Positions 1-64,000 are shown, numbered from the stretch's first letter. The stretch: 64,000 nucleotides of DNA from Dehalococcoidia bacterium (GCA_965220225.1 OZ244813.1:1506991-1570990), one strand, 5' to 3'. Notes: generated from the sequence alone by a model not told the origin. A program made the numbers and translations.

Positions 1-483
1 GAGGACGAGGAAGAGGAGACGGCGGTGCGCCGCAGAGCGCTGGAAGCGATAGCGCCGGTCCGCCATCGGGATGTTCCGGGTTGGATACGGTGGGCTTACC
101 AGAGCGGTGAACCACTGCTGGGACAGAGCGCCGTCTACGCGATGGGGCGCACCTGCGACCCCGCGTGGCTGTCCGTTATCGTGGCGGAGTTTGGCAGCGA
201 AGTGGCGGCGATGCGCTTCGAGGCTGCCAACGCCGCCCGCGAACTCGCGGACCCCAAGACGCTGCCTTACCTGCACGAACTGACGAGCGACGACGATCCA
301 CAGGTCGCGCTCGCGGCGGTGCAGGCTATCGGTGGCATCGGCGGTACGGCGGCGCGGAAGCTGCTCAAACACTACGCAGACCAGGGCGATCCCACGCTGA
401 GCGAGGTTGCACTGGAGGCGTTGCGTGTGCTCGAAGCCGACGAGGGCGACTTCTCCATGCTGACGTTGCGGGAGGATCTGTAG
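1..483 (+). CDS. HEAT-repeat protein, C-terminal part (5' end outside window)
   Basis: The frame is open from base 1 to the TAG at 481-483. It has repeated helical PxxLxxLxxxLxDxDxxVRxxAxxALG-like units (DPKTLPYLHELTSDDDPQVALAAVQAIGGIG). Confidence 0.6.
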   Translation, partial: EDEEEETAVRRRALEAIAPVRHRDVPGWIRWAYQSGEPLLGQSAVYAMGRTCDPAWLSVIVAEFGSEVAAMRFEAANAARELADPKTLPYLHELTSDDDPQVALAAVQAIGGIGGTAARKLLKHYADQGDPTLSEVALEALRVLEADEGDFSMLTLREDL

Positions 484-485
484 TC

Positions 486-932
486 ATGGCGGGGGGCTCG
501 AGGGTCGCACAGGCCGTATCCGCCGGAGGTGTCGTCTGCGAGCAGGGCGACGGCGATGTCATGGTCGCTGTCTGCGGGCGCTTGAAGACCGGTCTCTGGG
601 CGCTGCCCAAAGGCACACCGGATAACGGCGAATCCCTGGAGGAGACGGCACTGCGCGAAGTGCGCGAGGAGACGGGGCTGTCTGTGGAGATAGAGGCCTC
701 GCTGGGGCATATCGAGTACTGGTTCACCCGCGACTCCGAGCGCATCCACAAGCGCGTCTACTTCTACCTGATGCGTCCTTGCGGCGGGTCGTTCGACGAC
801 CACGACCCGGAGTTCGACGTCGTCCGCTGGACACCGGCAGCCGAGGCGCTGGACACGCTGACCTACCCGTCCGAGCGCGAGGTGTTGCGCCGCGCGATGG
901 CGGCGCTCGAGACCGGGGAGGCCGTCGTATGA
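486..932 (+). CDS. NUDIX hydrolase
   Basis: ATG at 486. Nudix box GLWALPKGTPDNGESLEETALREVREETGL (GX5EX7REUXEEXGU). The upstream part of ORF 165..932 is Arg-rich and judged non-coding. Confidence 0.85.
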   Translation: MAGGSRVAQAVSAGGVVCEQGDGDVMVAVCGRLKTGLWALPKGTPDNGESLEETALREVREETGLSVEIEASLGHIEYWFTRDSERIHKRVYFYLMRPCGGSFDDHDPEFDVVRWTPAAEALDTLTYPSEREVLRRAMAALETGEAVV

Positions 933-1471
933 CCGAGACCGGCATCCGCGGAGAGAAGGTCATGATTCGCGAGAAGCGGATCGAGGATGGCGAGGACGAC
1001 CACCGCTGGCGGTCGGACCAGGAGCTCGCGGAACTCGACGCCGCGCCGCGCCTGCGGCAGCCGCTCGACGACTTCCTGCGCGACTACGCGAACGAGTTGA
1101 AGTACCCCACGCCCTGGGTACGTCGCTACGGCATAGACACGCTGGATGGCTTGCACATCGGCAATTGCATGGTCTACGACATCGACAACTTCAAAGGGCA
1201 GTGCGAGGTCGGCATCCTCGTCGGAAACAGGGACTACTGGGGCAGAGGCTACGGGCGGGAGGCGGTGCAACTACTGGTGAGGCAGTGCTTCAAGAATGCG
1301 GCGATGCAGCGGCTCTACCTGCATACGTTGGAGTGGAACGCCCGCGCCCGCCGCGCGTTCGCGATGTGTGGGTTCAGGGAGGTGAAGCCCGTGCGGCGCG
1401 CGGGGTACAACTTCATCCTGATGGAGATAACCCGCGAGGAGTGGGAGGCCCTGCAGGACGGGTCAGCCTAG
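929..1471 (+). CDS. GNAT family N-acetyltransferase (RimJ/RimL-like)
   Basis: The ATG at 929 overlaps the upstream stop as ATGA. Acetyl-CoA binding motif GILVGNRDYWGRGYGREAV (Q/RxxGxG/A). Confidence 0.8.
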   Translation: MTETGIRGEKVMIREKRIEDGEDDHRWRSDQELAELDAAPRLRQPLDDFLRDYANELKYPTPWVRRYGIDTLDGLHIGNCMVYDIDNFKGQCEVGILVGNRDYWGRGYGREAVQLLVRQCFKNAAMQRLYLHTLEWNARARRAFAMCGFREVKPVRRAGYNFILMEITREEWEALQDGSA

Positions 1472-1890
1472 CGCGAGGGCAGCGAGACGACCGCCTCGCC
1501 CGTAGTCGTGCGAACGCCTGTGCCGTTCTCGATCCAGATATCGCAGCGTACGGAGCCTGCCCCCTCGTCCCGCTCCACAACCGTGCCCTTGCACGTCAGC
1601 ACGTCGCCGGGAACGTCCATCTCGCGGTAGCGCACCGAGAGCGACAGCAGCCGCCCCTTCGCGCCTGCCCAACCGGTGACGAGTTGGCCGAGGTAGGCGC
1701 TCTTCAGGGCGCCGTGCAGGATCACGCCGGGCAGACCCTGCTCTGCGGCAAAGTCCTTGTCGTAGTGGATCTCGTAGAAGTCACCGGACGCACCCGCGTA
1801 CATCACCAGCTGGCGGGTCGTGGGCTCCTTTACCAAAGCGGGCAACTCCGTGCCTTCGGTTACGTCGTCCAGGTAGGTCTGCGTGCTCAT
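1468..1890 (-). CDS. MaoC-like (R)-specific enoyl-CoA hydratase/dehydratase, hotdog fold
   Basis: Internal ATG at 1890 (MSTQTYLDD...). Motif YAGASGDFYEIHYDKDFA...GLPGVILHGAL is typical of the MaoC dehydratase active-site region. Confidence 0.8.
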   Translation of the reverse strand: MSTQTYLDDVTEGTELPALVKEPTTRQLVMYAGASGDFYEIHYDKDFAAEQGLPGVILHGALKSAYLGQLVTGWAGAKGRLLSLSVRYREMDVPGDVLTCKGTVVERDEGAGSVRCDIWIENGTGVRTTTGEAVVSLPSR

Positions 1891-2303
1891 GCTTCGGGCA
1901 TCCTTATCAAGGTGTTGCGCTGGGTGGCGGCGAGTTCGCCTCGCTGGTTGGTGTAGCGGGTGACGTAGGTGGCGATGAGCATCGAGCCCATGCGGCCCTC
2001 GCGCTCGATGAGGTTCTCCATCTGCGTGACGAAGGTGATGGCGTCGCCCGGCCGCACGGGCTCGCCGTAGGCCCACTCACTGCCGCCGTCCAGCACGCGC
2101 GGGACGGTCTCTCCGTCGGGGAGGGCAGGGATGGCGAGGCCGACGGAGCGCAGGAAGGTCGGCGGGGCGACGTCCGGGTAGGCGGGGTTGTCGTCGCCGA
2201 TGGCGGCGGCGAAGCGCTCGACGGCGCCGCGTTCGATGACGGTGGTGCGCGGTTCGCCGTCGCGTCCGATGGCGGCCTGCATCGCGGGAGTGAGTATGGA
2301 CAC
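1887..2303 (-). CDS. MaoC N-terminal-type hotdog dehydratase subunit (HadA/HadC-like partner)
   Basis: ERFAAAIGDDNPAY...PPTFL motif. Its stop overlaps the downstream MaoC start (ATGA). The start is uncertain: GTG at 2303 or ATG at 2282. Confidence 0.7.
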   Translation of the reverse strand: MSILTPAMQAAIGRDGEPRTTVIERGAVERFAAAIGDDNPAYPDVAPPTFLRSVGLAIPALPDGETVPRVLDGGSEWAYGEPVRPGDAITFVTQMENLIEREGRMGSMLIATYVTRYTNQRGELAATQRNTLIRMPEA

Positions 2304-2638
2304 GGTCGTTGCTCCGGTGCGGGGGTCGGCGGGCAGGCTAGTGGCGAGCGCGGGGAGTGTCAAGCGGCCTGGGATGGCAGGAGTGGAACTCTCAGGGCAG
2401 ACCCTCCGAGGAACCCTCTGGATATTCTGCTCGCAGATCCATCTCACTATCGTATTGACAACTGATACAACACAGATTAACGTTCCGTGCTCACGCGGCT
2501 CATGCCGTGTAACCTTGTGATTGATGACGGTATGGGTTGCAGGGCCCTCCAGTCCACGCAAGGCCTACCGCCCGTCAACAGCCCCTCCAGAGCGGAGGGG
2601 CTCTGACTTTAAGTGGGGTCCGCGACGCCTCCGAGCGA

Positions 2639-2668
2639 TTGACCCTCAGAGGCGGCGAGTGCTACGCT
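2639..2668 (+). promoter_or_regulatory. candidate sigma70-type promoter for tRNA-Trp/tRNA-Leu
   Basis: TTGACC (2639-2644), 18 nt spacer, TACGCT (2663-2668), 12 nt before the tRNA start. Confidence 0.3.
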
Positions 2669-2680
2669 TTGAGGTAGCGC

Positions 2681-2757
2681 AGGAGTGTAGCTCAGCCTGG
2701 TAGAGCAGCGGTCTCCAAAACCGCCGGCCGAGGGTTCGAATCCTTCCACTCCTGCCA
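2681..2757 (+). tRNA. tRNA-Trp (anticodon CCA), CCA 3' end encoded
   Basis: Hand-folded cloverleaf. Acceptor AGGAGTG/CACTCCT, anticodon stem GCGGT/ACCGC, loop CTCCAAA, T-loop TTCGAAT. Confidence 0.9.
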
Positions 2758-2771
2758 CTGCAACGACTCGG

Positions 2772-2858
2772 GCGCAGGTGGTGGAATAGGTAGACACGCT
2801 GTCTTGAGGGGGCAGTGGGAGAAGTCCCGTAAGAGTTCAAATCTCTTCCTGCGCACCA
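2772..2858 (+). tRNA. tRNA-Leu (anticodon GAG), class II, CCA encoded
   Basis: Acceptor GCGCAGG/CCTGCGC, anticodon stem CTGTC/GGCAG, loop TTGAGGG, long variable arm, T-loop TTCAAAT. Confidence 0.9.
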
Positions 2859-2871
2859 ACCCAGGACCCAA

Positions 2872-2907
2872 AGAAGCCCCGACATCATGCCGGGGCTTCT
2901 TCATTTC
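2872..2907 (+). terminator. intrinsic terminator after the tRNA pair
   Basis: Stem AGAAGCCCCG (2872-2881) / CGGGGCTTCT (2891-2900), followed by the T-rich TCATTTC. Confidence 0.6.
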
Positions 2908-2988
2908 ACTCCGGTCCGCTGCCGGCCCGCGCTGCTCGAGTTGCGGTTACAATCCGCTCCGCACGCCGACGACCCCCACGGAGGAGCC

Positions 2989-4041
2989 ATGCCAACCGTT
3001 TCCCATGACAGACTGCAGACCATCGCCGACCGCCTGCTCCAGTGTGCTGGAGCAAGCGATGAGGAGGCCGGCGTCATCGCTCGCCACGTCATCGGTGCGA
3101 ACCTTGCGGGACACGACTCCCACGGCATCATCCAGGTGCCGACCTACATAGACCGCATCAAGCGGGGACACATCGTCCCCGGCGCGCCGTTCGACATCGT
3201 CAACGAGACGCCATCGACGCTCGTGGCAGACGGCCATTGGGGGTTCGGGTACGTCGTATCGGAGCGGGCGATGAGTCTGCTCATCGAGAAGGGGAAGCAG
3301 CAGGGCTCCGCCGCCGCGACGGTCTACCGTCAGAGCCACGTGGGTCGGGTCGCCGACTACCCGCTGATGGCCATGCGCGAGGGCATGATAGGCCTGATGA
3401 CCGCCGACTCCGGCAGGACGACCAAGAACGTCGCCCCGTTCGGCGGAAGCGAACCCCGGCTCGGCACGAACCCGATCTGCGTCGCGGTGCCGAGCAACCT
3501 GGAGGGGCCGCTGTTCATAGATATGGCCACGAGCGCGGTCGCCGCAGGAAAGGTGGACCTTGCCGCGGCACGCGGCGTCCCGATCCCGGAGGGGTGGGTC
3601 GTCGACAGCAGCGGCTACCCCGTGACGGACCCGAGAGTCATGCGCGAGCAGGGCGGCGCGCTGCTGCCGCTGGGCGGCTCCGAGGGGTACAAGGGTTACG
3701 GCCTCTCCGTCATCGTGGAGATACTCTCCGGCCTGCTGACAGGCCTCGGTTTCGGGCACGACCCGCGCGGTTTCCACAACGACGGCTGCTTCATGGCCGT
3801 GTTCGACGTCGCCGCGTTCCGCCCGCTGGAGGAGTTCAAGCAGCAGGTTACGGAACTCGCGGGCTACCTGAAGGCGTCCAGGCGCGCGGTGGGGTTCGAC
3901 GAGATTCTCTACCCCGGCGAGATCGAGCACCGGAACACGCAGCGCCGTCTGAATGAGGGCATCTTCGTGGAGGATGCGACGTGGGGCAAACTCGCGGCGC
4001 TCGCGGAGGAGTACAGCGTCAGCGCGGAGCTGGAGCTGTAG
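2989..4041 (+). CDS. Ldh_2 family (malate/L-lactate/sulfolactate-type) NAD(P)H oxidoreductase
   Basis: ATG at 2989 preceded by GGAGGA. Motifs GHDSHGI, GFGYVV, SHVGR, FGGSEPRLGTNP and GYKGYGLS are typical of the family. Confidence 0.8.
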   Translation: MPTVSHDRLQTIADRLLQCAGASDEEAGVIARHVIGANLAGHDSHGIIQVPTYIDRIKRGHIVPGAPFDIVNETPSTLVADGHWGFGYVVSERAMSLLIEKGKQQGSAAATVYRQSHVGRVADYPLMAMREGMIGLMTADSGRTTKNVAPFGGSEPRLGTNPICVAVPSNLEGPLFIDMATSAVAAGKVDLAAARGVPIPEGWVVDSSGYPVTDPRVMREQGGALLPLGGSEGYKGYGLSVIVEILSGLLTGLGFGHDPRGFHNDGCFMAVFDVAAFRPLEEFKQQVTELAGYLKASRRAVGFDEILYPGEIEHRNTQRRLNEGIFVEDATWGKLAALAEEYSVSAELEL

Positions 4042-4834
4042 TGACCGCACGCCCCGGGTGGGCAACCGCACGTTTACCGCGTCGCCTTCGCGAGGTGTAC
4101 CCATTCGATTGCCGTACCCGATGCCTGACCCGGCAACTGGTGTACGCTCGCATGCGCACATTCCTCTGCAGCAGCCGTGTGCGCGCCGTGTAAGCGGTCA
4201 GCTCCTCGTGCCGCCGCGCCCGGATGGTCTCCAACTCGTGGCGGGCCTTCCGCACCTTCCTGACTTCCCGGACGACCGCCCATGCAAGCAGGAGCGGCCC
4301 CACGACGAAGGCGGCTACGCTGACGATGCCCAGGGCGAACCGCAAACTTATGCCGAACACCAGTGAACTGGTGGTTCCGACCGCCGGAGCCGCACCTGGG
4401 AAGAGGGTCAGCAGTTTCGCTCCCACCGGACGTACGAGGTTGAGGATCGTTGCGGACCACACCTTCCAGACGGTGCCGGCGGCAAAGCCGGCTCCCTGGC
4501 GTCCGATGATGCTGGTTCTGGAGTGAGGAGAGCCATCGGCGACGGTGCGCTTCTGACGCCTGAGGAGCCGCCGCCACAGCGGCGGCGGATCAAGGAGCGT
4601 CGCATTCTCCTGGAGGGAGGCCGGGTACTCCGGCTCCGGCAGACCCAGCCGGTGGCAGAGCCCCACCTGTTGCTCGTACAGCGGGAGGATCTCTTCCCGG
4701 TGGTGCGACTCCAGTTCCTGCAGTTCGGCGCGTAGCGCGTTGAGCCGCTCGTGGCTTCTCAGCTTCGCAGCTGCCTGGGCCACGGCTGAGCCGCCGGCGA
4801 TGGCGAGGGGAATCAGCAGAGCGGGTAAGGGCAT
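4019..4834 (-). CDS. hypothetical protein (N-terminal signal/TM, coiled-coil, two TM helices)
   Basis: Only plausible ORF in this interval. It has hydrophobic segments LLIPLAIAGGSAV and GIVSVAAFVVGPLLLAWAVV. The C-terminal Arg-rich tail overlaps the Ldh_2 3' end and may be spurious. Confidence 0.45.
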   Translation of the reverse strand: MPLPALLIPLAIAGGSAVAQAAAKLRSHERLNALRAELQELESHHREEILPLYEQQVGLCHRLGLPEPEYPASLQENATLLDPPPLWRRLLRRQKRTVADGSPHSRTSIIGRQGAGFAAGTVWKVWSATILNLVRPVGAKLLTLFPGAAPAVGTTSSLVFGISLRFALGIVSVAAFVVGPLLLAWAVVREVRKVRKARHELETIRARRHEELTAYTARTRLLQRNVRMRAYTSCRVRHRVRQSNGYTSRRRRGKRAVAHPGRAVTTAPAPR

Positions 4835-4929
4835 GAGTGATCTGTTCGTCTTCGGTATCGTCGAGCGGTTCGTTGGCGTATGTCGACGGTTGTGGACACT
4901 GAGAACATTTTAGCAAGCGCCTCCCGTCG

Positions 4930-4959
4930 TTGACGGACGGGAGCGTTTCTGGCTAATCT
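4930..4959 (+). promoter_or_regulatory. candidate promoter for tRNA-Cys
   Basis: TTGACG (4930-4935), 18 nt spacer, TAATCT (4954-4959), 10 nt before the tRNA. It overlaps hairpin CTCCCGTC/GACGGGAG (4921-4943). Confidence 0.3.
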
Positions 4960-4969
4960 GATACGTCAC

Positions 4970-5045
4970 GGCGACGTAGCCAAGTGGTTAAGGCGGAGGT
5001 CTGCAAAACCTCTATTCGGCGGTTCGATTCCGCCCGTCGCCTCCA
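4970..5045 (+). tRNA. tRNA-Cys (anticodon GCA), CCA encoded
   Basis: Acceptor GGCGACG/CGTCGCC, anticodon stem GAGGT/ACCTC, loop CTGCAAA, T-loop TTCGATT. Confidence 0.9.
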
Positions 5046-5089
5046 ACCTCACTCATCACGGCGTGCAACCTCATCGGGAGGAGCGGCTC

Positions 5090-5647
5090 ATGGAAGAGAT
5101 CGTCAAGAAGGTTCAAACAGGAGAGCCTGTCCCGAACGCTGCACGCCAGGACGGCGTCCGGCGGGAGATCGTCATCGAGGTTGAGGCGGAGACGCTGGAG
5201 CGCCAGCGCAAGCTGGCCCGCGTCCGCTCCGGGGGCGGCACCGGGAGCACGTTCGAGATGATCTGCGACGAGGGGACCCGCATCGGCGGTGATGACACTG
5301 CACCTTCACCGCTCGCCTACTTCTCGGCGGGTGTGGCGTTCTGACTGCTCACTCAACTCGCTCGGTTGAGCGAGATGACGCACATCGCCTACAGCAAGGT
5401 GCGGCTACAGCAGACCACGCGCTTCTACCGCGACGGCTCTGCGCTCGCGGGCACCATCGTTGGGGGGCCGGCCGGTCTCGAAACTACCGTCAACGTGGAG
5501 TCGGATGAGCCGCCCGAGCGCATACGCCGTCTCGTCGACATGGCGGAGTCGAGCTGCTATGCGTTGCAGTCGCTGGTGCAGAACATGGAGGTCACGTCCG
5601 TGTTCACGCTCAACGGCGAGGCGCTGCCGCAGGCCGCGGCCGTCTGA
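5090..5647 (+). CDS. OsmC/Ohr-family peroxiredoxin-like protein with in-frame TGA at 5342-5344 (candidate selenocysteine; alternatively a nonsense pseudogene)
   Basis: ORFs 5063..5344 and 5366..5647 share one frame and are separated only by TGA. The joined sequence is GGDDTAPSPLAYFSAGVAF[TGA]LLTQLARL. The second conserved Cys is retained (AESSCYALQSL). ATG at 5090 is preceded by GGGAGGAG. Confidence 0.6.
5353..5378 (+). promoter_or_regulatory. SECIS-like stem-loop immediately 3' of the in-frame TGA
   Basis: TCA-A-CTCGCTC [GGTT] GAGCGAG-A-TGA. The stem starts 8 nt after the TGA. The G-rich apical loop (5364-5367) starts 19 nt after the TGA. Confidence 0.45.
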
Positions 5648-5725
5648 CGTCCGCGCATACTTCACCCCGCAGTACCCTCACCGCGCGCTGAAGCGTGTTG
5701 CCTTCTCCCTTGTAGGGAGAGGGGG

Positions 5726-6634
5726 TCAGTCCCACCGCTGCAGTAGATTGATCACCACGGTCAGTGTCACGAGGCTGGCGATCGTGCCGATGATGACGCT
5801 GCTCGCCACGAACCGCGGCACCGTGCGGTACTCGGTCGCGAGGATGGAGACGAACACGGCGGCGGGCATCGCAGCGATGAGCACGACCGTGTTGCGGATG
5901 ACGCCTTCGAGCCCCAGGAGTGTCGTCACCCCAGCGCCGACCATCGCCCCTGCTATCAGCCGCGTGGCGAGCACCGTAGTCATGCTGCCCGGCTGCCGGA
6001 ACTCGATGCCCTGCGCCAACTGGTAGCCCAGTACGAGCAGCATACCCGGGATGGCCGCATCCGCCATCATGCTGATGGGCCTGTCGAGCGTCGTGGGGAG
6101 CGTCCAGTCGAACCCGCGTATGAGGAGTGCGATGGGTACGGCGTAGAGTGTTGGCGCCTTGAGGGACTGGAGTAACGGGCCCCACCCCCGCGCCCGCCCA
6201 CGGGCGGCGATGTAGATGCCGACGGGCCAGTTGATGGACGTGTGCGCAACGAACACGATGATGGCCACGGAGAGCCCGTCGTCCCCGAACGCGAGGAACG
6301 AGAGCGGGATGCCCATGTTGCCTGAGTTGCCGAACGCTCCGGCGAGCATGAATCCGCTCTCGGTTGTCCTGTCGAGCCGCAGCAGCCTGGACACCACCCA
6401 GGAGACGGCGACCATCGCGAGCATGGTAACGGCTGCGGCTGCGACGATGCGCAGGGATACGTCCAGCGCCAACTGCGTCCGAAGCAGGCCGTCCAGCACC
6501 AGCGCCGGGCCGAAGATGTAGAGGGCGGCAGGCCCCAGCAGCCCAAGCGAACCGGGGCGAACCCGCTGCAGCACCGCGCCGGAGCCGGCGATGATGAAGA
6601 TCGGCAGAACAACCGTGAGGAAGATGTTGAGCAA
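5726..6634 (-). CDS. AEC (auxin efflux carrier) family transporter
   Basis: About 10 TM helices. The N-terminus MLNIFLTVVLPIFIIAGSG is typical of the family. The start is TTG. Confidence 0.85.
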   Translation of the reverse strand: MLNIFLTVVLPIFIIAGSGAVLQRVRPGSLGLLGPAALYIFGPALVLDGLLRTQLALDVSLRIVAAAAVTMLAMVAVSWVVSRLLRLDRTTESGFMLAGAFGNSGNMGIPLSFLAFGDDGLSVAIIVFVAHTSINWPVGIYIAARGRARGWGPLLQSLKAPTLYAVPIALLIRGFDWTLPTTLDRPISMMADAAIPGMLLVLGYQLAQGIEFRQPGSMTTVLATRLIAGAMVGAGVTTLLGLEGVIRNTVVLIAAMPAAVFVSILATEYRTVPRFVASSVIIGTIASLVTLTVVINLLQRWD

Positions 6635-6721
6635 GGCAGCGCCTGGAGAGGGAGAAGCCCCGGCAGTGTATCTTCCCTGCTCCCTGAGGCCAACAGCAGT
6701 TCAATATCCGCTCTGCAACTT

Positions 6722-6750
6722 TGTTACAGATTCGTAATACGACAGTAACA
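6722..6750. promoter_or_regulatory. nested inverted repeats upstream of amt-glnK (candidate nitrogen-regulator operator)
   Basis: TGTTAC (6722-6727) ... GTAACA (6745-6750) enclose the palindrome TCGTA-A-TACGA. The site lies in an AT-richer patch about 60 nt before the amt start. Confidence 0.3.
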
Positions 6751-6807
6751 CCGGCGTAAAACCTGCCACGCATACTGCTTCCATCACACAACGGAAGGAG
6801 TGCCGCA

Positions 6808-8001
6808 ATGGACAGTGGTTCGATAGCTTGGTTGCTGACCGCATCGGCCTTGGTGTTGCTCATGACACCGGGGCTTGCCTTCTTCTACGGGGGTCTAGTC
6901 CGCAGCCGCAACGTCATCAGCACCATCATGATGAGCTTCATGAGCATGGCAGTAGTCAGCGTCGTCTGGGTACTGTGGGGTTACAGCATCGCGTTCGGCG
7001 AGGGCAACGCTCTCATGGGAGACCTCTCCCTCATCGGTCTGAAGACCGTCGAACCGGGCGACGACATGCTGTTCGCCGTCTTCCAGATGATGTTCGCCAT
7101 CATCACGCCGGCCCTGATCACGGGAGCGATGGTTGAGCGGTTCAAGTTCACCACCTACCTCGTCTTCCTGGTCGCCTGGGTAACGCTGGTCTACGCGCCC
7201 ATCGCCCACTGGGTATGGGCCGGCAATGGCTGGTTGTTCGACCTCGGCGCGCTCGACTTCGCGGGCGGTACGGTCGTTCACATCAACGCCGCTGTGGCCG
7301 CCGTCGCTGCTGCGCTGCTGGTTGGCAAGCGGCGGGACCCGGGTCTGGAGCCCGGCAACGTTCCGTACGTCGTTATCGGCGCTGCATTGCTCTGGTTCGG
7401 CTGGTTCGGGTTCAACGCGGGCTCCGGCCTCGCGGCAGACGGAGTCGCCATCAACGCATTCCTCGTGACCAACACGGCTGCCGCAACGGCCGCACTCACG
7501 TGGGGCATCCTGTCCCAGATACAGAACAAGCGCATGAGCGCTGCTGGAGTCGCGACGGGCGCCGTCGGCGGTCTCGTCGCCATCACCCCGGCGGCAGGCG
7601 CGGTGGGCGTCATGGGCGCGTTGGCCATCGGCCTGGGCGCGGGTGTGTTCTGCTACCTCGCCGTGCTCATCCGTCCGAAGCTGGGGATCGACGACTCACT
7701 GGACGTGTTCGCGGTCCACGGCATCGGCGGCATCTGGGGCGCTCTGGCGACCGGTATCTTCACGGTGTCGGCATTCGCCGGAGTCGAGGGGCTGATCGAA
7801 GGTAACGTCGAGCAGCTGGGTATCCAGTTCGTTGGCGTCGCCGCCACGATCGTCTACTCCTTCGTCGCATCGCTCATCATCCTGAAGGTGCTCGACCTGA
7901 TCCCGGGTCTCGGCCTGCGCGTCAGCGAGCGTGACGAGGGCACCGGCCTGGACGTGGCCGCTCACGGTGAGCGTGCCTACGTGAGCGACGGGGCCGACTA
8001 A
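6808..8001 (+). CDS. amt: ammonium transporter (Amt family)
   Basis: Amt signatures LVLLMTPGLAFFYGG, DFAGGTVVHINA, LWFGWFGFNAGS and DVFAVHGIGGIWG. RBS GGAAGGAG. Confidence 0.95.
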   Translation: MDSGSIAWLLTASALVLLMTPGLAFFYGGLVRSRNVISTIMMSFMSMAVVSVVWVLWGYSIAFGEGNALMGDLSLIGLKTVEPGDDMLFAVFQMMFAIITPALITGAMVERFKFTTYLVFLVAWVTLVYAPIAHWVWAGNGWLFDLGALDFAGGTVVHINAAVAAVAAALLVGKRRDPGLEPGNVPYVVIGAALLWFGWFGFNAGSGLAADGVAINAFLVTNTAAATAALTWGILSQIQNKRMSAAGVATGAVGGLVAITPAAGAVGVMGALAIGLGAGVFCYLAVLIRPKLGIDDSLDVFAVHGIGGIWGALATGIFTVSAFAGVEGLIEGNVEQLGIQFVGVAATIVYSFVASLIILKVLDLIPGLGLRVSERDEGTGLDVAAHGERAYVSDGAD

Positions 8002-8071
8002 CAAAGAGGAACGGCCTGGGGGTATGCTGAGGCGGCATACCCCCAGGGAACCAGGAGAAGGGATACAAGCC

Positions 8072-8425
8072 ATGATAAGCATAGAAGCGATAGTCCGGCC
8101 GGAGCGGGTCCACCGGGTGACGGAAGCGTTGCAGGACGCGGGGTGCCAGGGCTTCTACTACGTCAACGTGACCGGCGAGGGACGCCAGCGCGGTGTCGAG
8201 GTGTTCGTCGGACGCGGGGGGACGATGGCGAGCCGTGCATCGGTGCCGAAGACGCTCGTGCGCACGGTCGTTACCGACGACATGCAGGAGGCGGTCATCG
8301 CCGCCATCATCGAGGCGGCGCGGACGCCGGACGACGGCGAGATCGGCGACGGCAAGATCTTTGTCTCACCCATCACGGAAGTCGTGCGGGTACGCACGGG
8401 CGAGCGGGGCGAGGTCGCGATCTAG
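8072..8425 (+). CDS. glnK: P-II nitrogen regulatory protein (GlnK-like, atypical T-loop)
   Basis: ATG at 8072 follows GGAGAAGGG. The C-terminal signature is GDGKIFVSPITEVVRVRTGE. It sits directly downstream of amt. Confidence 0.9.
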   Translation: MISIEAIVRPERVHRVTEALQDAGCQGFYYVNVTGEGRQRGVEVFVGRGGTMASRASVPKTLVRTVVTDDMQEAVIAAIIEAARTPDDGEIGDGKIFVSPITEVVRVRTGERGEVAI

Positions 8426-8454
8426 TCTCACCCGACACAAGGTTAGGGTCCGTT

Positions 8455-8488
8455 GAAGGGCTCAGCTCCGGAAGGGGCTGAGCCCTTC
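8455..8488 (+). terminator. strong hairpin terminator after glnK (convergent gene pair)
   Basis: Perfect 12-bp stem GAAGGGCTCAGC/GCTGAGCCCTTC, extended by 3 more pairs around a GGAA loop, then TGCTGTT. Confidence 0.7.
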
Positions 8489-8599
8489 TGCTGTTCAGGA
8501 TGCTTCGGCTCCGTTCAGCACGACACGCTCCTCCCCCATCAACCCCACCGCGTGCGCTGCCCGCGCACCCTGGATTCCCGCCGGTGCGGGAATGACGGT

Positions 8600-9691
8600 C
8601 TATTCGCGCCATTCGGCAAGGGCGTCCCACTTCGGTTCGAGGCCGAGGCCGGGCGTCTCCGGCATCGTGGTCCAGCCCTGTTGCGGGCCGACGCAGCCGT
8701 CGAACACCATCTCGCCGCACTTCCACATCACGTAGTGGTACTCGATGCGCCAGCCGTTCGGGACGGCGGCCTGCAGCTGCATGTTGTGATGGGGCCAGCC
8801 GCCGCCGTTCGCGATGGGCAGGTTGAACGCCTGGGCCAGCGCGGCGAACTTCATCCCCTCCGTGTAGCCGCCGCAATAGACGACATTCGGCTGGAGGATG
8901 TCGATGGCCTGGTGCACGAGCAGCTCTCGGGCGCGGAAGCGGTGCCCCTCGTTCTGCCCCGCCGAGATGGGGATGCTGGTCCGCATCCGCAACTCGTGGA
9001 GCAGCGGGGCGTCGTTGCCCCAGACCGGCTCCTCGAACCACTCGACATTGCACTCTTCAACGGCTTTCGCGAGGTTGAGGGCGTTGTTGAACTGGAACAT
9101 GTAGTTCGCGTCCATGGAGAGCTGAACGCCGGGGCCGATAGCGTCCCGCACCGCGTGCACGCGGTCAGAGTCCTCGCGCCATGCCTGGTGGTCGCCCGCG
9201 ACCCCCACCACCATCTTCAGCTTGTCCTCGCCCTGCGCGACGAAGTCGCGCGCCACCTGCACGAGCTGCTCCTCCGTGTACTCCGGCAGCCCGAACGTGA
9301 TGTAGGCGGGAACGACCGGCTGCGCGCCGCCCAACAGACGCCACACGGGAACGCCAAGCGCCTTGCCCTTGATGTCCCAGAGCGCGATGTCGATAGCGCT
9401 GAGCGCGCTCGACCAGACGCCGGTCTGCGAGCGCGGGTTGTGCTCGACGTAGCAGAGGTGCCAGATGCGCTCCGTGTCCATCGGGTCCATGCCGGCGACG
9501 AGCGGGCCGAGCTCGGCGTTGATGTGCTCGCGCACCGCCTTCCGCTGGATGGGGCCGGAGATGCCGTAGCCGGTGACGCCCGCGTCAGTGTCGACCTGGC
9601 AGAAGACGAACGGACGCATGACGGGCTCGTCCATCAGAGGGACGGGCACCGGCACGTTATGGGTGGTGGCCTGGACGTTGGTGATCTTCAC
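8600..9691 (-). CDS. enolase-superfamily enzyme, mandelate racemase subgroup (acid-sugar dehydratase-like)
   Basis: KLK motif. Metal-ligand contexts SMDANYMF, WFEEPV and AGQNE. A DILQPN...GG segment and a downstream His are also present. Confidence 0.85.
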   Translation of the reverse strand: MKITNVQATTHNVPVPVPLMDEPVMRPFVFCQVDTDAGVTGYGISGPIQRKAVREHINAELGPLVAGMDPMDTERIWHLCYVEHNPRSQTGVWSSALSAIDIALWDIKGKALGVPVWRLLGGAQPVVPAYITFGLPEYTEEQLVQVARDFVAQGEDKLKMVVGVAGDHQAWREDSDRVHAVRDAIGPGVQLSMDANYMFQFNNALNLAKAVEECNVEWFEEPVWGNDAPLLHELRMRTSIPISAGQNEGHRFRARELLVHQAIDILQPNVVYCGGYTEGMKFAALAQAFNLPIANGGGWPHHNMQLQAAVPNGWRIEYHYVMWKCGEMVFDGCVGPQQGWTTMPETPGLGLEPKWDALAEWRE

Positions 9692-9799
9692 GAGTGCGCC
9701 TCACGGTATGGAATGGGCGGGACGATACCGGCGCGGCACGGGAATGGCAAACCCGCGCACGGCTGCGAGGGCGTCTGTAGGCGTGGTCGATCCTCCAAG

Positions 9800-9829
9800 G
9801 TGTGCCATTGTGTGCCATTAAGCGCCATT
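9800..9829 (+). repeat. three tandem 10-bp direct repeats (candidate regulator binding array)
   Basis: GTGTGCCATT GTGTGCCATT AAGCGCCATT, in helical phase, about 100 nt upstream of the TATACT (9934-9939) that precedes the lipoprotein gene. Confidence 0.4.
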
Positions 9830-9975
9830 TCACTCCCAGGCGGGCTGGACGACAGAGCCTGAGCCCACTCCCTGCAAGAATCAGCGTAGGCGGCGGCGCC
9901 TCGACCGGGCAAGGGGCGGATGTCACATTCGGCTATACTGCGACGACCCCGGCCATCAGCCTATGGGAGAGCCCC

Positions 9976-10686
9976 TTGCACTCAGTCCGGCTCCTGCCGT
10001 CCTTGCTGATGCTCACCGCATCCTTCACTGCAGTGGCCGCCTGCTCCGTTTCCCTGAGCATCCCTACGCCCACACCCACGCCATCTCCAACGGATACGCC
10101 CGCTCCCACGCCGACCGCCACGGTGGAGGCCGAGACTGAAGCGCCCGAACCTGTGCGTACCACCATGCCGGCCTCCACGCCTACACCGATGCCGGAGCCT
10201 ACTGTAACGTCCGTGCCCACTCCAACTCCCACTCCGGCCCCCACTTCGACTCCGACCGCAACCCCCACGCCTACGCCGGTCCCCTGTCCTCCACCCGACG
10301 TGAACGCCTACTTCGACCGGGTGCGGGAGGCTGAAGCGTCGTTGGACCTGGCCCTGAGCGAGTTCGGTCAACTGGCGTTCCAGGCTGCCAGCGATCCTTC
10401 CCTTCTCGATGACCAGGGGTGGAATGCCCAGATGAAGTCGGCCTTGTCGCTGCTGCAGACGAACGCTCAACTCTTCCGCGAGATACAACCGGTACCGCCG
10501 TCCGTCCAGTTCGTGCAGTCCGAGGTGGAGAAGATGGCTGCGCTGATCGACAGGGGCGTCGTTGCGTTCGGCCAGGGGATAGAGCGTGCGGACCCTGAAC
10601 GCGTGCTTGCTGGGAACACGCTCTTCCAGGAGTCGACGGCCGTGCGCAGTACGGTTGCCCAGACACTCCTGGGGTACTGTGGCTAG
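9976..10686 (+). CDS. lipoprotein with Pro/Thr-rich linker and about 130-aa helical C-terminal domain (paralog A)
   Basis: TTG at 9976 is preceded by GGGAG. Signal plus lipobox SFTAVAA|C. The TPTPTP linker is followed by the [18 protein letters not shown]...LLGYCG domain. The start is uncertain. Confidence 0.65.
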
Positions 10687-10702
10687 GTACCCCAGGAGAC
10701 GG

Positions 10703-11485
10703 ATGCCGCACCCGGTATACGGCGTCGGCCCTGACGGTGCCTATGGGAGCCCCCCTACGCATGCATTCCGGCCCGTGTTGTCTCTGCTGATGCTTGCCGT
10801 CCTCTTCTCCGTAGTGGCGGCCGCCTGTTCCGATTCCTGGTCCGTTTCGGTTTCGAGGTCGACGCCCGAGCATACACCGGCCCCAACGGCCAGACCTGTC
10901 GCTACACCAACCGCGACAGTGGAAGTGGAGCCAACCGCCGCGCCCGAAGAGCAAACAAACGCAAGGTCGGCACCTGTCTCAACGCCAGTGCCGACACCGG
11001 AACCTACTCCCACTGCCACTCCGGCCCCAATGGCAACCCCCACTCCGACGCCGACCGCAACGCCCACACCTACGCCCGAGCCTTGCCCACCGTCGGACGT
11101 GAGCGCTTACTTCGACCGGGTGCGCGAAGCGGATGCAGCGTTGGCAGAGGTCATGGGCACGCTCGGCGAACTGGCATACCGCCTCAGCATCGACCCTACC
11201 CTTGTCGACAACCCGGAATGGAATACCCAGACGACGGAGGTCTCATCGGTGCTGCGATCGGTTGCGCAACAGATCCGCGAGATACAGCCAGTGCCCTCAT
11301 CCGTCCTGGACATACATGCCGATCTGGAGGAGCTGGCTGTCCTGCTCGACGGCGGCTTCGAGGCCTTTGGTCAGAGCCTCGGAAGCGGAGATCCTCAACT
11401 CGTGGTCATCGGTGACCAGCGGTTCGCATTCTCAATAGAAGCGCGCAGCAGGGTTGCCGAGGCACTCTCAGGATTCTGCGGCTAG
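10703..11485 (+). CDS. lipoprotein with Pro/Thr-rich linker (paralog B, tandem duplicate of A)
   Basis: ATG at 10703 follows AGGAG. Lipobox FSVVAA|C. The C-terminal domain [18 protein letters not shown]...LSGFCG is colinear with paralog A. Confidence 0.65.
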   Translation: MPHPVYGVGPDGAYGSPPTHAFRPVLSLLMLAVLFSVVAAACSDSWSVSVSRSTPEHTPAPTARPVATPTATVEVEPTAAPEEQTNARSAPVSTPVPTPEPTPTATPAPMATPTPTPTATPTPTPEPCPPSDVSAYFDRVREADAALAEVMGTLGELAYRLSIDPTLVDNPEWNTQTTEVSSVLRSVAQQIREIQPVPSSVLDIHADLEELAVLLDGGFEAFGQSLGSGDPQLVVIGDQRFAFSIEARSRVAEALSGFCG

Positions 11486-11506
11486 GCAGGTCAGGCACCG
11501 GACATC

Positions 11507-12457
11507 TCAGAACACCGCGACGGGGTTCACGGGAGAGCCGGTGCCGCCCTCGATGCGGAGCGGGTTGACGGTGATCATGAACTCCCAGCGGTTCCGCTCC
11601 GCACACGCCTCCGCGAGCCGTTCCAGGTCCGCGTTGTCCAGTATCCAGAGGCCCATGGCGACGATGCCCACCTGGTGCACCGGGTTGGTGAGCCGGTCGA
11701 AGCCAGGGTGGACGAGGCTGTTGCCAGTGTCCGACCCCAGCATGGCGATGGAGCGCTCCTGGTAGAAGGGCAGGCAGTTGGCGTGCGTGCCGGTGCCGCC
11801 TTCAAGAGAGATATTCCACGGGCCGAGCTCGGCGCGGCGTCGCAGTTGCCCCGTCCGCACGAGCAGGACATCGCCCGGCTCGACGCGGACGCCCTCGGCG
11901 GCTTCCGCCGCTTCGAGGTCCTCGCGCAGGATGCCCTCGCCGGGGTTGAACCACGGCACGCCGCGCAGCCGTGGGATGTCGAGCAGCACGCCGCGGGCGA
12001 GCACGCCGCCCTGCAGCACCTCGATCGACTCCCTGAGCGCGCCGTAGCGCGTGGATACGAGGCTCGACGGCTTGCCGTTGTACATCTGTCCGCCGAAGAA
12101 GAAGTGCGAGAGGCTGTCGACATGAGTGATGACGTGCCCGTGGAACGCGACGCCGATGAAATCGGACGAGGTCTGCGCCGGACGGGGCGGCCCGGCCTTC
12201 TCCTCGTGGGCGTAGCCCTCGCCCGACTCAATCATGAAGTGCATCGGCTGGAACGTCACGTCGGGCCCGGTGGCGTTGCTGAGCGTACGAGCGCACGACA
12301 CCGTCACGCCTTCCCGCACCAGCGATACCGCGCGGCGGCGCGTCTCCGGCGTGATGTGGTTCATCGTGCCGAGTTCGTCGTCGTCGCCCCACCGTCCCCA
12401 GTTGCTCAGCGAGTCGAAGTAGGACAGGACTTCATCCTGGGTCGGCAGGTCCGGCAT
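11507..12457 (-). CDS. cyclase-family protein (kynurenine formamidase-like metal hydrolase)
   Basis: His-rich motif AFHGHVITHVDSLSH resembles HxGTHxDxPxH. The N-terminal NWGRWG motif is common in this family. Confidence 0.8.
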   Translation of the reverse strand: MPDLPTQDEVLSYFDSLSNWGRWGDDDELGTMNHITPETRRRAVSLVREGVTVSCARTLSNATGPDVTFQPMHFMIESGEGYAHEEKAGPPRPAQTSSDFIGVAFHGHVITHVDSLSHFFFGGQMYNGKPSSLVSTRYGALRESIEVLQGGVLARGVLLDIPRLRGVPWFNPGEGILREDLEAAEAAEGVRVEPGDVLLVRTGQLRRRAELGPWNISLEGGTGTHANCLPFYQERSIAMLGSDTGNSLVHPGFDRLTNPVHQVGIVAMGLWILDNADLERLAEACAERNRWEFMITVNPLRIEGGTGSPVNPVAVF

Positions 12458-12527
12458 GGCTGGCCTCCTCTCGGTGTCTGCGACGGCGAGGCAAGCATAC
12501 TATCGCCCGGCAACGGAGCAAGACGCC

Positions 12528-12566
12528 AGCAGGGCTGCCCTCAGTTGAGCCGAGGGCAGCCCTGCT
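12528..12566 (-). terminator. 15-bp perfect hairpin downstream of the 12614..13432 gene
   Basis: AGCAGGGCTGCCCTC / GAGGGCAGCCCTGCT with a 9-nt loop. There is no clear U-tract. Confidence 0.55.
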
Positions 12567-12613
12567 ATTCCGGAGTCACAGGCCGGGGGCCATACGCTGT
12601 TTCAGCCCGTCGA

Positions 12614-13432
12614 TCACCTGTCGTCGAATGGCCCGCCGTCCGCCAGCAGGTAGTGCCGAGAGACGCTTCCGTCGTCGTAGTGGACGTAGACCAGGTAGAG
12701 GTGCATCTCGACCTCGCTGGCGAGCAGGTCGGTTGTGCCGTCTGCCACCTGCTGCGGTGTCAGCCGGTCCGTCCACCCCTGGGGGTTGTCCGGGTGTGGC
12801 TCTTCCGTGTTGCCGGGGATCAGCAGCGCCTGCACGGGGACATCATGCTTCCGTCCCGGCGCCAGCAAGGAGCCGGTCAAGTGCCCGGACGTCCAGCTGT
12901 CGTCGGAGTCTTCCAACTGCTCTACCGACGTCGGCTCACCGGAAGGGTCTTCCCTGGCGTTGCTGAGTCCATTGCAGAACCAGGCATACCTGGTCACCTC
13001 GCCCTGCGGGTTTCGCTCCACCCCCCAGGGCCTGCAACTGTTCACGTCGGGCACGGTGTAATCGGCTTCATCAACAGCGTTCCCGTCACGCGTGAAGTTG
13101 TAGCGGTACAGGAACCGGAGGCGCTGGATGCTGTAGCGGTCGATGTTGTCACGCCCGTCAGCCCATGCGCTCCAGTTGAATTGGTACTCGCCGTTCGGGC
13201 GGACCGTGGTGACCGCGAAGCGGTTCCTTGCGCAGGTCAACGCGCGCCCTGCGGCCATCTCCTCCTTGCACTCTCCCATGGTTGTCGGGCTGTTCTGGTG
13301 GGTGACGCCCGCCGGCGCGCCCTGCGCCAGGGGTGGCGACAGCGCCAATAGCGCGGCCACAGCGGCGACCGCGGCAACGACCGACAGCGCGATCGCGCGG
13401 TGGCGCCAGGGAAGCAGACTCATGTAACGCAT
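12614..13432 (-). CDS. secreted hypothetical protein (signal peptide, 4 Cys)
   Basis: N-terminal RHRAIALSVVAAVAAVAALLALSPPLAQG|A signal. I recognise no family. Confidence 0.6.
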   Translation of the reverse strand: MRYMSLLPWRHRAIALSVVAAVAAVAALLALSPPLAQGAPAGVTHQNSPTTMGECKEEMAAGRALTCARNRFAVTTVRPNGEYQFNWSAWADGRDNIDRYSIQRLRFLYRYNFTRDGNAVDEADYTVPDVNSCRPWGVERNPQGEVTRYAWFCNGLSNAREDPSGEPTSVEQLEDSDDSWTSGHLTGSLLAPGRKHDVPVQALLIPGNTEEPHPDNPQGWTDRLTPQQVADGTTDLLASEVEMHLYLVYVHYDDGSVSRHYLLADGGPFDDR

Positions 13433-13470
13433 AGCAAACCTCCTGTCTGTTCCGACAACTGCTCTATGAG

Positions 13471-13486
13471 GTCTTCACGTGAAGAC
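13471..13486. promoter_or_regulatory. perfect 16-bp palindrome in divergent intergenic region (candidate operator)
   Basis: GTCTTCACGTGAAGAC lies between the divergent genes starting at 13432 (-) and 13656 (+). Confidence 0.4.
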
Positions 13487-13655
13487 GGCCGGGTGACGGT
13501 CCCTGTTGCCGGGGCTTGCTGGTGACCGCCTTCTTCATGGCCTTCGGCAGCGACAGTAAGACGTTGTTCCGCGATAAGTCTGTGCAAATCCGATTTTTGA
13601 CGCTCTCTCCGCGAAATGTGCGACAATTGATGTGGGAATAACGAGATACGTAGAC

Positions 13656-14984
13656 ATGCCCGAACGGGATGTGCAGAGCGCCAGAGCGGCCCAGGTAGGG
13701 TCCTTGATGAGGTCCTACCGCGAAGCCTTCCTTTCCGGCGATGGCCGGAGGGGGCTTACGCAGGAAGCGCTGCTGGGGCGGATGGCGGCGGTGGACCGTG
13801 ACTACGCCGAGCGGTACAGCCACGGTACGGTTTCGCGGTGGGAGTCCGGCGGCACTCGACCCACCCTGCGGCGCCTGAAGGTCTTCGGCGCAGCCCTCAA
13901 CCTGTCACAGGCAGAAGTAGCCAACCTGATACTGCTGGCCGGGCTCGCGCCGGACTTCCAGACGGCCTTGCGTCGCGTCATAGGGAACGGGGGCCAATCC
14001 ACCGGCGACCCTGGGACGCCGGTACCGACCTCTGTCCCAACCGCCAGGGAAAGGGCGGAGCCGGCACCGGCGATCGTGCCGACAGCTCCCCGGGCCGCGC
14101 TCCGTTTCTGGTTGCTCAGGAGCCTGCCGCTCGGGATAGGCATCGTTGGCGGCGGGTATGCCCTGTCTTACTTCGGCCGGATCGAGATCTGGATGCCCTT
14201 CGTCTACATCGCTTTCGTCGTGGGGGTCGTGCTCGCGCAGGGGTTCCTGCTACCGGACCGCGACGCCGGGCTCAGGGAGTTCTTCTGGGTCTCACTGTTC
14301 TTCCTGCTGACCACTCCCCTGCTGCAGTTCGCCCAGATACGGACCGACCATTACAACTTCTACGCCATCATGAGTCTCATGGGCACCCAGCTCCCCTACA
14401 TGCTGGCCCTTGTCGTGAACCTGGTGGTCGCATCCATCGCCGCACGGATGTTCCAGTTGCTATGGAAGTGGCAGTACGCCAGCGGCAGGGGCGGCAGCCA
14501 CGCTCTCCAGCGGGCAGCCTGGGTGACGATGCCGCCGATACTCTTCGTGTACACGTTCGTGCTCGTCACCACCAACATCTGGGTATCCATACAACTGGCG
14601 GTCCTCCTGCCGGCTTTCGGCGCCGTGTTTACCGTGTTGATGGCCCTGCGCGACCCCGCCCTCAACCTCAGCGAACGCGACCGGCGGTTCCTGCTCTCGA
14701 CGACGACAGCAGTGGGGATGGTTGCGACGGCCCTGGGTACCATCACTGTCCTCACGATATTCGTATCGCCGGACCTCCCGAGCGTTCTGCCCGATCACAA
14801 CCTGCTGCGCTCATGGGAGATCGACTTCGCCGCGTTGGGCCATTCCCGCGAAGAGGCGCTGGACCGCCTGAACCTGGGATACGCATGGCACGCGGTGTGG
14901 GTGCTTGCCTACATGGTCTTTGTCGTCGGCGGCCATCTCATGGTTGCCATCCACCGCATAGGCAGGGGTCAGAGACCTGGCTGA
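13656..14984 (+). CDS. XRE-family helix-turn-helix domain fused to a polytopic membrane domain
   Basis: HTH LTQEALLGRMAAV...YSHGTVSRWESGGTRPTLRRLKVFGAALNL, then a Pro-rich linker and about 8 TM helices. The start is ATG 13656 or GTG 13632. Confidence 0.7.
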   Translation: MPERDVQSARAAQVGSLMRSYREAFLSGDGRRGLTQEALLGRMAAVDRDYAERYSHGTVSRWESGGTRPTLRRLKVFGAALNLSQAEVANLILLAGLAPDFQTALRRVIGNGGQSTGDPGTPVPTSVPTARERAEPAPAIVPTAPRAALRFWLLRSLPLGIGIVGGGYALSYFGRIEIWMPFVYIAFVVGVVLAQGFLLPDRDAGLREFFWVSLFFLLTTPLLQFAQIRTDHYNFYAIMSLMGTQLPYMLALVVNLVVASIAARMFQLLWKWQYASGRGGSHALQRAAWVTMPPILFVYTFVLVTTNIWVSIQLAVLLPAFGAVFTVLMALRDPALNLSERDRRFLLSTTTAVGMVATALGTITVLTIFVSPDLPSVLPDHNLLRSWEIDFAALGHSREEALDRLNLGYAWHAVWVLAYMVFVVGGHLMVAIHRIGRGQRPG

Positions 14985-15131
14985 GGTGCTGAGGCGCTGC
15001 GCGGGCCCATTGGCCGGTTGTCCTGTTCGTAAGCGAAAGCCGTCGTCCCTTCACACCGGAACGGGATGGTGTATACTGGTGTGCGAACAGAGAAAGAGCG
15101 GACAGACGATTTAGGTCCCGCGGGACGGAAT

Positions 15132-15398
15132 ATGCTGGACACAGCTACCAAGCAACGCATCATCGGAGAGTACCAGAGCAAGCCGGGCGACACCGGCTCC
15201 ACTGAAGTGCAGGTAGCGCTTCTCTCCGAGCGTATACGCGGCCTGACCGATCACCTCCGCCGGAACCACAAAGACCACGCCACGCGCAGAGGTCTCCTGA
15301 AGTTGGTCGGGCAACGCCGCCGCCTCCTGCGGTATCTCGCCAGAGAGGACGTAGGACGCTACCGGACGGTCATCAGCAGGCTTGGGCTCCGCAGATAA
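15132..15398 (+). CDS. rpsO: 30S ribosomal protein S15
   Basis: [51 protein letters not shown] is the canonical S15 sequence. Confidence 0.95.
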
Positions 15399-15408
15399 GC
15401 GACCCCGG

Positions 15409-15438
15409 AAACAGCGCTTCGGAAGGAGCGCTGTTCCT
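15409..15438 (+). terminator. rpsO-pnp intergenic hairpin (attenuator/processing-type)
   Basis: Stem AACAGCGCT / AGCGCTGTT with loop TCGGAAGG. The position matches the known rpsO-pnp intergenic structure in other bacteria. Confidence 0.5.
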
Positions 15439-15517
15439 CTATAAGCCAGCCGACACTCCTGCCTCGCTTCAGAACTTCTCCCGCGCATGGCCTGCGAAAG
15501 AACAGGAGTAGTTACGT

Positions 15518-17728
15518 ATGCCCACGCACCATGAGATAGAGATAGCCGGTCGGACCCTCTCCATAGAGACGGGCAAGCTGGCACAGCAGGCGCACGGCTC
15601 GGCCGTCGTACGTTACGGCGACGCGGTTGTGCTCGTCACCGCCGTGATGGGAGGCGTCCGCGAAGGCCTGGACTTCTTCCCGCTGACCATCGAGTACGAA
15701 GAGCGCCTCTATGCCGTCGGTCGTATCCCGGGCAGCTTCTTCCGCCGCGAAGGGCGCCCGACCACCGAGGCGACGCTCGCCGCGCGGCTGACCGACCGCC
15801 CCCTGCGCCCGCGCTTCCCCAAGGGGATGCGGAACGAGGTGCAGATCATCACGACCGTGCTGTCCGCCGACCACGAGAACCAGCCGGACATCCTCGGGAT
15901 CATCGGCGCGTCCGCTGCGCTCTCCATATCCCAGATCCCGTTCAACGGCCCGGTCGCCGCGACGCGCATGGGCTATGTGGACGGCGAACTCGTCGTGAAC
16001 CCCACCTACGAACAGCTTGCCGAGGGCAAGCTCGACCTGACCATCGCGGGCAGCCGCGACGCCGTCATCATGATCGAGGCCGGGGCGAACGAGGTGAGTG
16101 AGGAGGTCATCCTGGAGGCGCTCCGCGTCGGCCAGGAGAACAACGTCGAGATCATCGGGCTGCAGGACCGGATCGTGGCCGAGGCCGGGAAACCGAAGAC
16201 CGAGGTCGTGTTCGCGGAAGGCTCCGACCCCGAGCTGCTGTCGAGCATCGCGCGCATCGCGCGCCCGGCGCTGGAGAGCATCATCGACCGTGGCGAGGGC
16301 CGCGGCGAGCGCAACGAGGGCATCAAGCAGGCCGAGAAAGAGGCTATCGAGCAACTGGGCGAAGAGCACGACGCCAAGACCGTGGCCAAGGTGTTCGACG
16401 ACGTGCTCAAAAAGACGGTGCGCGCAAAGGTCATCAAGGAGGGCAAGCGCCCGGATGGCCGCGCACTCACCGAGGTCCGACCGCTCTCCAGCGAGGTGGG
16501 CCTGCTGCCGCGCACGCACGGTTCCGCGCTCTTCCAGCGCGGCGAGACGCAGATCCTCACGGTGGCTACGCTCGGCTCGATGTCCATGACGCAGAAGCTG
16601 GACGGGCTCAGCCCCGACGACACGAAGCGCTACATCCACCACTACAACTTCCCTCCGTTCTCGACCGGCGAGGCCCGCCGCATGGGCACCGGCCGCCGGG
16701 AGATCGGTCACGGCGCGCTCGCGGAGCGCGCGCTCGCGCCCGTCATCCCGGACGAGTCGGAGTTCCCCTACGCGTTCCGCGTCGTCTCCGAGGCGCTCGG
16801 CTCGAACGGCAGCACCTCGATGGGGAGCGTCTGCGGCAGCACGATGGCGCTGATGGACGCAGGCGTGCCCATCACGCGGCCCGTTTCCGGCGTCGCGATG
16901 GGCCTGATGACGGACGACGAGGGGAACTTCCAGGTGCTCACGGACATCCAGGGCGTCGAAGACTTCTTCGGTGACATGGACTTCAAGGTCGCGGGCACCA
17001 GCGAGGGCATCACTGCGCTGCAGATGGACATCAAGGTCTCCGGCATCACGCAGGAGATATTCCGGCAGGCACTCGCGCAGGCGAAGGAAGGGCGCGCGTT
17101 CATCCTCAACCATATGCTCGGCACCCTCGCAGAGCCGAGGACGGAACTGAACCCCAACGCGCCGCGCATGACCCGCGTGAGCATCCCGGTCGACAAGATC
17201 GGCGCGCTCATCGGCCCCGGCGGCAAGACGATACGCAGCATCATCGAGGCCACGGGCGCGTCCGTCGACGTGGAGAACGACGGCGTCGTCACCATCGGCG
17301 CGTCGGACCAGGCAGCTGCGGAGCACGCCATCCGCATGATCGAGGGGCTCACGAAGGAGGTCGAGGTCGGCGAGCGGTACACCGGACAGGTGACGCGGCT
17401 GATGAACTTCGGCGCGTTCGTCGAGATCCTCCCCGGCAAGGAAGGCATGGTGCACGTGAGCGAGCTCGACACCACGCGCGTCGAGTCCGTCGAGTCCGCC
17501 GTGAAGGTGGGCGACGAACTGGAAGTGATGGTGATCGAGATCGACCGCATGGGGCGGGTCAACCTCTCGCGCCGCGCGGTGCTCGAGAACCTCTCACCGG
17601 AGGACGTGGCCAGCAGCCGTTCAAACGGGCGCAGCGGAGGAGACCGTGGTCCGCGTGACCGGGGCGACCGCCGGGGCGGCGACCGCGACCGCGGGCCGCG
17701 CCGTCCGCGCGAGTTCGGTCGGCGGTAG
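15518..17728 (+). CDS. pnp: polyribonucleotide nucleotidyltransferase (PNPase)
   Basis: Two RNase PH domains followed by KH and S1 domains (GQVTRLMNFGAFVEILPGKEGMVHVSEL). The C-terminal tail is RG-rich. Confidence 0.97.
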   Translation: MPTHHEIEIAGRTLSIETGKLAQQAHGSAVVRYGDAVVLVTAVMGGVREGLDFFPLTIEYEERLYAVGRIPGSFFRREGRPTTEATLAARLTDRPLRPRFPKGMRNEVQIITTVLSADHENQPDILGIIGASAALSISQIPFNGPVAATRMGYVDGELVVNPTYEQLAEGKLDLTIAGSRDAVIMIEAGANEVSEEVILEALRVGQENNVEIIGLQDRIVAEAGKPKTEVVFAEGSDPELLSSIARIARPALESIIDRGEGRGERNEGIKQAEKEAIEQLGEEHDAKTVAKVFDDVLKKTVRAKVIKEGKRPDGRALTEVRPLSSEVGLLPRTHGSALFQRGETQILTVATLGSMSMTQKLDGLSPDDTKRYIHHYNFPPFSTGEARRMGTGRREIGHGALAERALAPVIPDESEFPYAFRVVSEALGSNGSTSMGSVCGSTMALMDAGVPITRPVSGVAMGLMTDDEGNFQVLTDIQGVEDFFGDMDFKVAGTSEGITALQMDIKVSGITQEIFRQALAQAKEGRAFILNHMLGTLAEPRTELNPNAPRMTRVSIPVDKIGALIGPGGKTIRSIIEATGASVDVENDGVVTIGASDQAAAEHAIRMIEGLTKEVEVGERYTGQVTRLMNFGAFVEILPGKEGMVHVSELDTTRVESVESAVKVGDELEVMVIEIDRMGRVNLSRRAVLENLSPEDVASSRSNGRSGGDRGPRDRGDRRGGDRDRGPRRPREFGRR

Positions 17729-17922
17729 TCCTGCAGGACGTATGACGGGTACGGCGCTGCGGTCGACTGGCCGCAACGCCGGCTCTCGTCACCGGAGCAG
17801 GGGATATACACGGCTACTGCGCAAGTATCAAAGATGATCGTTAAACTGATAACGACGTCGCTCTACGCACGCGGTACCCGTGTGTATAGTCCCAACGGCA
17901 CATCTGCACCAGGAGTAGCCCG

Positions 17923-19365
17923 GTGAGGAAAGGCATAGTCTCGTTGCTGGCTGCCGGAGCAGTCGCGGTAGCTGCGGTCTCCGGCGGATGCACGTCCGAC
18001 CCTACTCCAACGTCAGTACCGACCAGCACTCCACGTCCGGCCGCAGCCGCGACGGCAACCCCCACGCCGACTTCCACCCCCACCGCAACGCCGGTGCCTG
18101 CGCCTGCACCTGTACCGACCCCCACGCTGGTGCCAACGGCAACCCCTATCCCTGCTCCAACCAGTACGCCCGTTCCCGCTGCCACGCCCACGCCCCGCCC
18201 CACGGCGGCGCCGACCGCGACGCCAAGGCCTACGCCGACCCCGGACCCGTCAGCATCGCCCGACTACGCTCCCGGCCTGGAGCATGCGCACGCCGGCGGG
18301 CTGGAAGGCGAGGACGCCGCCAGGTACGCGGCGGCGTTCGTTCACGGGAAGTCACTGGACCTGTCGGACGAGTATGCCGCCGCTTTCGCGAGCGGGGTCC
18401 TCTACTTCGCGATTATCTCGGAGGACCTATTGCTGGGCCGGGGCCGCTTACGGGACTACGACGCATACGCGCAGGAGCGATACGTCGAGCCGTTCGAGGA
18501 GGCGCTGGCTGGCGGAGCGTCGCCGGTCGAAGCGCTCGGCAAGGCGGACGAGGCGTTCCGCATAGTGGGCAGGTGGTGGCCGCTCGCGGGGCTTCGAGGC
18601 CGTCCCTACAAAGGGACGCTCGCCGAGGACTACGCGAAGGCGTTCGAACGGACGGACGAGGTCGGGATCGCGGCCCATCAGTATGCCGCCTTCTACGCGG
18701 GGAACAGGTACTTCGGCTACTCCGAGGAGCACTCCCACGAGGCGGGCAGCATCATTGCCCGGGCGTACCGCGAGTCGGACCAGCGGGACGCGCAATTGCG
18801 CATCAAGTATGCGTCGGCCTACCTGCTGGGCTACCAGCACGCACACCAGACGCACGAGTTCGACGACCTCGACATGGACCACCTGTGGGCGGATGCACAC
18901 GCCGACGGGTACGTGCTGGGATGGCTTCGCGCCACGAACAGTCAGTGGCTGGACGCCAACAACGTGGCGTTCGACTTCGCGGATATCTACGCCCACGCGA
19001 AGATGGACTGGGGTCACTCCGAGCAGGAGGCCTTTCTGCGTGCGGAAGCCTACATGCGCGGCTCCTACCAGGCGTTCCTGCTCGATTACGACCCGTACAG
19101 CGCCGGCGACTACTACGACTATGCGTGGGAGTACTACCTGGCCTACTACGACCGTTCCGTGGAGCGGGCCTGGAACGAGGAGCGTTCGCACGCCTACGCC
19201 ACGGCGTACGCGGAGCAGAGGCTCGACGACGCATCGGAGGAGGACGCCGCGGCGTATGCGAGGGCCTACGAGCGCGCCTACTCAGCGGCGAGAGCCGACG
19301 GCCAGAGCGAGGACGAGGCGCACGAGACTGCATCGGCTGCTGTCGATACCGAGGCGACAGGATAG
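17923..19365 (+). CDS. lipoprotein with long Pro/Thr/Ala linker and Tyr/Ala/acidic repeat domain
   Basis: GTG start follows AGGAG. Lipobox AAVSGG|C. An approximately 95-aa PT linker is followed by recurring (D/E)xYAxA(F/Y) motifs. Confidence 0.65.
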   Translation: MRKGIVSLLAAGAVAVAAVSGGCTSDPTPTSVPTSTPRPAAAATATPTPTSTPTATPVPAPAPVPTPTLVPTATPIPAPTSTPVPAATPTPRPTAAPTATPRPTPTPDPSASPDYAPGLEHAHAGGLEGEDAARYAAAFVHGKSLDLSDEYAAAFASGVLYFAIISEDLLLGRGRLRDYDAYAQERYVEPFEEALAGGASPVEALGKADEAFRIVGRWWPLAGLRGRPYKGTLAEDYAKAFERTDEVGIAAHQYAAFYAGNRYFGYSEEHSHEAGSIIARAYRESDQRDAQLRIKYASAYLLGYQHAHQTHEFDDLDMDHLWADAHADGYVLGWLRATNSQWLDANNVAFDFADIYAHAKMDWGHSEQEAFLRAEAYMRGSYQAFLLDYDPYSAGDYYDYAWEYYLAYYDRSVERAWNEERSHAYATAYAEQRLDDASEEDAAAYARAYERAYSAARADGQSEDEAHETASAAVDTEATG

Positions 19366-19404
19366 GTCGCGCGCAGCCGCTGCCACTGTAGACTCGATAG
19401 CGTC

Positions 19405-19704
19405 ATGGCTTTCCTGAAGCGGCTCATCGTCTGGACGGTCGTTGCCGTCCCCCTCGGTATCGGCATCGGGGCAGTCGTCTCGTTGACGTGGGGCGAGGAC
19501 TCGAACATCGATCGCGCGACCGCCGGGTTCAACGGCGCTGTCGCGGGGTTCTGGCTCGGACTGATCGGGGCGCTGTCCGCGGCAGTGACGACACGCATCG
19601 CGCGCGACCCGCTGCGCCGCGCGGGCGGCTCCGAGTGTCTGACCGGGGGAGTCATCGTGTTCGGCCTGCTGGCGGTCGGGTTGGCGCTGCTGACGCTGGC
19701 CTGA
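19405..19704 (+). CDS. small membrane protein (3 predicted TM helices)
   Basis: Hydrophobic segments LIVWTVVAVPLGIGIGAVV, AVAGFWLGLIGALSAAV and VIVFGLLAVGLALLTL. No recognised family. Confidence 0.45.
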   Translation: MAFLKRLIVWTVVAVPLGIGIGAVVSLTWGEDSNIDRATAGFNGAVAGFWLGLIGALSAAVTTRIARDPLRRAGGSECLTGGVIVFGLLAVGLALLTLA

Positions 19705-19707
19705 CGG

Positions 19708-20613
19708 TCAGGCAGCGGCGCCCACGGGCAGGTCTATCTCGTACTGGGCCAGCATCGCGTCCAGGAACGCGGCAGTCTTCTCGTCTGCTTCCACGAGCGG
19801 CAGCCTGAGCCCGCCCACGTTGAAGCCCGCCCGGTTCAGGCAGTACTTGACCGGTATGGGGTTCGAGACGACGAATAGGCCCGATGCCATCGGCAGCTGC
19901 CTCTTGTGCTCCCCGGCGGCCGCGGCGAGATTGCCCGCCGCCGTGAGCTCGATGAGCCGCGCGATCTGGCGCCCGATGAGGTGCGACGCCACGCTGACGA
20001 CACCCCATCCGCCGAGGCTGACGACGCCGAACGTGTCGCTGTCGTTGCCGCTCCACACGCGAAAGCCGTCCGGCGCGTCGCGGATGATGGCGGCGATCTG
20101 CGCGAGATCGCCCGACGCTTCCTTCGTGCCGACGATGTTCGGGACGTCGTTCGCGAGCCGGAGGGTGGTCTCCGCAGTCATGTTGACGATGGTGCGGCTC
20201 GGCACGTTGTAGAGGATGCAGGGCAGGGAGGTGCTCTCCGCGACGGCCTTGAAGTGGCGGTACAGCCCCTCCTGCGTGGGCTTGTTGTAGTAGGGCACGA
20301 CCAGCAGCTGGGCGTCCGCGCCCGCTTCCTCCGCCATCTGCGCCAGTTTGATCGTCTCGCCGGTGCCATTGGTGCCGGAGCCCGCGACGACGGCGGCGGA
20401 GTCGCCCACCGCCTGCTTGACCTCCGTCCAGAGGCGCAGGTTCTCCTCGTGGGCGAGCGACGGGTTCTCGCCCGTCGTGCCGGTGATGACGAGGCCGTCG
20501 CTGCCGGAGGCCACGAGCGCCTGCGCGAGCCGCCGCGCCTGCCCGTAGTCGATCTCCATCGCTGCGTCGAACGGCGTAACCATCGCCGTGATGAGACGGC
20601 CTATGTCAATCAT
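19708..20613 (-). CDS. dapA: 4-hydroxy-tetrahydrodipicolinate synthase
   Basis: TAMVTPF, GLVITGTTGE, VVPYYNKPTQEG and ILYNVPSRT motifs. RBS GGGAGGAGG. Confidence 0.9.
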   Translation of the reverse strand: MIDIGRLITAMVTPFDAAMEIDYGQARRLAQALVASGSDGLVITGTTGENPSLAHEENLRLWTEVKQAVGDSAAVVAGSGTNGTGETIKLAQMAEEAGADAQLLVVPYYNKPTQEGLYRHFKAVAESTSLPCILYNVPSRTIVNMTAETTLRLANDVPNIVGTKEASGDLAQIAAIIRDAPDGFRVWSGNDSDTFGVVSLGGWGVVSVASHLIGRQIARLIELTAAGNLAAAAGEHKRQLPMASGLFVVSNPIPVKYCLNRAGFNVGGLRLPLVEADEKTAAFLDAMLAQYEIDLPVGAAA

Positions 20614-20722
20614 GCCCCGCCTCCTCCCGAAGGGGTATGCCTTCAGATTCTACCTGAAGGGGCAAGCGGGCGGCGGGCTCCGCTTGCGCGGTGGCGGGAT
20701 ATGACAGACCATCCATGCTGCC

Positions 20723-21919
20723 ATGGCGCTCGATCTGACCAGGACCGCAGGACAGCTGTACGCGGCTGTGCCCTCCATGCGAGAGCAGTGGGGCTCGCAG
20801 CAGCGGGCGCTGGAGCGCGCCGCCGGATACTTCGCGACTGCCGACCCGCACGATACCGAGGCCCGCCGCGCCGCCGGCAAGGCGACCTGGCTCGCCGCGC
20901 GGCTCGACGGAGCACTTCGCGGCGGCTTCGCGCCCCCGCCGCTGCCGCCCGACCATGTGGTCGTCGCGGTGGACGGCTCGCACGTCGACGTCGACCGCCA
21001 CGCAGCAGCGCGCTGCTTCCTCATCAATATCGGCTACGTGACGCTGCGCTACGGCGAGGTACCGCGCGCGGAACTCCGCAGCGAACCGCTGCTCTGCGCC
21101 GACGATGCGTCGCTGACGCTGCGCGACCCGCACGGCGTGCGTGAAGCGAATATCGAGGGCACGCTTCTGGGGATGCACCGCGCCGTCATGGAGATCGAGG
21201 CGCTCGCGAACGAGGTGGAGCGCGCTCCCGAGGGGCTGCCGGTGCTCGGCCTGCTGGACGGCACGCTCGTGCTGTGGGGGCTGAGCGGCGGAATGGACTT
21301 CGTGCGGGAGGAGTTGGTGGACCGGCGCCTCGTCGATGCGATGGACCGCCTGCGCGCTGAGTCGGAACGGCGTACGCTCGCCATCGCGAGCCACATCAGC
21401 CGTCCGCGCAGCGCGGAGGTGATGAGCGCCATACGCATCTCTCGCGAGGTATGCGGCCACGAGACGGTGAACTGCGACGCGCACTGCGGGCAGTTGCGCC
21501 GCGGCGACCGCAACTGCGACGCGGTCAGCGGCGTCACGGACGCGGCGCTCTTCGCGCGGGAACTGGAGCCGGGCGAGCGCTCCGCGCTCTTCCACAGCGC
21601 TTCGAGCATCGTCACCGAGCACTACGGCGACCACCAGGTCTGCTTCTTCTACGTGAACGTGGGCGAGGAGATCGCGCGGATGGAGATGCCCGCCTGGACG
21701 AGCGAGGAAGGCATCCGGCTGGCGCACGCCGCGCTCCTCGTGCAGACGGAGAAAGGGCAGGGCTACCCGATGGCGCTGCAGGAGGCGCACGAGCAGGCAG
21801 TTATCAACGGGGCAGACCGCGAGGACTTCGCGCGGCTGCTCTACGAGACGGTGTCGTCGGAGCGGTTGCCCGCGCCGACGTCGCAGAAGGCGCGCAGCAA
21901 ACGGACCCGGTTCGTGTGA
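20723..21919 (+). CDS. NurA-domain nuclease-like protein
   Basis: N-terminal VVVAVDGSH motif and C-terminal GQGYPMALQEAHEQAVI motif, as in NurA 5'-3' nucleases. It carries a 4-Cys insert, CGHETVNCDAHCGQLRRGDRNC. Confidence 0.6.
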   Translation: MALDLTRTAGQLYAAVPSMREQWGSQQRALERAAGYFATADPHDTEARRAAGKATWLAARLDGALRGGFAPPPLPPDHVVVAVDGSHVDVDRHAAARCFLINIGYVTLRYGEVPRAELRSEPLLCADDASLTLRDPHGVREANIEGTLLGMHRAVMEIEALANEVERAPEGLPVLGLLDGTLVLWGLSGGMDFVREELVDRRLVDAMDRLRAESERRTLAIASHISRPRSAEVMSAIRISREVCGHETVNCDAHCGQLRRGDRNCDAVSGVTDAALFARELEPGERSALFHSASSIVTEHYGDHQVCFFYVNVGEEIARMEMPAWTSEEGIRLAHAALLVQTEKGQGYPMALQEAHEQAVINGADREDFARLLYETVSSERLPAPTSQKARSKRTRFV

Positions 21920-21962
21920 GCCGGGGCCGCAGCGCAGACATTCGAGACAGGGAGGAGCGCAG

Positions 21963-23087
21963 ATGGCGCGGAACGGCTACAAGGTGATGGACTCGGACAT
22001 GCATATCGTCGAACCGTCGGACCTGTTCGACAAGTACCTGGACGCGCGGTTCGCGGACCAGGCGCCGCGCATCTCCCGCGCGCCCGGCAAGCGGGTGGGG
22101 GTGTTCCTGTTCGACGGCGAACGCCTGCCGACCTGCGACGTGGACAACCCCCACCGGATGCAGGGCATGACCAGCCGCACCGACGCCGCGACCCGCCCGA
22201 TGCGCGAGCGCGGCTACGACGGACCGTCGCAGCTGGAGGCGATGGACATGGAGGGCATAGACGTGGCGGTGATGTACCCCACGGTGTGCCTCTACGTGCC
22301 TAACGGGCTGGACGGCGTCGACGGCCCGCTCTCCGCGGCGGTCTGCCGTGCGTACAACAATTGGCTGTACGACTTCTGCCAGACGGACCCGGCGCGGATG
22401 AAGGTCGCGGCGATGGTGTCGCAGCACGACCCGAAGGAGGCGGTGCGGGAGGCGCGCCGGGCAGTGAACGAACTGGGCGCGGTCGGCATCTACATGCGCC
22501 CCAACTTCGTGAACGGCGTGACGTTCCACAGCGCGGACTACGCGGAGCTGTGGGCCACGCTGGAGGAGCTGAACGTTCCGGTGGGCTTCCACGAGGGCAC
22601 CGGCTCCGTCTACCACCAGGACGGCTCCGAGTTCGCCGACAACCGGCTCATGCTGCACGCGTGCTCCCACCCCATCGGCATGATGAAGGCGATGATCAGC
22701 ATGGTCTGCGGCGGCGTGTTCGAGAGCTTCCCCGGACTGCGCGCAGCGTACCTGGAGGCGAACGCGGGCTGGGTGCCGTTCTGGCTGGGGCGGATGGACC
22801 GCGACTACTCGCTCTACCGGGACTGGGACGCGCCGTTCCTGACGCGTCTGCCCAGCGATTACTTCAAGAGCAACTGCTACGTCGGCACTGAGGCTGACGA
22901 GTCCGAGTTGCGCTACACAGTGGACGCCGTGGGCGGGACCAACATCGTCTTCTCGTCCGACTACCCGCACCACGACTCCGAGTTCCCCGAGTCCGTGAAC
23001 GAGTTCCTGGGCCACGACGACCTGGCGGACGAGGTGAAGCGCAACATCCTCTGGGACAACTGCGCCCGGCTCTACGCGCTCGACTAG
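21963..23087 (+). CDS. amidohydrolase-2 family protein (ACMSD-like metal-dependent hydrolase/decarboxylase)
   Basis: VMDSDMHIVEP start, and FHEG...H and FSSDYPHHD metal-binding contexts. Confidence 0.85.
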   Translation: MARNGYKVMDSDMHIVEPSDLFDKYLDARFADQAPRISRAPGKRVGVFLFDGERLPTCDVDNPHRMQGMTSRTDAATRPMRERGYDGPSQLEAMDMEGIDVAVMYPTVCLYVPNGLDGVDGPLSAAVCRAYNNWLYDFCQTDPARMKVAAMVSQHDPKEAVREARRAVNELGAVGIYMRPNFVNGVTFHSADYAELWATLEELNVPVGFHEGTGSVYHQDGSEFADNRLMLHACSHPIGMMKAMISMVCGGVFESFPGLRAAYLEANAGWVPFWLGRMDRDYSLYRDWDAPFLTRLPSDYFKSNCYVGTEADESELRYTVDAVGGTNIVFSSDYPHHDSEFPESVNEFLGHDDLADEVKRNILWDNCARLYALD

Positions 23088-23099
23088 GAAGGGCGGAGT

Positions 23100-24350
23100 A
23101 TGACCGCACTCTTCCCCGCCTGGATCACGCGGGACGCCGGGCTCATCATCGGGGCGCGGGCGCTGCACACGTTCTCGCAGGGCCTGCTTGCCGTGCTGCT
23201 GGGCGTCTTCCTCGCGAAGCTGGGACTCTCCGCGTTCCAGGTGGGACTGTTCTTCAGCCTGGGTTTCGCGGGCACGGCGGCCTTCTCGTTCCTCTCCACG
23301 TTCGTCAGCGAGCGGGTCGGGCGGCGTGGGCTCATGGTCTTCTACACGGGGATGACGCTCGCCGGGAGCGTCGTCGTCGCGGCCATATCGGACCCGCTGG
23401 CTCTGCTGGTGTTCGCATTCATCGGCTCGTTCAACGGCGCGGCGGGCAACGTCGGGCCGACGCAGTCGCTGGAGCAGGCGGCCATCGCAGGGGTGGTCGA
23501 GCCTGCGCGGCGCACGGAACTGTTCGCGCTCTACCGAGTGGCTGCGGCGACCGCGTCGGCGCTGGGGGCGCTGGCGGCGGGGTTGCCCGTGCTCCTCGAA
23601 TCGTTCACGGGAATGGACGAGTTGACGTCGTTCCGCATCGTGCTGTGGGGGCTGGTGGGGCTCCGGCTGGCGATCGGGCTGCTGTTCGCGCTGCTCTCCG
23701 GCCAGGTGGAGGCGGAGCGTGAGCGGCGTGAATGGGTGAACCCGCTGCGGCTCCCGTCCAGCAGCAGGATATTCACGCTCACGGCGCTGTTCAGCCTGGA
23801 CCAGTTGGCGGGGGCCATCATCGTGCGCGGCCTGCTGGCGCTCTGGTTCGTCGAGCGGTTCGGGCTGGACCTCGGCTCGCTGGCGTTGCTCTTCTTCGGG
23901 GCGCAGGTCATCGGCGTGGCGTCGCTCTGGATGGCGGGCAAGATCGCGAACCGCATCGGCCTCATCAACACCATGTCGCTGGCGCACATGCCGTCGGGGC
24001 TGCTGCTGCTGGGCGTAGCGTTCGCACCCTGGGCTTGGCTGGCGGTGGCGCTGCTGCTGGTCCGGTCGCTGTTCGACCAGATAGACGTGCCCGCACGGGA
24101 CTCCTACATCATGTCCGTGGTGCAGCCGTACGAGCGGGTGGCGATGGGGAGCATCCACATCGTGGGGCGCTCGGTCTCCGGCACGATCGGGCCGACGCTC
24201 TCCACAGGCGTGTTGCAGGCGATAGCGCTCAGCGCGCCGCTCGTCGGCTCCGCGCTCGTGAAGGTGACGTACGTGCTGTCGCTCTACTTCATGTTCAGGA
24301 ACGTGAAGGCCCCGCAGGAGATGCGCTCCGCCGAGCGGCAGCGGGAGTAG
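23100..24350 (+). CDS. MFS transporter
   Basis: About 12 TM helices. The loop motif SERVGRRG lies between TM2 and TM3. Confidence 0.8.
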   Translation: MTALFPAWITRDAGLIIGARALHTFSQGLLAVLLGVFLAKLGLSAFQVGLFFSLGFAGTAAFSFLSTFVSERVGRRGLMVFYTGMTLAGSVVVAAISDPLALLVFAFIGSFNGAAGNVGPTQSLEQAAIAGVVEPARRTELFALYRVAAATASALGALAAGLPVLLESFTGMDELTSFRIVLWGLVGLRLAIGLLFALLSGQVEAERERREWVNPLRLPSSSRIFTLTALFSLDQLAGAIIVRGLLALWFVERFGLDLGSLALLFFGAQVIGVASLWMAGKIANRIGLINTMSLAHMPSGLLLLGVAFAPWAWLAVALLLVRSLFDQIDVPARDSYIMSVVQPYERVAMGSIHIVGRSVSGTIGPTLSTGVLQAIALSAPLVGSALVKVTYVLSLYFMFRNVKAPQEMRSAERQRE

Positions 24351-24362
24351 GAAGCGCCTGGC

Positions 24363-24647
24363 TCAACACTCCCCGGGGGCTGTTTCTTCTACTTCCAGGT
24401 CGCCGTCGTACTGGTCCGCCGGCCACCAAGCCACCTTGAAGTGGTTGGTCAACCTGTCTTCGAGCACGCCTTGCCGCCGGTACTCGCTGATGAGGTCGTT
24501 GAACAGCTCCTTCACGCTCTGTTCCGCCTCGTCCATCGTCTTCCCGTAGCCCGTGAGTCCCAACTGCGGGATGTGCGCGACACAGAAGTCGCCCCGGTAC
24601 TCCTTGGTCAGGGTAGTGGCTACGATGATCTTCCCTGTCTCCGGCAT
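24363..24647 (-). CDS. HicB-like/UPF0150-type antitoxin-fold protein (orphan)
   Basis: GDFCVAHIPQLGLTGYGKTMDEAEQSVKELF resembles the HicB N-terminal fold motif. No HicA partner is visible. Confidence 0.4.
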   Translation of the reverse strand: MPETGKIIVATTLTKEYRGDFCVAHIPQLGLTGYGKTMDEAEQSVKELFNDLISEYRRQGVLEDRLTNHFKVAWWPADQYDGDLEVEETAPGEC

Positions 24648-24694
24648 GGCGGTCTCCTGCTGCGGGCATTCTATCCGTTGGCGGCCTGCCGCCC

Positions 24695-24722
24695 GTAGGG
24701 GCGGTTCGCGAACCGCCCCTAC
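24695..24722. repeat. perfect 28-nt GC-rich palindrome (REP-like element)
   Basis: GTAGGGGCGGTTCGCGAACCGCCCCTAC lies in the intergenic space between the HicB-like gene and argJ. This is the single copy in the window. Confidence 0.6.
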
Positions 24723-24824
24723 CCCAACACGACGGAGGCCTTACATAAGAACGACGGAGGGTGAATCTGCTAGACTCGTTCAGGATGGCGCGCCAGCGCC
24801 CCGACAACTCCGCCAGAGGTAGAG

Positions 24825-26048
24825 ATGACCGGCGACGCTCACCAGTTCCTCCCGGACGGCCTCGTGACCAGTTCCCAGCGGTTCATCGCGGGCGGCTCCT
24901 ACGTTGGCCTCAAGACCTACGCGCCCGACAAGAAGGACGTGGGGCTGCTTCTCTCAGAGTTGCCGTGCCGAACGGCGGGCGTCTACACCACCAACAGGTT
25001 CGTTTCGCCGTCCGTGACGCTCACCCGGCGGAACGTCGACGCCGGCAAGGTGCGAGGCGTGTTCGTGACCAGCGGCATCGCCAACGCCGGGGTCGGCGAG
25101 CAGGGCATGACGGACATCGAGGAATGTTTGCAACTCGCTGCCGACCACCTCGGGATCGAACCCGGAGAACTGGGCGCGGGTACCACGGGCGTCATCGGCG
25201 TCGAGTTGCCCATGGCGCTCGTCCGTAGCGGCATGTCCGGCATCACCGTTGATCGGGACGGCGGCGCCGCGTTCGCCCGCGCCATCATGACGACCGACCG
25301 CGTGCCCAAGTCCGCCGCGGTGACGTTCACCTGCTCGGGCGGCGAGACGGTCACCATCGGCGGCTGTGTGAAGGGCTCCGGCATGATCCACCCGAACATG
25401 GCCACGATGCTGGCGTTCCTCACGACGGACGCCGCCGTGGACGGCGCATTCCTGGACGCCGCGCTCCGCAACTGCTCCGACGACACGTTCAACATGGTGA
25501 CGATAGACGGTGACACCAGCACGAACGATATGGTGCTGCTGCTGGCCAACGGCGCGGCGGGCAATGCGGAGATAGGCGAAGGGTCGACAGACGCGGAAGC
25601 GTTCGCAGCTGCGCTTCATGCCCTCTGCTCCCACCTCTCGCGCGAACTCGTGAAGGACGCCGAAGGCTCCGAGAAGGTCTTCTCGGTGCGCGTGGCGGGG
25701 GCTGCGAGCAAGAACGACGCCCGGCTCGCGGCACGCGCCATCGCGGCCTCCACGCTGGTGAAGTCGGCGATACACGGCAACGACCCGAACTGGGGGCGCG
25801 TCGTCTGCGCGGCGGGCTACAGCGGCGCGGACCTGGACGTGAGCAAGGTCTCTTTCTTCATCAACGACGTCGCCATCATGGAGGCGGGGACGCCGATACC
25901 GTTCCACCGCGAGAGCGTCATCGCCATCATGAGCAGGGACGAGGTCGCACTCACGGTAACGCTGGGTCTGGGCGGGCACGAGGCAACAGCGTGGGGCTGT
26001 GAACTCACGGAAGAGTACGTGGTGTTCAACAGCGCCTACACCACGTAG
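24825..26048 (+). CDS. argJ: bifunctional ornithine acetyltransferase / N-acetylglutamate synthase
   Basis: Autoprocessing-site context GMIHPNMATMLAFLTTDA. MTTDRVPK and NDPNWGR motifs. Confidence 0.95.
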   Translation: MTGDAHQFLPDGLVTSSQRFIAGGSYVGLKTYAPDKKDVGLLLSELPCRTAGVYTTNRFVSPSVTLTRRNVDAGKVRGVFVTSGIANAGVGEQGMTDIEECLQLAADHLGIEPGELGAGTTGVIGVELPMALVRSGMSGITVDRDGGAAFARAIMTTDRVPKSAAVTFTCSGGETVTIGGCVKGSGMIHPNMATMLAFLTTDAAVDGAFLDAALRNCSDDTFNMVTIDGDTSTNDMVLLLANGAAGNAEIGEGSTDAEAFAAALHALCSHLSRELVKDAEGSEKVFSVRVAGAASKNDARLAARAIAASTLVKSAIHGNDPNWGRVVCAAGYSGADLDVSKVSFFINDVAIMEAGTPIPFHRESVIAIMSRDEVALTVTLGLGGHEATAWGCELTEEYVVFNSAYTT

Positions 26049-26076
26049 AAGCGCCGCGCCCTGCGCGAAGGCTCTC

Positions 26077-26853
26077 ATGGAAGCAGACAGCCCCATCATC
26101 CTCATCAAGATCGGCGGCAGCACGCTGGGCTCCGAGGACACGTCCTTCGCCGACGTGGCCGCTTTGCAGAGGGAAGGTGCGCGCCCCGTCATCGTCCACG
26201 GCGGCGGGCCTGCGATCACGTCGTGGATGGCGAAGCTTGGCATCCATGCCGAGTTTGTGCGCGGACTGCGCGTCACGGACGGACCGAGCCTGGAAGTGGC
26301 GACGGCGGTGCTTGCGGGCCTCATCAACAAGCAGTTGGTTTCGGAGATGCGGACCCTTGGAGTGAACGCCGTCGGCGTCTCCGGCGCGGACGGCGGCCTG
26401 TTGTGCGGACGCATCACTGACCCTGACCTGGGGTTCGTTGCGGGGGAACTGGAGGCCGACGCGTCGCTCATCGAGCGGTTGACGGACGACGGCTACGTGC
26501 CGGTCATCGCGCCTGTCGCAGCCAGCGCGGACGACGCGGGACAACTGCTGAACGTCAACGCGGACTCGGCTGCGGGCGCGCTCGCCGTCGCCCTGGGCGC
26601 GCAACGCCTGGTGTTCCTGACCGACGTCGACGGCATCCTGAACGCGGACGGACGCCTCATCAAGCGCGTTCCGCTCGCGACGGGAGAGGAGTTGCTGCAC
26701 TCCGGCATCGTGAAGGGCGGGATGCTGCCGAAACTCGAGGCGTGCATCCTGGCGGCGCGGTCCGGCGTGCAGGCCGGGATCATCAACGGAACGAGCGCCG
26801 GAGCGCTGCCCTCTTGGCTGGAGGGTTCGCTCTCCGGTACGGCGGTCGTCTGA
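26077..26853 (+). CDS. argB: acetylglutamate kinase
   Basis: ILIKIGGS, PVIVHGGGP, GLRVTD and LLNVNADSAAGALA motifs. ATG at 26077. Confidence 0.93.
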   Translation: MEADSPIILIKIGGSTLGSEDTSFADVAALQREGARPVIVHGGGPAITSWMAKLGIHAEFVRGLRVTDGPSLEVATAVLAGLINKQLVSEMRTLGVNAVGVSGADGGLLCGRITDPDLGFVAGELEADASLIERLTDDGYVPVIAPVAASADDAGQLLNVNADSAAGALAVALGAQRLVFLTDVDGILNADGRLIKRVPLATGEELLHSGIVKGGMLPKLEACILAARSGVQAGIINGTSAGALPSWLEGSLSGTAVV

Positions 26854-26866
26854 AGAGCGGAAGGCC

Positions 26867-29800
26867 ATGACCACACGCCCCCCGGATGACTTCGAGGAAG
26901 GCGAACTGCCGGAGTGGCTGCGAACGCTCTTCTCCCGGGAGAGCCTCTTCTTCCAGGCGGGCGTCGTCATCGCGGGGCTGTTCGCGCTCTACCTGCTGCT
27001 GGACCTGCTCCGCGGGGCGTACGCGAACTGGCTCTGGTTCTCCAATCTGGGCCTGCGCAGCGTCTACAGCACCGTGCTGTTCACGCGCATCTGGCTCTTC
27101 ATCGCCGGGCTGCTGGTGAGCGGCGGGGCGCTCTGGCTGAGCTACTACGCCGCGTTCCGGTATGCGTGGGGCGAGAGCGTCTTCCGCTTCTCGATCGCGA
27201 CGGTCCAGTGGATACGGCTGTCGCTCATCGTCGGTTCGGTGGCGATGGGCGGCTTCATCGCGTTCACGTTCGCGTCCAGCCTCGCGAACCAGTACGGCAA
27301 CTTCCTGCTGCTCATGAACGCGGCAGACTTCGGTATCGAGGACCCGCAGTTCGGCAACGACGTCGGCTTCTACACGTTCATCCTGCCCGCACTGCACACC
27401 GTACAGGGATGGCTGATGGGCCTCGCCCTCGTGACCCTGGTCACGACTGCGGGACTGTATATGCTCATCTTCAGCGCGCGCGGGATAAATCCCGTCATCG
27501 GTACGGGAGCGCGCACGCAGCTGGCGCTCACGGGCGCCTGGCTCATGGCAACGATAGCCTTTGCCCACTTCCTCGATCGCTACGAGACGCTCTTCTCCCC
27601 CGCGGGCGCGGTGACCGGCACTGCCTACACCGACGTGAACGCGCGGCTGCCGGCCCTGCTCGTGCTCACCGTCATCGCGCTGCTGTCCGCGGGCATCATG
27701 CTCTACGCGATACGCGTGGCGAACCTGCGGCAATCGCTCCGGCTCATCTTCGCGGCGTTCGGACTGTGGCTCATCGCGGGGATAGTTGCGGGACTCGGAT
27801 GGCCCGCGCTGACACAGCGCCTCGCCGTGGCGCCGTCCGAGTTGCAGCGCGAGCGCCCCTACATCGAGCGCAACATCGAATGGACGCGCCGCGGCTTCGA
27901 CCTCGGCCGCATAGACACCCGGCTGCACGACGTGCGGGAGGAGACCCTGGCGGAGGGCATCGCCCAGAGTCCCGAGACGATACGGAACATACGCCTGTGG
28001 GACCCGCGCCCGCTGGAAGCCGTGCTGAACCAGTTGCAGCACCTGCGCCTCTACTACTCGTTCCTGGACGTCGACGTGGACCGGTACGTGGTGGACGGAG
28101 AGTACCGGCAGGTCCTCCTCGGCGCGCGCGAACTCTTCCAGAGCGGACTGGACGACGCCGCGCAGAACTGGGTGAACCGCGCTGTCATCTACACCCATGG
28201 CTATGGCGCGGTGATGAGCACCGCCACGACGTTCAGCGAGTCCGGCCAGCCCGACTTCATCGTCCGGGACGTTCCTCCCACCGGCGCGTTCGAGATCACG
28301 CAGCCCCGCATCTACTACGGCGAGGCGTACGGCATCGGCGATGACGAATATATCGCCCGCCTGAACCTCGACGCGGACGTGGCGGAAGACATCCGGGCGG
28401 GCATCGTCACGAACGACGCGATTGTCGTGAACACGAACGAGCCTCAATTCGACCGCCCCGCCGGGGAGGAGACCGGGAGCCCTGCGTTCATCGACCGTTA
28501 CGACGGCGAGGGCGGGGTCCCGCTCAGCAGCTTCTTCAAGCGCGCCGTCTACGCATGGGAGCTGCTCGACGTCAACATCCTGCTCAGCCGCCAACTCACG
28601 CCGGAGAGCAAGGTGCTCTACCGCCGCAACATCAGGGAGCGCGTCGGCGAGGTTGCGCCGTTCCTCGAACTCGACGACGACCCGTACCTCGTCATCAACG
28701 ACGGGCACCTGTACTGGATACAGGACGCCTTCACGACGACCGACCGCTTCCCGTACTCCCGCCGCATCGACGGGGGCCGCATCGGCTTCGCTGCCCAGCG
28801 CGAGGAGTTCCCCGGGTTCCAGCGGCCGTTCAACTACATCCGCAACAGCGTCAAGGTGGTGATAGACGCCTACGACGGCTCCATGGAGTTCTACACCATC
28901 GAGACGGGCGGGCCCGACCCCGTGCTGCAGACCTACCGCAACATCTTCCCCGACCTGTTCACACCCATCGAGAAGATGCCACCCGGACTGCGCGAGCACA
29001 TCCGTTACCCGGAGGAGTTGCTGCGCGCCCAGGCCGACACTTTCCTCCAGTACCACATGACGGACGTGAAGGAGTTCTTCCTGAAGGAGGACGAGTGGGA
29101 GTTCGCGGAAGAGGTCGTTGGCACGGACGTGATCGATGACGACGGGAACCGGCTTGGCCCGCGGAACCGCACCATCACTCCCTACTACGTCATCATGAGG
29201 GTGCCCGGAGAGGACGTGACGGAATTCGTCCTCATCCTGCCGTTCACGCCCAAGGACAAGCCCAACCTGGTGGCGTGGATGGCGGCCCGCTCCGACGGCC
29301 CGAACTACGGAGAGAACATCGTCTTCGAGTTCCCGCGTGAGCGCATCTTCAATGGCCCGAGCCAGATCGAAGCGCGCATCGACAACGACCCGGTCATATC
29401 GGAGCAGTTCACGCTGTGGAACCAGTCCGGCTCGCAGGTGTACCGCGGCAACCTGCTCGTCATACCCATAGGGGAGACGTTGCTCTACGCGGAGCCGATC
29501 TACCTGCGGGCGGAGTCGCTGGCGTTCCCGGAGCTGAAGCGCGTCATCCTCGCAACCAATACCAAGGTCGTCATGGAACCGACGCTCGATCAGGCAGTGG
29601 CGGCGCTGCTCGGCGGCGCACCGACCGCCATCGTCCCGGACGGCGGAACGCCTGCGGAAGACATCGGCATATCACGCAACGAATTGCTGCGCATTCTCGA
29701 CGAAATCGCGCAGGCGTTAGAATCTATGCAGGGCGGCGCACAGGACCTGGATGAGTCCGTGCAAGCTCTGCGAGACCTCATAGGGGAGACCAACCGATGA
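26867..29800 (+). CDS. UPF0182 family large membrane protein
   Basis: 977 aa. It has about 7 N-terminal TM helices and a large soluble region with YVQYHM-like and LLVIPIG...LYAEPIYL motifs typical of UPF0182. Confidence 0.85.
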   Translation: MTTRPPDDFEEGELPEWLRTLFSRESLFFQAGVVIAGLFALYLLLDLLRGAYANWLWFSNLGLRSVYSTVLFTRIWLFIAGLLVSGGALWLSYYAAFRYAWGESVFRFSIATVQWIRLSLIVGSVAMGGFIAFTFASSLANQYGNFLLLMNAADFGIEDPQFGNDVGFYTFILPALHTVQGWLMGLALVTLVTTAGLYMLIFSARGINPVIGTGARTQLALTGAWLMATIAFAHFLDRYETLFSPAGAVTGTAYTDVNARLPALLVLTVIALLSAGIMLYAIRVANLRQSLRLIFAAFGLWLIAGIVAGLGWPALTQRLAVAPSELQRERPYIERNIEWTRRGFDLGRIDTRLHDVREETLAEGIAQSPETIRNIRLWDPRPLEAVLNQLQHLRLYYSFLDVDVDRYVVDGEYRQVLLGARELFQSGLDDAAQNWVNRAVIYTHGYGAVMSTATTFSESGQPDFIVRDVPPTGAFEITQPRIYYGEAYGIGDDEYIARLNLDADVAEDIRAGIVTNDAIVVNTNEPQFDRPAGEETGSPAFIDRYDGEGGVPLSSFFKRAVYAWELLDVNILLSRQLTPESKVLYRRNIRERVGEVAPFLELDDDPYLVINDGHLYWIQDAFTTTDRFPYSRRIDGGRIGFAAQREEFPGFQRPFNYIRNSVKVVIDAYDGSMEFYTIETGGPDPVLQTYRNIFPDLFTPIEKMPPGLREHIRYPEELLRAQADTFLQYHMTDVKEFFLKEDEWEFAEEVVGTDVIDDDGNRLGPRNRTITPYYVIMRVPGEDVTEFVLILPFTPKDKPNLVAWMAARSDGPNYGENIVFEFPRERIFNGPSQIEARIDNDPVISEQFTLWNQSGSQVYRGNLLVIPIGETLLYAEPIYLRAESLAFPELKRVILATNTKVVMEPTLDQAVAALLGGAPTAIVPDGGTPAEDIGISRNELLRILDEIAQALESMQGGAQDLDESVQALRDLIGETNR

Positions 29801-31017
29801 CCACTGACTCCACGGCACGCGACTCCGCCTACTGGATGGCGCAGGAGTCCGAGTACTACGTACACACGTTCAACCGCCAACCCATCGTGGTGGCCCGGGG
29901 CGAAGGCGCGCGCGTCTGGGACGTCGAGGGCAATGAATACCTCGACTTCACCGCGGGGCTGGCCGTCACCTGCTTGGGGCACTCCCACCCCGTCGTCGCC
30001 GAGGCGATACGGGAGCAGGCCGGGACCATCATGCAGATGTCCAACCTGTACTACACCGTGCCGCAGTTGGAACTTGCGCAACTGCTGGTGGAGAACAGTT
30101 GCATGGACAAGGTGTTCTTCGCCAACAGCGGCGTCGAGGCGAACGAGGGTGCGGTGAAGCTCGCCCGGAAGTACGGCAGGCTCCACCGCAACGGCGCGCA
30201 GAGCATCATCACCGTCCTCAACTCATTCCACGGCAGGACGCTTGCCATGATCGCCGCGACGGGCCAACCCGCCTACCAGCAGGCCTGGCTCCCCCTCGCA
30301 GAGGGCTTCACGAACGTCCCCTACGACGACCTCGACGCGATCCGTGAGGCCACGACCGACGACACCTGCGCCATCATGGTCGAGGTGCTCCAGGGTGAGG
30401 GCGGCGTCAACGTCCCCACGGAGGGCTACCTGAAGGGCCTGCGGGAGTGGTGCGACGAGCAGAACATCCTCCTCATCTTCGACGAGATACAGACCGGCAT
30501 GGGCCGCCTCGGCACGCTCTGGGGCTACGAGCACTTCGGCGTCGAACCGGACGTGATGACGGTCGCCAAGGGCCTCGGCAACGGCGTGCCGGTCGGTGCG
30601 TTCCTCTGCAAGGAGCGCTGCAACGTACTGGAGCCGGGCGACCACGGCAGCACGTTCGGGGGCAACGTCCTTGCCACGGCAGCGGGGCGGGCGACGCTCG
30701 GCTACATGATCGAGAACGACATCCCCGGACACGCGGCGCGGGTCGGTGCGTACCTGCACGCGAAACTGGAAGAGTTCGTGACAGCCCACGCTCCCGCGAC
30801 CGTAGGCACGCGTGGCGCCGGGCTGCTGCAGGCGTTGCTCTTCGACCAGCCCATAGCGCGCGCTGTGGTTACAGCCGCGAATGCCGAAGGCGTGCTGCTC
30901 AACCCCGTGCTTCCGAACGCCATACGTTTCATGCCCGCGCTCATCATCACCGAGGCGGACGTCGACGAGTGCCTGGCCAAGCTCGACGCCGCCCTCACGA
31001 AGACACTGGCCGCCTAG
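29797..31017 (+). CDS. argD: acetylornithine aminotransferase
   Basis: Class-III aminotransferase motifs SGVEANEGAVKLAR, DEIQTGMGRLG and TVAKGLGNG. The start overlaps the upstream stop (ATGA). Confidence 0.93.
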   Translation: MTTDSTARDSAYWMAQESEYYVHTFNRQPIVVARGEGARVWDVEGNEYLDFTAGLAVTCLGHSHPVVAEAIREQAGTIMQMSNLYYTVPQLELAQLLVENSCMDKVFFANSGVEANEGAVKLARKYGRLHRNGAQSIITVLNSFHGRTLAMIAATGQPAYQQAWLPLAEGFTNVPYDDLDAIREATTDDTCAIMVEVLQGEGGVNVPTEGYLKGLREWCDEQNILLIFDEIQTGMGRLGTLWGYEHFGVEPDVMTVAKGLGNGVPVGAFLCKERCNVLEPGDHGSTFGGNVLATAAGRATLGYMIENDIPGHAARVGAYLHAKLEEFVTAHAPATVGTRGAGLLQALLFDQPIARAVVTAANAEGVLLNPVLPNAIRFMPALIITEADVDECLAKLDAALTKTLAA

Positions 31018-31054
31018 GCGGCATACTGCACACCGGAAAGGAACCCGCTTCTTC

Positions 31055-32254
31055 ATGGCTGACAAGATCGTTCTCGCTTACAGCGGGGGTCTCGACACCT
31101 CCGTTGCCATCCGCTGGCTGCAGGAGCAGTACGGCGCTGACATCGCCACGCTCACGATGGACCTGGGCGGACAGGTGGACCTGGAGGCGGCGCGGCAGCG
31201 GGCGCTCGACATCGGGGCGATGCGAGCCGACGTGATGGACGCACGTGAGGAGTTCGTGCGCGACTTCGTCTGGCCCGCGCTGCGGGCAGGCGCGATCTAC
31301 GAAGGCGTCTACCCGCTGGCGACCGCGCTCGGCAGGCCTCTCATCGCCAAGCATCTCGTGCGCATCGCTCTGGAGGAAGGGGCGTCCGGCATCGCCCACG
31401 GCTGCACCGGCAAGGGGAACGACCAGGTACGGTTCGACGTGAGCGCGGGCGCGCTCGCCCCGGCGCTCAAGGTCGTCGCGCCCGCTCGCGAGTGGGGCAT
31501 GACCCGCGACGACGAGATCGCCTACGCGCAGCAGCGCGACATCCCGCTGGACCTCAACAAGCGCAGCTCCTACTCGACGGACGAGAACCTGTGGGGACGC
31601 AGCATCGAGGCCGGCGATCTCGAGGACCCGTGGATGGAGCCGCCGGAAGAGGCGTATGCATGGACGGTCTCCGTCGGTGCTGCGCCCGAAGAGCTGCGCT
31701 CGGTGGAGATACGCTTCGCGGAAGGTGTCCCGGTCGCTATCGACGGCGAGGAGCTGGGCGGCGTTGCGCTCATCGAACTGCTGAACGAGGTCGCGGGCGC
31801 GCATGGCGTGGGGCGCATCGACCACGTCGAGAACCGGCTGGTCGGCATCAAGTCGCGCGAGATCTACGAGGCCCCCGCCGCGACGGTGCTGCACCTGGCC
31901 CACCGCTCGCTCGAGCAGATGTGTCTCACGAAAGAGCAGTCCCGCTTCAAGGAGCGGCTCGCGCAGGAGTACGCCGACCTCGTCTACAACGGGCTCTGGT
32001 TCACCGCCCACCGCCGCGACCTGGACGCCTACGTCCTCAGCACCCAGCGTCACGTGAACGGCACGGTGCGCGTCCGCCTCCACAAGGGCAGCGCGACGGT
32101 GACCGGACGCGAGAGCGCCGAGTCTCTCTACCGCCACGACCTTGCCACCTACGATGCCGGCGACACGTTCGACCACCAGGCGTCGGTCGGCTTCATCTCG
32201 GTGTTCGGACTGCCGGTGCGGACGCAGGCGCGAGTGCAGGGAGAGGCCGAGTAA
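31055..32254 (+). CDS. argG: argininosuccinate synthase
   Basis: AYSGGLDTS P-loop, GCTGKGNDQVRF and SRGENLWGRS-like (YSTDENLWGRS) motifs. Confidence 0.95.
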   Translation: MADKIVLAYSGGLDTSVAIRWLQEQYGADIATLTMDLGGQVDLEAARQRALDIGAMRADVMDAREEFVRDFVWPALRAGAIYEGVYPLATALGRPLIAKHLVRIALEEGASGIAHGCTGKGNDQVRFDVSAGALAPALKVVAPAREWGMTRDDEIAYAQQRDIPLDLNKRSSYSTDENLWGRSIEAGDLEDPWMEPPEEAYAWTVSVGAAPEELRSVEIRFAEGVPVAIDGEELGGVALIELLNEVAGAHGVGRIDHVENRLVGIKSREIYEAPAATVLHLAHRSLEQMCLTKEQSRFKERLAQEYADLVYNGLWFTAHRRDLDAYVLSTQRHVNGTVRVRLHKGSATVTGRESAESLYRHDLATYDAGDTFDHQASVGFISVFGLPVRTQARVQGEAE

Positions 32255-32261
32255 CCCCGCT

Positions 32262-33140
32262 GTGAGCGGCGCCCTCCTTGCGCTGGCCGCCGCCGCGATG
32301 CTCGGCCTCAACACGGCCGTCGTGCGGCGGAGCATGCTGCGCGCGTCCGCCTACAACGGCATCGTCATATCCATACTGCTCTCCGTGCCCCTGTTCGGGT
32401 TCCTAGCGCTCGTCTCCGGCCAACTCGTGCAACTCGGCGGGTTCACGGGCCTGCAGTACGCGGTCCTCGCCGTCGGCGGTATCCTGAACTTCCTCGGCGG
32501 ACGCTTCTCCCAGTTCCTCGCGATCCAGGCTGTGGGGGCGAACCTCACCTCGCCGGTGCGCGTCCTCTCCGCGCTCGTTGGCGCCGTCTTCGGCATAACG
32601 CTGCTGGGCGAGCAGGTCGACCTTCTGCGCGGCGCGGGCATCGCCCTGCTCATCGTCGCGCCGCTGGTCGCGTTCGCGCGGCCTCCGACAGTGCGCCTCG
32701 GTTCGCTGCAGATAGCGCGGGGCATCGTCTACGGACTCACCGCGGCGGCGACGTATGGCGGCTCGACCGTCCTGTTGCGCTGGGCGTTGGACGACTCCGG
32801 CCTCACGATGCTTGGCGGGCTTGTGGCGCACGGCGCGGCGGCGCTCGTGCTCATCGCCTCGTTCGCTCTGCCGGGGCGGCTGCGGGGTCTGCGGGAGGTC
32901 GACCGCACGGCGGTCAAGCTGTTCGTCGCCGTGACTGCCATCATGACGCTGGCGCAGGTGCTCCGGTTCGCGGCGCTCGAGTCCACGGATGCCGCCGTTG
33001 TCGCGCCGCTTACGGAGACGATGGCGTTCTTCGGCGTGGGGTTCGCGTTCCTGCTCAACCGCGAGACGGAAGCATTCAACCCGCTGGTGCTGCTCGGCAT
33101 CGTCCTCGCCGCCTCGGGGGCGATCGCCATTACACTCTGA
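32262..33140 (+). CDS. DMT superfamily (EamA-like) transporter
   Basis: GTG start. About 10 TM helices in two EamA-like halves. Confidence 0.7.
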   Translation: MSGALLALAAAAMLGLNTAVVRRSMLRASAYNGIVISILLSVPLFGFLALVSGQLVQLGGFTGLQYAVLAVGGILNFLGGRFSQFLAIQAVGANLTSPVRVLSALVGAVFGITLLGEQVDLLRGAGIALLIVAPLVAFARPPTVRLGSLQIARGIVYGLTAAATYGGSTVLLRWALDDSGLTMLGGLVAHGAAALVLIASFALPGRLRGLREVDRTAVKLFVAVTAIMTLAQVLRFAALESTDAAVVAPLTETMAFFGVGFAFLLNRETEAFNPLVLLGIVLAASGAIAITL

Positions 33141-33165
33141 CCACTCCAACGGAACGGAGGATGCG

Positions 33166-34053
33166 ATGCGTATCGGATGGATCGGCATAGGCCGCATGGG
33201 ACGCCCGATGGTGGAGAACCTCATCCGCAAGGGGTTCGACGTGACGGTGCAGAACCGCAGCCAGGGCAAGGTGCACGAGCTTGCCGCGATGGGCGCGACG
33301 CCCGGCGAGTCGTTCGCTGCTATGGGCGCTGAGTTGGACGAGGTGCACACCTGCCTACCGCAGACAGCCGTCGTGGAGGAGGTGCTGCTGGGCCGGGGCG
33401 GCGTACTCGAGCGTCCCAGGCAGGGGCTGGTCGTCGTCGACCACAGCACGATCCACCCGGACGCCGCGCGCGAGTTCTCCGCCATCGCGAAGGAACGCGG
33501 GGCGTCGTTCATCGACGCACCTGTCTCCGGCTCGGGCCCCGTCGCCGAGCGCGGCGAGCTGACCATCATGTGCGGCGGCGAGGAGGAAGCGTTCGCCGCG
33601 GCGCGCCCCGCCATGGAGGCGATGGGGCGCACCGTCGAGCTGATGGGCGCGTCCGGCTCCGGCGCGGCTACCAAGGTGGTGAGCAACGTTCTCATGGCGA
33701 CGAACCTCGCCGTGGCTATGGAGGCGCTGTTGCTCGCGGACAAGACGGGGCTGGACCTCGAGCGGCTGTTCGCCGTTATCCGGACGGCGTCGGGCGCGAG
33801 CCGCGCGTGGGAACGGAATGTGCCGCGCATCCTGAAGCGCGAGTTCGGCAAGGACGGCTCCGCCTGGCTCACGATGAAGGACCTCGACCACGCGCACGAG
33901 CTGGCGGTCGAGTTCGGGCTGGACCTGCAGGTCTTCCAGACGGGCCGCCGCTTCTGGCACGCCGTCGTAGAGGAGTACGGCCTGGGCGAAGAGGACCCCT
34001 CGCACGGCTTCACCGCGCTCGAACAGCGCCTCGGCGTCACGCTTGGGGGGTAG
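33166..34053 (+). CDS. NAD(P)-dependent oxidoreductase, 3-hydroxyisobutyrate/6-phosphogluconate dehydrogenase-like
   Basis: Rossmann motif IGWIGIGRMGRPMVENL. DAPVSGS and GSGAATKVVSN motifs. Confidence 0.85.
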   Translation: MRIGWIGIGRMGRPMVENLIRKGFDVTVQNRSQGKVHELAAMGATPGESFAAMGAELDEVHTCLPQTAVVEEVLLGRGGVLERPRQGLVVVDHSTIHPDAAREFSAIAKERGASFIDAPVSGSGPVAERGELTIMCGGEEEAFAAARPAMEAMGRTVELMGASGSGAATKVVSNVLMATNLAVAMEALLLADKTGLDLERLFAVIRTASGASRAWERNVPRILKREFGKDGSAWLTMKDLDHAHELAVEFGLDLQVFQTGRRFWHAVVEEYGLGEEDPSHGFTALEQRLGVTLGG

Positions 34054-34077
34054 GGCGTATCCTGCGGATCGTGAGAG

Positions 34078-34851
34078 GTGACTGACGTGCGGAAGTACCG
34101 CTGGCCGTTCGTGCTGTTCATCGGCGTGTCGTTCGTCGCGGAGTTGAGCCGCATTACCACGACATACATTCACGACGTGTCCAGCTCAAGCAACCCGGGC
34201 TCGCATGAACTGTCTCTCTGGCTACCGGGAGTGACAAGCCTCGTAACGGCCCTGCTGCTGGGCGTCCTCTACCTGCGTGTTCGGAACGTGGAACCGGCGA
34301 TCCTGCGCCTCGTTTGGAGTTGCACACTCGCGATTGCGGTCATGCAAGTGCCGCTATACCTGGGCGCTGTACTCGCGGGTTACGGGGACTCCCTGCCGCA
34401 GGTACTGTGGGTCCATACCTTCAACTCTGTGCTGTTGCTCCCGCTTTTGCTCTGGTTCGCCCGCCGAGCATCTAGGCTCAGCCTCACGCACGCCTTCTTC
34501 CTCGTCTTCATCATCGGGGGGCTGGCGTTGCCTGCCCTTCCGGGGTCCCTGCCGTTCTACTTTGATTGTCTCTGGAGACTGGCTGCGAGCGCGGTGGCAG
34601 TCTGGCTCCTGTCTGACTACGAGGCACGCGGGTACCGGTTCCGCCGGTTCGCCACTGCGACAGTGGTGGCAGCGTCAGGGCTGCTCTACCTGGAGTTGTA
34701 CCTGGGTTCTCTGTTTCACCCCGCGGCGAGCCTCATCGCCCTGCGGTGGTTCCCGCTGCAGAGCGTCATCGCTTACTTGCTATTCCCGATGCAGTTGATA
34801 TCGATCTACCTCGTCCGCGTGCGGCAGCCCGCAGCCGTAGAGCAGTCGTAA
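34078..34851 (+). CDS. hypothetical polytopic membrane protein
   Basis: About 7 hydrophobic helices. GTG start follows GAGAGG. No recognised family. Confidence 0.5.
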   Translation: MTDVRKYRWPFVLFIGVSFVAELSRITTTYIHDVSSSSNPGSHELSLWLPGVTSLVTALLLGVLYLRVRNVEPAILRLVWSCTLAIAVMQVPLYLGAVLAGYGDSLPQVLWVHTFNSVLLLPLLLWFARRASRLSLTHAFFLVFIIGGLALPALPGSLPFYFDCLWRLAASAVAVWLLSDYEARGYRFRRFATATVVAASGLLYLELYLGSLFHPAASLIALRWFPLQSVIAYLLFPMQLISIYLVRVRQPAAVEQS

Positions 34852-34882
34852 GCGGCCCTTCGCGTACAATAGACGCGACGCC

Positions 34883-36250
34883 ATGACCGACTACACGACC
34901 CACCATTTCGAGGCCGCCTCGCGTTACACCGTCTCCGTCGGCTACGACCGCCGTCTGTACGAGCACGACATCGCGGGGTCGGTCGCGCACGCCCGCATGC
35001 TCGGCAGGCAGGGCATCATCTCCGAAGTCGACGCGGACGCCATCGTGCAGGGGCTCGACGCCGTGCGCGGCGAGATAGCCGACGGCGCGTTCAACTGGCG
35101 CGATGAGCTCGAAGACCTCCACATGAACATCGAGACGCGCCTCCACGAGCTCATCGGCGAGCCCGCCGCGCGCCTCCACACCGCGCGCTCCCGCAACGAC
35201 CAGGTCGCGACTGCCACCCGCCTCTACGTTCGCGACGCCATCGACCGCGCGGCGTCGCTGCTCCGTGCCCTTCAGACCGTCCTGCTGGCGCTCGCCGAGC
35301 GCGAGCAGGACGCCCTCCTCCCCGGCTACACCCACCTCCAGCGCGCCCAGCCCGTGCCGTTCGCCCACCACATGCTCGCCTACTTCGAGATGTTCGACCG
35401 CGACGCCGACCGCCTCGCCGACGCCCGGAGACGCGTGAACGTCCTCCCGCTCGGCTCCGGCGCGCTCGCAGGCGCGCCGTACCCGCTCGACCGCGAGTCG
35501 GTCGCCCGCGAACTCGGCTTCGACGGCATCTCCGCCAACTCGATGGACGCCGTCTCTGACCGCGACTACGCCGTCGAGTTCCTCGCCGCTGCCGCGACGT
35601 GCATGATGCACTGCTCTCGCCTCGCGGAGGAGATCGTGCTCTGGACGTCGCAGGAGTTCGGCTATCTGCAGCTCGGACGGCAGTGGGTCACCGGCTCGTC
35701 CATCATGCCGCAGAAGCGCAACCCGGACTTCGCGGAGATCGCGCGCGGCAAGACGGGCCGCGTCTACGGCAGCCTCGTCGGCCTGCTCACCACGCTCAAA
35801 GGCCTGCCGCTCACCTACAACCGCGACCTGCAGGAGGACAAGGAAGGGTTGTTCGATGCTGTCGACACCCTCGAAGCGACGCTCGAAGCCATGCGCGGCA
35901 TGCTGAGCGACTGCTCCGTGAACGCCGAGCGGATGCGCGATGCCGCCGAGGACAGCGCCCTGCTCGCAACCGACATGGCCGATTACCTCGTCGGCAAGGG
36001 AGTACCGTTCCGCGAGGCGCACGCCGCCGTGAGCGCGCTCTGCGAGCTTGCCGCTGAGCGCGGCGTCGCCGTGACTGCGCTGCCGCTCGACGAGATGCGC
36101 GCGCAGTGCCCCGTCTTCGACGAGGGCGTGCGCGAACTCACCGCGCTTGCCAGCGCGACGGCGCGCGACGTGCCCGGCGGCGCGTCGCCCGCCCGCGTGC
36201 GGGAAGCACTCGCTGCAGCGAAGGCGCGGCTGGAGGCGTCCGGTGGCTGA
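34883..36250 (+). CDS. argH: argininosuccinate lyase
   Basis: Fumarate-lyase signature [21 protein letters not shown] and YTHLQRAQP motifs. Confidence 0.95.
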
Positions 36251-36932
36251 CGTCAAACTCGCGCCGTCCATCCTCTCCGCGGACTTCGCCCGCATCGGCG
36301 AGGTCGTGCGTGAGACCGAAGAGGCGGGCGCCGACTACATCCACGTCGACGTTATGGACGGGCGCTTCGTCCCGAACCTCACTATCGGCCCGCTCGTCGT
36401 CGAGGCGATACGCCCGCACACCAGCCTCCCGCTCGACGTGCACCTGATGATCGTGGAGCCGGAGCGCCTCATCCCGGACTTCGTCGCGGCGGGCGCCGAC
36501 AAGATAACCGTACACCAGGAGGCCGTGACCCACCTCGACCGCACCGTCCACCAGATACGCGACCTCGGCGCGACCGCGGGCATCTCTCTCAACCCGTCGA
36601 CGCCAGACGCCACGCTCGCCGAGATACTGCCGGAGCTGGACCTCGTGCTCGTCATGTCCGTGAACCCCGGCTTCGGCGGGCAGTCGTTCATCCCGGGCGT
36701 GCTGCCCAAGATCGAGCGCCTGCGCGCTGCGATAGACGAACGCGGCCTCGCAACGGAGTTGGAGGTCGACGGCGGCATCAAACCGGACAACGTGGCACGC
36801 GTTGTCGGAGCGGGCGCGAACGTCATCGTCGCAGGCTCCGCCGTGTACAATGACCGCATGACCATCGCCGAAGCTGTCGCCGCCATGCGTACCGCCACCG
36901 GAGGTGGCGCAGGATCGGGCGTGTCCGATTAG
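36243..36932 (+). CDS. rpe: ribulose-phosphate 3-epimerase
   Basis: [31 protein letters not shown] and EVDGGI motifs. The GTG start overlaps the argH stop. Confidence 0.93.
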
Positions 36933-37488
36933 CCCTCGTACCGCCCACGTCCTCTGCCCCGGCCTCACCGGGACCGTCCTCCTTATCGTCGCGCTGTCGC
37001 TTGCTGTAGCGTGCGCGTCCCCCACTCCGACGCCTATCCCCAGGGCCCAGGAAGGCGACAATGTTGCCGTGCACTACCACGGCACGCTTGACGACGGCAC
37101 CGTGTTCGATTCATCTCGCGAGCGCGACCCGCTGGAGTTCGTCGTGGGCAGCGGTCTGCTGATAGACGGGTTCGACAACGCAGTGCGCGGCCTCGCGGTC
37201 GGCGACACCGTGACCGTGCGGGTGGAACCCGCAGAGGCATACGGTGAGCCCATTCCCGAGCTCATCCAGGACATACCGGTCGACACCGTCCCGGAGGGAG
37301 TTGTACAGGGGCTCCGCATCGGCATGATGGTGCCCATCTCCAACGGGATGCAGGCGATGGTCACCAACATCACCGACACCGCCATCACCCTGGATGCCAA
37401 CCACCCCCTGGCAGGCGAGGCGCTCACCTTCGAGATAGAACTCGTGAGCATCGCCAGCCCCGAACCCGTCGCATCCCCCGAGGGATAA
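36904..37488 (+). CDS. FKBP-type peptidyl-prolyl isomerase, lipoprotein
   Basis: Lipobox LSLAVA|C, a short SPTPTPIP linker, and the FKBP core [18 protein letters not shown]...[15 protein letters not shown] with a SlyD-like insert. The start is uncertain. Confidence 0.8.
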
Positions 37489-37525
37489 GGCAAGGCCTTC
37501 GGCCGGCCCATCCCGCGTCGCTCGC

Positions 37526-38437
37526 ATGCGTACAGTCATCATCGACACCGACCCGGGCGCCGACGATGCTCTCGCCATCATGATGGCGATGGATTCTCCC
37601 AACCTGGTGGTCGAGGGCATAACCACCGTGGGAGGGAACGCCACACTGTCGGATACGACCGACAACGCGCTCCGATTGGTCGAATACCTGGACGGGAAGG
37701 GGAGCGTCATCCCGGTCGCGGTTGGCGCCGACCGGCCGCTGCGCGGCTCATTCACCCACGCGTACCACGTGCATGGTGCGGGAGGACTGGGTGTCCGCCT
37801 CCCCGCTCCAACGCTGCGACCGGACAACAGGAGCGCGGTAGAGTTCATCTGCGACCGGGCCGCTGCGTCCGCTGGGCCGCTCGCCATCATCGCCATCGGC
37901 CCGCTGACCAACGTCGCCGCTGCGCTGGACCGCTGCCCGGACCTCATGAACGCGCTTGCGGAGATAGTCGTCATGGGCGGGGCGTTCGAGGTGCCGGGCA
38001 ACGTCACTCCCCACGCGGAGTTCAACATCCACGAAGACCCCGAGGCCGCTGACCTCGTATTCAGCTCAGGGATCCCGGTGACGATCGTCGGTCTCGACGT
38101 GACGCGCCGGACGGCCATGCATCGCGCTGATGGTCCGCACTGGTTCGAAGCCACGTCCGTGTCCGCATCGCTGGGTAACCGCATCCTGGCAGACCGCTTC
38201 CGGGAGCGGGCCGATGCGGAGGAGTTCTACCTGCACGATCCGCTGGCGGTGGCCGCGGCGATCGTCCCGGATGTCCTGACTTATCGCCAGGCGCAGGTGT
38301 CCGTTGTGACGGAGGGCGAGGAACGAGGGCGGACCGTCGCACAATACGTCGACGGCACAGTGCGTGTGGCCCTCGGCGTGGACGTCGAACGGGCCGTGGC
38401 GATGGTACGGGGCCTCATCGGCCCGCCGCGGGCCTGA
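37526..38437 (+). CDS. nucleoside hydrolase (IUNH family)
   Basis: N-terminal signature IIDTDPGADDALAI. HAEFNIHEDPEAA and LHDPLAV motifs. Confidence 0.9.
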   Translation: MRTVIIDTDPGADDALAIMMAMDSPNLVVEGITTVGGNATLSDTTDNALRLVEYLDGKGSVIPVAVGADRPLRGSFTHAYHVHGAGGLGVRLPAPTLRPDNRSAVEFICDRAAASAGPLAIIAIGPLTNVAAALDRCPDLMNALAEIVVMGGAFEVPGNVTPHAEFNIHEDPEAADLVFSSGIPVTIVGLDVTRRTAMHRADGPHWFEATSVSASLGNRILADRFRERADAEEFYLHDPLAVAAAIVPDVLTYRQAQVSVVTEGEERGRTVAQYVDGTVRVALGVDVERAVAMVRGLIGPPRA

Positions 38438-38494
38438 GGACACCTGCGGCTGCTCCGCTACAATGGCGCCTGACCCAGTCCGGAAGGTGGAGCA

Positions 38495-39397
38495 ATGGCA
38501 ACTGTCGTAGGCAGGTTCGGCATGTCTCATGGCCCTCAGCTCTACGTGCCGCCTGAACTGTGGCCCAACATCCTCCGCCGTGAGGACGTCGCCGAAGAGA
38601 AACCGGGGATGCGTGAGCAGACCACCGAGGCGATGATGCGCTACAGGTACGACGCGTGCCTCAAGGCGATGGACACTGTCAGCACCCGGATCGACGATGC
38701 CGTGCCCGACACTATCGTGCTCATCGGCGATGACCAGCGGGAGAACCTGCTCGCAGACAACACCCCGCCGTTCCTCGTGTACATCGGGGATGAGGTGGAC
38801 GCCAGCACACGAGTCTCGCACTACCACCTCGGCGACGAGTTCACCGACACCATCACCCGCTACGAGGTCGATGTCCCGCTCGCCCGGTGGGTCATCGATT
38901 CGCTGCTCGATTCCGGTTTCGACCCCGCATGGTCGACCGCTACCCGGCATGAGCAGGGCCTCGGTCATGCGTTCGGACGCCCGCTCCACACCACGAACGA
39001 CGACGCCCGCTATCGCGTCGTTCCTGTCATGGTGAACACGTACTACCCTCCCACAAGTTCACCGCGGCGGTGCGTGGACTTCGGGCGCGCACTTGCGAAG
39101 GCCATCGAGTCCTTCGACGAGTCCCGCCGCGTCGTGGTCGTCGCCTCCGGCGGGCTCTCCCACATGATGATCGACGAGCAACTGGACAGGGAATACCTCG
39201 CAGCCGTGGAGGCCCACGACATCGATTACATGGCAGCGATGGACCCGGGCGTCCTGGTCGGCGGGACGTCCGAGATAAGGAACTGGATCATCGCCGCCGC
39301 CACGAGCGACCGCCCGGGAACAGTCATCGACTACCAACCCTGTTACCGGAACCTCGCCGGCGTTGGCTGTGCGATGGCCTTCGCCGAGTGGGCGTGA
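38495..39397 (+). CDS. class III extradiol ring-cleavage dioxygenase (LigB family), paralog 1
   Basis: MSHGPQL, VLIGDDQ, GLGHAF, VASGGLSH and EIRNW motifs, colinear with paralog 2 at 43264..44268. Confidence 0.75.
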   Translation: MATVVGRFGMSHGPQLYVPPELWPNILRREDVAEEKPGMREQTTEAMMRYRYDACLKAMDTVSTRIDDAVPDTIVLIGDDQRENLLADNTPPFLVYIGDEVDASTRVSHYHLGDEFTDTITRYEVDVPLARWVIDSLLDSGFDPAWSTATRHEQGLGHAFGRPLHTTNDDARYRVVPVMVNTYYPPTSSPRRCVDFGRALAKAIESFDESRRVVVVASGGLSHMMIDEQLDREYLAAVEAHDIDYMAAMDPGVLVGGTSEIRNWIIAAATSDRPGTVIDYQPCYRNLAGVGCAMAFAEWA

Positions 39398-39553
39398 CCA
39401 GCCGCGCCATATCGCTCGTATGCGGATCGCCCCCATTCGAAACCCCGCGTAATCTCCCCCGAAATACCCTTGACGCTGGACGCGCGGGACGCCAATCTAG
39501 CGTCTCATCATTTTCGGAGCACGCCACTTCGGGAAGACGGAGGCAACGCGCCT

Positions 39554-39955
39554 GTGGACACGGCGGAGCAGATACTGCGCGAGAGCAAAGTCATTGCCGT
39601 CGTCGGTCTGTCCGACAGGCCGGACCGCCCGTCGCACGGGGTCGCGAGGTACATGCAGGAGAACGGTTACCGCATCATCCCCGTGAACCCGAAACTGACC
39701 GAGCCGGTGCTTGGCGAGCAGCCATACGCAAGGCTGGAGGACGTGCCGGAACACGTTGATGTAGTGGACATATTCAGGAGAGCAGTGGATGTGCCGCCCG
39801 TCGTCGACGGGGCCATCCGGATAGGCGCCGATGCCGTGTGGATGCAACTGGGGATATCCCATGGTGAGGCTGGAGCAAAGGCGGAAGCAGCAGGTCTGCG
39901 CGTTGTTATGGACAAGTGCATGGCTATCGAGCACCGCCTGATGAGAGGTTCGTAA
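39554..39955 (+). CDS. CoA-binding domain protein
   Basis: IAVVGLSDRPDRPSHGVARYMQENGYRIIPVNP and DVVDIFRR motifs. The GTG start at 39554 follows GGAGG and is uncertain. Confidence 0.8.
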   Translation: MDTAEQILRESKVIAVVGLSDRPDRPSHGVARYMQENGYRIIPVNPKLTEPVLGEQPYARLEDVPEHVDVVDIFRRAVDVPPVVDGAIRIGADAVWMQLGISHGEAGAKAEAAGLRVVMDKCMAIEHRLMRGS

Positions 39956-40013
39956 GCAATAGCAGACGCCGCCACAACAGGGGGTGCGTGCGCCGGCGAC
40001 GGGAGTCGTCGTC

Positions 40014-40853
40014 ATGATCTACCGTGAAGAGGAGCATGTCCGGTTGTTGAAGGAGCAGACAAGGAAGGCAGTCCGCCTTGCCATGGACGGAGAGTGGGCG
40101 GAGGCTGCCCGGCTCAATCGCGAGATACTGGAGGCCGCGCCCGATAATGTGGAGGCGATGAACCGCCTGGGCAAGGCGCTCACTGAGCTCGGTGAGTCCG
40201 GTCAGGCGCTCGACGCTTTCCGGCGAGCACTGGCGCTCAGCCCCGGCAACCCCATCGCCACCAAGAACGTAGAGCGGCTGCTTGCCGAGTCGAGCAGCGG
40301 CAGCGCTCCGACAGCCCGCGCCTGCAGCGGGGCCGGTAGTACGCTCAAGCCCCGGATGTTCATCGCGGACAGTGGCAAGAGCGCCGACGTGACGCTGCTG
40401 GCGTCGACCAGTGCGGGCAATCCGTCACCCGGTATGCCGGTGACGCTGGAGGCGAACGGCACCACCCTTGGCGTGATGGCCCCGGACGGCAGTTGCCTGG
40501 GTCTCGTCCCGCCGAACATGGCCCGCCGCCTGCTCTGCCTCATCTCAGGCGGCAATCGCTACGAGGGTGCGGTCTCCGGAACGGCTAGGGGCGCAGTGCG
40601 CGTCGTGCTGCGCGAGGCCTACCAGCATCCCAGCCAGCGCTCGAAGGTCTCGTTCCCGGCGCAACCGAAGCCCCTCGAGGAGCCGTTCCTCCCTGCAGCA
40701 GAAGTGGCCGACGCGCAGGACACGACACCGGTCAGCGTGCCCGAGGTCCCCTTATCCCTGCTCGACGACGAACCGGAACTGGCCGCTGTTGGCGCGGGTA
40801 TCGGCATCTTCGACGATGCGCTGCTCCCGGACCTCCCGGAGGACGACGAGTAG
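40014..40853 (+). CDS. TPR-repeat protein with unknown central domain and acidic tail
   Basis: TPR-like helices (AEAARLNREILEAAPDNVEAMNRLGKALTELGESGQALDAFRRALALSPGN). The C-terminus is DLPEDDE. Confidence 0.6.
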   Translation: MIYREEEHVRLLKEQTRKAVRLAMDGEWAEAARLNREILEAAPDNVEAMNRLGKALTELGESGQALDAFRRALALSPGNPIATKNVERLLAESSSGSAPTARACSGAGSTLKPRMFIADSGKSADVTLLASTSAGNPSPGMPVTLEANGTTLGVMAPDGSCLGLVPPNMARRLLCLISGGNRYEGAVSGTARGAVRVVLREAYQHPSQRSKVSFPAQPKPLEEPFLPAAEVADAQDTTPVSVPEVPLSLLDDEPELAAVGAGIGIFDDALLPDLPEDDE

Positions 40854-40891
40854 GCGCTGACCACTCCTACCTGTCATTCCTCGGCGAGGGG

Positions 40892-42985
40892 CTACGCCTC
40901 GTCGAGGCTTTCAGCGAGCAACTCCAGCAGGTCCTTCGCTGACTTGCTGCCCTCCTGTTCTTTCGCGCCGATGCCTTCCTCCATCATCTGGAGGCAGAAT
41001 GGGCAGGAGACCCCGACCGCGTCGGCGCCGGTGTCGAGGAAATGGTCCGTGCGGATGTGATTGACCCGGGTGCCCTGCTCCTCCATCCACATCCGTCCGC
41101 CGCCCGCGCCGCAGCAGAACCCGCGCTCGCGGCAACGTCCTTCGCCCATCTCCACGAGCTCGAGGCCGGGGATGGCCCGCGCTATCTCCCTGGGCGGGTC
41201 GTAGATGTCGTTGTGCCGTCCGAGGTAGCACGAGTCGTGGTAGGCGACCGATAGCGGGACGGCCTTCGCGGGGCGGATGCGCCCGTCGCGTATGAGCCCT
41301 GCGACGAACTCGGTGTAGTGCGTCACCTCGAACTTCCCACCGAACTGCGGGTACTCGTTCTTCAGGGTGTTGAAGCAGTGCGGGCACAGCGTCACGATCC
41401 TCCGCACCTCGTACGCATTCAGCGTCTCGATGTTCTGCTCCGCCATCATCTGGAAGAGGTATTCGTTCCCCATGCGGCGAGCGGGGTCTCCGGTGCAGGT
41501 CTCCTCGTTCCCGAGCACGCGGTAGCGCACGCCGGCGAGTTTCAGCACAGACGCCATGGCCCGAGCAACCTGCTGCCCGCGTCCGTCCAGCGCTGACGTG
41601 CAGCCGACCCACAGCAGCACGTCGTGCTCCGGGTCGTCGCTCATCGCTACGACGTCCGCGCCCTCCATCCAGTCGGTACGGGTGGCCTGCGTGCCGCGCC
41701 ACGGGTGCCCGCGCTGCTCCATGGAGGTGAGCGCGTTCATCGCCCCCTCCGGCACGTCGGCCTCCTCCATCGTGAGGAAGCGGCGCATGTCCACGATGGA
41801 GTCGATGTGCTCGACGAACGCCGGGCATGCCTCCATGCACGCGCGGCAGGTGGTGCACGACCAGAGCACGTCGGTCGATATCGTGCCGTGGACGAGGTCG
41901 AGTTCCGGCGGGGGCGGCTCGGCCTCCGGGCCCAGGGCCAGCAGCACCGGCGCGCGAGACTCCATGTAGGCCTTCGCGTCCTGCACCAGCTTCCGGGGCG
42001 AGAGCGGCTTGCCGCTGCGCCACGCGGGGCACTGGTCCTGACAGCGGCCACAGTTCGTGCAGGCGTCGTAGTCGAGCAGTTGCTTGGACGTGAGCTGCGT
42101 GATCTCCTTCGCCCCGAACACCTCCAGCGTGTCGAGATCGCCCATCGGCCGCAGCGCGCCCTTGGGCCGTGTCACGGAGGAGCGCATCACGAGATTGAGC
42201 GGGCTGACGAAGATGTGCATGAGCGGCCCGAACCGCCACGCCGCGTAGACGAACGTTGCGGACATCAGCCCCGCGTGCGCCCACCACAGTACGAAGTGCG
42301 AGACCTCCATCGCGTAGACCGTGAACCCCACGCCCCGGATAGCCACTGCGATGACGTAGGAGAACGGCGACCAGTACGCCGACGCCACGCTGTACAGGTC
42401 GCTCGTCGGCTCCAGCTCCGTTGCAGCCATCCGGAGCGACTGCAGGACGAAGCCGGAGAGCGCGCTTGCCAGCAGGAGGACGAGCAACACGTTGTTCTCC
42501 AGCATCGTGTTGAGCCGGGGAGGACGCACGACGTACCGCCGCCACGCGGCGAGGGCGATGCCCGCCATGAGCATGACGCCGCCGATGTCCCATATCAGCT
42601 CCAGTTGCACCCCGACGTTGCGGGTCGGCAGGTGCCAGCCGAAGTACCGTTCCGAGTTGAACTCGACGGCATCCAGCGACGTTGCGATGAACAGGATGAC
42701 GATGCCCCAGAAGATGAGGAAGTGCATCGCGCCGGGATAGCGCTCATTCCGAACGAACCGCCGGTGGCCTATGGAGTCGACGAACAGTGTCCGGAGTCCG
42801 CCGGCCAGACGTGCTCGCCATGGGCCCGCGTCCGGGTTCGGCTTGCCGAGCCGCCAGTAGCGCGAGCGCTGCCAGAGCGCCCAGGCGATCGCGGCCAGCG
42901 CGATGGGAGCAGTGAGATAGACGATAGCCCCCAGCGGGTAGCCGATGTTCCAGAAGTCGAGTCGTCCGGTCAGTTCAGGCGGCAA
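40892..42985 (-). CDS. membrane-anchored HdrD/GlpC-like (Fe-S)-binding oxidoreductase
   Basis: About 6 N-terminal TM helices (NarI-like). Two 4Fe-4S motifs, CTNCGRCQDQCP and CTTCRACMEACP. Two CCG domains (CPHCFNTL, CCGAGGG, CPFCLQMM). The TTG start at 42985 follows AAGAGG. The longer ORF runs through a tRNA gene. Confidence 0.85.
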   Translation of the reverse strand: MPPELTGRLDFWNIGYPLGAIVYLTAPIALAAIAWALWQRSRYWRLGKPNPDAGPWRARLAGGLRTLFVDSIGHRRFVRNERYPGAMHFLIFWGIVILFIATSLDAVEFNSERYFGWHLPTRNVGVQLELIWDIGGVMLMAGIALAAWRRYVVRPPRLNTMLENNVLLVLLLASALSGFVLQSLRMAATELEPTSDLYSVASAYWSPFSYVIAVAIRGVGFTVYAMEVSHFVLWWAHAGLMSATFVYAAWRFGPLMHIFVSPLNLVMRSSVTRPKGALRPMGDLDTLEVFGAKEITQLTSKQLLDYDACTNCGRCQDQCPAWRSGKPLSPRKLVQDAKAYMESRAPVLLALGPEAEPPPPELDLVHGTISTDVLWSCTTCRACMEACPAFVEHIDSIVDMRRFLTMEEADVPEGAMNALTSMEQRGHPWRGTQATRTDWMEGADVVAMSDDPEHDVLLWVGCTSALDGRGQQVARAMASVLKLAGVRYRVLGNEETCTGDPARRMGNEYLFQMMAEQNIETLNAYEVRRIVTLCPHCFNTLKNEYPQFGGKFEVTHYTEFVAGLIRDGRIRPAKAVPLSVAYHDSCYLGRHNDIYDPPREIARAIPGLELVEMGEGRCRERGFCCGAGGGRMWMEEQGTRVNHIRTDHFLDTGADAVGVSCPFCLQMMEEGIGAKEQEGSKSAKDLLELLAESLDEA

Positions 42986-43081
42986 TGCATAACCTCTTGG
43001 GAGTCTGCGCGGGAGTTTAGCAGGCGCACGAGAGTGAAGGCAGGCGGTGCCGCGTTCGTGAGTGCTACCATTGACCTGCAC

Positions 43082-43171
43082 GGAGGGATGGCAGAGTGGA
43101 CGATTGCGGCGGTCTTGAAAACCGCTGTGCCGGCGACGGTACCGTGGGTTCGAATCCCACTCCCTCCGCCA
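43082..43171 (+). tRNA. tRNA-Ser (anticodon TGA), class II, CCA encoded
   Basis: Acceptor GGAGGGA/TCCCTCC, anticodon stem GCGGT/ACCGC, loop CTTGAAA, long variable arm, T-loop TTCGAAT. Confidence 0.9.
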
Positions 43172-43263
43172 CAGTATCGTTTGAGGTAAGGTAACCGCAT
43201 CCGCCCGGTCACCCCGGGCATCCACTGTAGTGCCGTCTTCGACGGCGGACCAAGGAGGCCACC

Positions 43264-44268
43264 ATGGCTGAGATCGTGCTCGTCGAGGCCTGCTCACACT
43301 CGCCTTTCCTCTTCATGGAGCCTCACCAGTGGAACCAGGTGCGGGCTGCCCGTCCACCTCTGCCCGATAACCCGGTCATGTCCGAGGAGGACAATGCCGC
43401 CCAGCACAAGCGCTGCACGGACGCGTTCGACGTGCTGCGGCAGAAGATGGAGGAAGCGAGGCCGGACGTCGTCCTCGTCTTCGGCGACGACCAGCAGGAG
43501 CTGTTCGGGCTGGATAACTTCCCCGCCTTCGGCATCTTCGTCGGCGACGAGTTCGAGGGCTACCGCACGAGCGCCCGGACGGGCTTCATCCCCGGCGAGC
43601 AGCGGGGCTGGCGCGAGAAGACGCCCGAGACCTGGGTGAAGGTGCAGAGCAACCCGCAACTCGCACAGGAGTTGGCGGTCGGCCTGACGCACCGCGACTT
43701 CGACATCTCGTTCAGCTTCGAGGTGCCGAACAAGGAGCACGGCATGGGGCACGCATTCATGCGCCCCTTCACTCGCATCATCCCGGACTTCGACGTCCCG
43801 ATGATCCCGTTCTTCGTGAACTGCTACTTCGGCCCGCAGCCGTCGGCCAACCGTTGCTACCGCCTCGGGAGGGCGGTGCGCGAGGTGATCGAGGCGTCGG
43901 CGCTGGACCTGCGCGTGGCCATCCTCGGTTCCGGCGGGCTGTGGCACACGCCGGGCAGCCCCACGTCGTGGCTCAACACCGAGTTCGACGAGCGCCTCCT
44001 CTCCTACATCCCGAAGGGTGACGGCAAGGGGATGGCGGACGAGTTCGACAGGGAAGGCGCGACGCCGCCTGCGGACTACAGCCCGAAGACAGCCCGCTGG
44101 GTCGACGGCGGCACCGGCATGTACACGGGCATCGGGAGCGGCACGGGCGAGTCACGCAACTGGGTGGCTGCTGCGGGAGTCGCGGACGGCAAGCCTGGCG
44201 TGGTGGTGGACTACGTGCCGGTCTTCGCGTCGCCGTGCGGCATGGGCTTCGCCTACTGGGAGATGTAG
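43264..44268 (+). CDS. class III extradiol ring-cleavage dioxygenase (LigB family), paralog 2
   Basis: CSHSPFL, VVLVFGDDQ, GMGHAF, ILGSGGLWH and ESRNW motifs. Confidence 0.75.
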   Translation: MAEIVLVEACSHSPFLFMEPHQWNQVRAARPPLPDNPVMSEEDNAAQHKRCTDAFDVLRQKMEEARPDVVLVFGDDQQELFGLDNFPAFGIFVGDEFEGYRTSARTGFIPGEQRGWREKTPETWVKVQSNPQLAQELAVGLTHRDFDISFSFEVPNKEHGMGHAFMRPFTRIIPDFDVPMIPFFVNCYFGPQPSANRCYRLGRAVREVIEASALDLRVAILGSGGLWHTPGSPTSWLNTEFDERLLSYIPKGDGKGMADEFDREGATPPADYSPKTARWVDGGTGMYTGIGSGTGESRNWVAAAGVADGKPGVVVDYVPVFASPCGMGFAYWEM

Positions 44269-44275
44269 CGCGCCG

Positions 44276-44659
44276 CTACTGGTCCGGCGCCATCGTGCGT
44301 ATGCCGTAGCGCCGGATGTGGGCGTCCCGGGTGATGAGGACCAGCCCCTCCGCCTGCGCCTGCGCGATCAGCATCCGGTCGAACGGGTCCCGATGGTGCA
44401 TCGGCAGCATCGCCGCCTGCTCCGCGTGGAACAGCGTCAATGGAAGGGGCATAAAGCCGGCTAGTTCCACCACACTGGACAGGTTTTCCGGGGCATCCAG
44501 CAGGGCTTTGGCCCGCTTCAGCGCGAGTTCCCAGATGCTTGCGGCGCTTACGAAGACCTCGTTGCCAGGGTCAGCGATAGCGACAGTGGCGCGCCCCCCA
44601 AGCAGGGGGCTCTGCCATAGGAACCAGAGCAGGACGTGCGAATCGAGCAGCAGTCTCAT
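44276..44659 (-). CDS. vapC: PIN-domain toxin, VapC family
   Basis: LLLDSHVLLW, SAASIWELALK and HRDPFDRMLIAQA...LITRD contain the acidic PIN residues. Confidence 0.85.
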   Translation of the reverse strand: MRLLLDSHVLLWFLWQSPLLGGRATVAIADPGNEVFVSAASIWELALKRAKALLDAPENLSSVVELAGFMPLPLTLFHAEQAAMLPMHHRDPFDRMLIAQAQAEGLVLITRDAHIRRYGIRTMAPDQ

Positions 44660-44922
44660 TGAAAGAGGGGGTCCTCAGGGTCGTCGCTGTAGAACAACTC
44701 TTCGATCTCCGCGTCTGTCCACTCGAGCAGGTCCCAGTTCGGCTCAGGCCAGCCCTGCTCTTTCAAGATGCCTGGTTTGCGTGGCTCGCGCTCCTTCTCC
44801 TTGTAGGGGAGCAGTTCCAGATACGGCTTACCGGCCTTGGCGATGACGACGCGTTCGCCCTGGCAGGCGAGTTCGCCGAGGCGCGAGAGTTGGGACTTCG
44901 CTTCGTGCATGTTGACCTGCAT
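44656..44922 (-). CDS. Phd/YefM-type antitoxin
   Basis: The N-terminus VNMHEAKSQLSRLGELACQGERVVIAKAGKP is typical. Its stop overlaps the vapC start (ATGA). Confidence 0.8.
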   Translation of the reverse strand: MQVNMHEAKSQLSRLGELACQGERVVIAKAGKPYLELLPYKEKEREPRKPGILKEQGWPEPNWDLLEWTDAEIEELFYSDDPEDPLFQ

Positions 44923-44944
44923 GCCGAACGCTCCTTAGTCGGAC

Positions 44945-44963
44945 TAAGCTTAGCTAATCATCC
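44945..44963. promoter_or_regulatory. overlapping palindromes upstream of the antitoxin (candidate TA operator)
   Basis: TTAGT-CGG-ACTAA (44945-44957) overlaps the perfect palindrome CTAAGCTTAG (44954-44963), 23-41 nt upstream of the start at 44922. Confidence 0.4.
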
Positions 44964-44999
44964 CGACGGTCTGCTGTCAAGCGGGGAACCGGTTGGACC

Positions 45000-45479
45000 T
45001 TACCCCGTGCTGTCGTACTGCCCTTCGTGGAAGAGGAGCGCGCCGCCCTCCCTGACCTCTACGTGCTCGACCGCGGCAACGAACAGCGTGTGGTCGCCTG
45101 CCTCAACGTGCTGCTCGATGTGGCAGACCATGCCCACGAGCGCCTCGTCCAGCAGCGCGACGCCGCTCTCGTGCATCGTGTGCGCCTCGGGCAGCGTCCG
45201 GCGCTCCTCGGGTGCGGCGCGACCGTAGAAGTCCGCCACCCCGGCCTGATCGCCGCGGAGGAAGTTCACTCCGAAGCACCCCTCGCGGCGGAGGTAGTCA
45301 CACGTGTTCCCGCCTGTCGCGACGCTCAGCAGCAGCAGCGGCGGGTCGAGCGACACGGAGAGGAGCGCGTTCGCGGTGGTGGCGTAGGGCGCGCCGTCCG
45401 GCGAGCGCGTGGTGACGACGCTCACGCCGGTGGGGAACCTGCGCCACGCCTGTCGGTAGAGGGTGGGGTCGGCTGTCAT
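45000..45479 (-). CDS. flavin reductase family protein
   Basis: FRQAWRRFPTGVSVVT...ATTANALLSVSLDPPLLL is typical of the flavin reductase-like FMN-binding domain. ATG at 45479. Confidence 0.85.
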   Translation of the reverse strand: MTADPTLYRQAWRRFPTGVSVVTTRSPDGAPYATTANALLSVSLDPPLLLLSVATGGNTCDYLRREGCFGVNFLRGDQAGVADFYGRAAPEERRTLPEAHTMHESGVALLDEALVGMVCHIEQHVEAGDHTLFVAAVEHVEVREGGALLFHEGQYDSTG

Positions 45480-45534
45480 CGGCGTGTAGGATAGAGCATC
45501 GGCGCGGCTTGCGCAGGTGGAGGCCAGGGGAGCG

Positions 45535-45819
45535 ATGAACGAGCAACAACTGGTGCGGACCCTGAACTCGGTGGGGATGAGGTGCTTCATCGCCTGGTTC
45601 AGGCAGTTCTGCGACCCGTCGCTCTCGAACGAAGACGTAGCGGCGCAGATGCAAGAAGTGGAACGCTACTCGGCCAAGGCCTGCCGGAGCCGGGTGAGCG
45701 GTGCGCGGCGCATCATCAAGGCGGGACGCGGCCGGGATGCGCTGACCATCATCGCCAACTCCCGGGCAGACGCGCGAACGAAGCAAGGAGCCGTGACGTT
45801 CCTCACCTCGCGGGGTTAG
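45535..45819 (+). CDS. hypothetical protein
   Basis: The ORF has non-shadow-like composition. No family recognised. The start is uncertain (45517 or 45535). Confidence 0.4.
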   Translation: MNEQQLVRTLNSVGMRCFIAWFRQFCDPSLSNEDVAAQMQEVERYSAKACRSRVSGARRIIKAGRGRDALTIIANSRADARTKQGAVTFLTSRG

Positions 45820-45832
45820 TTCGCCAGAACCC

Positions 45833-46696
45833 CTAGCCCGCCGTCACCGCCGCCTTGACCCCCAGCCACTCCGGCACGACGCGGAAGAGGTCGTCCTCCT
45901 TGTTGTGCCAGCCGTGGTCGCCGCCCTCCAGGTGCACCCACGTCACGTTCTCCCGACCCTCGCACAGCGCGGCCATGTCGCGGCCGGCGTCGCGCATGCG
46001 GGGGTGGGTCTCCTCGGTGCCCGTGAGGATGAGCAGCGGGCACTCGATCTCGTTCGTGTGCGCCTTCGTGATGTCGTAGTGCTCGGAGCAGTGGCGGTCC
46101 AGGTAGACGTCGGCGGAGAAGTACGCGCCGGGGTTGGGGAAGTCCACGAACATGATCTCGTGGCCGCGTCCATCGGCGACCAGCGCCTTCGCGTTCTCGT
46201 AGTTCCGCAGGTGCTCCTCTCCCATCTCGCATGCCGAGTAGTACTCGTGGGAGAAGCGCAGCGGCGCGAGCGAGATCACTCCGGCGACGTTGGGGTCCTG
46301 GTTCTTCGCCTGTGCGAGCACGACGCGCACCGCGCCGAGGCTGCTGCCCCAGATGCCGACGCGCTCGTAGCCGCGCTCCACCATGAACGCCACCGTCGCC
46401 TGCAGGTCCAGATGGGTCTCGGAGAGCATCTCGTAGACGTTGCCGGTGCGCACCTTGCCTGCTCGTCCGCCGACCACGTCGTGGCCTCGCGTGTTGAAGA
46501 GCGCGGTCGGGATGCCCATGTCGCGCAGCTTCGCGGCGCGCGGGTTGGAGGGCGACAGGTAGAAGTTGCCGGCGGAGCCGTGCACCATCACCATCGCGTC
46601 CACCAGCAGGTCCGTCCGGGGCTGCTCCGGCTCCAGCACGATGCCGCTCAGGGTAACGCCGTCGCTCGTCTTGGTGTGTACCAGGTCAACCAGCAT
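45833..46696 (-). CDS. alpha/beta hydrolase
   Basis: Nucleophile elbow GIWGSSLG. HG oxyanion motif VMVHGSAGN. C-terminal GGDHGW. ATG at 46696 follows GGAGG; a longer ORF runs to 46741. Confidence 0.75.
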   Translation of the reverse strand: MLVDLVHTKTSDGVTLSGIVLEPEQPRTDLLVDAMVMVHGSAGNFYLSPSNPRAAKLRDMGIPTALFNTRGHDVVGGRAGKVRTGNVYEMLSETHLDLQATVAFMVERGYERVGIWGSSLGAVRVVLAQAKNQDPNVAGVISLAPLRFSHEYYSACEMGEEHLRNYENAKALVADGRGHEIMFVDFPNPGAYFSADVYLDRHCSEHYDITKAHTNEIECPLLILTGTEETHPRMRDAGRDMAALCEGRENVTWVHLEGGDHGWHNKEDDLFRVVPEWLGVKAAVTAG

Positions 46697-46759
46697 CGTC
46701 GCGCCTCCGGGGTCAGTCTGGTGCCGGTAGTATATGCGCACGCGCGCTTGCCGGGTGTG

Positions 46760-48154
46760 TCAGTCCTCGTCGAGCGGCTCCGGCATCAGCACGAACTCCG
46801 GGTACGCCTCGATGCCCAGCTCGCCGACGTCCTGCCCCAGCCGCTCGATGTTGGAGGAAACCCGCGCGCCCAGCGTTGCCTTGAACGCCTGCCATAGCAG
46901 CCAGGAGACGGGAAAGACGAACGCGCCGACCGCCAGCACGCCGATCAACTGCACGTGGAACTGCGCCCCCGCTGCGATGGAAGCGGCAAGCGTCCCCCAG
47001 ATGCCCGCGAACAGGTGGGCGGGCACCGCGCCCACGACGTCGTCCAGTTTCACCGTCTCCAGCAGTTTCAGCCCCGCAACGACGATCACTCCGCCGATCG
47101 CCCCGATGATGATTGCCCAGTAGTGATCGACGATATCGGGTCCGGCGGTGATGGAGACGAGGCCGGCGATGGCGCCGTTCAGCGCGGCGAAGAGGTCTAT
47201 GCGCCCGAGTATCCAGCGCGAGACCAGTATGGCCGTGATGACGCCTGCGGCAGCCGCCAGGTTCGTGTTCACGATCACGATGCTCATCGCCACCGCGTCC
47301 ACGGCGCTCGCCAGCGCGAGTTGAGAACCTCCGTTGAAACCGAACCAGCCGAGCCAGAGGATGAACACCCCCAGCGTCACCGCGATGGTGTTGGACGGCG
47401 GCGTCGGCCTGGCCTTGCCGTCGCGCCCGAACTTGCCGAGCCTCGGCCCCACGACGAGGATGCCCGCCAGTGCAGCCCAGCCGCCGGTGCTGTGCACGAT
47501 GGTCGAGCCCGCGAAGTCCTGGAATCCCATCTCAGTGAGCCAGCCGCCGCCCCACGTCCACGCGCCGACGATGGGGTAGATGAACCCCGTCAGCAGGAGC
47601 GTGAAGAGGAAGAACGACCACATCTTGACCCGCTCTGCCAGCGCGCCGGACACGATGGAGGCAGCGGTCGCCACGAACACCATCTGGAAGAACCAGTCCG
47701 ACATCACCGAGTAGCTGCTCTCCTCGACAACCGCCGCCGCGTCGCCTTCTCCGGCGAGCAACGCCACCTCGCTGGCCGACGGTCCGTAGAGCAGGTTGAA
47801 CGAGCCGATGAAGCCTCCCACGATATCGACGTACATGAGGTTGTAGCCGACGAAGAAATAGGCCAGCCCCGCGATGGAGTAGAGGCCGATGTTCTTCATG
47901 CAGATCATGGAGGCGTTCTTGGTGCGGACGGAACCGGCCTCCAGCATCGTGAACCCGGCGGCCATCCACATCACCAGAGCGCCCCAGACGAGGAACGCGA
48001 ACGTGTTGAGGACGAATGCGGTCTCCGAAGTGACGTCGGCGGCATGCGCGACGGCAGGCTGGGCCACGAAGAGCACCAGCGCGAGTATGCCGGACACGGC
48101 AAGGACGATGGGGGGACGGCGGTAGGACAGGATGCGCAGGACGGTCATCGGCAC
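46760..48154 (-). CDS. amt: ammonium transporter (Amt family) with N-terminal signal-like extension
   Basis: FTMLEAGSVR, DFAGSTIVHSTGG, LWLGWFGFNGGS and VVGAVPAHLFAGIWG motifs. The signal-like segment is LALVLFVAQPAVAHA|A. Confidence 0.9.
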   Translation of the reverse strand: MPMTVLRILSYRRPPIVLAVSGILALVLFVAQPAVAHAADVTSETAFVLNTFAFLVWGALVMWMAAGFTMLEAGSVRTKNASMICMKNIGLYSIAGLAYFFVGYNLMYVDIVGGFIGSFNLLYGPSASEVALLAGEGDAAAVVEESSYSVMSDWFFQMVFVATAASIVSGALAERVKMWSFFLFTLLLTGFIYPIVGAWTWGGGWLTEMGFQDFAGSTIVHSTGGWAALAGILVVGPRLGKFGRDGKARPTPPSNTIAVTLGVFILWLGWFGFNGGSQLALASAVDAVAMSIVIVNTNLAAAAGVITAILVSRWILGRIDLFAALNGAIAGLVSITAGPDIVDHYWAIIIGAIGGVIVVAGLKLLETVKLDDVVGAVPAHLFAGIWGTLAASIAAGAQFHVQLIGVLAVGAFVFPVSWLLWQAFKATLGARVSSNIERLGQDVGELGIEAYPEFVLMPEPLDED

Positions 48155-48259
48155 TTAACCTCCGCTCTCCGGTTGGGCGCGAGCGTAGCGCATCCCCACG
48201 GGAACCGACAACGCATCGGAGCCGCTGTTTCCGCGGGGCGCTGGTATCATGAACGTCCT

Positions 48260-49942
48260 ATGCTCGTCCGAGACCTCATCGCCGCATGCCTGCGCGACGC
48301 CGTCGGCGAGGCGCAACGCACCGGCGCGCTTCCCCCGTTCGACTTGCCGCAGTCCGGTTTCGTGGAGCGTCCGCAGAAGGCGGACCACGGCGACTTCGCC
48401 TCCGGCCTCCCGCTGCGTGTGGCGAAGGCGGCGAAGCGGCCGCCGCTCGAGATAGCACAGCTGCTTGCCGATGCGCTCGCGCAGGGCGCGGCCGGCCCCA
48501 TCGGCGAAGTCTCCGCCGCACCGCCGGGGTTCGTGAACTTCCGCCTGAGCGACGACTGGCTCCGCGCCCAGGTGGAGGCGGTTCGCACGGCAGGCGATAC
48601 GTTCGGCAACGTGGACGTGGGCGCGGGCAGGCAGGTGCAGATCGAGTTCGTGAGCGTGAACCCGACGGGACCTGTACACGTCGGCCACGCGCGAGGCGCG
48701 GTGCTCGGCAGCGGGCTCGCCAGCGCTCTCTCGGCGGCCGGGTTCGACGTCATCCGCGAGTACTACGTGAACGACGCGGGCAACCAGATGGAACTCTTCT
48801 ACCGCTCGGTGTTCGCCCGCTATGCGGAGGCGCTCGGCAGGACGGACGTGCCGCTGCCGGAAGACGGCTACCGGGGCGCGTACCTTGTGGAGCTCGGTAA
48901 GGAACTGGCCGAACGCCACGGCCTGCGCTACTTGGAGATGGATGCGGCAGAGGCGATAGCCGAGCTCGGTGAAGAGGCCCTCAACCGCATGCTCGACGTG
49001 ATACGCGCCGACCTCGACCGCATCGGCGTCGGGTTCGACGTCTGGTTCCGCGAGCGCGACCTCTACTCCGGCGGGCAGTACGAAGAGACGATGGCCCTGC
49101 TCCGCGAGCGCGGCTACACCGCCGTGCGCGACGGCGCGGAGTGGTTCACCTCCACCGCGCTCGGCGACGAGAAGGACAACGTCATCGTGCGTAGCACGGG
49201 CGCGCCGACGTACTTCGCGTCCGACATCGCCTACCATCGCGACAAGTTCGGGCGCCGCGGTTTCGACCGGGTGATCGACATCTGGGGCGCGGACCACCAG
49301 GGTCACGTGCCGCGCATGAAGGCGGTGATGCAGGCGCTCGACCTGGACCCCGATCGCCTCACCATCCTCATCGGCCAACTCGTCACGTTGAAGAGCGGCG
49401 GCGACATCGTGCGCGCCTCGAAGCGCACCGGTCAGATCGTGACGCTCGGCGACCTCGTGGACGAGGTGGGCGCCGACGCCTGCCGCTACTTCTTCCTCGC
49501 ACGCGCGGCAGAGAGCCAGATGGAGTTTGATCTCGAACTCGCCAAGAGGGAATCGAGCGAGAACCCGGTCTACTACGTGCAGTACGCCCACGCGCGCATC
49601 GCCGGCATCGTCCGGCAGGCCGCCGAGCGCGGCGTTGACTGGGACGATGGCGACACTGCACTGCTGACCGACCCCGCCGAACTCGCGCTCGTTCGCAGGA
49701 TGCTGCAGCTGCCCGAGATCGTGGACTCGATCGCCGTGACGCTCGCGCCGCACTCGCTGCCGCACTACGCCGTCGACCTGGCGACCGCGTTCCACTGGTT
49801 CTACGACCACTGCCGCGTGCTGTCGTCCGACCCGGCGGGCGCATCGCTGATGAAGGCGCGACTCAAGCTGACCGAGGCCGCGCGCGTCGCGCTCGCCCGA
49901 ACGCTCGCGTTGATGGGCATGAGCGCCCCCGAGACGATGTAG
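48260..49942 (+). CDS. argS: arginine--tRNA ligase
   Basis: Class-I HIGH variant SVNPTGPVHVGHAR, an Arg-tRNA synthetase N-domain, and the DALR anticodon-binding end VQYAHARI. ATG at 48260; upstream ORF sequence is antisense of amt. Confidence 0.95.
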   Translation: MLVRDLIAACLRDAVGEAQRTGALPPFDLPQSGFVERPQKADHGDFASGLPLRVAKAAKRPPLEIAQLLADALAQGAAGPIGEVSAAPPGFVNFRLSDDWLRAQVEAVRTAGDTFGNVDVGAGRQVQIEFVSVNPTGPVHVGHARGAVLGSGLASALSAAGFDVIREYYVNDAGNQMELFYRSVFARYAEALGRTDVPLPEDGYRGAYLVELGKELAERHGLRYLEMDAAEAIAELGEEALNRMLDVIRADLDRIGVGFDVWFRERDLYSGGQYEETMALLRERGYTAVRDGAEWFTSTALGDEKDNVIVRSTGAPTYFASDIAYHRDKFGRRGFDRVIDIWGADHQGHVPRMKAVMQALDLDPDRLTILIGQLVTLKSGGDIVRASKRTGQIVTLGDLVDEVGADACRYFFLARAAESQMEFDLELAKRESSENPVYYVQYAHARIAGIVRQAAERGVDWDDGDTALLTDPAELALVRRMLQLPEIVDSIAVTLAPHSLPHYAVDLATAFHWFYDHCRVLSSDPAGASLMKARLKLTEAARVALARTLALMGMSAPETM

Positions 49943-49950
49943 GGCGACAG

Positions 49951-51132
49951 ATGCGGCGCGTCTGGGAGGTGCTGCTCACCGCCGGGTGGCTTGGCCTCAC
50001 CTCGTTCGGCGGCCCGGTCGCGCACATCGGCTACTTCCGCGAGGCGTACGTCGTCCGCAAGCGCTGGCTGGACGAAGACACCTTCGCCGGGCTCGTCGCG
50101 CTCTGCCAGTTCCTGCCCGGCCCCGCGAGCAGCCAGTTGGGGATAGCCATCGGCATCCGCCGCGCGGGGCTGCTCGGCGGCTTCGCGGCATGGCTTGCCT
50201 TCACACTGCCGTCTGCCGCCGCGCTCATCCTGTTCGCCTACGGCGTGCAATCGCTCGGCGACCAGACCGACGCCGGCTGGCTGCATGGCCTGAAGGTCGT
50301 CGCCGTGGCAGTCGTCGCGCTGGCGCTGTGGGGCATGGCGCGGACGCTGGCGCCGGACAGGCTCCGGGTGACGATAGCGGCGCTCGCCGCTATCGCACTG
50401 CTGGCCGCTCCCGGCATCGGAGCGCAACTCGCGGTCATCGTCGCTGGAGGACTGCTCGGGCTCACCCTGCTGCGGACCGACGATGCCGTGCCCTCACAGG
50501 CAGCCGGTCAGCGAGGGACGCCGTGGCTCGCCGTTGCTGCGCTGCTTGCGTTCTTCGCGCTGTTGATCGCTCTGCCCGTCGCTGCGCGGCTCTTCGATGT
50601 CGGCGCGCTCGCCGTTGCCGACAGCTTCTACCGCGCTGGATCGCTCGTATTCGGCGGGGGCCACGTCGTGCTGCCGCTGCTGGAGGCGGAGGTCGTGCCG
50701 CCGGGCTGGGTGACGAAGGACGTCTTCATCGCGGGCTATGGAGCGGCGCAGGCGGTGCCGGGGCCGCTGTTCACGTTCGCGGGCTACCTCGGTGCGGCGA
50801 TGGACGTCGTCGCTCCGCGATGGCTGGGCGGCCTGCTGGCGCTGGGCGCGATATTCCTGCCGTCGTTCTTCCTCGTGGCGGGCGTGCTGCCGTTCTGGGA
50901 GCGGCTGCGCGGCGTCGCACGGGTGCGGCGGGCGCTGATGGGCGTCAACGCGGCCGTTGTCGGGCTGCTGCTCGCGGCGCTGTACGACCCGGTGTGGACG
51001 AGTGCTATCCGTGCGCCGGAGGACTTTGCCTGGGCCGTGGGCGCGTTTGCGCTGCTGGCGTTCTGGCGCGTGCCGCCGTGGGCGGTCGTCGCCCTCGCGG
51101 CTGGCGCTGGCGCGTTGCTTGCGGCGCTCTAG
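49951..51132 (+). CDS. chrA: chromate transporter (CHR family)
   Basis: Duplicated CHR motif: FGGPVAHIGY...LPGPASSQL, then FGGGHVVLPLL...AVPGPLFTFA. Confidence 0.85.
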   Translation: MRRVWEVLLTAGWLGLTSFGGPVAHIGYFREAYVVRKRWLDEDTFAGLVALCQFLPGPASSQLGIAIGIRRAGLLGGFAAWLAFTLPSAAALILFAYGVQSLGDQTDAGWLHGLKVVAVAVVALALWGMARTLAPDRLRVTIAALAAIALLAAPGIGAQLAVIVAGGLLGLTLLRTDDAVPSQAAGQRGTPWLAVAALLAFFALLIALPVAARLFDVGALAVADSFYRAGSLVFGGGHVVLPLLEAEVVPPGWVTKDVFIAGYGAAQAVPGPLFTFAGYLGAAMDVVAPRWLGGLLALGAIFLPSFFLVAGVLPFWERLRGVARVRRALMGVNAAVVGLLLAALYDPVWTSAIRAPEDFAWAVGAFALLAFWRVPPWAVVALAAGAGALLAAL

Positions 51133-51141
51133 CCCCGCGCT

Positions 51142-52314
51142 CTAGCGCGCTGCCACCTGCGCGTCCGGTGAGCGGTTGGCCCCGATCTGGGCGATGCCCT
51201 CGTCGACGTTCGTGTCGATGAGCGGGTGGTCCGGGTCGCGGAACACGCCGATGGGGTCCTCGCCGCGCTGCACGCGCTCGATCTGCTCTTTCATCACGCG
51301 CCGGATCAGCACAACGCCCCGGTCCGAGTACGAGAGGTGCTCGACGGTGCGGTCCGTGATGGGGCCCTGCGTTTCCCACGACATCTGGTCCTGCGCGTTC
51401 ACGTCGCGGAGGATGAACCGGGTGAAGGGGTGGTCCTTCTCCGGGTCCTCCTTGATGGGCGGGTCGAACTTGAACTCCGGGTTGAACGTGTCCGGGTCCT
51501 CGCTGCCGTCCTCGTTCGGGTAGAAGTGCATACGGAGGTGCCAGGTGTGCGTGTCGTCTATGGGCGTGCGGAACTGGGTGCTGGAGCCCTGGCGCAGGAT
51601 GTTCGGCATCAGGACGGGGTGCTCGTCCACCATGCCGTTCTTGTAGGTGCGCTTCTTCATCATTCCGCCGTAGTCGGTCACGTAGAACTCGAAGTGCTCC
51701 ACGTCGTCGGTGAAACCGCGCGTCGTGTTGACGGGCTGGCGTCCGCCGCCGGTGAATTCCTGGTGCAGCACCTGGAGGTGGGCCGGGTCCATGGAGTTCT
51801 CCATCGCCTGGAACCAGTTGCAGTTCAGTGGCGGGTGGATGCGCACCATCCGCTTGCCGTCCTTGCGGAACATCGTGTCGTAGGGGGCCATCGGGGGCGC
51901 GGGGTCGGGGCCCATGTAGGCGAAGACGAGGCCGATGTGCACCTGCACCTTGTAGGCGGTCTGCTTCACGGAGCGCATGATCGCCTCGTTCTTCTCCGGC
52001 GGAGTCTCGAGGATGTTGCCGTCGCAGTCGTACAGCCAGCCGTGGTAGGCGCAGGAGATGCCCCGCTCCTCGACGCGCCCGTAGACGAGCGAGGCGCTGC
52101 GGTGCGCGCAGTGGTCGGCCAGCAGGCCGATGCGCCCGGACTTGTCCTTGAAGAGGACGAGGTCCTCCCCGAGGACGCGGACAGCCTTGGTGGGGCGCTC
52201 GTCCGTCAGGTCGGAGGCGATGGCGATGGGGTGCCAGTAGCGGCGGAGCAGTTCGCCCCCGGGCGTGCCCGGACCGACTCTCGTAAGCAGGTCGTTCTCT
52301 TGCTGCGTCAGCAT
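51142..52314 (-). CDS. Rieske [2Fe-2S] aromatic ring-hydroxylating oxygenase, alpha-type
   Basis: Rieske motif CAHRSASL...CAYHGW. Mononuclear-iron His context NSMDPAHLQVLH. Confidence 0.85.
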   Translation of the reverse strand: MLTQQENDLLTRVGPGTPGGELLRRYWHPIAIASDLTDERPTKAVRVLGEDLVLFKDKSGRIGLLADHCAHRSASLVYGRVEERGISCAYHGWLYDCDGNILETPPEKNEAIMRSVKQTAYKVQVHIGLVFAYMGPDPAPPMAPYDTMFRKDGKRMVRIHPPLNCNWFQAMENSMDPAHLQVLHQEFTGGGRQPVNTTRGFTDDVEHFEFYVTDYGGMMKKRTYKNGMVDEHPVLMPNILRQGSSTQFRTPIDDTHTWHLRMHFYPNEDGSEDPDTFNPEFKFDPPIKEDPEKDHPFTRFILRDVNAQDQMSWETQGPITDRTVEHLSYSDRGVVLIRRVMKEQIERVQRGEDPIGVFRDPDHPLIDTNVDEGIAQIGANRSPDAQVAAR

Positions 52315-52378
52315 CGTTGCACCTCTCGTGCCTGCGTCCTTCTCGTGAGGTTACTGTACTCCTGCCGACCGTGCAGGT

Positions 52379-53029
52379 CTATGTGTCTTCCTCGTCGGGA
52401 GACGGGAGCAGGTACGCCGCGATCCGGAGCAGCGCTTCCCAGTCCTGGCGCTTCGGGCGGAGGCCGGTGTCTACCTGCACCGTCCATCCCCGGAACTCGT
52501 CGTCGTACCCCGATATCTCCAGGCATCCAACCCTCTTCGCGAGCCTGACGACTGCCGGGTCGCCGGCGAGGGTGTCGAACAGCCCTGTCCCGCGGTCGTC
52601 GCCCGTCCACGTGACGGCGGTCACCCGTCCGAACAGCGGGAAGCTCTTCTCGCGGCTCGTCTTGATGTCGACCGCCTGCCTGTTATCGACGTAGCGCAGG
52701 TCGTCCGGTTGGTCGTCCCGTCCCTCGTCCGGGAGGCAGAAGACGGTCCACCACCGCGTGGGGCTGTACTGGTTCCCGTCCTGCTTGACGATGTTGACCC
52801 ACCGGAACGGCCCTTCCGCGATGTCGATGACACCGATAGAGCGCGTGAACGTTCGCTTGCGGACCTCCTCTTCGGACCTGCCGCGCTCGGCCATCTCGGC
52901 GCGCACGCCGAGCGAGTTCAGGGCCTTGGCGATGTTGTCGCGAGTCTTGTCACGCCATCGTTCGTGGAACCGTTCGCGCACCGGATACTCCTCCAAAGGG
53001 CGATGGCGCGGAAGATAGGCGCGGGGCAT
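52379..53029 (-). CDS. hypothetical protein
   Basis: ORF of more than 200 aa with balanced composition. ATG at 53029 avoids overlap with the upstream MFS gene. No family recognised. Confidence 0.5.
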   Translation of the reverse strand: MPRAYLPRHRPLEEYPVRERFHERWRDKTRDNIAKALNSLGVRAEMAERGRSEEEVRKRTFTRSIGVIDIAEGPFRWVNIVKQDGNQYSPTRWWTVFCLPDEGRDDQPDDLRYVDNRQAVDIKTSREKSFPLFGRVTAVTWTGDDRGTGLFDTLAGDPAVVRLAKRVGCLEISGYDDEFRGWTVQVDTGLRPKRQDWEALLRIAAYLLPSPDEEDT

Positions 53030-53069
53030 GGCGGTGTCAACGCGCTCGCGCCGGGGCGTTGTCGTGCTC

Positions 53070-54356
53070 CTACCCACTCCCGCTGGAACGGGAGGACCTG
53101 CGGTGCGTCTCTGGCACGAACAGTCCGAGGATGATCGAGGAGAGCATCCCCGCTACGCCGACGACTCCCAGCGCCAGGGTGAAACCGGAGAGGGCCGTGC
53201 AGACCGAAACGACCACGGGGTTGGTCGTGAACCCCGCCTGCGTCACCGTGCGCCCCACCGCGAAGAACCGTCCCCTGCCGCCGGGAGGCGCGAGGTCGGA
53301 GCCGACGACCTGCCACGAGCCGGTGAGCAGGCTGTTCATCGTCTGCATGACGACGAACCCCACGATGAACCAGCCGAACCCCAGCCCGAAGAACGACGTT
53401 ACCCCGAGGAAGGCCATTCCGGCGCCCAGCAGGAAGAGGCCCGGCACGATCGATATCTTCCGCCCGAAGCGGTCCATCAGGTACCCGGCGGCGAAAGTGA
53501 GTGGTATCCCCGCGCCCGCCATCAGGCTGCTGAGGATGCCGAGCGTCGCGGGGTCGGCTTCCTGGTAGGCGTAGGCGGCGTAGAGGAACACGGTGTTGCC
53601 CGCCACGATGCCGCCGCGCGCCGTCATGCCGAGCCACTGGGCGAGGAACATGACCGGTATCGGATGAGCCAGGAGCGCCTTCCACGAGAAGCTCTCCGAG
53701 AGAGAGGACGCCGCGCCCCGGCTTCCAGAGCGTCCGCCCTGCGGCATCGTCTCCCTGGCGAAGAAACCGGGGACCATGGCGATGACCGCGAACGCGCCCT
53801 GGATGATGAACGCGATCTCAAGGCCGTACGTCACGGCCAGCAGCCCGCCCGCCAGCGGCCCCGCCAGCGTGCCGACGTGCTGCACGCCTAGGAGGCTCGT
53901 GATCATGCGCCCGCGTGAGCCCGAGGCGCTGGTGTCGGCGATCATCGTGAGCCTGCTGAGTGTCCACATCTGGGTGCCCCACCCGCCGATGAAGCGGTAG
54001 AGGAGCAGTAACTCGAAGGAGCCCGCCCAGGCGGTGAGGAAGGCGGAGAGGGCGGTGAGCGCCGGACCAAGGATGAGGATCCACCGCCGCCCGATCTTGT
54101 CGAGCAGGTAGCCGATGGGGATGCTGGCAGTGAGCCCGCCGAGCATCGTGGACGCGAACACGAGGGCGGCCTGCTCCGGCTCCACGCCGAACGACAGAGC
54201 GAACTCCGGCAGGACCGGGACCGTCGCCCCCATGCCGAACCCGAGCGCGATCGCGGGCAGGTGGAGCTGGAAGAGCAGCCGCAGGAGGCGCTGCGGCGAA
54301 GCGCTCGCATCCGTTGCGGGCGCCGGAGCCTGGCTGGAGGGCGGCTGCGTCGTCAC
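53070..54356 (-). CDS. MFS transporter
   Basis: About 12 TM helices. LDKIGRRW and DRFGRK loop motifs. Confidence 0.8.
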   Translation of the reverse strand: MTTQPPSSQAPAPATDASASPQRLLRLLFQLHLPAIALGFGMGATVPVLPEFALSFGVEPEQAALVFASTMLGGLTASIPIGYLLDKIGRRWILILGPALTALSAFLTAWAGSFELLLLYRFIGGWGTQMWTLSRLTMIADTSASGSRGRMITSLLGVQHVGTLAGPLAGGLLAVTYGLEIAFIIQGAFAVIAMVPGFFARETMPQGGRSGSRGAASSLSESFSWKALLAHPIPVMFLAQWLGMTARGGIVAGNTVFLYAAYAYQEADPATLGILSSLMAGAGIPLTFAAGYLMDRFGRKISIVPGLFLLGAGMAFLGVTSFFGLGFGWFIVGFVVMQTMNSLLTGSWQVVGSDLAPPGGRGRFFAVGRTVTQAGFTTNPVVVSVCTALSGFTLALGVVGVAGMLSSIILGLFVPETHRRSSRSSGSG

Positions 54357-54373
54357 TCGGGGAGGTTACACCC

Positions 54374-54958
54374 CTACATCCGCTCAATCACCCCGCAGGC
54401 TACCCGCTTGCCGGTGTCCGACTCCGTCTCTCCATAGGCGTCCGGGTTCTCGTGCACGATGATGGCGGAGCCGTCGTCATCGAATATGGAATGACTCAGG
54501 GCAGTGTCCAGTGTGATGCCAACGGTAAAGAAGTCTGCCCGTGCGGAACCGTCGGAAGCGGCGTAGATATTGGGCAGGTCGCCGCTGTGTCCCCCGGATT
54601 CGCCTCGCTTCCATGCCGGGTGGACGAGACCGTGTTCCGCATCGGTGGGGTTGAAGTGGTCGCCGGCGGCGCCGAAGTCAGGCGAACACGCGCCGGTCTC
54701 GTGGATGATGAAAGCGTGGCCGCCCGGGGCCAGCCCCTTCACGTTGGCCATGATCAGGACCCCGGAGCTGGCTTGCCGGAACGTAACGGTCCCCATGGGG
54801 TCGCCTGACGGGGACTCCAGTACTGCCTCTGCCGTCAAGCCCGCTTCGGGCTCGGCCGGTTCACCTGATCCGACGGTCAGCAGAACGAAGATGCCGATGA
54901 CGGCGGCTACGATGGCAGCGGGCACCAGGAAGATAGCCAGGTACCATCTCCCAGTCAT
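54374..54958 (-). CDS. sodC: Cu/Zn superoxide dismutase, membrane-anchored
   Basis: GGHAFIIHETGAC, GDHFNP, GGHSGDLPN, IIVHENPD and ACGVI motifs follow an N-terminal TM helix. Confidence 0.9.
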   Translation of the reverse strand: MTGRWYLAIFLVPAAIVAAVIGIFVLLTVGSGEPAEPEAGLTAEAVLESPSGDPMGTVTFRQASSGVLIMANVKGLAPGGHAFIIHETGACSPDFGAAGDHFNPTDAEHGLVHPAWKRGESGGHSGDLPNIYAASDGSARADFFTVGITLDTALSHSIFDDDGSAIIVHENPDAYGETESDTGKRVACGVIERM

Positions 54959-55229
54959 TCGGGGTCACCTCCTTGGCTATCGTGCTGCGACAGAAGAGGA
55001 CCGTGGGATGCGATAGGGCCCGGCAAGCAAGGACGAAACGCGAGCGACCTCCGTCTGCACCTCGGGGCAAGAGCATATGGAGAGCCGTAGCGGTTGTGTA
55101 GGTACTGAGGTCTCATTGCGGCTATGAAAATGATACTACCGGGTCTCACGAACTGCTGGAAGGTGCTTGGTTAGCGGAGCGCCTTGCTCCCACTCGTAGG
55201 CCGGGGCGGCCGGGTGCGCATGACCCGCC

Positions 55230-56096
55230 TCACCCCGTCTGTTCGCGGTACCAGCGGTAGACGTCGGTCGCCGTCATCGGTATCGCACCGGGGGTGTTCA
55301 TGATGAGTTCCAGCATCTTGACGAAGTAGGGGAAGCGGTGCGGCTGGCCCACGATGAACGGGTGCAGGCCGATGGACATCACGCGCGCGGTCTCCGGCTC
55401 GTCGTTCAGGAGCGTCGTCAGGTGATCGTGGACGCGCTCCAGCATCGACGGCCCCGGATGGCCGAGCCGGATGTAGACGCCGATGTCGTTCAGTTCGAGC
55501 GAGTAGGGCACGGAGAAGAGCCTGCCGTTCGCGACGTTCAACTCGTAGGGCTGGTCGTCGTTGACCCAGTCGAGGACGAACTCGACGCCCGCATCGACGA
55601 GCCGCTCCGGGGTGTCGGCGGTCTCGCCGAGGCCGGGGCCGAGCCAGCCCAGGGGACGTGTGCCGCTGAACCCTTCGATAGTGTCGAGCGCGCGGCGGAT
55701 CTCGGCGGGCTCGTCGTCCACGGCGGGCATCGGTCGCTGGTGGTAGCCGTGGGCGACGGCGTCCCACCCGGCGTCGAAGGCGGCGCGCGCGACCTGCGGG
55801 TAGGCGTCGCATACGGAGCCGTTGAGCGCCATCGTCATCGGTACGTGGAGGTTGCGGCAGGCGTCGAGGACCCGCCAGAAGCCGGCACGGAGACCGTACT
55901 CGAACCAGGAGAAGTTTGGCACGTCCGGCAGGCGCTCGCGTCCAGGTGGCTGCGGGCTGAGCGGACGTCCGACATGCTGGTCGAACTCGTTCTGCTCGAC
56001 GTTCATCACGAGCACGACGGCGACGCGTGCGCCTCGCGGCAAGTGCAGCGTCGGCCTGTCGGGCAGGGGAACGAAGTCGGCTCTCGGGTTCGCCAT
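55230..56096 (-). CDS. polysaccharide deacetylase family protein (PuuE-like)
   Basis: The NodB-fold pattern and overall length resemble PuuE-type deacetylase homologs. ATG at 56096. Confidence 0.75.
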   Translation of the reverse strand: MANPRADFVPLPDRPTLHLPRGARVAVVLVMNVEQNEFDQHVGRPLSPQPPGRERLPDVPNFSWFEYGLRAGFWRVLDACRNLHVPMTMALNGSVCDAYPQVARAAFDAGWDAVAHGYHQRPMPAVDDEPAEIRRALDTIEGFSGTRPLGWLGPGLGETADTPERLVDAGVEFVLDWVNDDQPYELNVANGRLFSVPYSLELNDIGVYIRLGHPGPSMLERVHDHLTTLLNDEPETARVMSIGLHPFIVGQPHRFPYFVKMLELIMNTPGAIPMTATDVYRWYREQTG

Positions 56097-56175
56097 GGGG
56101 TTCCTCCGGCGGGGTGCGGGGAGTATTTCACATGGATGGACAGGATGCACAGGATGGGTGTGCGCCTCCGGAGGC

Positions 56176-56205
56176 TTTACAGGAGGGGCGCATCGGACAG
56201 ACAAT
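56176..56205 (+). promoter_or_regulatory. candidate promoter for the tRNA-Val/Leu/Arg cluster
   Basis: TTTACA (56176-56181), 18 nt spacer, GACAAT (56200-56205), 16 nt before tRNA-Val. Confidence 0.3.
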
Positions 56206-56221
56206 GAGGGGACGCGCAGTG

Positions 56222-56298
56222 GGGCGGTTAGCTCAGTTGGTTAGAGCGCTTGCTTCACACGCAAGAGGTCACAGGTTCAAGTCCTGTATCGCCCACCA
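56222..56298 (+). tRNA. tRNA-Val (anticodon CAC), CCA encoded
   Basis: Acceptor GGGCGGT/ATCGCCC, anticodon stem CTTGC/GCAAG, loop TTCACAC, T-loop TTCAAGT. Confidence 0.9.
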
Positions 56299-56310
56299 CT
56301 GTGTGGACGT

Positions 56311-56396
56311 GCCGAGGTGGCGGAACGGCAGACGCGCTGTGTTCAGGGCGCAGTGTCCTTACGGGCGTGCGAGTTCAAATCTCGCCCTCGGCACCA
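56311..56396 (+). tRNA. tRNA-Leu (anticodon CAG), class II, CCA encoded
   Basis: Acceptor GCCGAGG/CCTCGGC, anticodon stem CTGTG/CGCAG, loop TTCAGGG, long variable arm. Confidence 0.9.
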
Positions 56397-56444
56397 CTAC
56401 GAATATGACGCCTCCGGCCCCGCAACCGGCGGCACCTTGAGAGT

Positions 56445-56522
56445 GCGCTAGTAGCTCAGTCAGGATAGAGCGCATCCCTGCGGAGGATGAGGCCGTGGGT
56501 TCGAGTCCCGCCTAGCGCGCCA
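56445..56522 (+). tRNA. tRNA-Arg (anticodon GCG), CCA encoded
   Basis: Acceptor GCGCTAG/CTAGCGC, D-loop with GGATA (A20), perfect anticodon stem CATCC/GGATG, loop CTGCGGA, T-loop TTCGAGT. Confidence 0.85.
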
Positions 56523-56560
56523 CTCTTCTCTCCCCGTACACTGGCAGCCGGAACGCTCCC

Positions 56561-57031
56561 GTGCTGTTCAGGACGATGAACGATACCGCCCCTCTCCCCC
56601 AGCGCTATCTGCCGTGGATGCTCGCGCTCGCGGCGCTGTTCGCACTGCGCGTGCTGGCGCAGGCGGTGCAGTGGGCAGGCCCGGTGCCGTTCCTCCCGCC
56701 GTTCGACACCTGGCAGGGCTCGGGGCTGCCGTACCCCGCGCTCCTGGCGTCGCAGGTGCTCATCGTCGCGCTGCTGGCGCGGGCGCTCGTGGTGGTGCGG
56801 TCGCGGTCGATCAGGCCGGCGACGTGGAAGCACCGCGCGTGCTTCGTACTCGGCGGAGCGTACTTCGGGACGATGGCGTTCCGGCTCGTTGCGGGGCTCA
56901 CGTTCTTCTCGGACGTCGGTTGGTTCGCGGAGAGCCTCCCCGCGCTCTTCCACCTCGTGCTCGCGACGTTCGTGCTGCTCTTCGGCCACTACGTCTACAG
57001 CGCGGGCAGGGGCGCCGGAGGCGCGGCGTGA
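56561..57031 (+). CDS. small hypothetical membrane protein (4 TM), first gene of the GH3 operon
   Basis: GTG start. It has four hydrophobic helices. Its stop overlaps the next gene's GTG start (GTGA). Confidence 0.5.
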   Translation: MLFRTMNDTAPLPQRYLPWMLALAALFALRVLAQAVQWAGPVPFLPPFDTWQGSGLPYPALLASQVLIVALLARALVVVRSRSIRPATWKHRACFVLGGAYFGTMAFRLVAGLTFFSDVGWFAESLPALFHLVLATFVLLFGHYVYSAGRGAGGAA

Positions 57032-57921
57032 CGAACGCGACCGCGGTCACGATGCTCTCCCGCCTCGTCGTCGTGGGCTCGTACCCGGGCGTGCTGGCGA
57101 TTGGGTTCGCGGTCTACGCGGCGCTCGTGGGGGCTGGGTGGCAGGTCACAGCTGCGTCGTGGGTCGCGGTCATCACCGGCGCGGCGCTGGTGACCCTGCA
57201 CGAGGCGCGCCTGCCGTACCGGCGGGAGTGGCATCCGTCGGTGAGCGATGTCCGCGCAGACGCGATGTTCCTCGCGGCGGTGCAGGCGGTGCTGCCGCTG
57301 CTGTTCTCGGTGACGCTCGTGGTCGGGCTGGCGGACCTGCTCGATGCAGGCGGGCTGACCGTCGAGGGTCTGTGGCCGCACGGGTTCCCGGTCGCGGCGC
57401 AGGTCGTGCTGATGATCGCGGCGGCGGACTTCCCGCGGTACTGGCTGCACCGGGCGTTCCACCGGTTCAGGCCCATGTGGCGCCTGCACGCGGTGCATCA
57501 CTCGCCGCACCGGCTCTACTGGCTGAACGTGGGGCGCTTCCATCCCATCGAGAAGGCTATCCAGTACACGGTCGACACGCTGCCGTTCGCACTGGTCGGC
57601 GTGCCGCCGGAGGTGCTCGCAGCGTACTTTGTCTTCTACGCGCTCAACGGCTTCTTCCAGCACTCCAACTGCCGCGTGCGCCTGGGGCCGCTCAACTACC
57701 TGGTCAGCGGGCCGGAGCTGCACCGCTGGCACCACTCGGAGGTTACGGTGGAATCGGACAACAACTTCGGCAACAACCTCATCGTCTGGGACGTGCTCTT
57801 CGGCACGCGGTTCCTGCCCGCAGATCGCGAGGTAGGCATCCTGGGGCTGCACAACCGCGAGTACCCCCTGGGCTTCGTCGCGCAGATGCGGACGCCGTTC
57901 ATCGCGGGGCTGGAGCGATGA
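57028..57921 (+). CDS. fatty acid hydroxylase superfamily (sterol desaturase-like) membrane di-iron oxygenase
   Basis: His boxes HRAFH, HAVHH and HRWHH follow N-terminal TM helices. Confidence 0.85.
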   Translation: MTNATAVTMLSRLVVVGSYPGVLAIGFAVYAALVGAGWQVTAASWVAVITGAALVTLHEARLPYRREWHPSVSDVRADAMFLAAVQAVLPLLFSVTLVVGLADLLDAGGLTVEGLWPHGFPVAAQVVLMIAAADFPRYWLHRAFHRFRPMWRLHAVHHSPHRLYWLNVGRFHPIEKAIQYTVDTLPFALVGVPPEVLAAYFVFYALNGFFQHSNCRVRLGPLNYLVSGPELHRWHHSEVTVESDNNFGNNLIVWDVLFGTRFLPADREVGILGLHNREYPLGFVAQMRTPFIAGLER

Positions 57922-59555
57922 GCGGGCTGACCTACAAGTTGTTCAAGGCGGCGCTGAGCGCGACGCAGGCGCGGCGCTACCGCGGGATGATGCGCGCTGC
58001 GGAGTCGCCCCGCGCAACGCAGGAGGCAGTGCTGCGCCGCATCCTGTCTGCCAATGCAGATACGGAGTTCGGCAGGGAGCACGGGCTTGCAAGCGTCGCC
58101 GGCGTGAGTGACTTTCGCCAGGCGGTGCCTGTGCTGACGTACGAGGACCTGCGCGAGGCCATCGAACGGCAGGAACTCACCGGCGAGCAGTGTCTCACTC
58201 CGGAACAACCGGTCTACTACCACCGCACCAGCGGCACGGTGGGTGCGCCGAAGAACATCCCCGTTTCAGAGTCCGGCCTCGCGCAGATGAAGCGTGACCA
58301 GCGTCTCTCAGCCTATGTATGGGCGCGGGACTCCAGGGTGTTGGAAGGGAAGGTGTTCGCCATCAGCGGCGCAGCGGTTGAGGGCCACATGGCCGGAGGC
58401 ACGCCGTTCGGCTCCGCGTCCGGCCTGCTCTACCGTCACCAGTCGCGCTTCGTGCAATCGCGGTACGTGCTGCCCGCGGAAGTGTCGGACATCGAGGACT
58501 ACGACGCTCGATACCTCGCGATGGCGGTCTACGGCTTGTCCGAGCCGAAGGTCACGAGCGCCGCCACGGCGAACCCGTCGACGTTCCTCCGGCTGCTGTC
58601 GGTGGTGCACGACAACGCAGACGCAGTGCTGGGCGCCATCGCGTCGGGACGGCTGCCGGGCGAAGCGTCCGGCCTGCCGCTGACCCCCCGGCCGGAGCGG
58701 GCGCGGGAGCTGGAGCGACGGTTGAGCGCGGCTGGGCGGCTGACGTACGCCGACATCTGGCCGGACCTGCGCGGCATCGTCACGTGGACGGGCGGCAGCT
58801 GCGGTATAGCGCTCGGCAATCTGTCGCCGCTGCTGCCGGACGGCGTGCAGATCATCGAGTGGGGCTACTCGTCGAGCGAGTTCCGGGGGACGCTGAACGT
58901 CGACGCACGAACGAACGCATGCCTGCCGACGTTCCTCAGCACGTTCTTCGAGTTCGCGGAGCGCGATGCGTGGGAGGCGGACACGGGTGGGTTCCTCTGC
59001 CTCGACGAGTTGGAAGACGGATGCGAGTACTACGTGTTCGTCACGACCGGCGACGGCCTCTATCGGTACGACATCAACGACATCGTACGGGTGAGTGGCT
59101 GGGTCGGGAACACGCCTACGCTGGGCTTCGTGCAGAAGGGCAAGGGCGTCACGAACATCACGGGAGAGAAGGTGACGGAGGCGCAGGTGCTCGACGCGGT
59201 GACGTCCGCGTTCGTCCCCACCGGCGCGCCGCCGGAGTTCTTCATCATGCTCGCGGACGAGGCGGCGTCCGGCTACACGCTCTACGTGGAGACCCCGGCG
59301 TCCGCGTTCGCGGGTGGTGGGGCAGCGAACGAGATCGACCGGCTCCTCAGCGTGTCGAACATCGAGTACGAGGGTAAACGCAAGAGCGGACGCCTTGCGC
59401 CGCTGCGCGTGCGCGTGCTGCCGGAAGGCGCGGGCGGTCGGTACCGCGAGAGTTGCGTGGCGTCGGGCCAGCGGGACGCGCAGTTCAAGTACCTGCACCT
59501 GCAGTACGCGCGCGACTGCGCGTTCGACTTCGACGCCATCGCCGTGGCGGAGTGA
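57918..59555 (+). CDS. GH3-family acyl-acid amido synthetase (adenylate-forming)
   Basis: GH3 N-terminal pattern ...VPVLTYEDLREAIER... and nucleotide motif YHRTSGTVGAPKNIP. DGLYRYDINDIV and GFVQKGKG motifs. The ATG overlaps the upstream stop (ATGA). Confidence 0.85.
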   Translation: MSGLTYKLFKAALSATQARRYRGMMRAAESPRATQEAVLRRILSANADTEFGREHGLASVAGVSDFRQAVPVLTYEDLREAIERQELTGEQCLTPEQPVYYHRTSGTVGAPKNIPVSESGLAQMKRDQRLSAYVWARDSRVLEGKVFAISGAAVEGHMAGGTPFGSASGLLYRHQSRFVQSRYVLPAEVSDIEDYDARYLAMAVYGLSEPKVTSAATANPSTFLRLLSVVHDNADAVLGAIASGRLPGEASGLPLTPRPERARELERRLSAAGRLTYADIWPDLRGIVTWTGGSCGIALGNLSPLLPDGVQIIEWGYSSSEFRGTLNVDARTNACLPTFLSTFFEFAERDAWEADTGGFLCLDELEDGCEYYVFVTTGDGLYRYDINDIVRVSGWVGNTPTLGFVQKGKGVTNITGEKVTEAQVLDAVTSAFVPTGAPPEFFIMLADEAASGYTLYVETPASAFAGGGAANEIDRLLSVSNIEYEGKRKSGRLAPLRVRVLPEGAGGRYRESCVASGQRDAQFKYLHLQYARDCAFDFDAIAVAE

Positions 59556-59559
59556 GCCG

Positions 59560-60660
59560 TTGCGCATCGAGCGTCTGGACGTCTACAGCTTCCCCGTGCC
59601 GTTCAAGGCCGTCTTCCGCCACGCGTCGGCGAGCCGCTCCCGCGCCGAGAACCTCATCGTCGCGGCGCGCTCGGACGACGGGCTCATCGGCTACGGCGAG
59701 GGCTGCCCCCGCGACTATGTGACGGGCGAGACGGTGGAGGGCGGGGCCGCGTTCATCCGCCGTCACGCACAGGCCATCGCGGAAGAAGTAACGGATGGAC
59801 CGAGCCTGCGCGCGTGGGCCGACGCTCACCGGAGCGAGATAGATGAGCACCCCGCGGCGTTCTGTGCCATCGAGCTCGCCGTGCTGGACTTGCTCGGGAA
59901 AGCGCAGGGTGTGCCGGTCGAGGACGTCGTCGGCATCCTGCGCCTCGACGGCGGTTTCACGTACTCCGCCGTGCTGGGCGACTCGCCGTACCTCGTGTAC
60001 CGCCTGCAGCTCTTCCGCTACCGCAGGAAGGGGTTCACCGACTTCAAGGTGAAGGTCTCCGGCGACCTCAACCGCGACCGTCGGAAGCTGCGCGTATTCG
60101 GGAAGAAGCACCTGCGCGTGCGGCTGGACGCCAACAACCTCTGGGCCGACGCGGACGCCTGCATCGCGCACCTCAACGCGCTGGGCGGAGGCGTGTTCGC
60201 GGTCGAGGAGCCGCTGACGGCGGGCGACCTCGCGGGTTTCGAGCGCGTGAGCGAGGAGTGCGGTGTCCGCATCATCCTGGACGAGAGCCTGCTGCGCGCA
60301 TCGCAGCTGGACGGGTTTGGCAGCCCGGAGCGGTGGATCGTGAACGTGCGCGTCTCCAAGATGGGCGGTATCGGGAGGTCATTGGAGGTGGTTGAGCGAG
60401 CGGCTAGCCTGGGGGTGGGCGTCATCGTTGGAGCGCAGGTGGGCGAGACGAGCATCCTCACGCGAGCGGGACTGACCGTGATGCAGGCCGCGCGACCGGT
60501 GCTCGCGGCGTCCGAAGGCGCGTTCGGGACGCACCTGCTGCGCGAGGACCTGACGGCGGAGAGCCTCATGTTCGGCGACGGCGGCGTGCTGACGATACCG
60601 GACGCCGATGCGCCGGGCCTCGGACTCGCCGTGCGCGAGGGGATGCTGGTCGAGGCGTAA
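59560..60660 (+). CDS. enolase-superfamily enzyme, MLE subgroup (N-acylamino-acid racemase / dipeptide epimerase-like)
   Basis: KxK motif FKVKV. Metal ligands in RLDAN, VEEPL and ILDES. Second catalytic Lys in VSKMGG. The TTG start lies 4 nt after the GH3 stop. Confidence 0.85.
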   Translation: MRIERLDVYSFPVPFKAVFRHASASRSRAENLIVAARSDDGLIGYGEGCPRDYVTGETVEGGAAFIRRHAQAIAEEVTDGPSLRAWADAHRSEIDEHPAAFCAIELAVLDLLGKAQGVPVEDVVGILRLDGGFTYSAVLGDSPYLVYRLQLFRYRRKGFTDFKVKVSGDLNRDRRKLRVFGKKHLRVRLDANNLWADADACIAHLNALGGGVFAVEEPLTAGDLAGFERVSEECGVRIILDESLLRASQLDGFGSPERWIVNVRVSKMGGIGRSLEVVERAASLGVGVIVGAQVGETSILTRAGLTVMQAARPVLAASEGAFGTHLLREDLTAESLMFGDGGVLTIPDADAPGLGLAVREGMLVEA

Positions 60661-60725
60661 CGCCCCATAGTCGGTTTCGTGCTATCGTAGCCGTGCCGTC
60701 GTCGAACGACGGCAGGAGGCGGCAG

Positions 60726-62021
60726 ATGCTCAGTACCGAGGACAACGCTCTGCTCACCGCGACGTCCCGCGGGACGGCGATGGGCGACCTGCTGCGCTGC
60801 TTCTGGGTGCCGTTCCTCCTCTCCGACGAACTGCCGAAACCGGACTGCCCGCCCATCCGTACGCGCCTGATGAACGAGGCGCTCGTTGCGTTCCGCGACA
60901 CGTCCGGGCGCGTGGGGCTGCTGGCGGAGCGCTGCCCGCACCGACGCGCGAGCCTCTTCTTCGGACGCAACGAGGAAAACGGCCTGCGCTGCATCTACCA
61001 CGGCTGGAAGTTCGACGTGGACGGCCAGTGCGTGGACATGCCGTCCGAGCCGGCGACGAGCAACTACAGGGACAAGGTGCGTCAGATCGCCTACCCGACC
61101 GTCGAGGCGGGGGGCGTCGTCTGGGCGTACCTTGGTCCTGCCGAAGAGACCCCCGCGTTGCCGGACTTCTCGTGGCTGCACCTGCCGCTGTCGCACGTGC
61201 ACGTCACGAAGCGGCTGGAGCGCACGAACTGGGTGCAGGGGCTCGAGGGCGGCATCGACTCGGCGCACTCCAACTTCCTGCACGCGACCGTGGACTCGTT
61301 CCGCCGGACGCCCGCGTGGCTGGAGCGCGCGCACGCCGCCACTGACCTGCGCGCCCGCTATCACGCGCTCGACCGCTCGCCCGTGTTCCTGCCGGAAGAG
61401 ACCGAGTACGGCCTGCGCGTCGGGGCGCGGCGCGATATCGGCGAGGGCACGCACTACTGGCGCTTCACCCACTGGATGATGCCGTTCTACAACCTGTTCA
61501 AGCAGGGTTCGGCGAAGCCGGGCGTGAACAGCCAGGGCATCGCGTGGACGCCGATAGACGACCACAGCTGCTGGACGATCGTGGTGACGTGGAACGACGA
61601 GCGCCCGCTCAGCGGCGAGGACATCGAGGCGGCGGAGGACTTCGCTGGCCCCGCGCTGCCGGACTCGTTCCTGCCCGTCCGCAACATGGAGAACGACTAC
61701 ATGATTGACCGGGAATTGCAGGTGTCCGGCACATTCTCGGGCATCCCCGGCACACAGGCGCAGGACATGGCGGTGCAGGAGAGCATGGGCTCCATCGTGG
61801 AGCGGTTCGAGGAGCACCTGGGCACCAGCGACGCCGCCATTATCAAGATGCGGCAGAGGCTGCTCCGGCAGGCCCGCGCCCTCGGGGACGGCGCGGACGC
61901 TCCGCGGGCGTCGCGCGACGGCTCGGTGTACCGCGTGCGCTTCGGGGAGACGCTCGTCCAGGAGGGCGAGGACCTCGACGCCGCAGCGCGCGAGCGCTTG
62001 TGCGCTCCGGTCGCCTCGTAG
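60726..62021 (+). CDS. Rieske [2Fe-2S] oxygenase, alpha-type (phthalate/KshA-like class)
   Basis: Rieske motif CPHRRASL...CIYHGW. Iron-binding context DSAHSNFLH. ATG at 60726 follows GGAGG. Confidence 0.85.
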   Translation: MLSTEDNALLTATSRGTAMGDLLRCFWVPFLLSDELPKPDCPPIRTRLMNEALVAFRDTSGRVGLLAERCPHRRASLFFGRNEENGLRCIYHGWKFDVDGQCVDMPSEPATSNYRDKVRQIAYPTVEAGGVVWAYLGPAEETPALPDFSWLHLPLSHVHVTKRLERTNWVQGLEGGIDSAHSNFLHATVDSFRRTPAWLERAHAATDLRARYHALDRSPVFLPEETEYGLRVGARRDIGEGTHYWRFTHWMMPFYNLFKQGSAKPGVNSQGIAWTPIDDHSCWTIVVTWNDERPLSGEDIEAAEDFAGPALPDSFLPVRNMENDYMIDRELQVSGTFSGIPGTQAQDMAVQESMGSIVERFEEHLGTSDAAIIKMRQRLLRQARALGDGADAPRASRDGSVYRVRFGETLVQEGEDLDAAARERLCAPVAS

Positions 62022-62058
62022 ACTGAACTGATCCGAACATCCCTCAGAGGAGGACGAC

Positions 62059-62826
62059 ATGGCGCGGCTGACCATCGCCGACCTGCAACAGATGAAGAAC
62101 GACGGCAAGAAGATCGCGGCGGGCGTCTGCTACGACGTGCAGATGGCGCGCATCCTGGAGCGCGCTGGCGTCGACCTGCTCTCTGTCGGCGACAGCGTCA
62201 GCAGGACGTTCCTCGGCATGGAGAGCGACGACGAGTTCTCGCTCGATGCGATGCTGCTGTTCGGCAAGGCGGTGGGCCGTGTCGCGGAGCGGGCCGTCAT
62301 CAACGTGGACATGCCGACGGTCGTCTGCAACGCGGGCCCTAAGGCCGTGGAGGAGGCCACCCGGCGCATCAAGGAAGAGACGGGCGCCGACATGACGAAG
62401 GTCGACATCCGCACGCAGGAAGAGGAACTGTTCGACGACGTGCTCGCGGTGATAGGGGCCGGGCTTCCGGTGTACCCGCAGATCGGCTTCCAGGTGTTCG
62501 AGCCGCGTCACGGCGGGCCGGAAGCGCACGAGCACATCATGAAGTGGGCGAACGCCGTGCAGGATGCAGGCGCGGTGATGATCGACCTCACGAACGTGAC
62601 GCTCGACATCTACGCCGACGTTGCGAAGGCGATGCGCATCCCGGTCATCGGTGGGCAGACGGGGCCGGAGTCGGACGGGCGCATCTACGTGAGCTACGCA
62701 CTGGCGGGCTACCGCGCCGACACCATCGACCGCACCGACGGCGGGCCGAGCGCGGCACGCTACATCTTCGAGGTCGCCGAGAAGGCGATAGCGAGCGTCC
62801 ACGACGCCACGTGGGTCGCACCGTAG
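62059..62826 (+). CDS. PanB-like (3-methyl-2-oxobutanoate hydroxymethyltransferase family) enzyme, divergent
   Basis: The N-terminal pattern TIADLQQMKNDGKKIAAGVCYD...ERAGVDLLSVGDS...DMP parallels PanB. The C-terminal half is divergent. Confidence 0.7.
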   Translation: MARLTIADLQQMKNDGKKIAAGVCYDVQMARILERAGVDLLSVGDSVSRTFLGMESDDEFSLDAMLLFGKAVGRVAERAVINVDMPTVVCNAGPKAVEEATRRIKEETGADMTKVDIRTQEEELFDDVLAVIGAGLPVYPQIGFQVFEPRHGGPEAHEHIMKWANAVQDAGAVMIDLTNVTLDIYADVAKAMRIPVIGGQTGPESDGRIYVSYALAGYRADTIDRTDGGPSAARYIFEVAEKAIASVHDATWVAP

Positions 62827-62831
62827 CCCGC

Positions 62832-63326
62832 GTGCCGCTCGTCAGACACTTCACCTCCACCGCGTTCGTCGTGCAGGACGGCGCGACGCTGCTGCACTGG
62901 CACCCCAAGCTGAACATGTGGCTTCCTCCCGGCGGCCACGTGGAGGAGAACGAGGACCCGGTGCAGGCCGTCCTGCGCGAGGTTGAGGAGGAGACCGGGA
63001 TACCGGTCGAGGTGGTGCCCACGGGAGACTTCGAGCACGACCACGCCTATCCCGTCCAGATTCCGCCTCCGCTGACCATCCTGATCGAGGACGTCGACGA
63101 CCCGGTGGACGGCTTCCACCAGCACATCGACTTCATCTACATCTGCCGCCCGCTGGTCCCCGTGACCGCTCTCCCGGACGGCTGGCTCTGGGTGAGCGAG
63201 CAAGAACTCGCCGAGGGAGGCGCCCTGGACCGTCCCGGTGGAGCTCCGGAGCCCCCGCCGGACGACGTTCGGCTGTGCGCCGCGCAGGCGTTCCGGGCTG
63301 CGCGCGATCGTGCCGCTTCGCCGTAG
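62832..63326 (+). CDS. NUDIX hydrolase
   Basis: GTG start. Nudix box GGHVEENEDPVQAVLREVEEETGI. Confidence 0.8.
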   Translation: MPLVRHFTSTAFVVQDGATLLHWHPKLNMWLPPGGHVEENEDPVQAVLREVEEETGIPVEVVPTGDFEHDHAYPVQIPPPLTILIEDVDDPVDGFHQHIDFIYICRPLVPVTALPDGWLWVSEQELAEGGALDRPGGAPEPPPDDVRLCAAQAFRAARDRAASP

Positions 63327-63329
63327 GCG

Positions 63330-64000
63330 TTAGAGGTTGTCGAGCAGGCGTCCCCAGCCGGAGCTGCGGGGCTTCGCGGCCATCGCTCTGAGCGTCGCCC
63401 AGAACATGGAAAGGTCACCTGCGACGACCGGCAGGCCGACCCGCGCTTCGAGCTCCGCGGCGTGCCCGAGGAGACGGAGGCCTCCGCCGCAGATGACGAT
63501 GGCGTCCACGTGGCGGCCTGCGCGCTCGGCGGTCATGAGGACATGGGCCTTGGTGACGGCCGCATCCTGCTCCCACGCGAGCCGGTCGGACTCCTCGGTT
63601 GAACCGACGATGCCCTGCTCCATCCAGTTCTCCTGGAGAACGACGTCGAATCCGTTGGACTCGAAGCCGCGCCTGCCCATGGAGACCCAATCGCCAGGGG
63701 GGTAGTAGCCGCTCGCGATGGCGATGCTGCGGACGCCAAGGTGGTCGAGCGCGTCGAGCATCGCGGCCCCCATCAGCACGACGGGCACCCCCGCTGCCTC
63801 CGTCACTTGGGATTGCACGTCGCGGGCACGCTCCGCATGGACGAGCGAGAACGGGATGCCGAACTGCGCAACGACGTCCGCTCCGGCTTCGGCGAGGTCG
63901 CGCGCCCCTTCCTCCACCCCCGGGAGTGCTGCCGCGATGCGGTCGAGGCCGAATCCAGCCATCGTATGGCCGAGGCCGCGAGACCGGATGAATGCCCCCG
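63330..64000 (-). CDS. Asp/Glu racemase-fold enzyme (maleate isomerase / arylmalonate decarboxylase-like), 5' end outside window
   Basis: SIAIASGYYPP, DAIVICGGGLR and VVAGDLSMFWATLR resemble the maleate isomerase family. The reading frame stays open upstream of the Met at 63962 to the window edge. Confidence 0.7.
   Translation of the reverse strand, partial: GAFIRSRGLGHTMAGFGLDRIAAALPGVEEGARDLAEAGADVVAQFGIPFSLVHAERARDVQSQVTEAAGVPVVLMGAAMLDALDHLGVRSIAIASGYYPPGDWVSMGRRGFESNGFDVVLQENWMEQGIVGSTEESDRLAWEQDAAVTKAHVLMTAERAGRHVDAIVICGGGLRLLGHAAELEARVGLPVVAGDLSMFWATLRAMAAKPRSSGWGRLLDNL

Follow-up and report, generated by a model that had tools for sequence, protein, structure and literature searches.

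An OsmC-related gene with a predicted selenocysteine codon and SECIS hairpin in a SAR202-type Dehalococcoidia genome

An OsmC-like protein was among the 15 selenoprotein families introduced in 2005 by Zhang, Fomenko, and Gladyshev, who described it from three Sargasso Sea sequences assigned to COG1765, with a UxxT motif (their Table 3) and a SECIS element (their Figure 3) (PMC1088965). The family is listed unchanged in reviews from 2022 and 2026 (PMC9312934, PMC13188914), the more recent of which also gives UxxT, and selenoprotein use by Chloroflexi has been on record since 2006 (PMC1794560). Two further systems offer points of comparison. The OsmC/Ohr thiol peroxidases, among them E. coli OsmC and the Ohr proteins of Xylella, Pseudomonas, and Chromobacterium, provide the fold and the two catalytic positions, and SECIS elements of the E. 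coli fdhF type provide the precedent for a short stem that follows the UGA immediately within the coding sequence and is capped by a small loop carrying G then U.

The DNA examined here is a stretch of 64,000 nucleotides (one strand) from a Dehalococcoidia bacterium (GCA_965220225.1 OZ244813.1:1506991-1570990), which we refer to as the window. An initial annotation, made from this sequence alone, had put forward one of its genes as a candidate selenoprotein of the OsmC family. Our analysis supports that interpretation, and each of the refuting checks named with it that we ran pointed to selenocysteine; we assign a probability of roughly 0.93 to the reading that the UGA at 5342-5344 is a true selenocysteine (Sec) codon accompanied by its SECIS. 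The gene is a member of a known, curated selenoprotein family and has been of a known kind since 2005, because the prediction of the family, together with its UxxT motif and SECIS, dates from then and an NCBIfam model (NF041052) has since been curated. The likeness includes the domain, a U at the column of the first redox Cys within UxxT, a SECIS-like hairpin directly downstream with a G in its loop, and a marine or environmental origin. Nothing essential differs; the copy in the window comes from a SAR202-type Dehalococcoidia and is extended at its N terminus by about 28 residues. The initial annotation had also stated that OsmC-like proteins were among the predicted marine selenoproteins, and the published record agrees (PMC1088965, Tables 1-3 and Figure 3; PMC13188914; NF041052). 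The features on which the following analysis draws are these.

4970-5045: tRNA-Cys(GCA) gene, 44 nt upstream of the ATG at 5090
5077-5081, plus strand: Shine-Dalgarno-like GGAGG, 8 nt 5' of the ATG at 5090, read from the sequence
5090-5647, plus strand: predicted OsmC-related selenoprotein coding sequence, 185 codons, U at residue 85, true stop TGA at 5645-5647
5342-5344, plus strand: in-frame TGA, predicted Sec codon U85 and first residue of UxxT (U-L-L-T), assigned from the homolog column and the published motif
5353-5378, plus strand: extended hairpin TCA-A-core-A-TGA of the minimum free energy (MFE) structure, lower pairs 5353-5355 with 5376-5378
5357-5374, plus strand: conserved core of the candidate SECIS within the coding sequence, stem CTCGCTC (5357-5363) with GAGCGAG (5368-5374), loop GGTT (5364-5367)
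5555-5557, plus strand: TGC codon of Cys156, the second (resolving-type) cysteine, invariant in our alignment A1 and matching the second Cys of Ohr and of 3cje

The gene appears at first as two ORFs of 93 aa (5063..5344 and 5366..5647), and the coordinates, common frame, and separating TGA originally described for them check out. The TGA at 5342-5344 and 21 nt account for the whole gap between them, and reading through from 5063 to 5647 encounters this TGA as the only internal stop. The joined ORF therefore stands as first proposed, with one revision: its start is likely ATG 5090 rather than GTG 5063, because GGAGG lies 8 nt upstream of the former and because an independent homolog (L001, considered further below) begins with the identical residues MEEIVKKV. 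A scan of 4700-5900 returned no sigma-70 promoter or intrinsic terminator, though such a scan is uninformative for this phylum, and tblastn found no second OsmC-like paralog within the 64-kb window.

The joined product is a full-length OsmC/Ohr-type protein, as had been claimed for it. With Cys substituted at residue 85, it matches the Pfam OsmC domain PF02566 at 3e-12 (47.3 bits versus a gathering threshold of 27.5; profile positions 1-98 of 100). A more specific match is obtained with NCBIfam NF041052.1 (OsmC_like_Se, "OsmC-related (seleno)protein"), which scores 166.2 bits against a cutoff of 95 (E = 4.2e-49) and spans model positions 2-144 of 144; the N-terminal extension falls outside this model. 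The UxxT redox motif of the family takes the form U-L-L-T in the window protein. We place the protein in the COG1765/YhfA branch of the OsmC/Ohr superfamily.

Profile alignment bears out the initial placement of the TGA exactly at the first conserved redox Cys. Homologs have Cys at this column, and in Vibrio cholerae Ohr (3eer) it aligns with the Cys of "GYAAC"; Cys156 (TGC 5555-5557), the second Cys said to be retained, aligns with the Cys of "VCPYS" in the same protein. These two residues of 3eer are the catalytic cysteines of Ohr, and we take the first, the U85 column, to be the peroxidatic one, in keeping with established knowledge of Ohr and OsmC. The nearest solved structure in a family profile search is the OsmC-like protein 3cje (4.5e-17), which has Cys at both positions. 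An AlphaFold2 model of the window protein (mean pLDDT 77, pTM 0.76) was compared with the PDB using Foldseek; the top 45 matches are all of OsmC/Ohr type, with 3cje the best (E = 2.4e-8, TM 0.64/0.78). The model thus suggests an OsmC/Ohr alpha-beta fold, and our confidence in this fold is moderate because the underlying alignment is shallow (7 sequences). Relative to the characterized OsmC/Ohr peroxidases, the window protein shares the fold and both catalytic positions. It differs in showing only 12-22% identity to them, in the predicted replacement of the peroxidatic Cys by Sec, and in belonging to an uncharacterized COG1765-type branch whose nearest structure, 3cje, is a structural-genomics entry.

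We compared the site across proteins and genomes. A word-indexed search of 5.8 billion proteins yielded only six relatives, four with Cys at the TGA column and two JGI entries (P0001 and P0003, from contigs of about 1 kb) deposited with W at that position. The paucity of full-length relatives on record is explained by the breakage of the gene at TGA by gene callers. L001, an independent, 48% identical homolog, has TGA in the same column; its DNA reads TGA at 529-531 where the P0001 protein has W. Judged by this DNA, the JGI proteins carry the wrong active-site residue, the product of a code-4-type call. We also scanned one genome per GTDB species for a peptide pattern located upstream of the site, a design that therefore introduces no bias toward TGA or Cys forms. 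This returned 71 loci, 69 of which, together with the window, gave 70 informative sites: 53 of the 70 have TGA (52 when the window is left out) and 17 have TGC or TGT. The alignment check proposed by the initial annotation thus reveals Cys/Sec pairs at the TGA column, and the Sec form accounts for about three quarters of the sampled species-level representatives of the family.

TGA forms span at least eight phylum-level groups. They occur in Dehalococcoidia/SAR202 and other Chloroflexota, Thermomicrobiales, Acidobacteriota, Binatia, Actinomycetota (Acidimicrobiales, Microthrix, and Rubrobacteraceae), Pseudomonadota, Myxococcota, and a Spirochaetaceae MAG, a distribution to be set against the three sequences of the published 2005 set. 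Cys forms are found chiefly in Pirellulaceae and Pseudomonadales. The nearest relatives of the window gene, at 92-97% amino acid identity, belong to Dehalococcoidia/SAR202 MAGs, several of them closed chromosomes, and on this basis we assign the window to a SAR202-type Chloroflexota genome. Two loci from the scan are unusual in other respects. In a Pirellulaceae MAG, L064 (at about 7906) matches residues 24-86 only, with similarity stopping at the Cys/Sec column (GCA); this copy looks truncated or rearranged. The Chloroflexota MAG JAQCEV01 (casp40-mb.130) encodes two divergent OsmC-Sec paralogs, L023 and L038. The L038 copy is preceded by a tRNA cluster in the order Val(cac)-Leu(cag)-Arg(gcg); the same order recurs at 56222-56522 of the window, where there is no second OsmC-Sec paralog.

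Could the organism simply read TGA as a sense codon, as in a genome-wide reassignment to Trp or Gly of the code 4 or code 25 type? The deposited W residues of P0001 and P0003 would fit such a reassignment, but the W corresponding to L001 is TGA in DNA, and homologs that lack TGA invariably have Cys at this column, never Trp or Gly. Stop usage in the window also argues against reassignment. TGA terminates 15 of 46 coding-like ORFs, including the selenoprotein gene itself (5645-5647), an Amt gene (46760-46762), and an ORF ending at 36250. The initial annotation had cited normal termination of neighboring genes at TGA, and both of its examples, the ORF at 34883-36250 and one with a NUDIX motif that stops at 932, are real. 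Across the family, the true stop is TGA in 21 of the 53 TGA-form genes, that of the window among them. We consider the chance that TGA is globally reassigned here to be minimal.

A crude screen of 140 TGA-joined, same-frame ORF pairs in the window produced no further selenoprotein candidate. In the best such pair, at 46762 on the minus strand, a hydrolase gene comes after an Amt gene that ends normally at TGA; the remaining pairs are neighboring genes or antisense noise. The Amt gene concerned is the second of two in the window (6808-8001, plus strand; 46763-48154, minus strand), and the alpha/beta-hydrolase gene that follows it (45836-46759, minus strand) lies in the same frame, an arrangement that mimics a TGA-interrupted ORF.

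An internal TGA might instead mark a pseudogene, a dead or decaying gene in which a TGC or TGT Cys codon has mutated. One base substitution would be enough, standard gene callers give two ORFs, and one relative, L059 from a Rubrobacteraceae MAG (6547-6715), loses its frame 54 codons past the TGA through an apparent frameshift, which could reflect either real decay or an assembly error. L059 is, however, the sole such case: 52 of 53 TGA loci have an uninterrupted frame of 94-107 codons after the TGA, and the TGA column is identical in 53 sequences drawn from many phyla. Purifying selection on the two halves of the gene points the same way. Measured against SAR202-clade relatives, dN/dS is 0.04-0.22 over the 100 codons that follow the TGA, indistinguishable from its value over the 84 codons that precede it. 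Decay of orthologous loci, which the initial annotation had named as grounds for abandoning its proposal, is thus not what we observe, and with a covarying hairpin kept in TGA forms only (described below), a pseudogene is extremely unlikely.

The window probably derives from a metagenome-assembled genome, so a sequencing or assembly error at 5342-5344, with TGC or TGT as the true codon, also merits consideration. More than 20 independently assembled SAR202-clade genomes share both the TGA and the hairpin, among them the closed long-read chromosomes OZ242210.1 and OZ242348.1. Because the nearest relatives carry the TGA, several of them on closed chromosomes, it cannot be an assembly error, and we give such an error practically no weight.

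The hairpin that follows the TGA provides evidence of a different kind. Its coordinates, its start 8 nt past the TGA, and the 19-nt distance to its loop are correct as initially reported, by direct count; the 7-bp core stem begins 12 nt past the TGA. The bSECISearch model accepts distances of 16-37 nt between UGA and loop. Conservation divides the structure in two. The core (5357-5374) is retained among relatives, whereas the 3-bp lower extension is not: its three pairs, formed across an A-A mismatch, are specific to the window and L005, and most relatives read ACC CAA/CAG at the lower-stem site and can form at most two lower pairs.

Taken by itself, the window hairpin does not stand out from dinucleotide shuffles of this 67% GC DNA (z = -0.97; 33 of 200 shuffles fold as well). 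When the same 15 codons are synonymously recoded to retain the window peptide, none of 200 recodings folds as well. Since the shuffle test on a single sequence is not significant, the significance of the hairpin rests on the recoding test and on the other loci, where TGA and Cys forms differ markedly. Over the 45 nt after the codon, mean MFE is -13.6 kcal/mol for TGA forms versus -7.5 kcal/mol for Cys forms (Mann-Whitney p = 8e-8). Synonymous recodings with an equally good or better fold make up a median fraction of 0.01 in TGA forms versus 0.26 in Cys forms. TGA forms keep a hairpin of 6-7 bp about 12 nt past the TGA, which Cys forms lack.

The frame fixes the 5' arm of the stem at nucleotides 16-22 (numbered from the T of TGA), which allows pairing to be counted directly, anchored to the frame; a covariance-model alignment (A3), with Cys loci and reverse-strand hits mixed in, was left out of these counts. 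The 43 unique TGA sequences contain 18 distinct stems with a mean of 6.5 of 7 positions paired, against 4.3 of 7 for Cys forms even when the best register is chosen for each. Five of the seven pairs show two-sided changes among CG, TA, and GC. On average, the 18 stems pair better with their own 3' arms than with foreign ones (6.3 of 7 versus 4.7 of 7), a difference that none of 20,000 permutations reaches. A G is present among the first two loop bases in all 18 stem types, usually as GGU.

Bacterial SECIS elements are specific to individual genes, and Rfam represents them poorly. For this reason, little weight attaches to the results obtained with Rfam 15, which gave no SECIS match for 5300-5440 at E <= 10, only spurious miRNA-hairpin matches, and which at the gathering threshold detected tRNAs and no SECIS model across the whole window. 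The core at 5357-5374 is a stem-loop immediately 3' of the UGA with a G in its small apical loop, the published description of a bacterial SECIS (PMC1088965). Like the fdhF-type element, the window hairpin is embedded in the coding sequence just after the UGA, has a short stem and a small loop with G then U, and retains its structure while its sequence varies. It differs in having no sequence similarity to the fdhF SECIS and no evident conserved bulged U, and binding by SelB is at this point a prediction. Together, the evidence from the column, the hairpin, selection, and stop usage leads us to exclude the pseudogene, the sequencing error, and the reassignment.

A further reading accepts the TGA and the hairpin as genuine features and assigns them another role: the UGA would mostly or only terminate, yielding a functional N-terminal peptide of 84 residues, or two separate polypeptides if translation restarts at TTG 5366 or ATG 5375, and the hairpin would serve in mRNA stability, pausing, or re-initiation. 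At bacterial UGA-Sec codons, Sec insertion is expected to face competition from termination, and start-type codons do occur shortly past the TGA in the SAR202 clade. Beyond that clade, however, the ATG or TTG is not conserved (the corresponding residues read RYGKI, RVGEA, or RSSEA), while the TGA and hairpin are. The OsmC domain is incomplete in each half, the matches to Pfam and NF041052 extend across the TGA, and the Cys homologs are single continuous proteins. We therefore regard obligate or predominant termination as very unlikely and favor Sec insertion.

Expression of the gene would most probably proceed as follows. During translation, the UGA at 5342-5344 would be recoded to selenocysteine, with the hairpin at 5357-5374 (loop GGUU) recruiting SelB-GTP-Sec-tRNA(Sec) to the ribosome and Sec insertion at UGA-85 competing with release factor 2. 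Translation would then run on to the UGA at 5645-5647, a true stop that no SECIS follows. SelB binding and selenium incorporation at UGA-85 are what we infer from the conserved column and hairpin. The product would have Sec85 at the peroxidatic Cys position and Cys156 at the resolving position; most likely, peroxide or a similar oxidant would oxidize Sec85 to a selenenic acid, which would be resolved as a Sec85-Cys156 selenenylsulfide and re-reduced by a thiol system. We found no member of the COG1765-type branch with a demonstrated enzymatic activity, and the peroxidase mechanism is for that reason an extrapolation from OsmC and Ohr; by analogy with those enzymes, the window protein may serve as a selenol peroxidase or redox protein acting on a substrate of this class.

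Sec insertion would require dedicated machinery, and we searched for its genes in the available sequence. In the 64-kb window, ARAGORN, Rfam, and tblastn with E. coli probes detected no tRNA-Sec, selA, selB, or selD. ARAGORN and tblastn over the window plus about 1.2 Mb of 20-kb loci detected selA only, at three of them (L021, 7547-8929, minus strand; L075, 10001-11386; L076, 10001-11365), and no tRNA-Sec, selB, or selD. The first of these, L021, is on a closed Dehalococcoidia chromosome, and its selA is an intact equivalog (TIGR00474, 508 bits versus 268) located 1.1 kb upstream of the OsmC-Sec gene, in a layout that resembles the window, with a tRNA-Cys, the OsmC-Sec gene, and an Amt gene further downstream. 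Used as a query, the L021 SelA identified a close homolog in the L019 chromosome and another on CBDEVR010000002.1, about 145 kb from L010, a 95%-identical ortholog of the window gene. The occurrence of selA in these close relatives counts in favor of selenocysteine. Because no selB, selD, or tRNA-Sec adjoins selA in L021, L075, or L076, the sel genes appear to be dispersed in this clade. A tRNA-Leu(taa) gene adjoins selA in both L021 (9023-9107) and L075 (9883-9968).

The scientific addition made by this gene is small. It is of practical use for annotation, where ordinary gene callers divide it into two 93-aa ORFs or, on short contigs, put Trp at the TGA. The 53 Sec forms and 18 covarying stems are well suited as seeds for a SECIS model specific to the family. 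The data further mark SAR202-type Dehalococcoidia, among them MAGs reported from sponges, as Sec decoders. The Sec form, which predominates in the family, may also be conserved across SAR202 lineages of marine and sponge-associated origin; SAR202 would then be a selenium user not remarked upon before.

The surroundings of the gene have a conserved element of their own. The tRNA-Cys gene is adjacent to the selenoprotein gene in all 20 SAR202-clade loci (L002-L021), at about 45-150 nt upstream and with OsmC identity as low as 71%, and the adjacency does not extend beyond this clade. It is probably plain synteny. The position of a tRNA-Cys beside a gene whose key Cys became Sec nonetheless raises the question of co-transcription. 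A functional adjacency, in which the tRNA and the selenoprotein mRNA form one transcript, strikes us as unlikely; were it the case, expression of the Sec gene might be tied to tRNA-Cys processing, or local tRNA-Cys might be raised for near-cognate Cys insertion at the UGA when selenium is scarce. On the far side of the tRNA-Cys, between it and an Ldh_2-family gene (2887-4041), is a coding-like ORF of 271 aa (4019-4834, minus strand) with no Pfam match. Downstream of the selenoprotein gene, the first of the two Amt genes (6808-8001) is followed by a 133-aa ORF at 8024-8425 on the plus strand.
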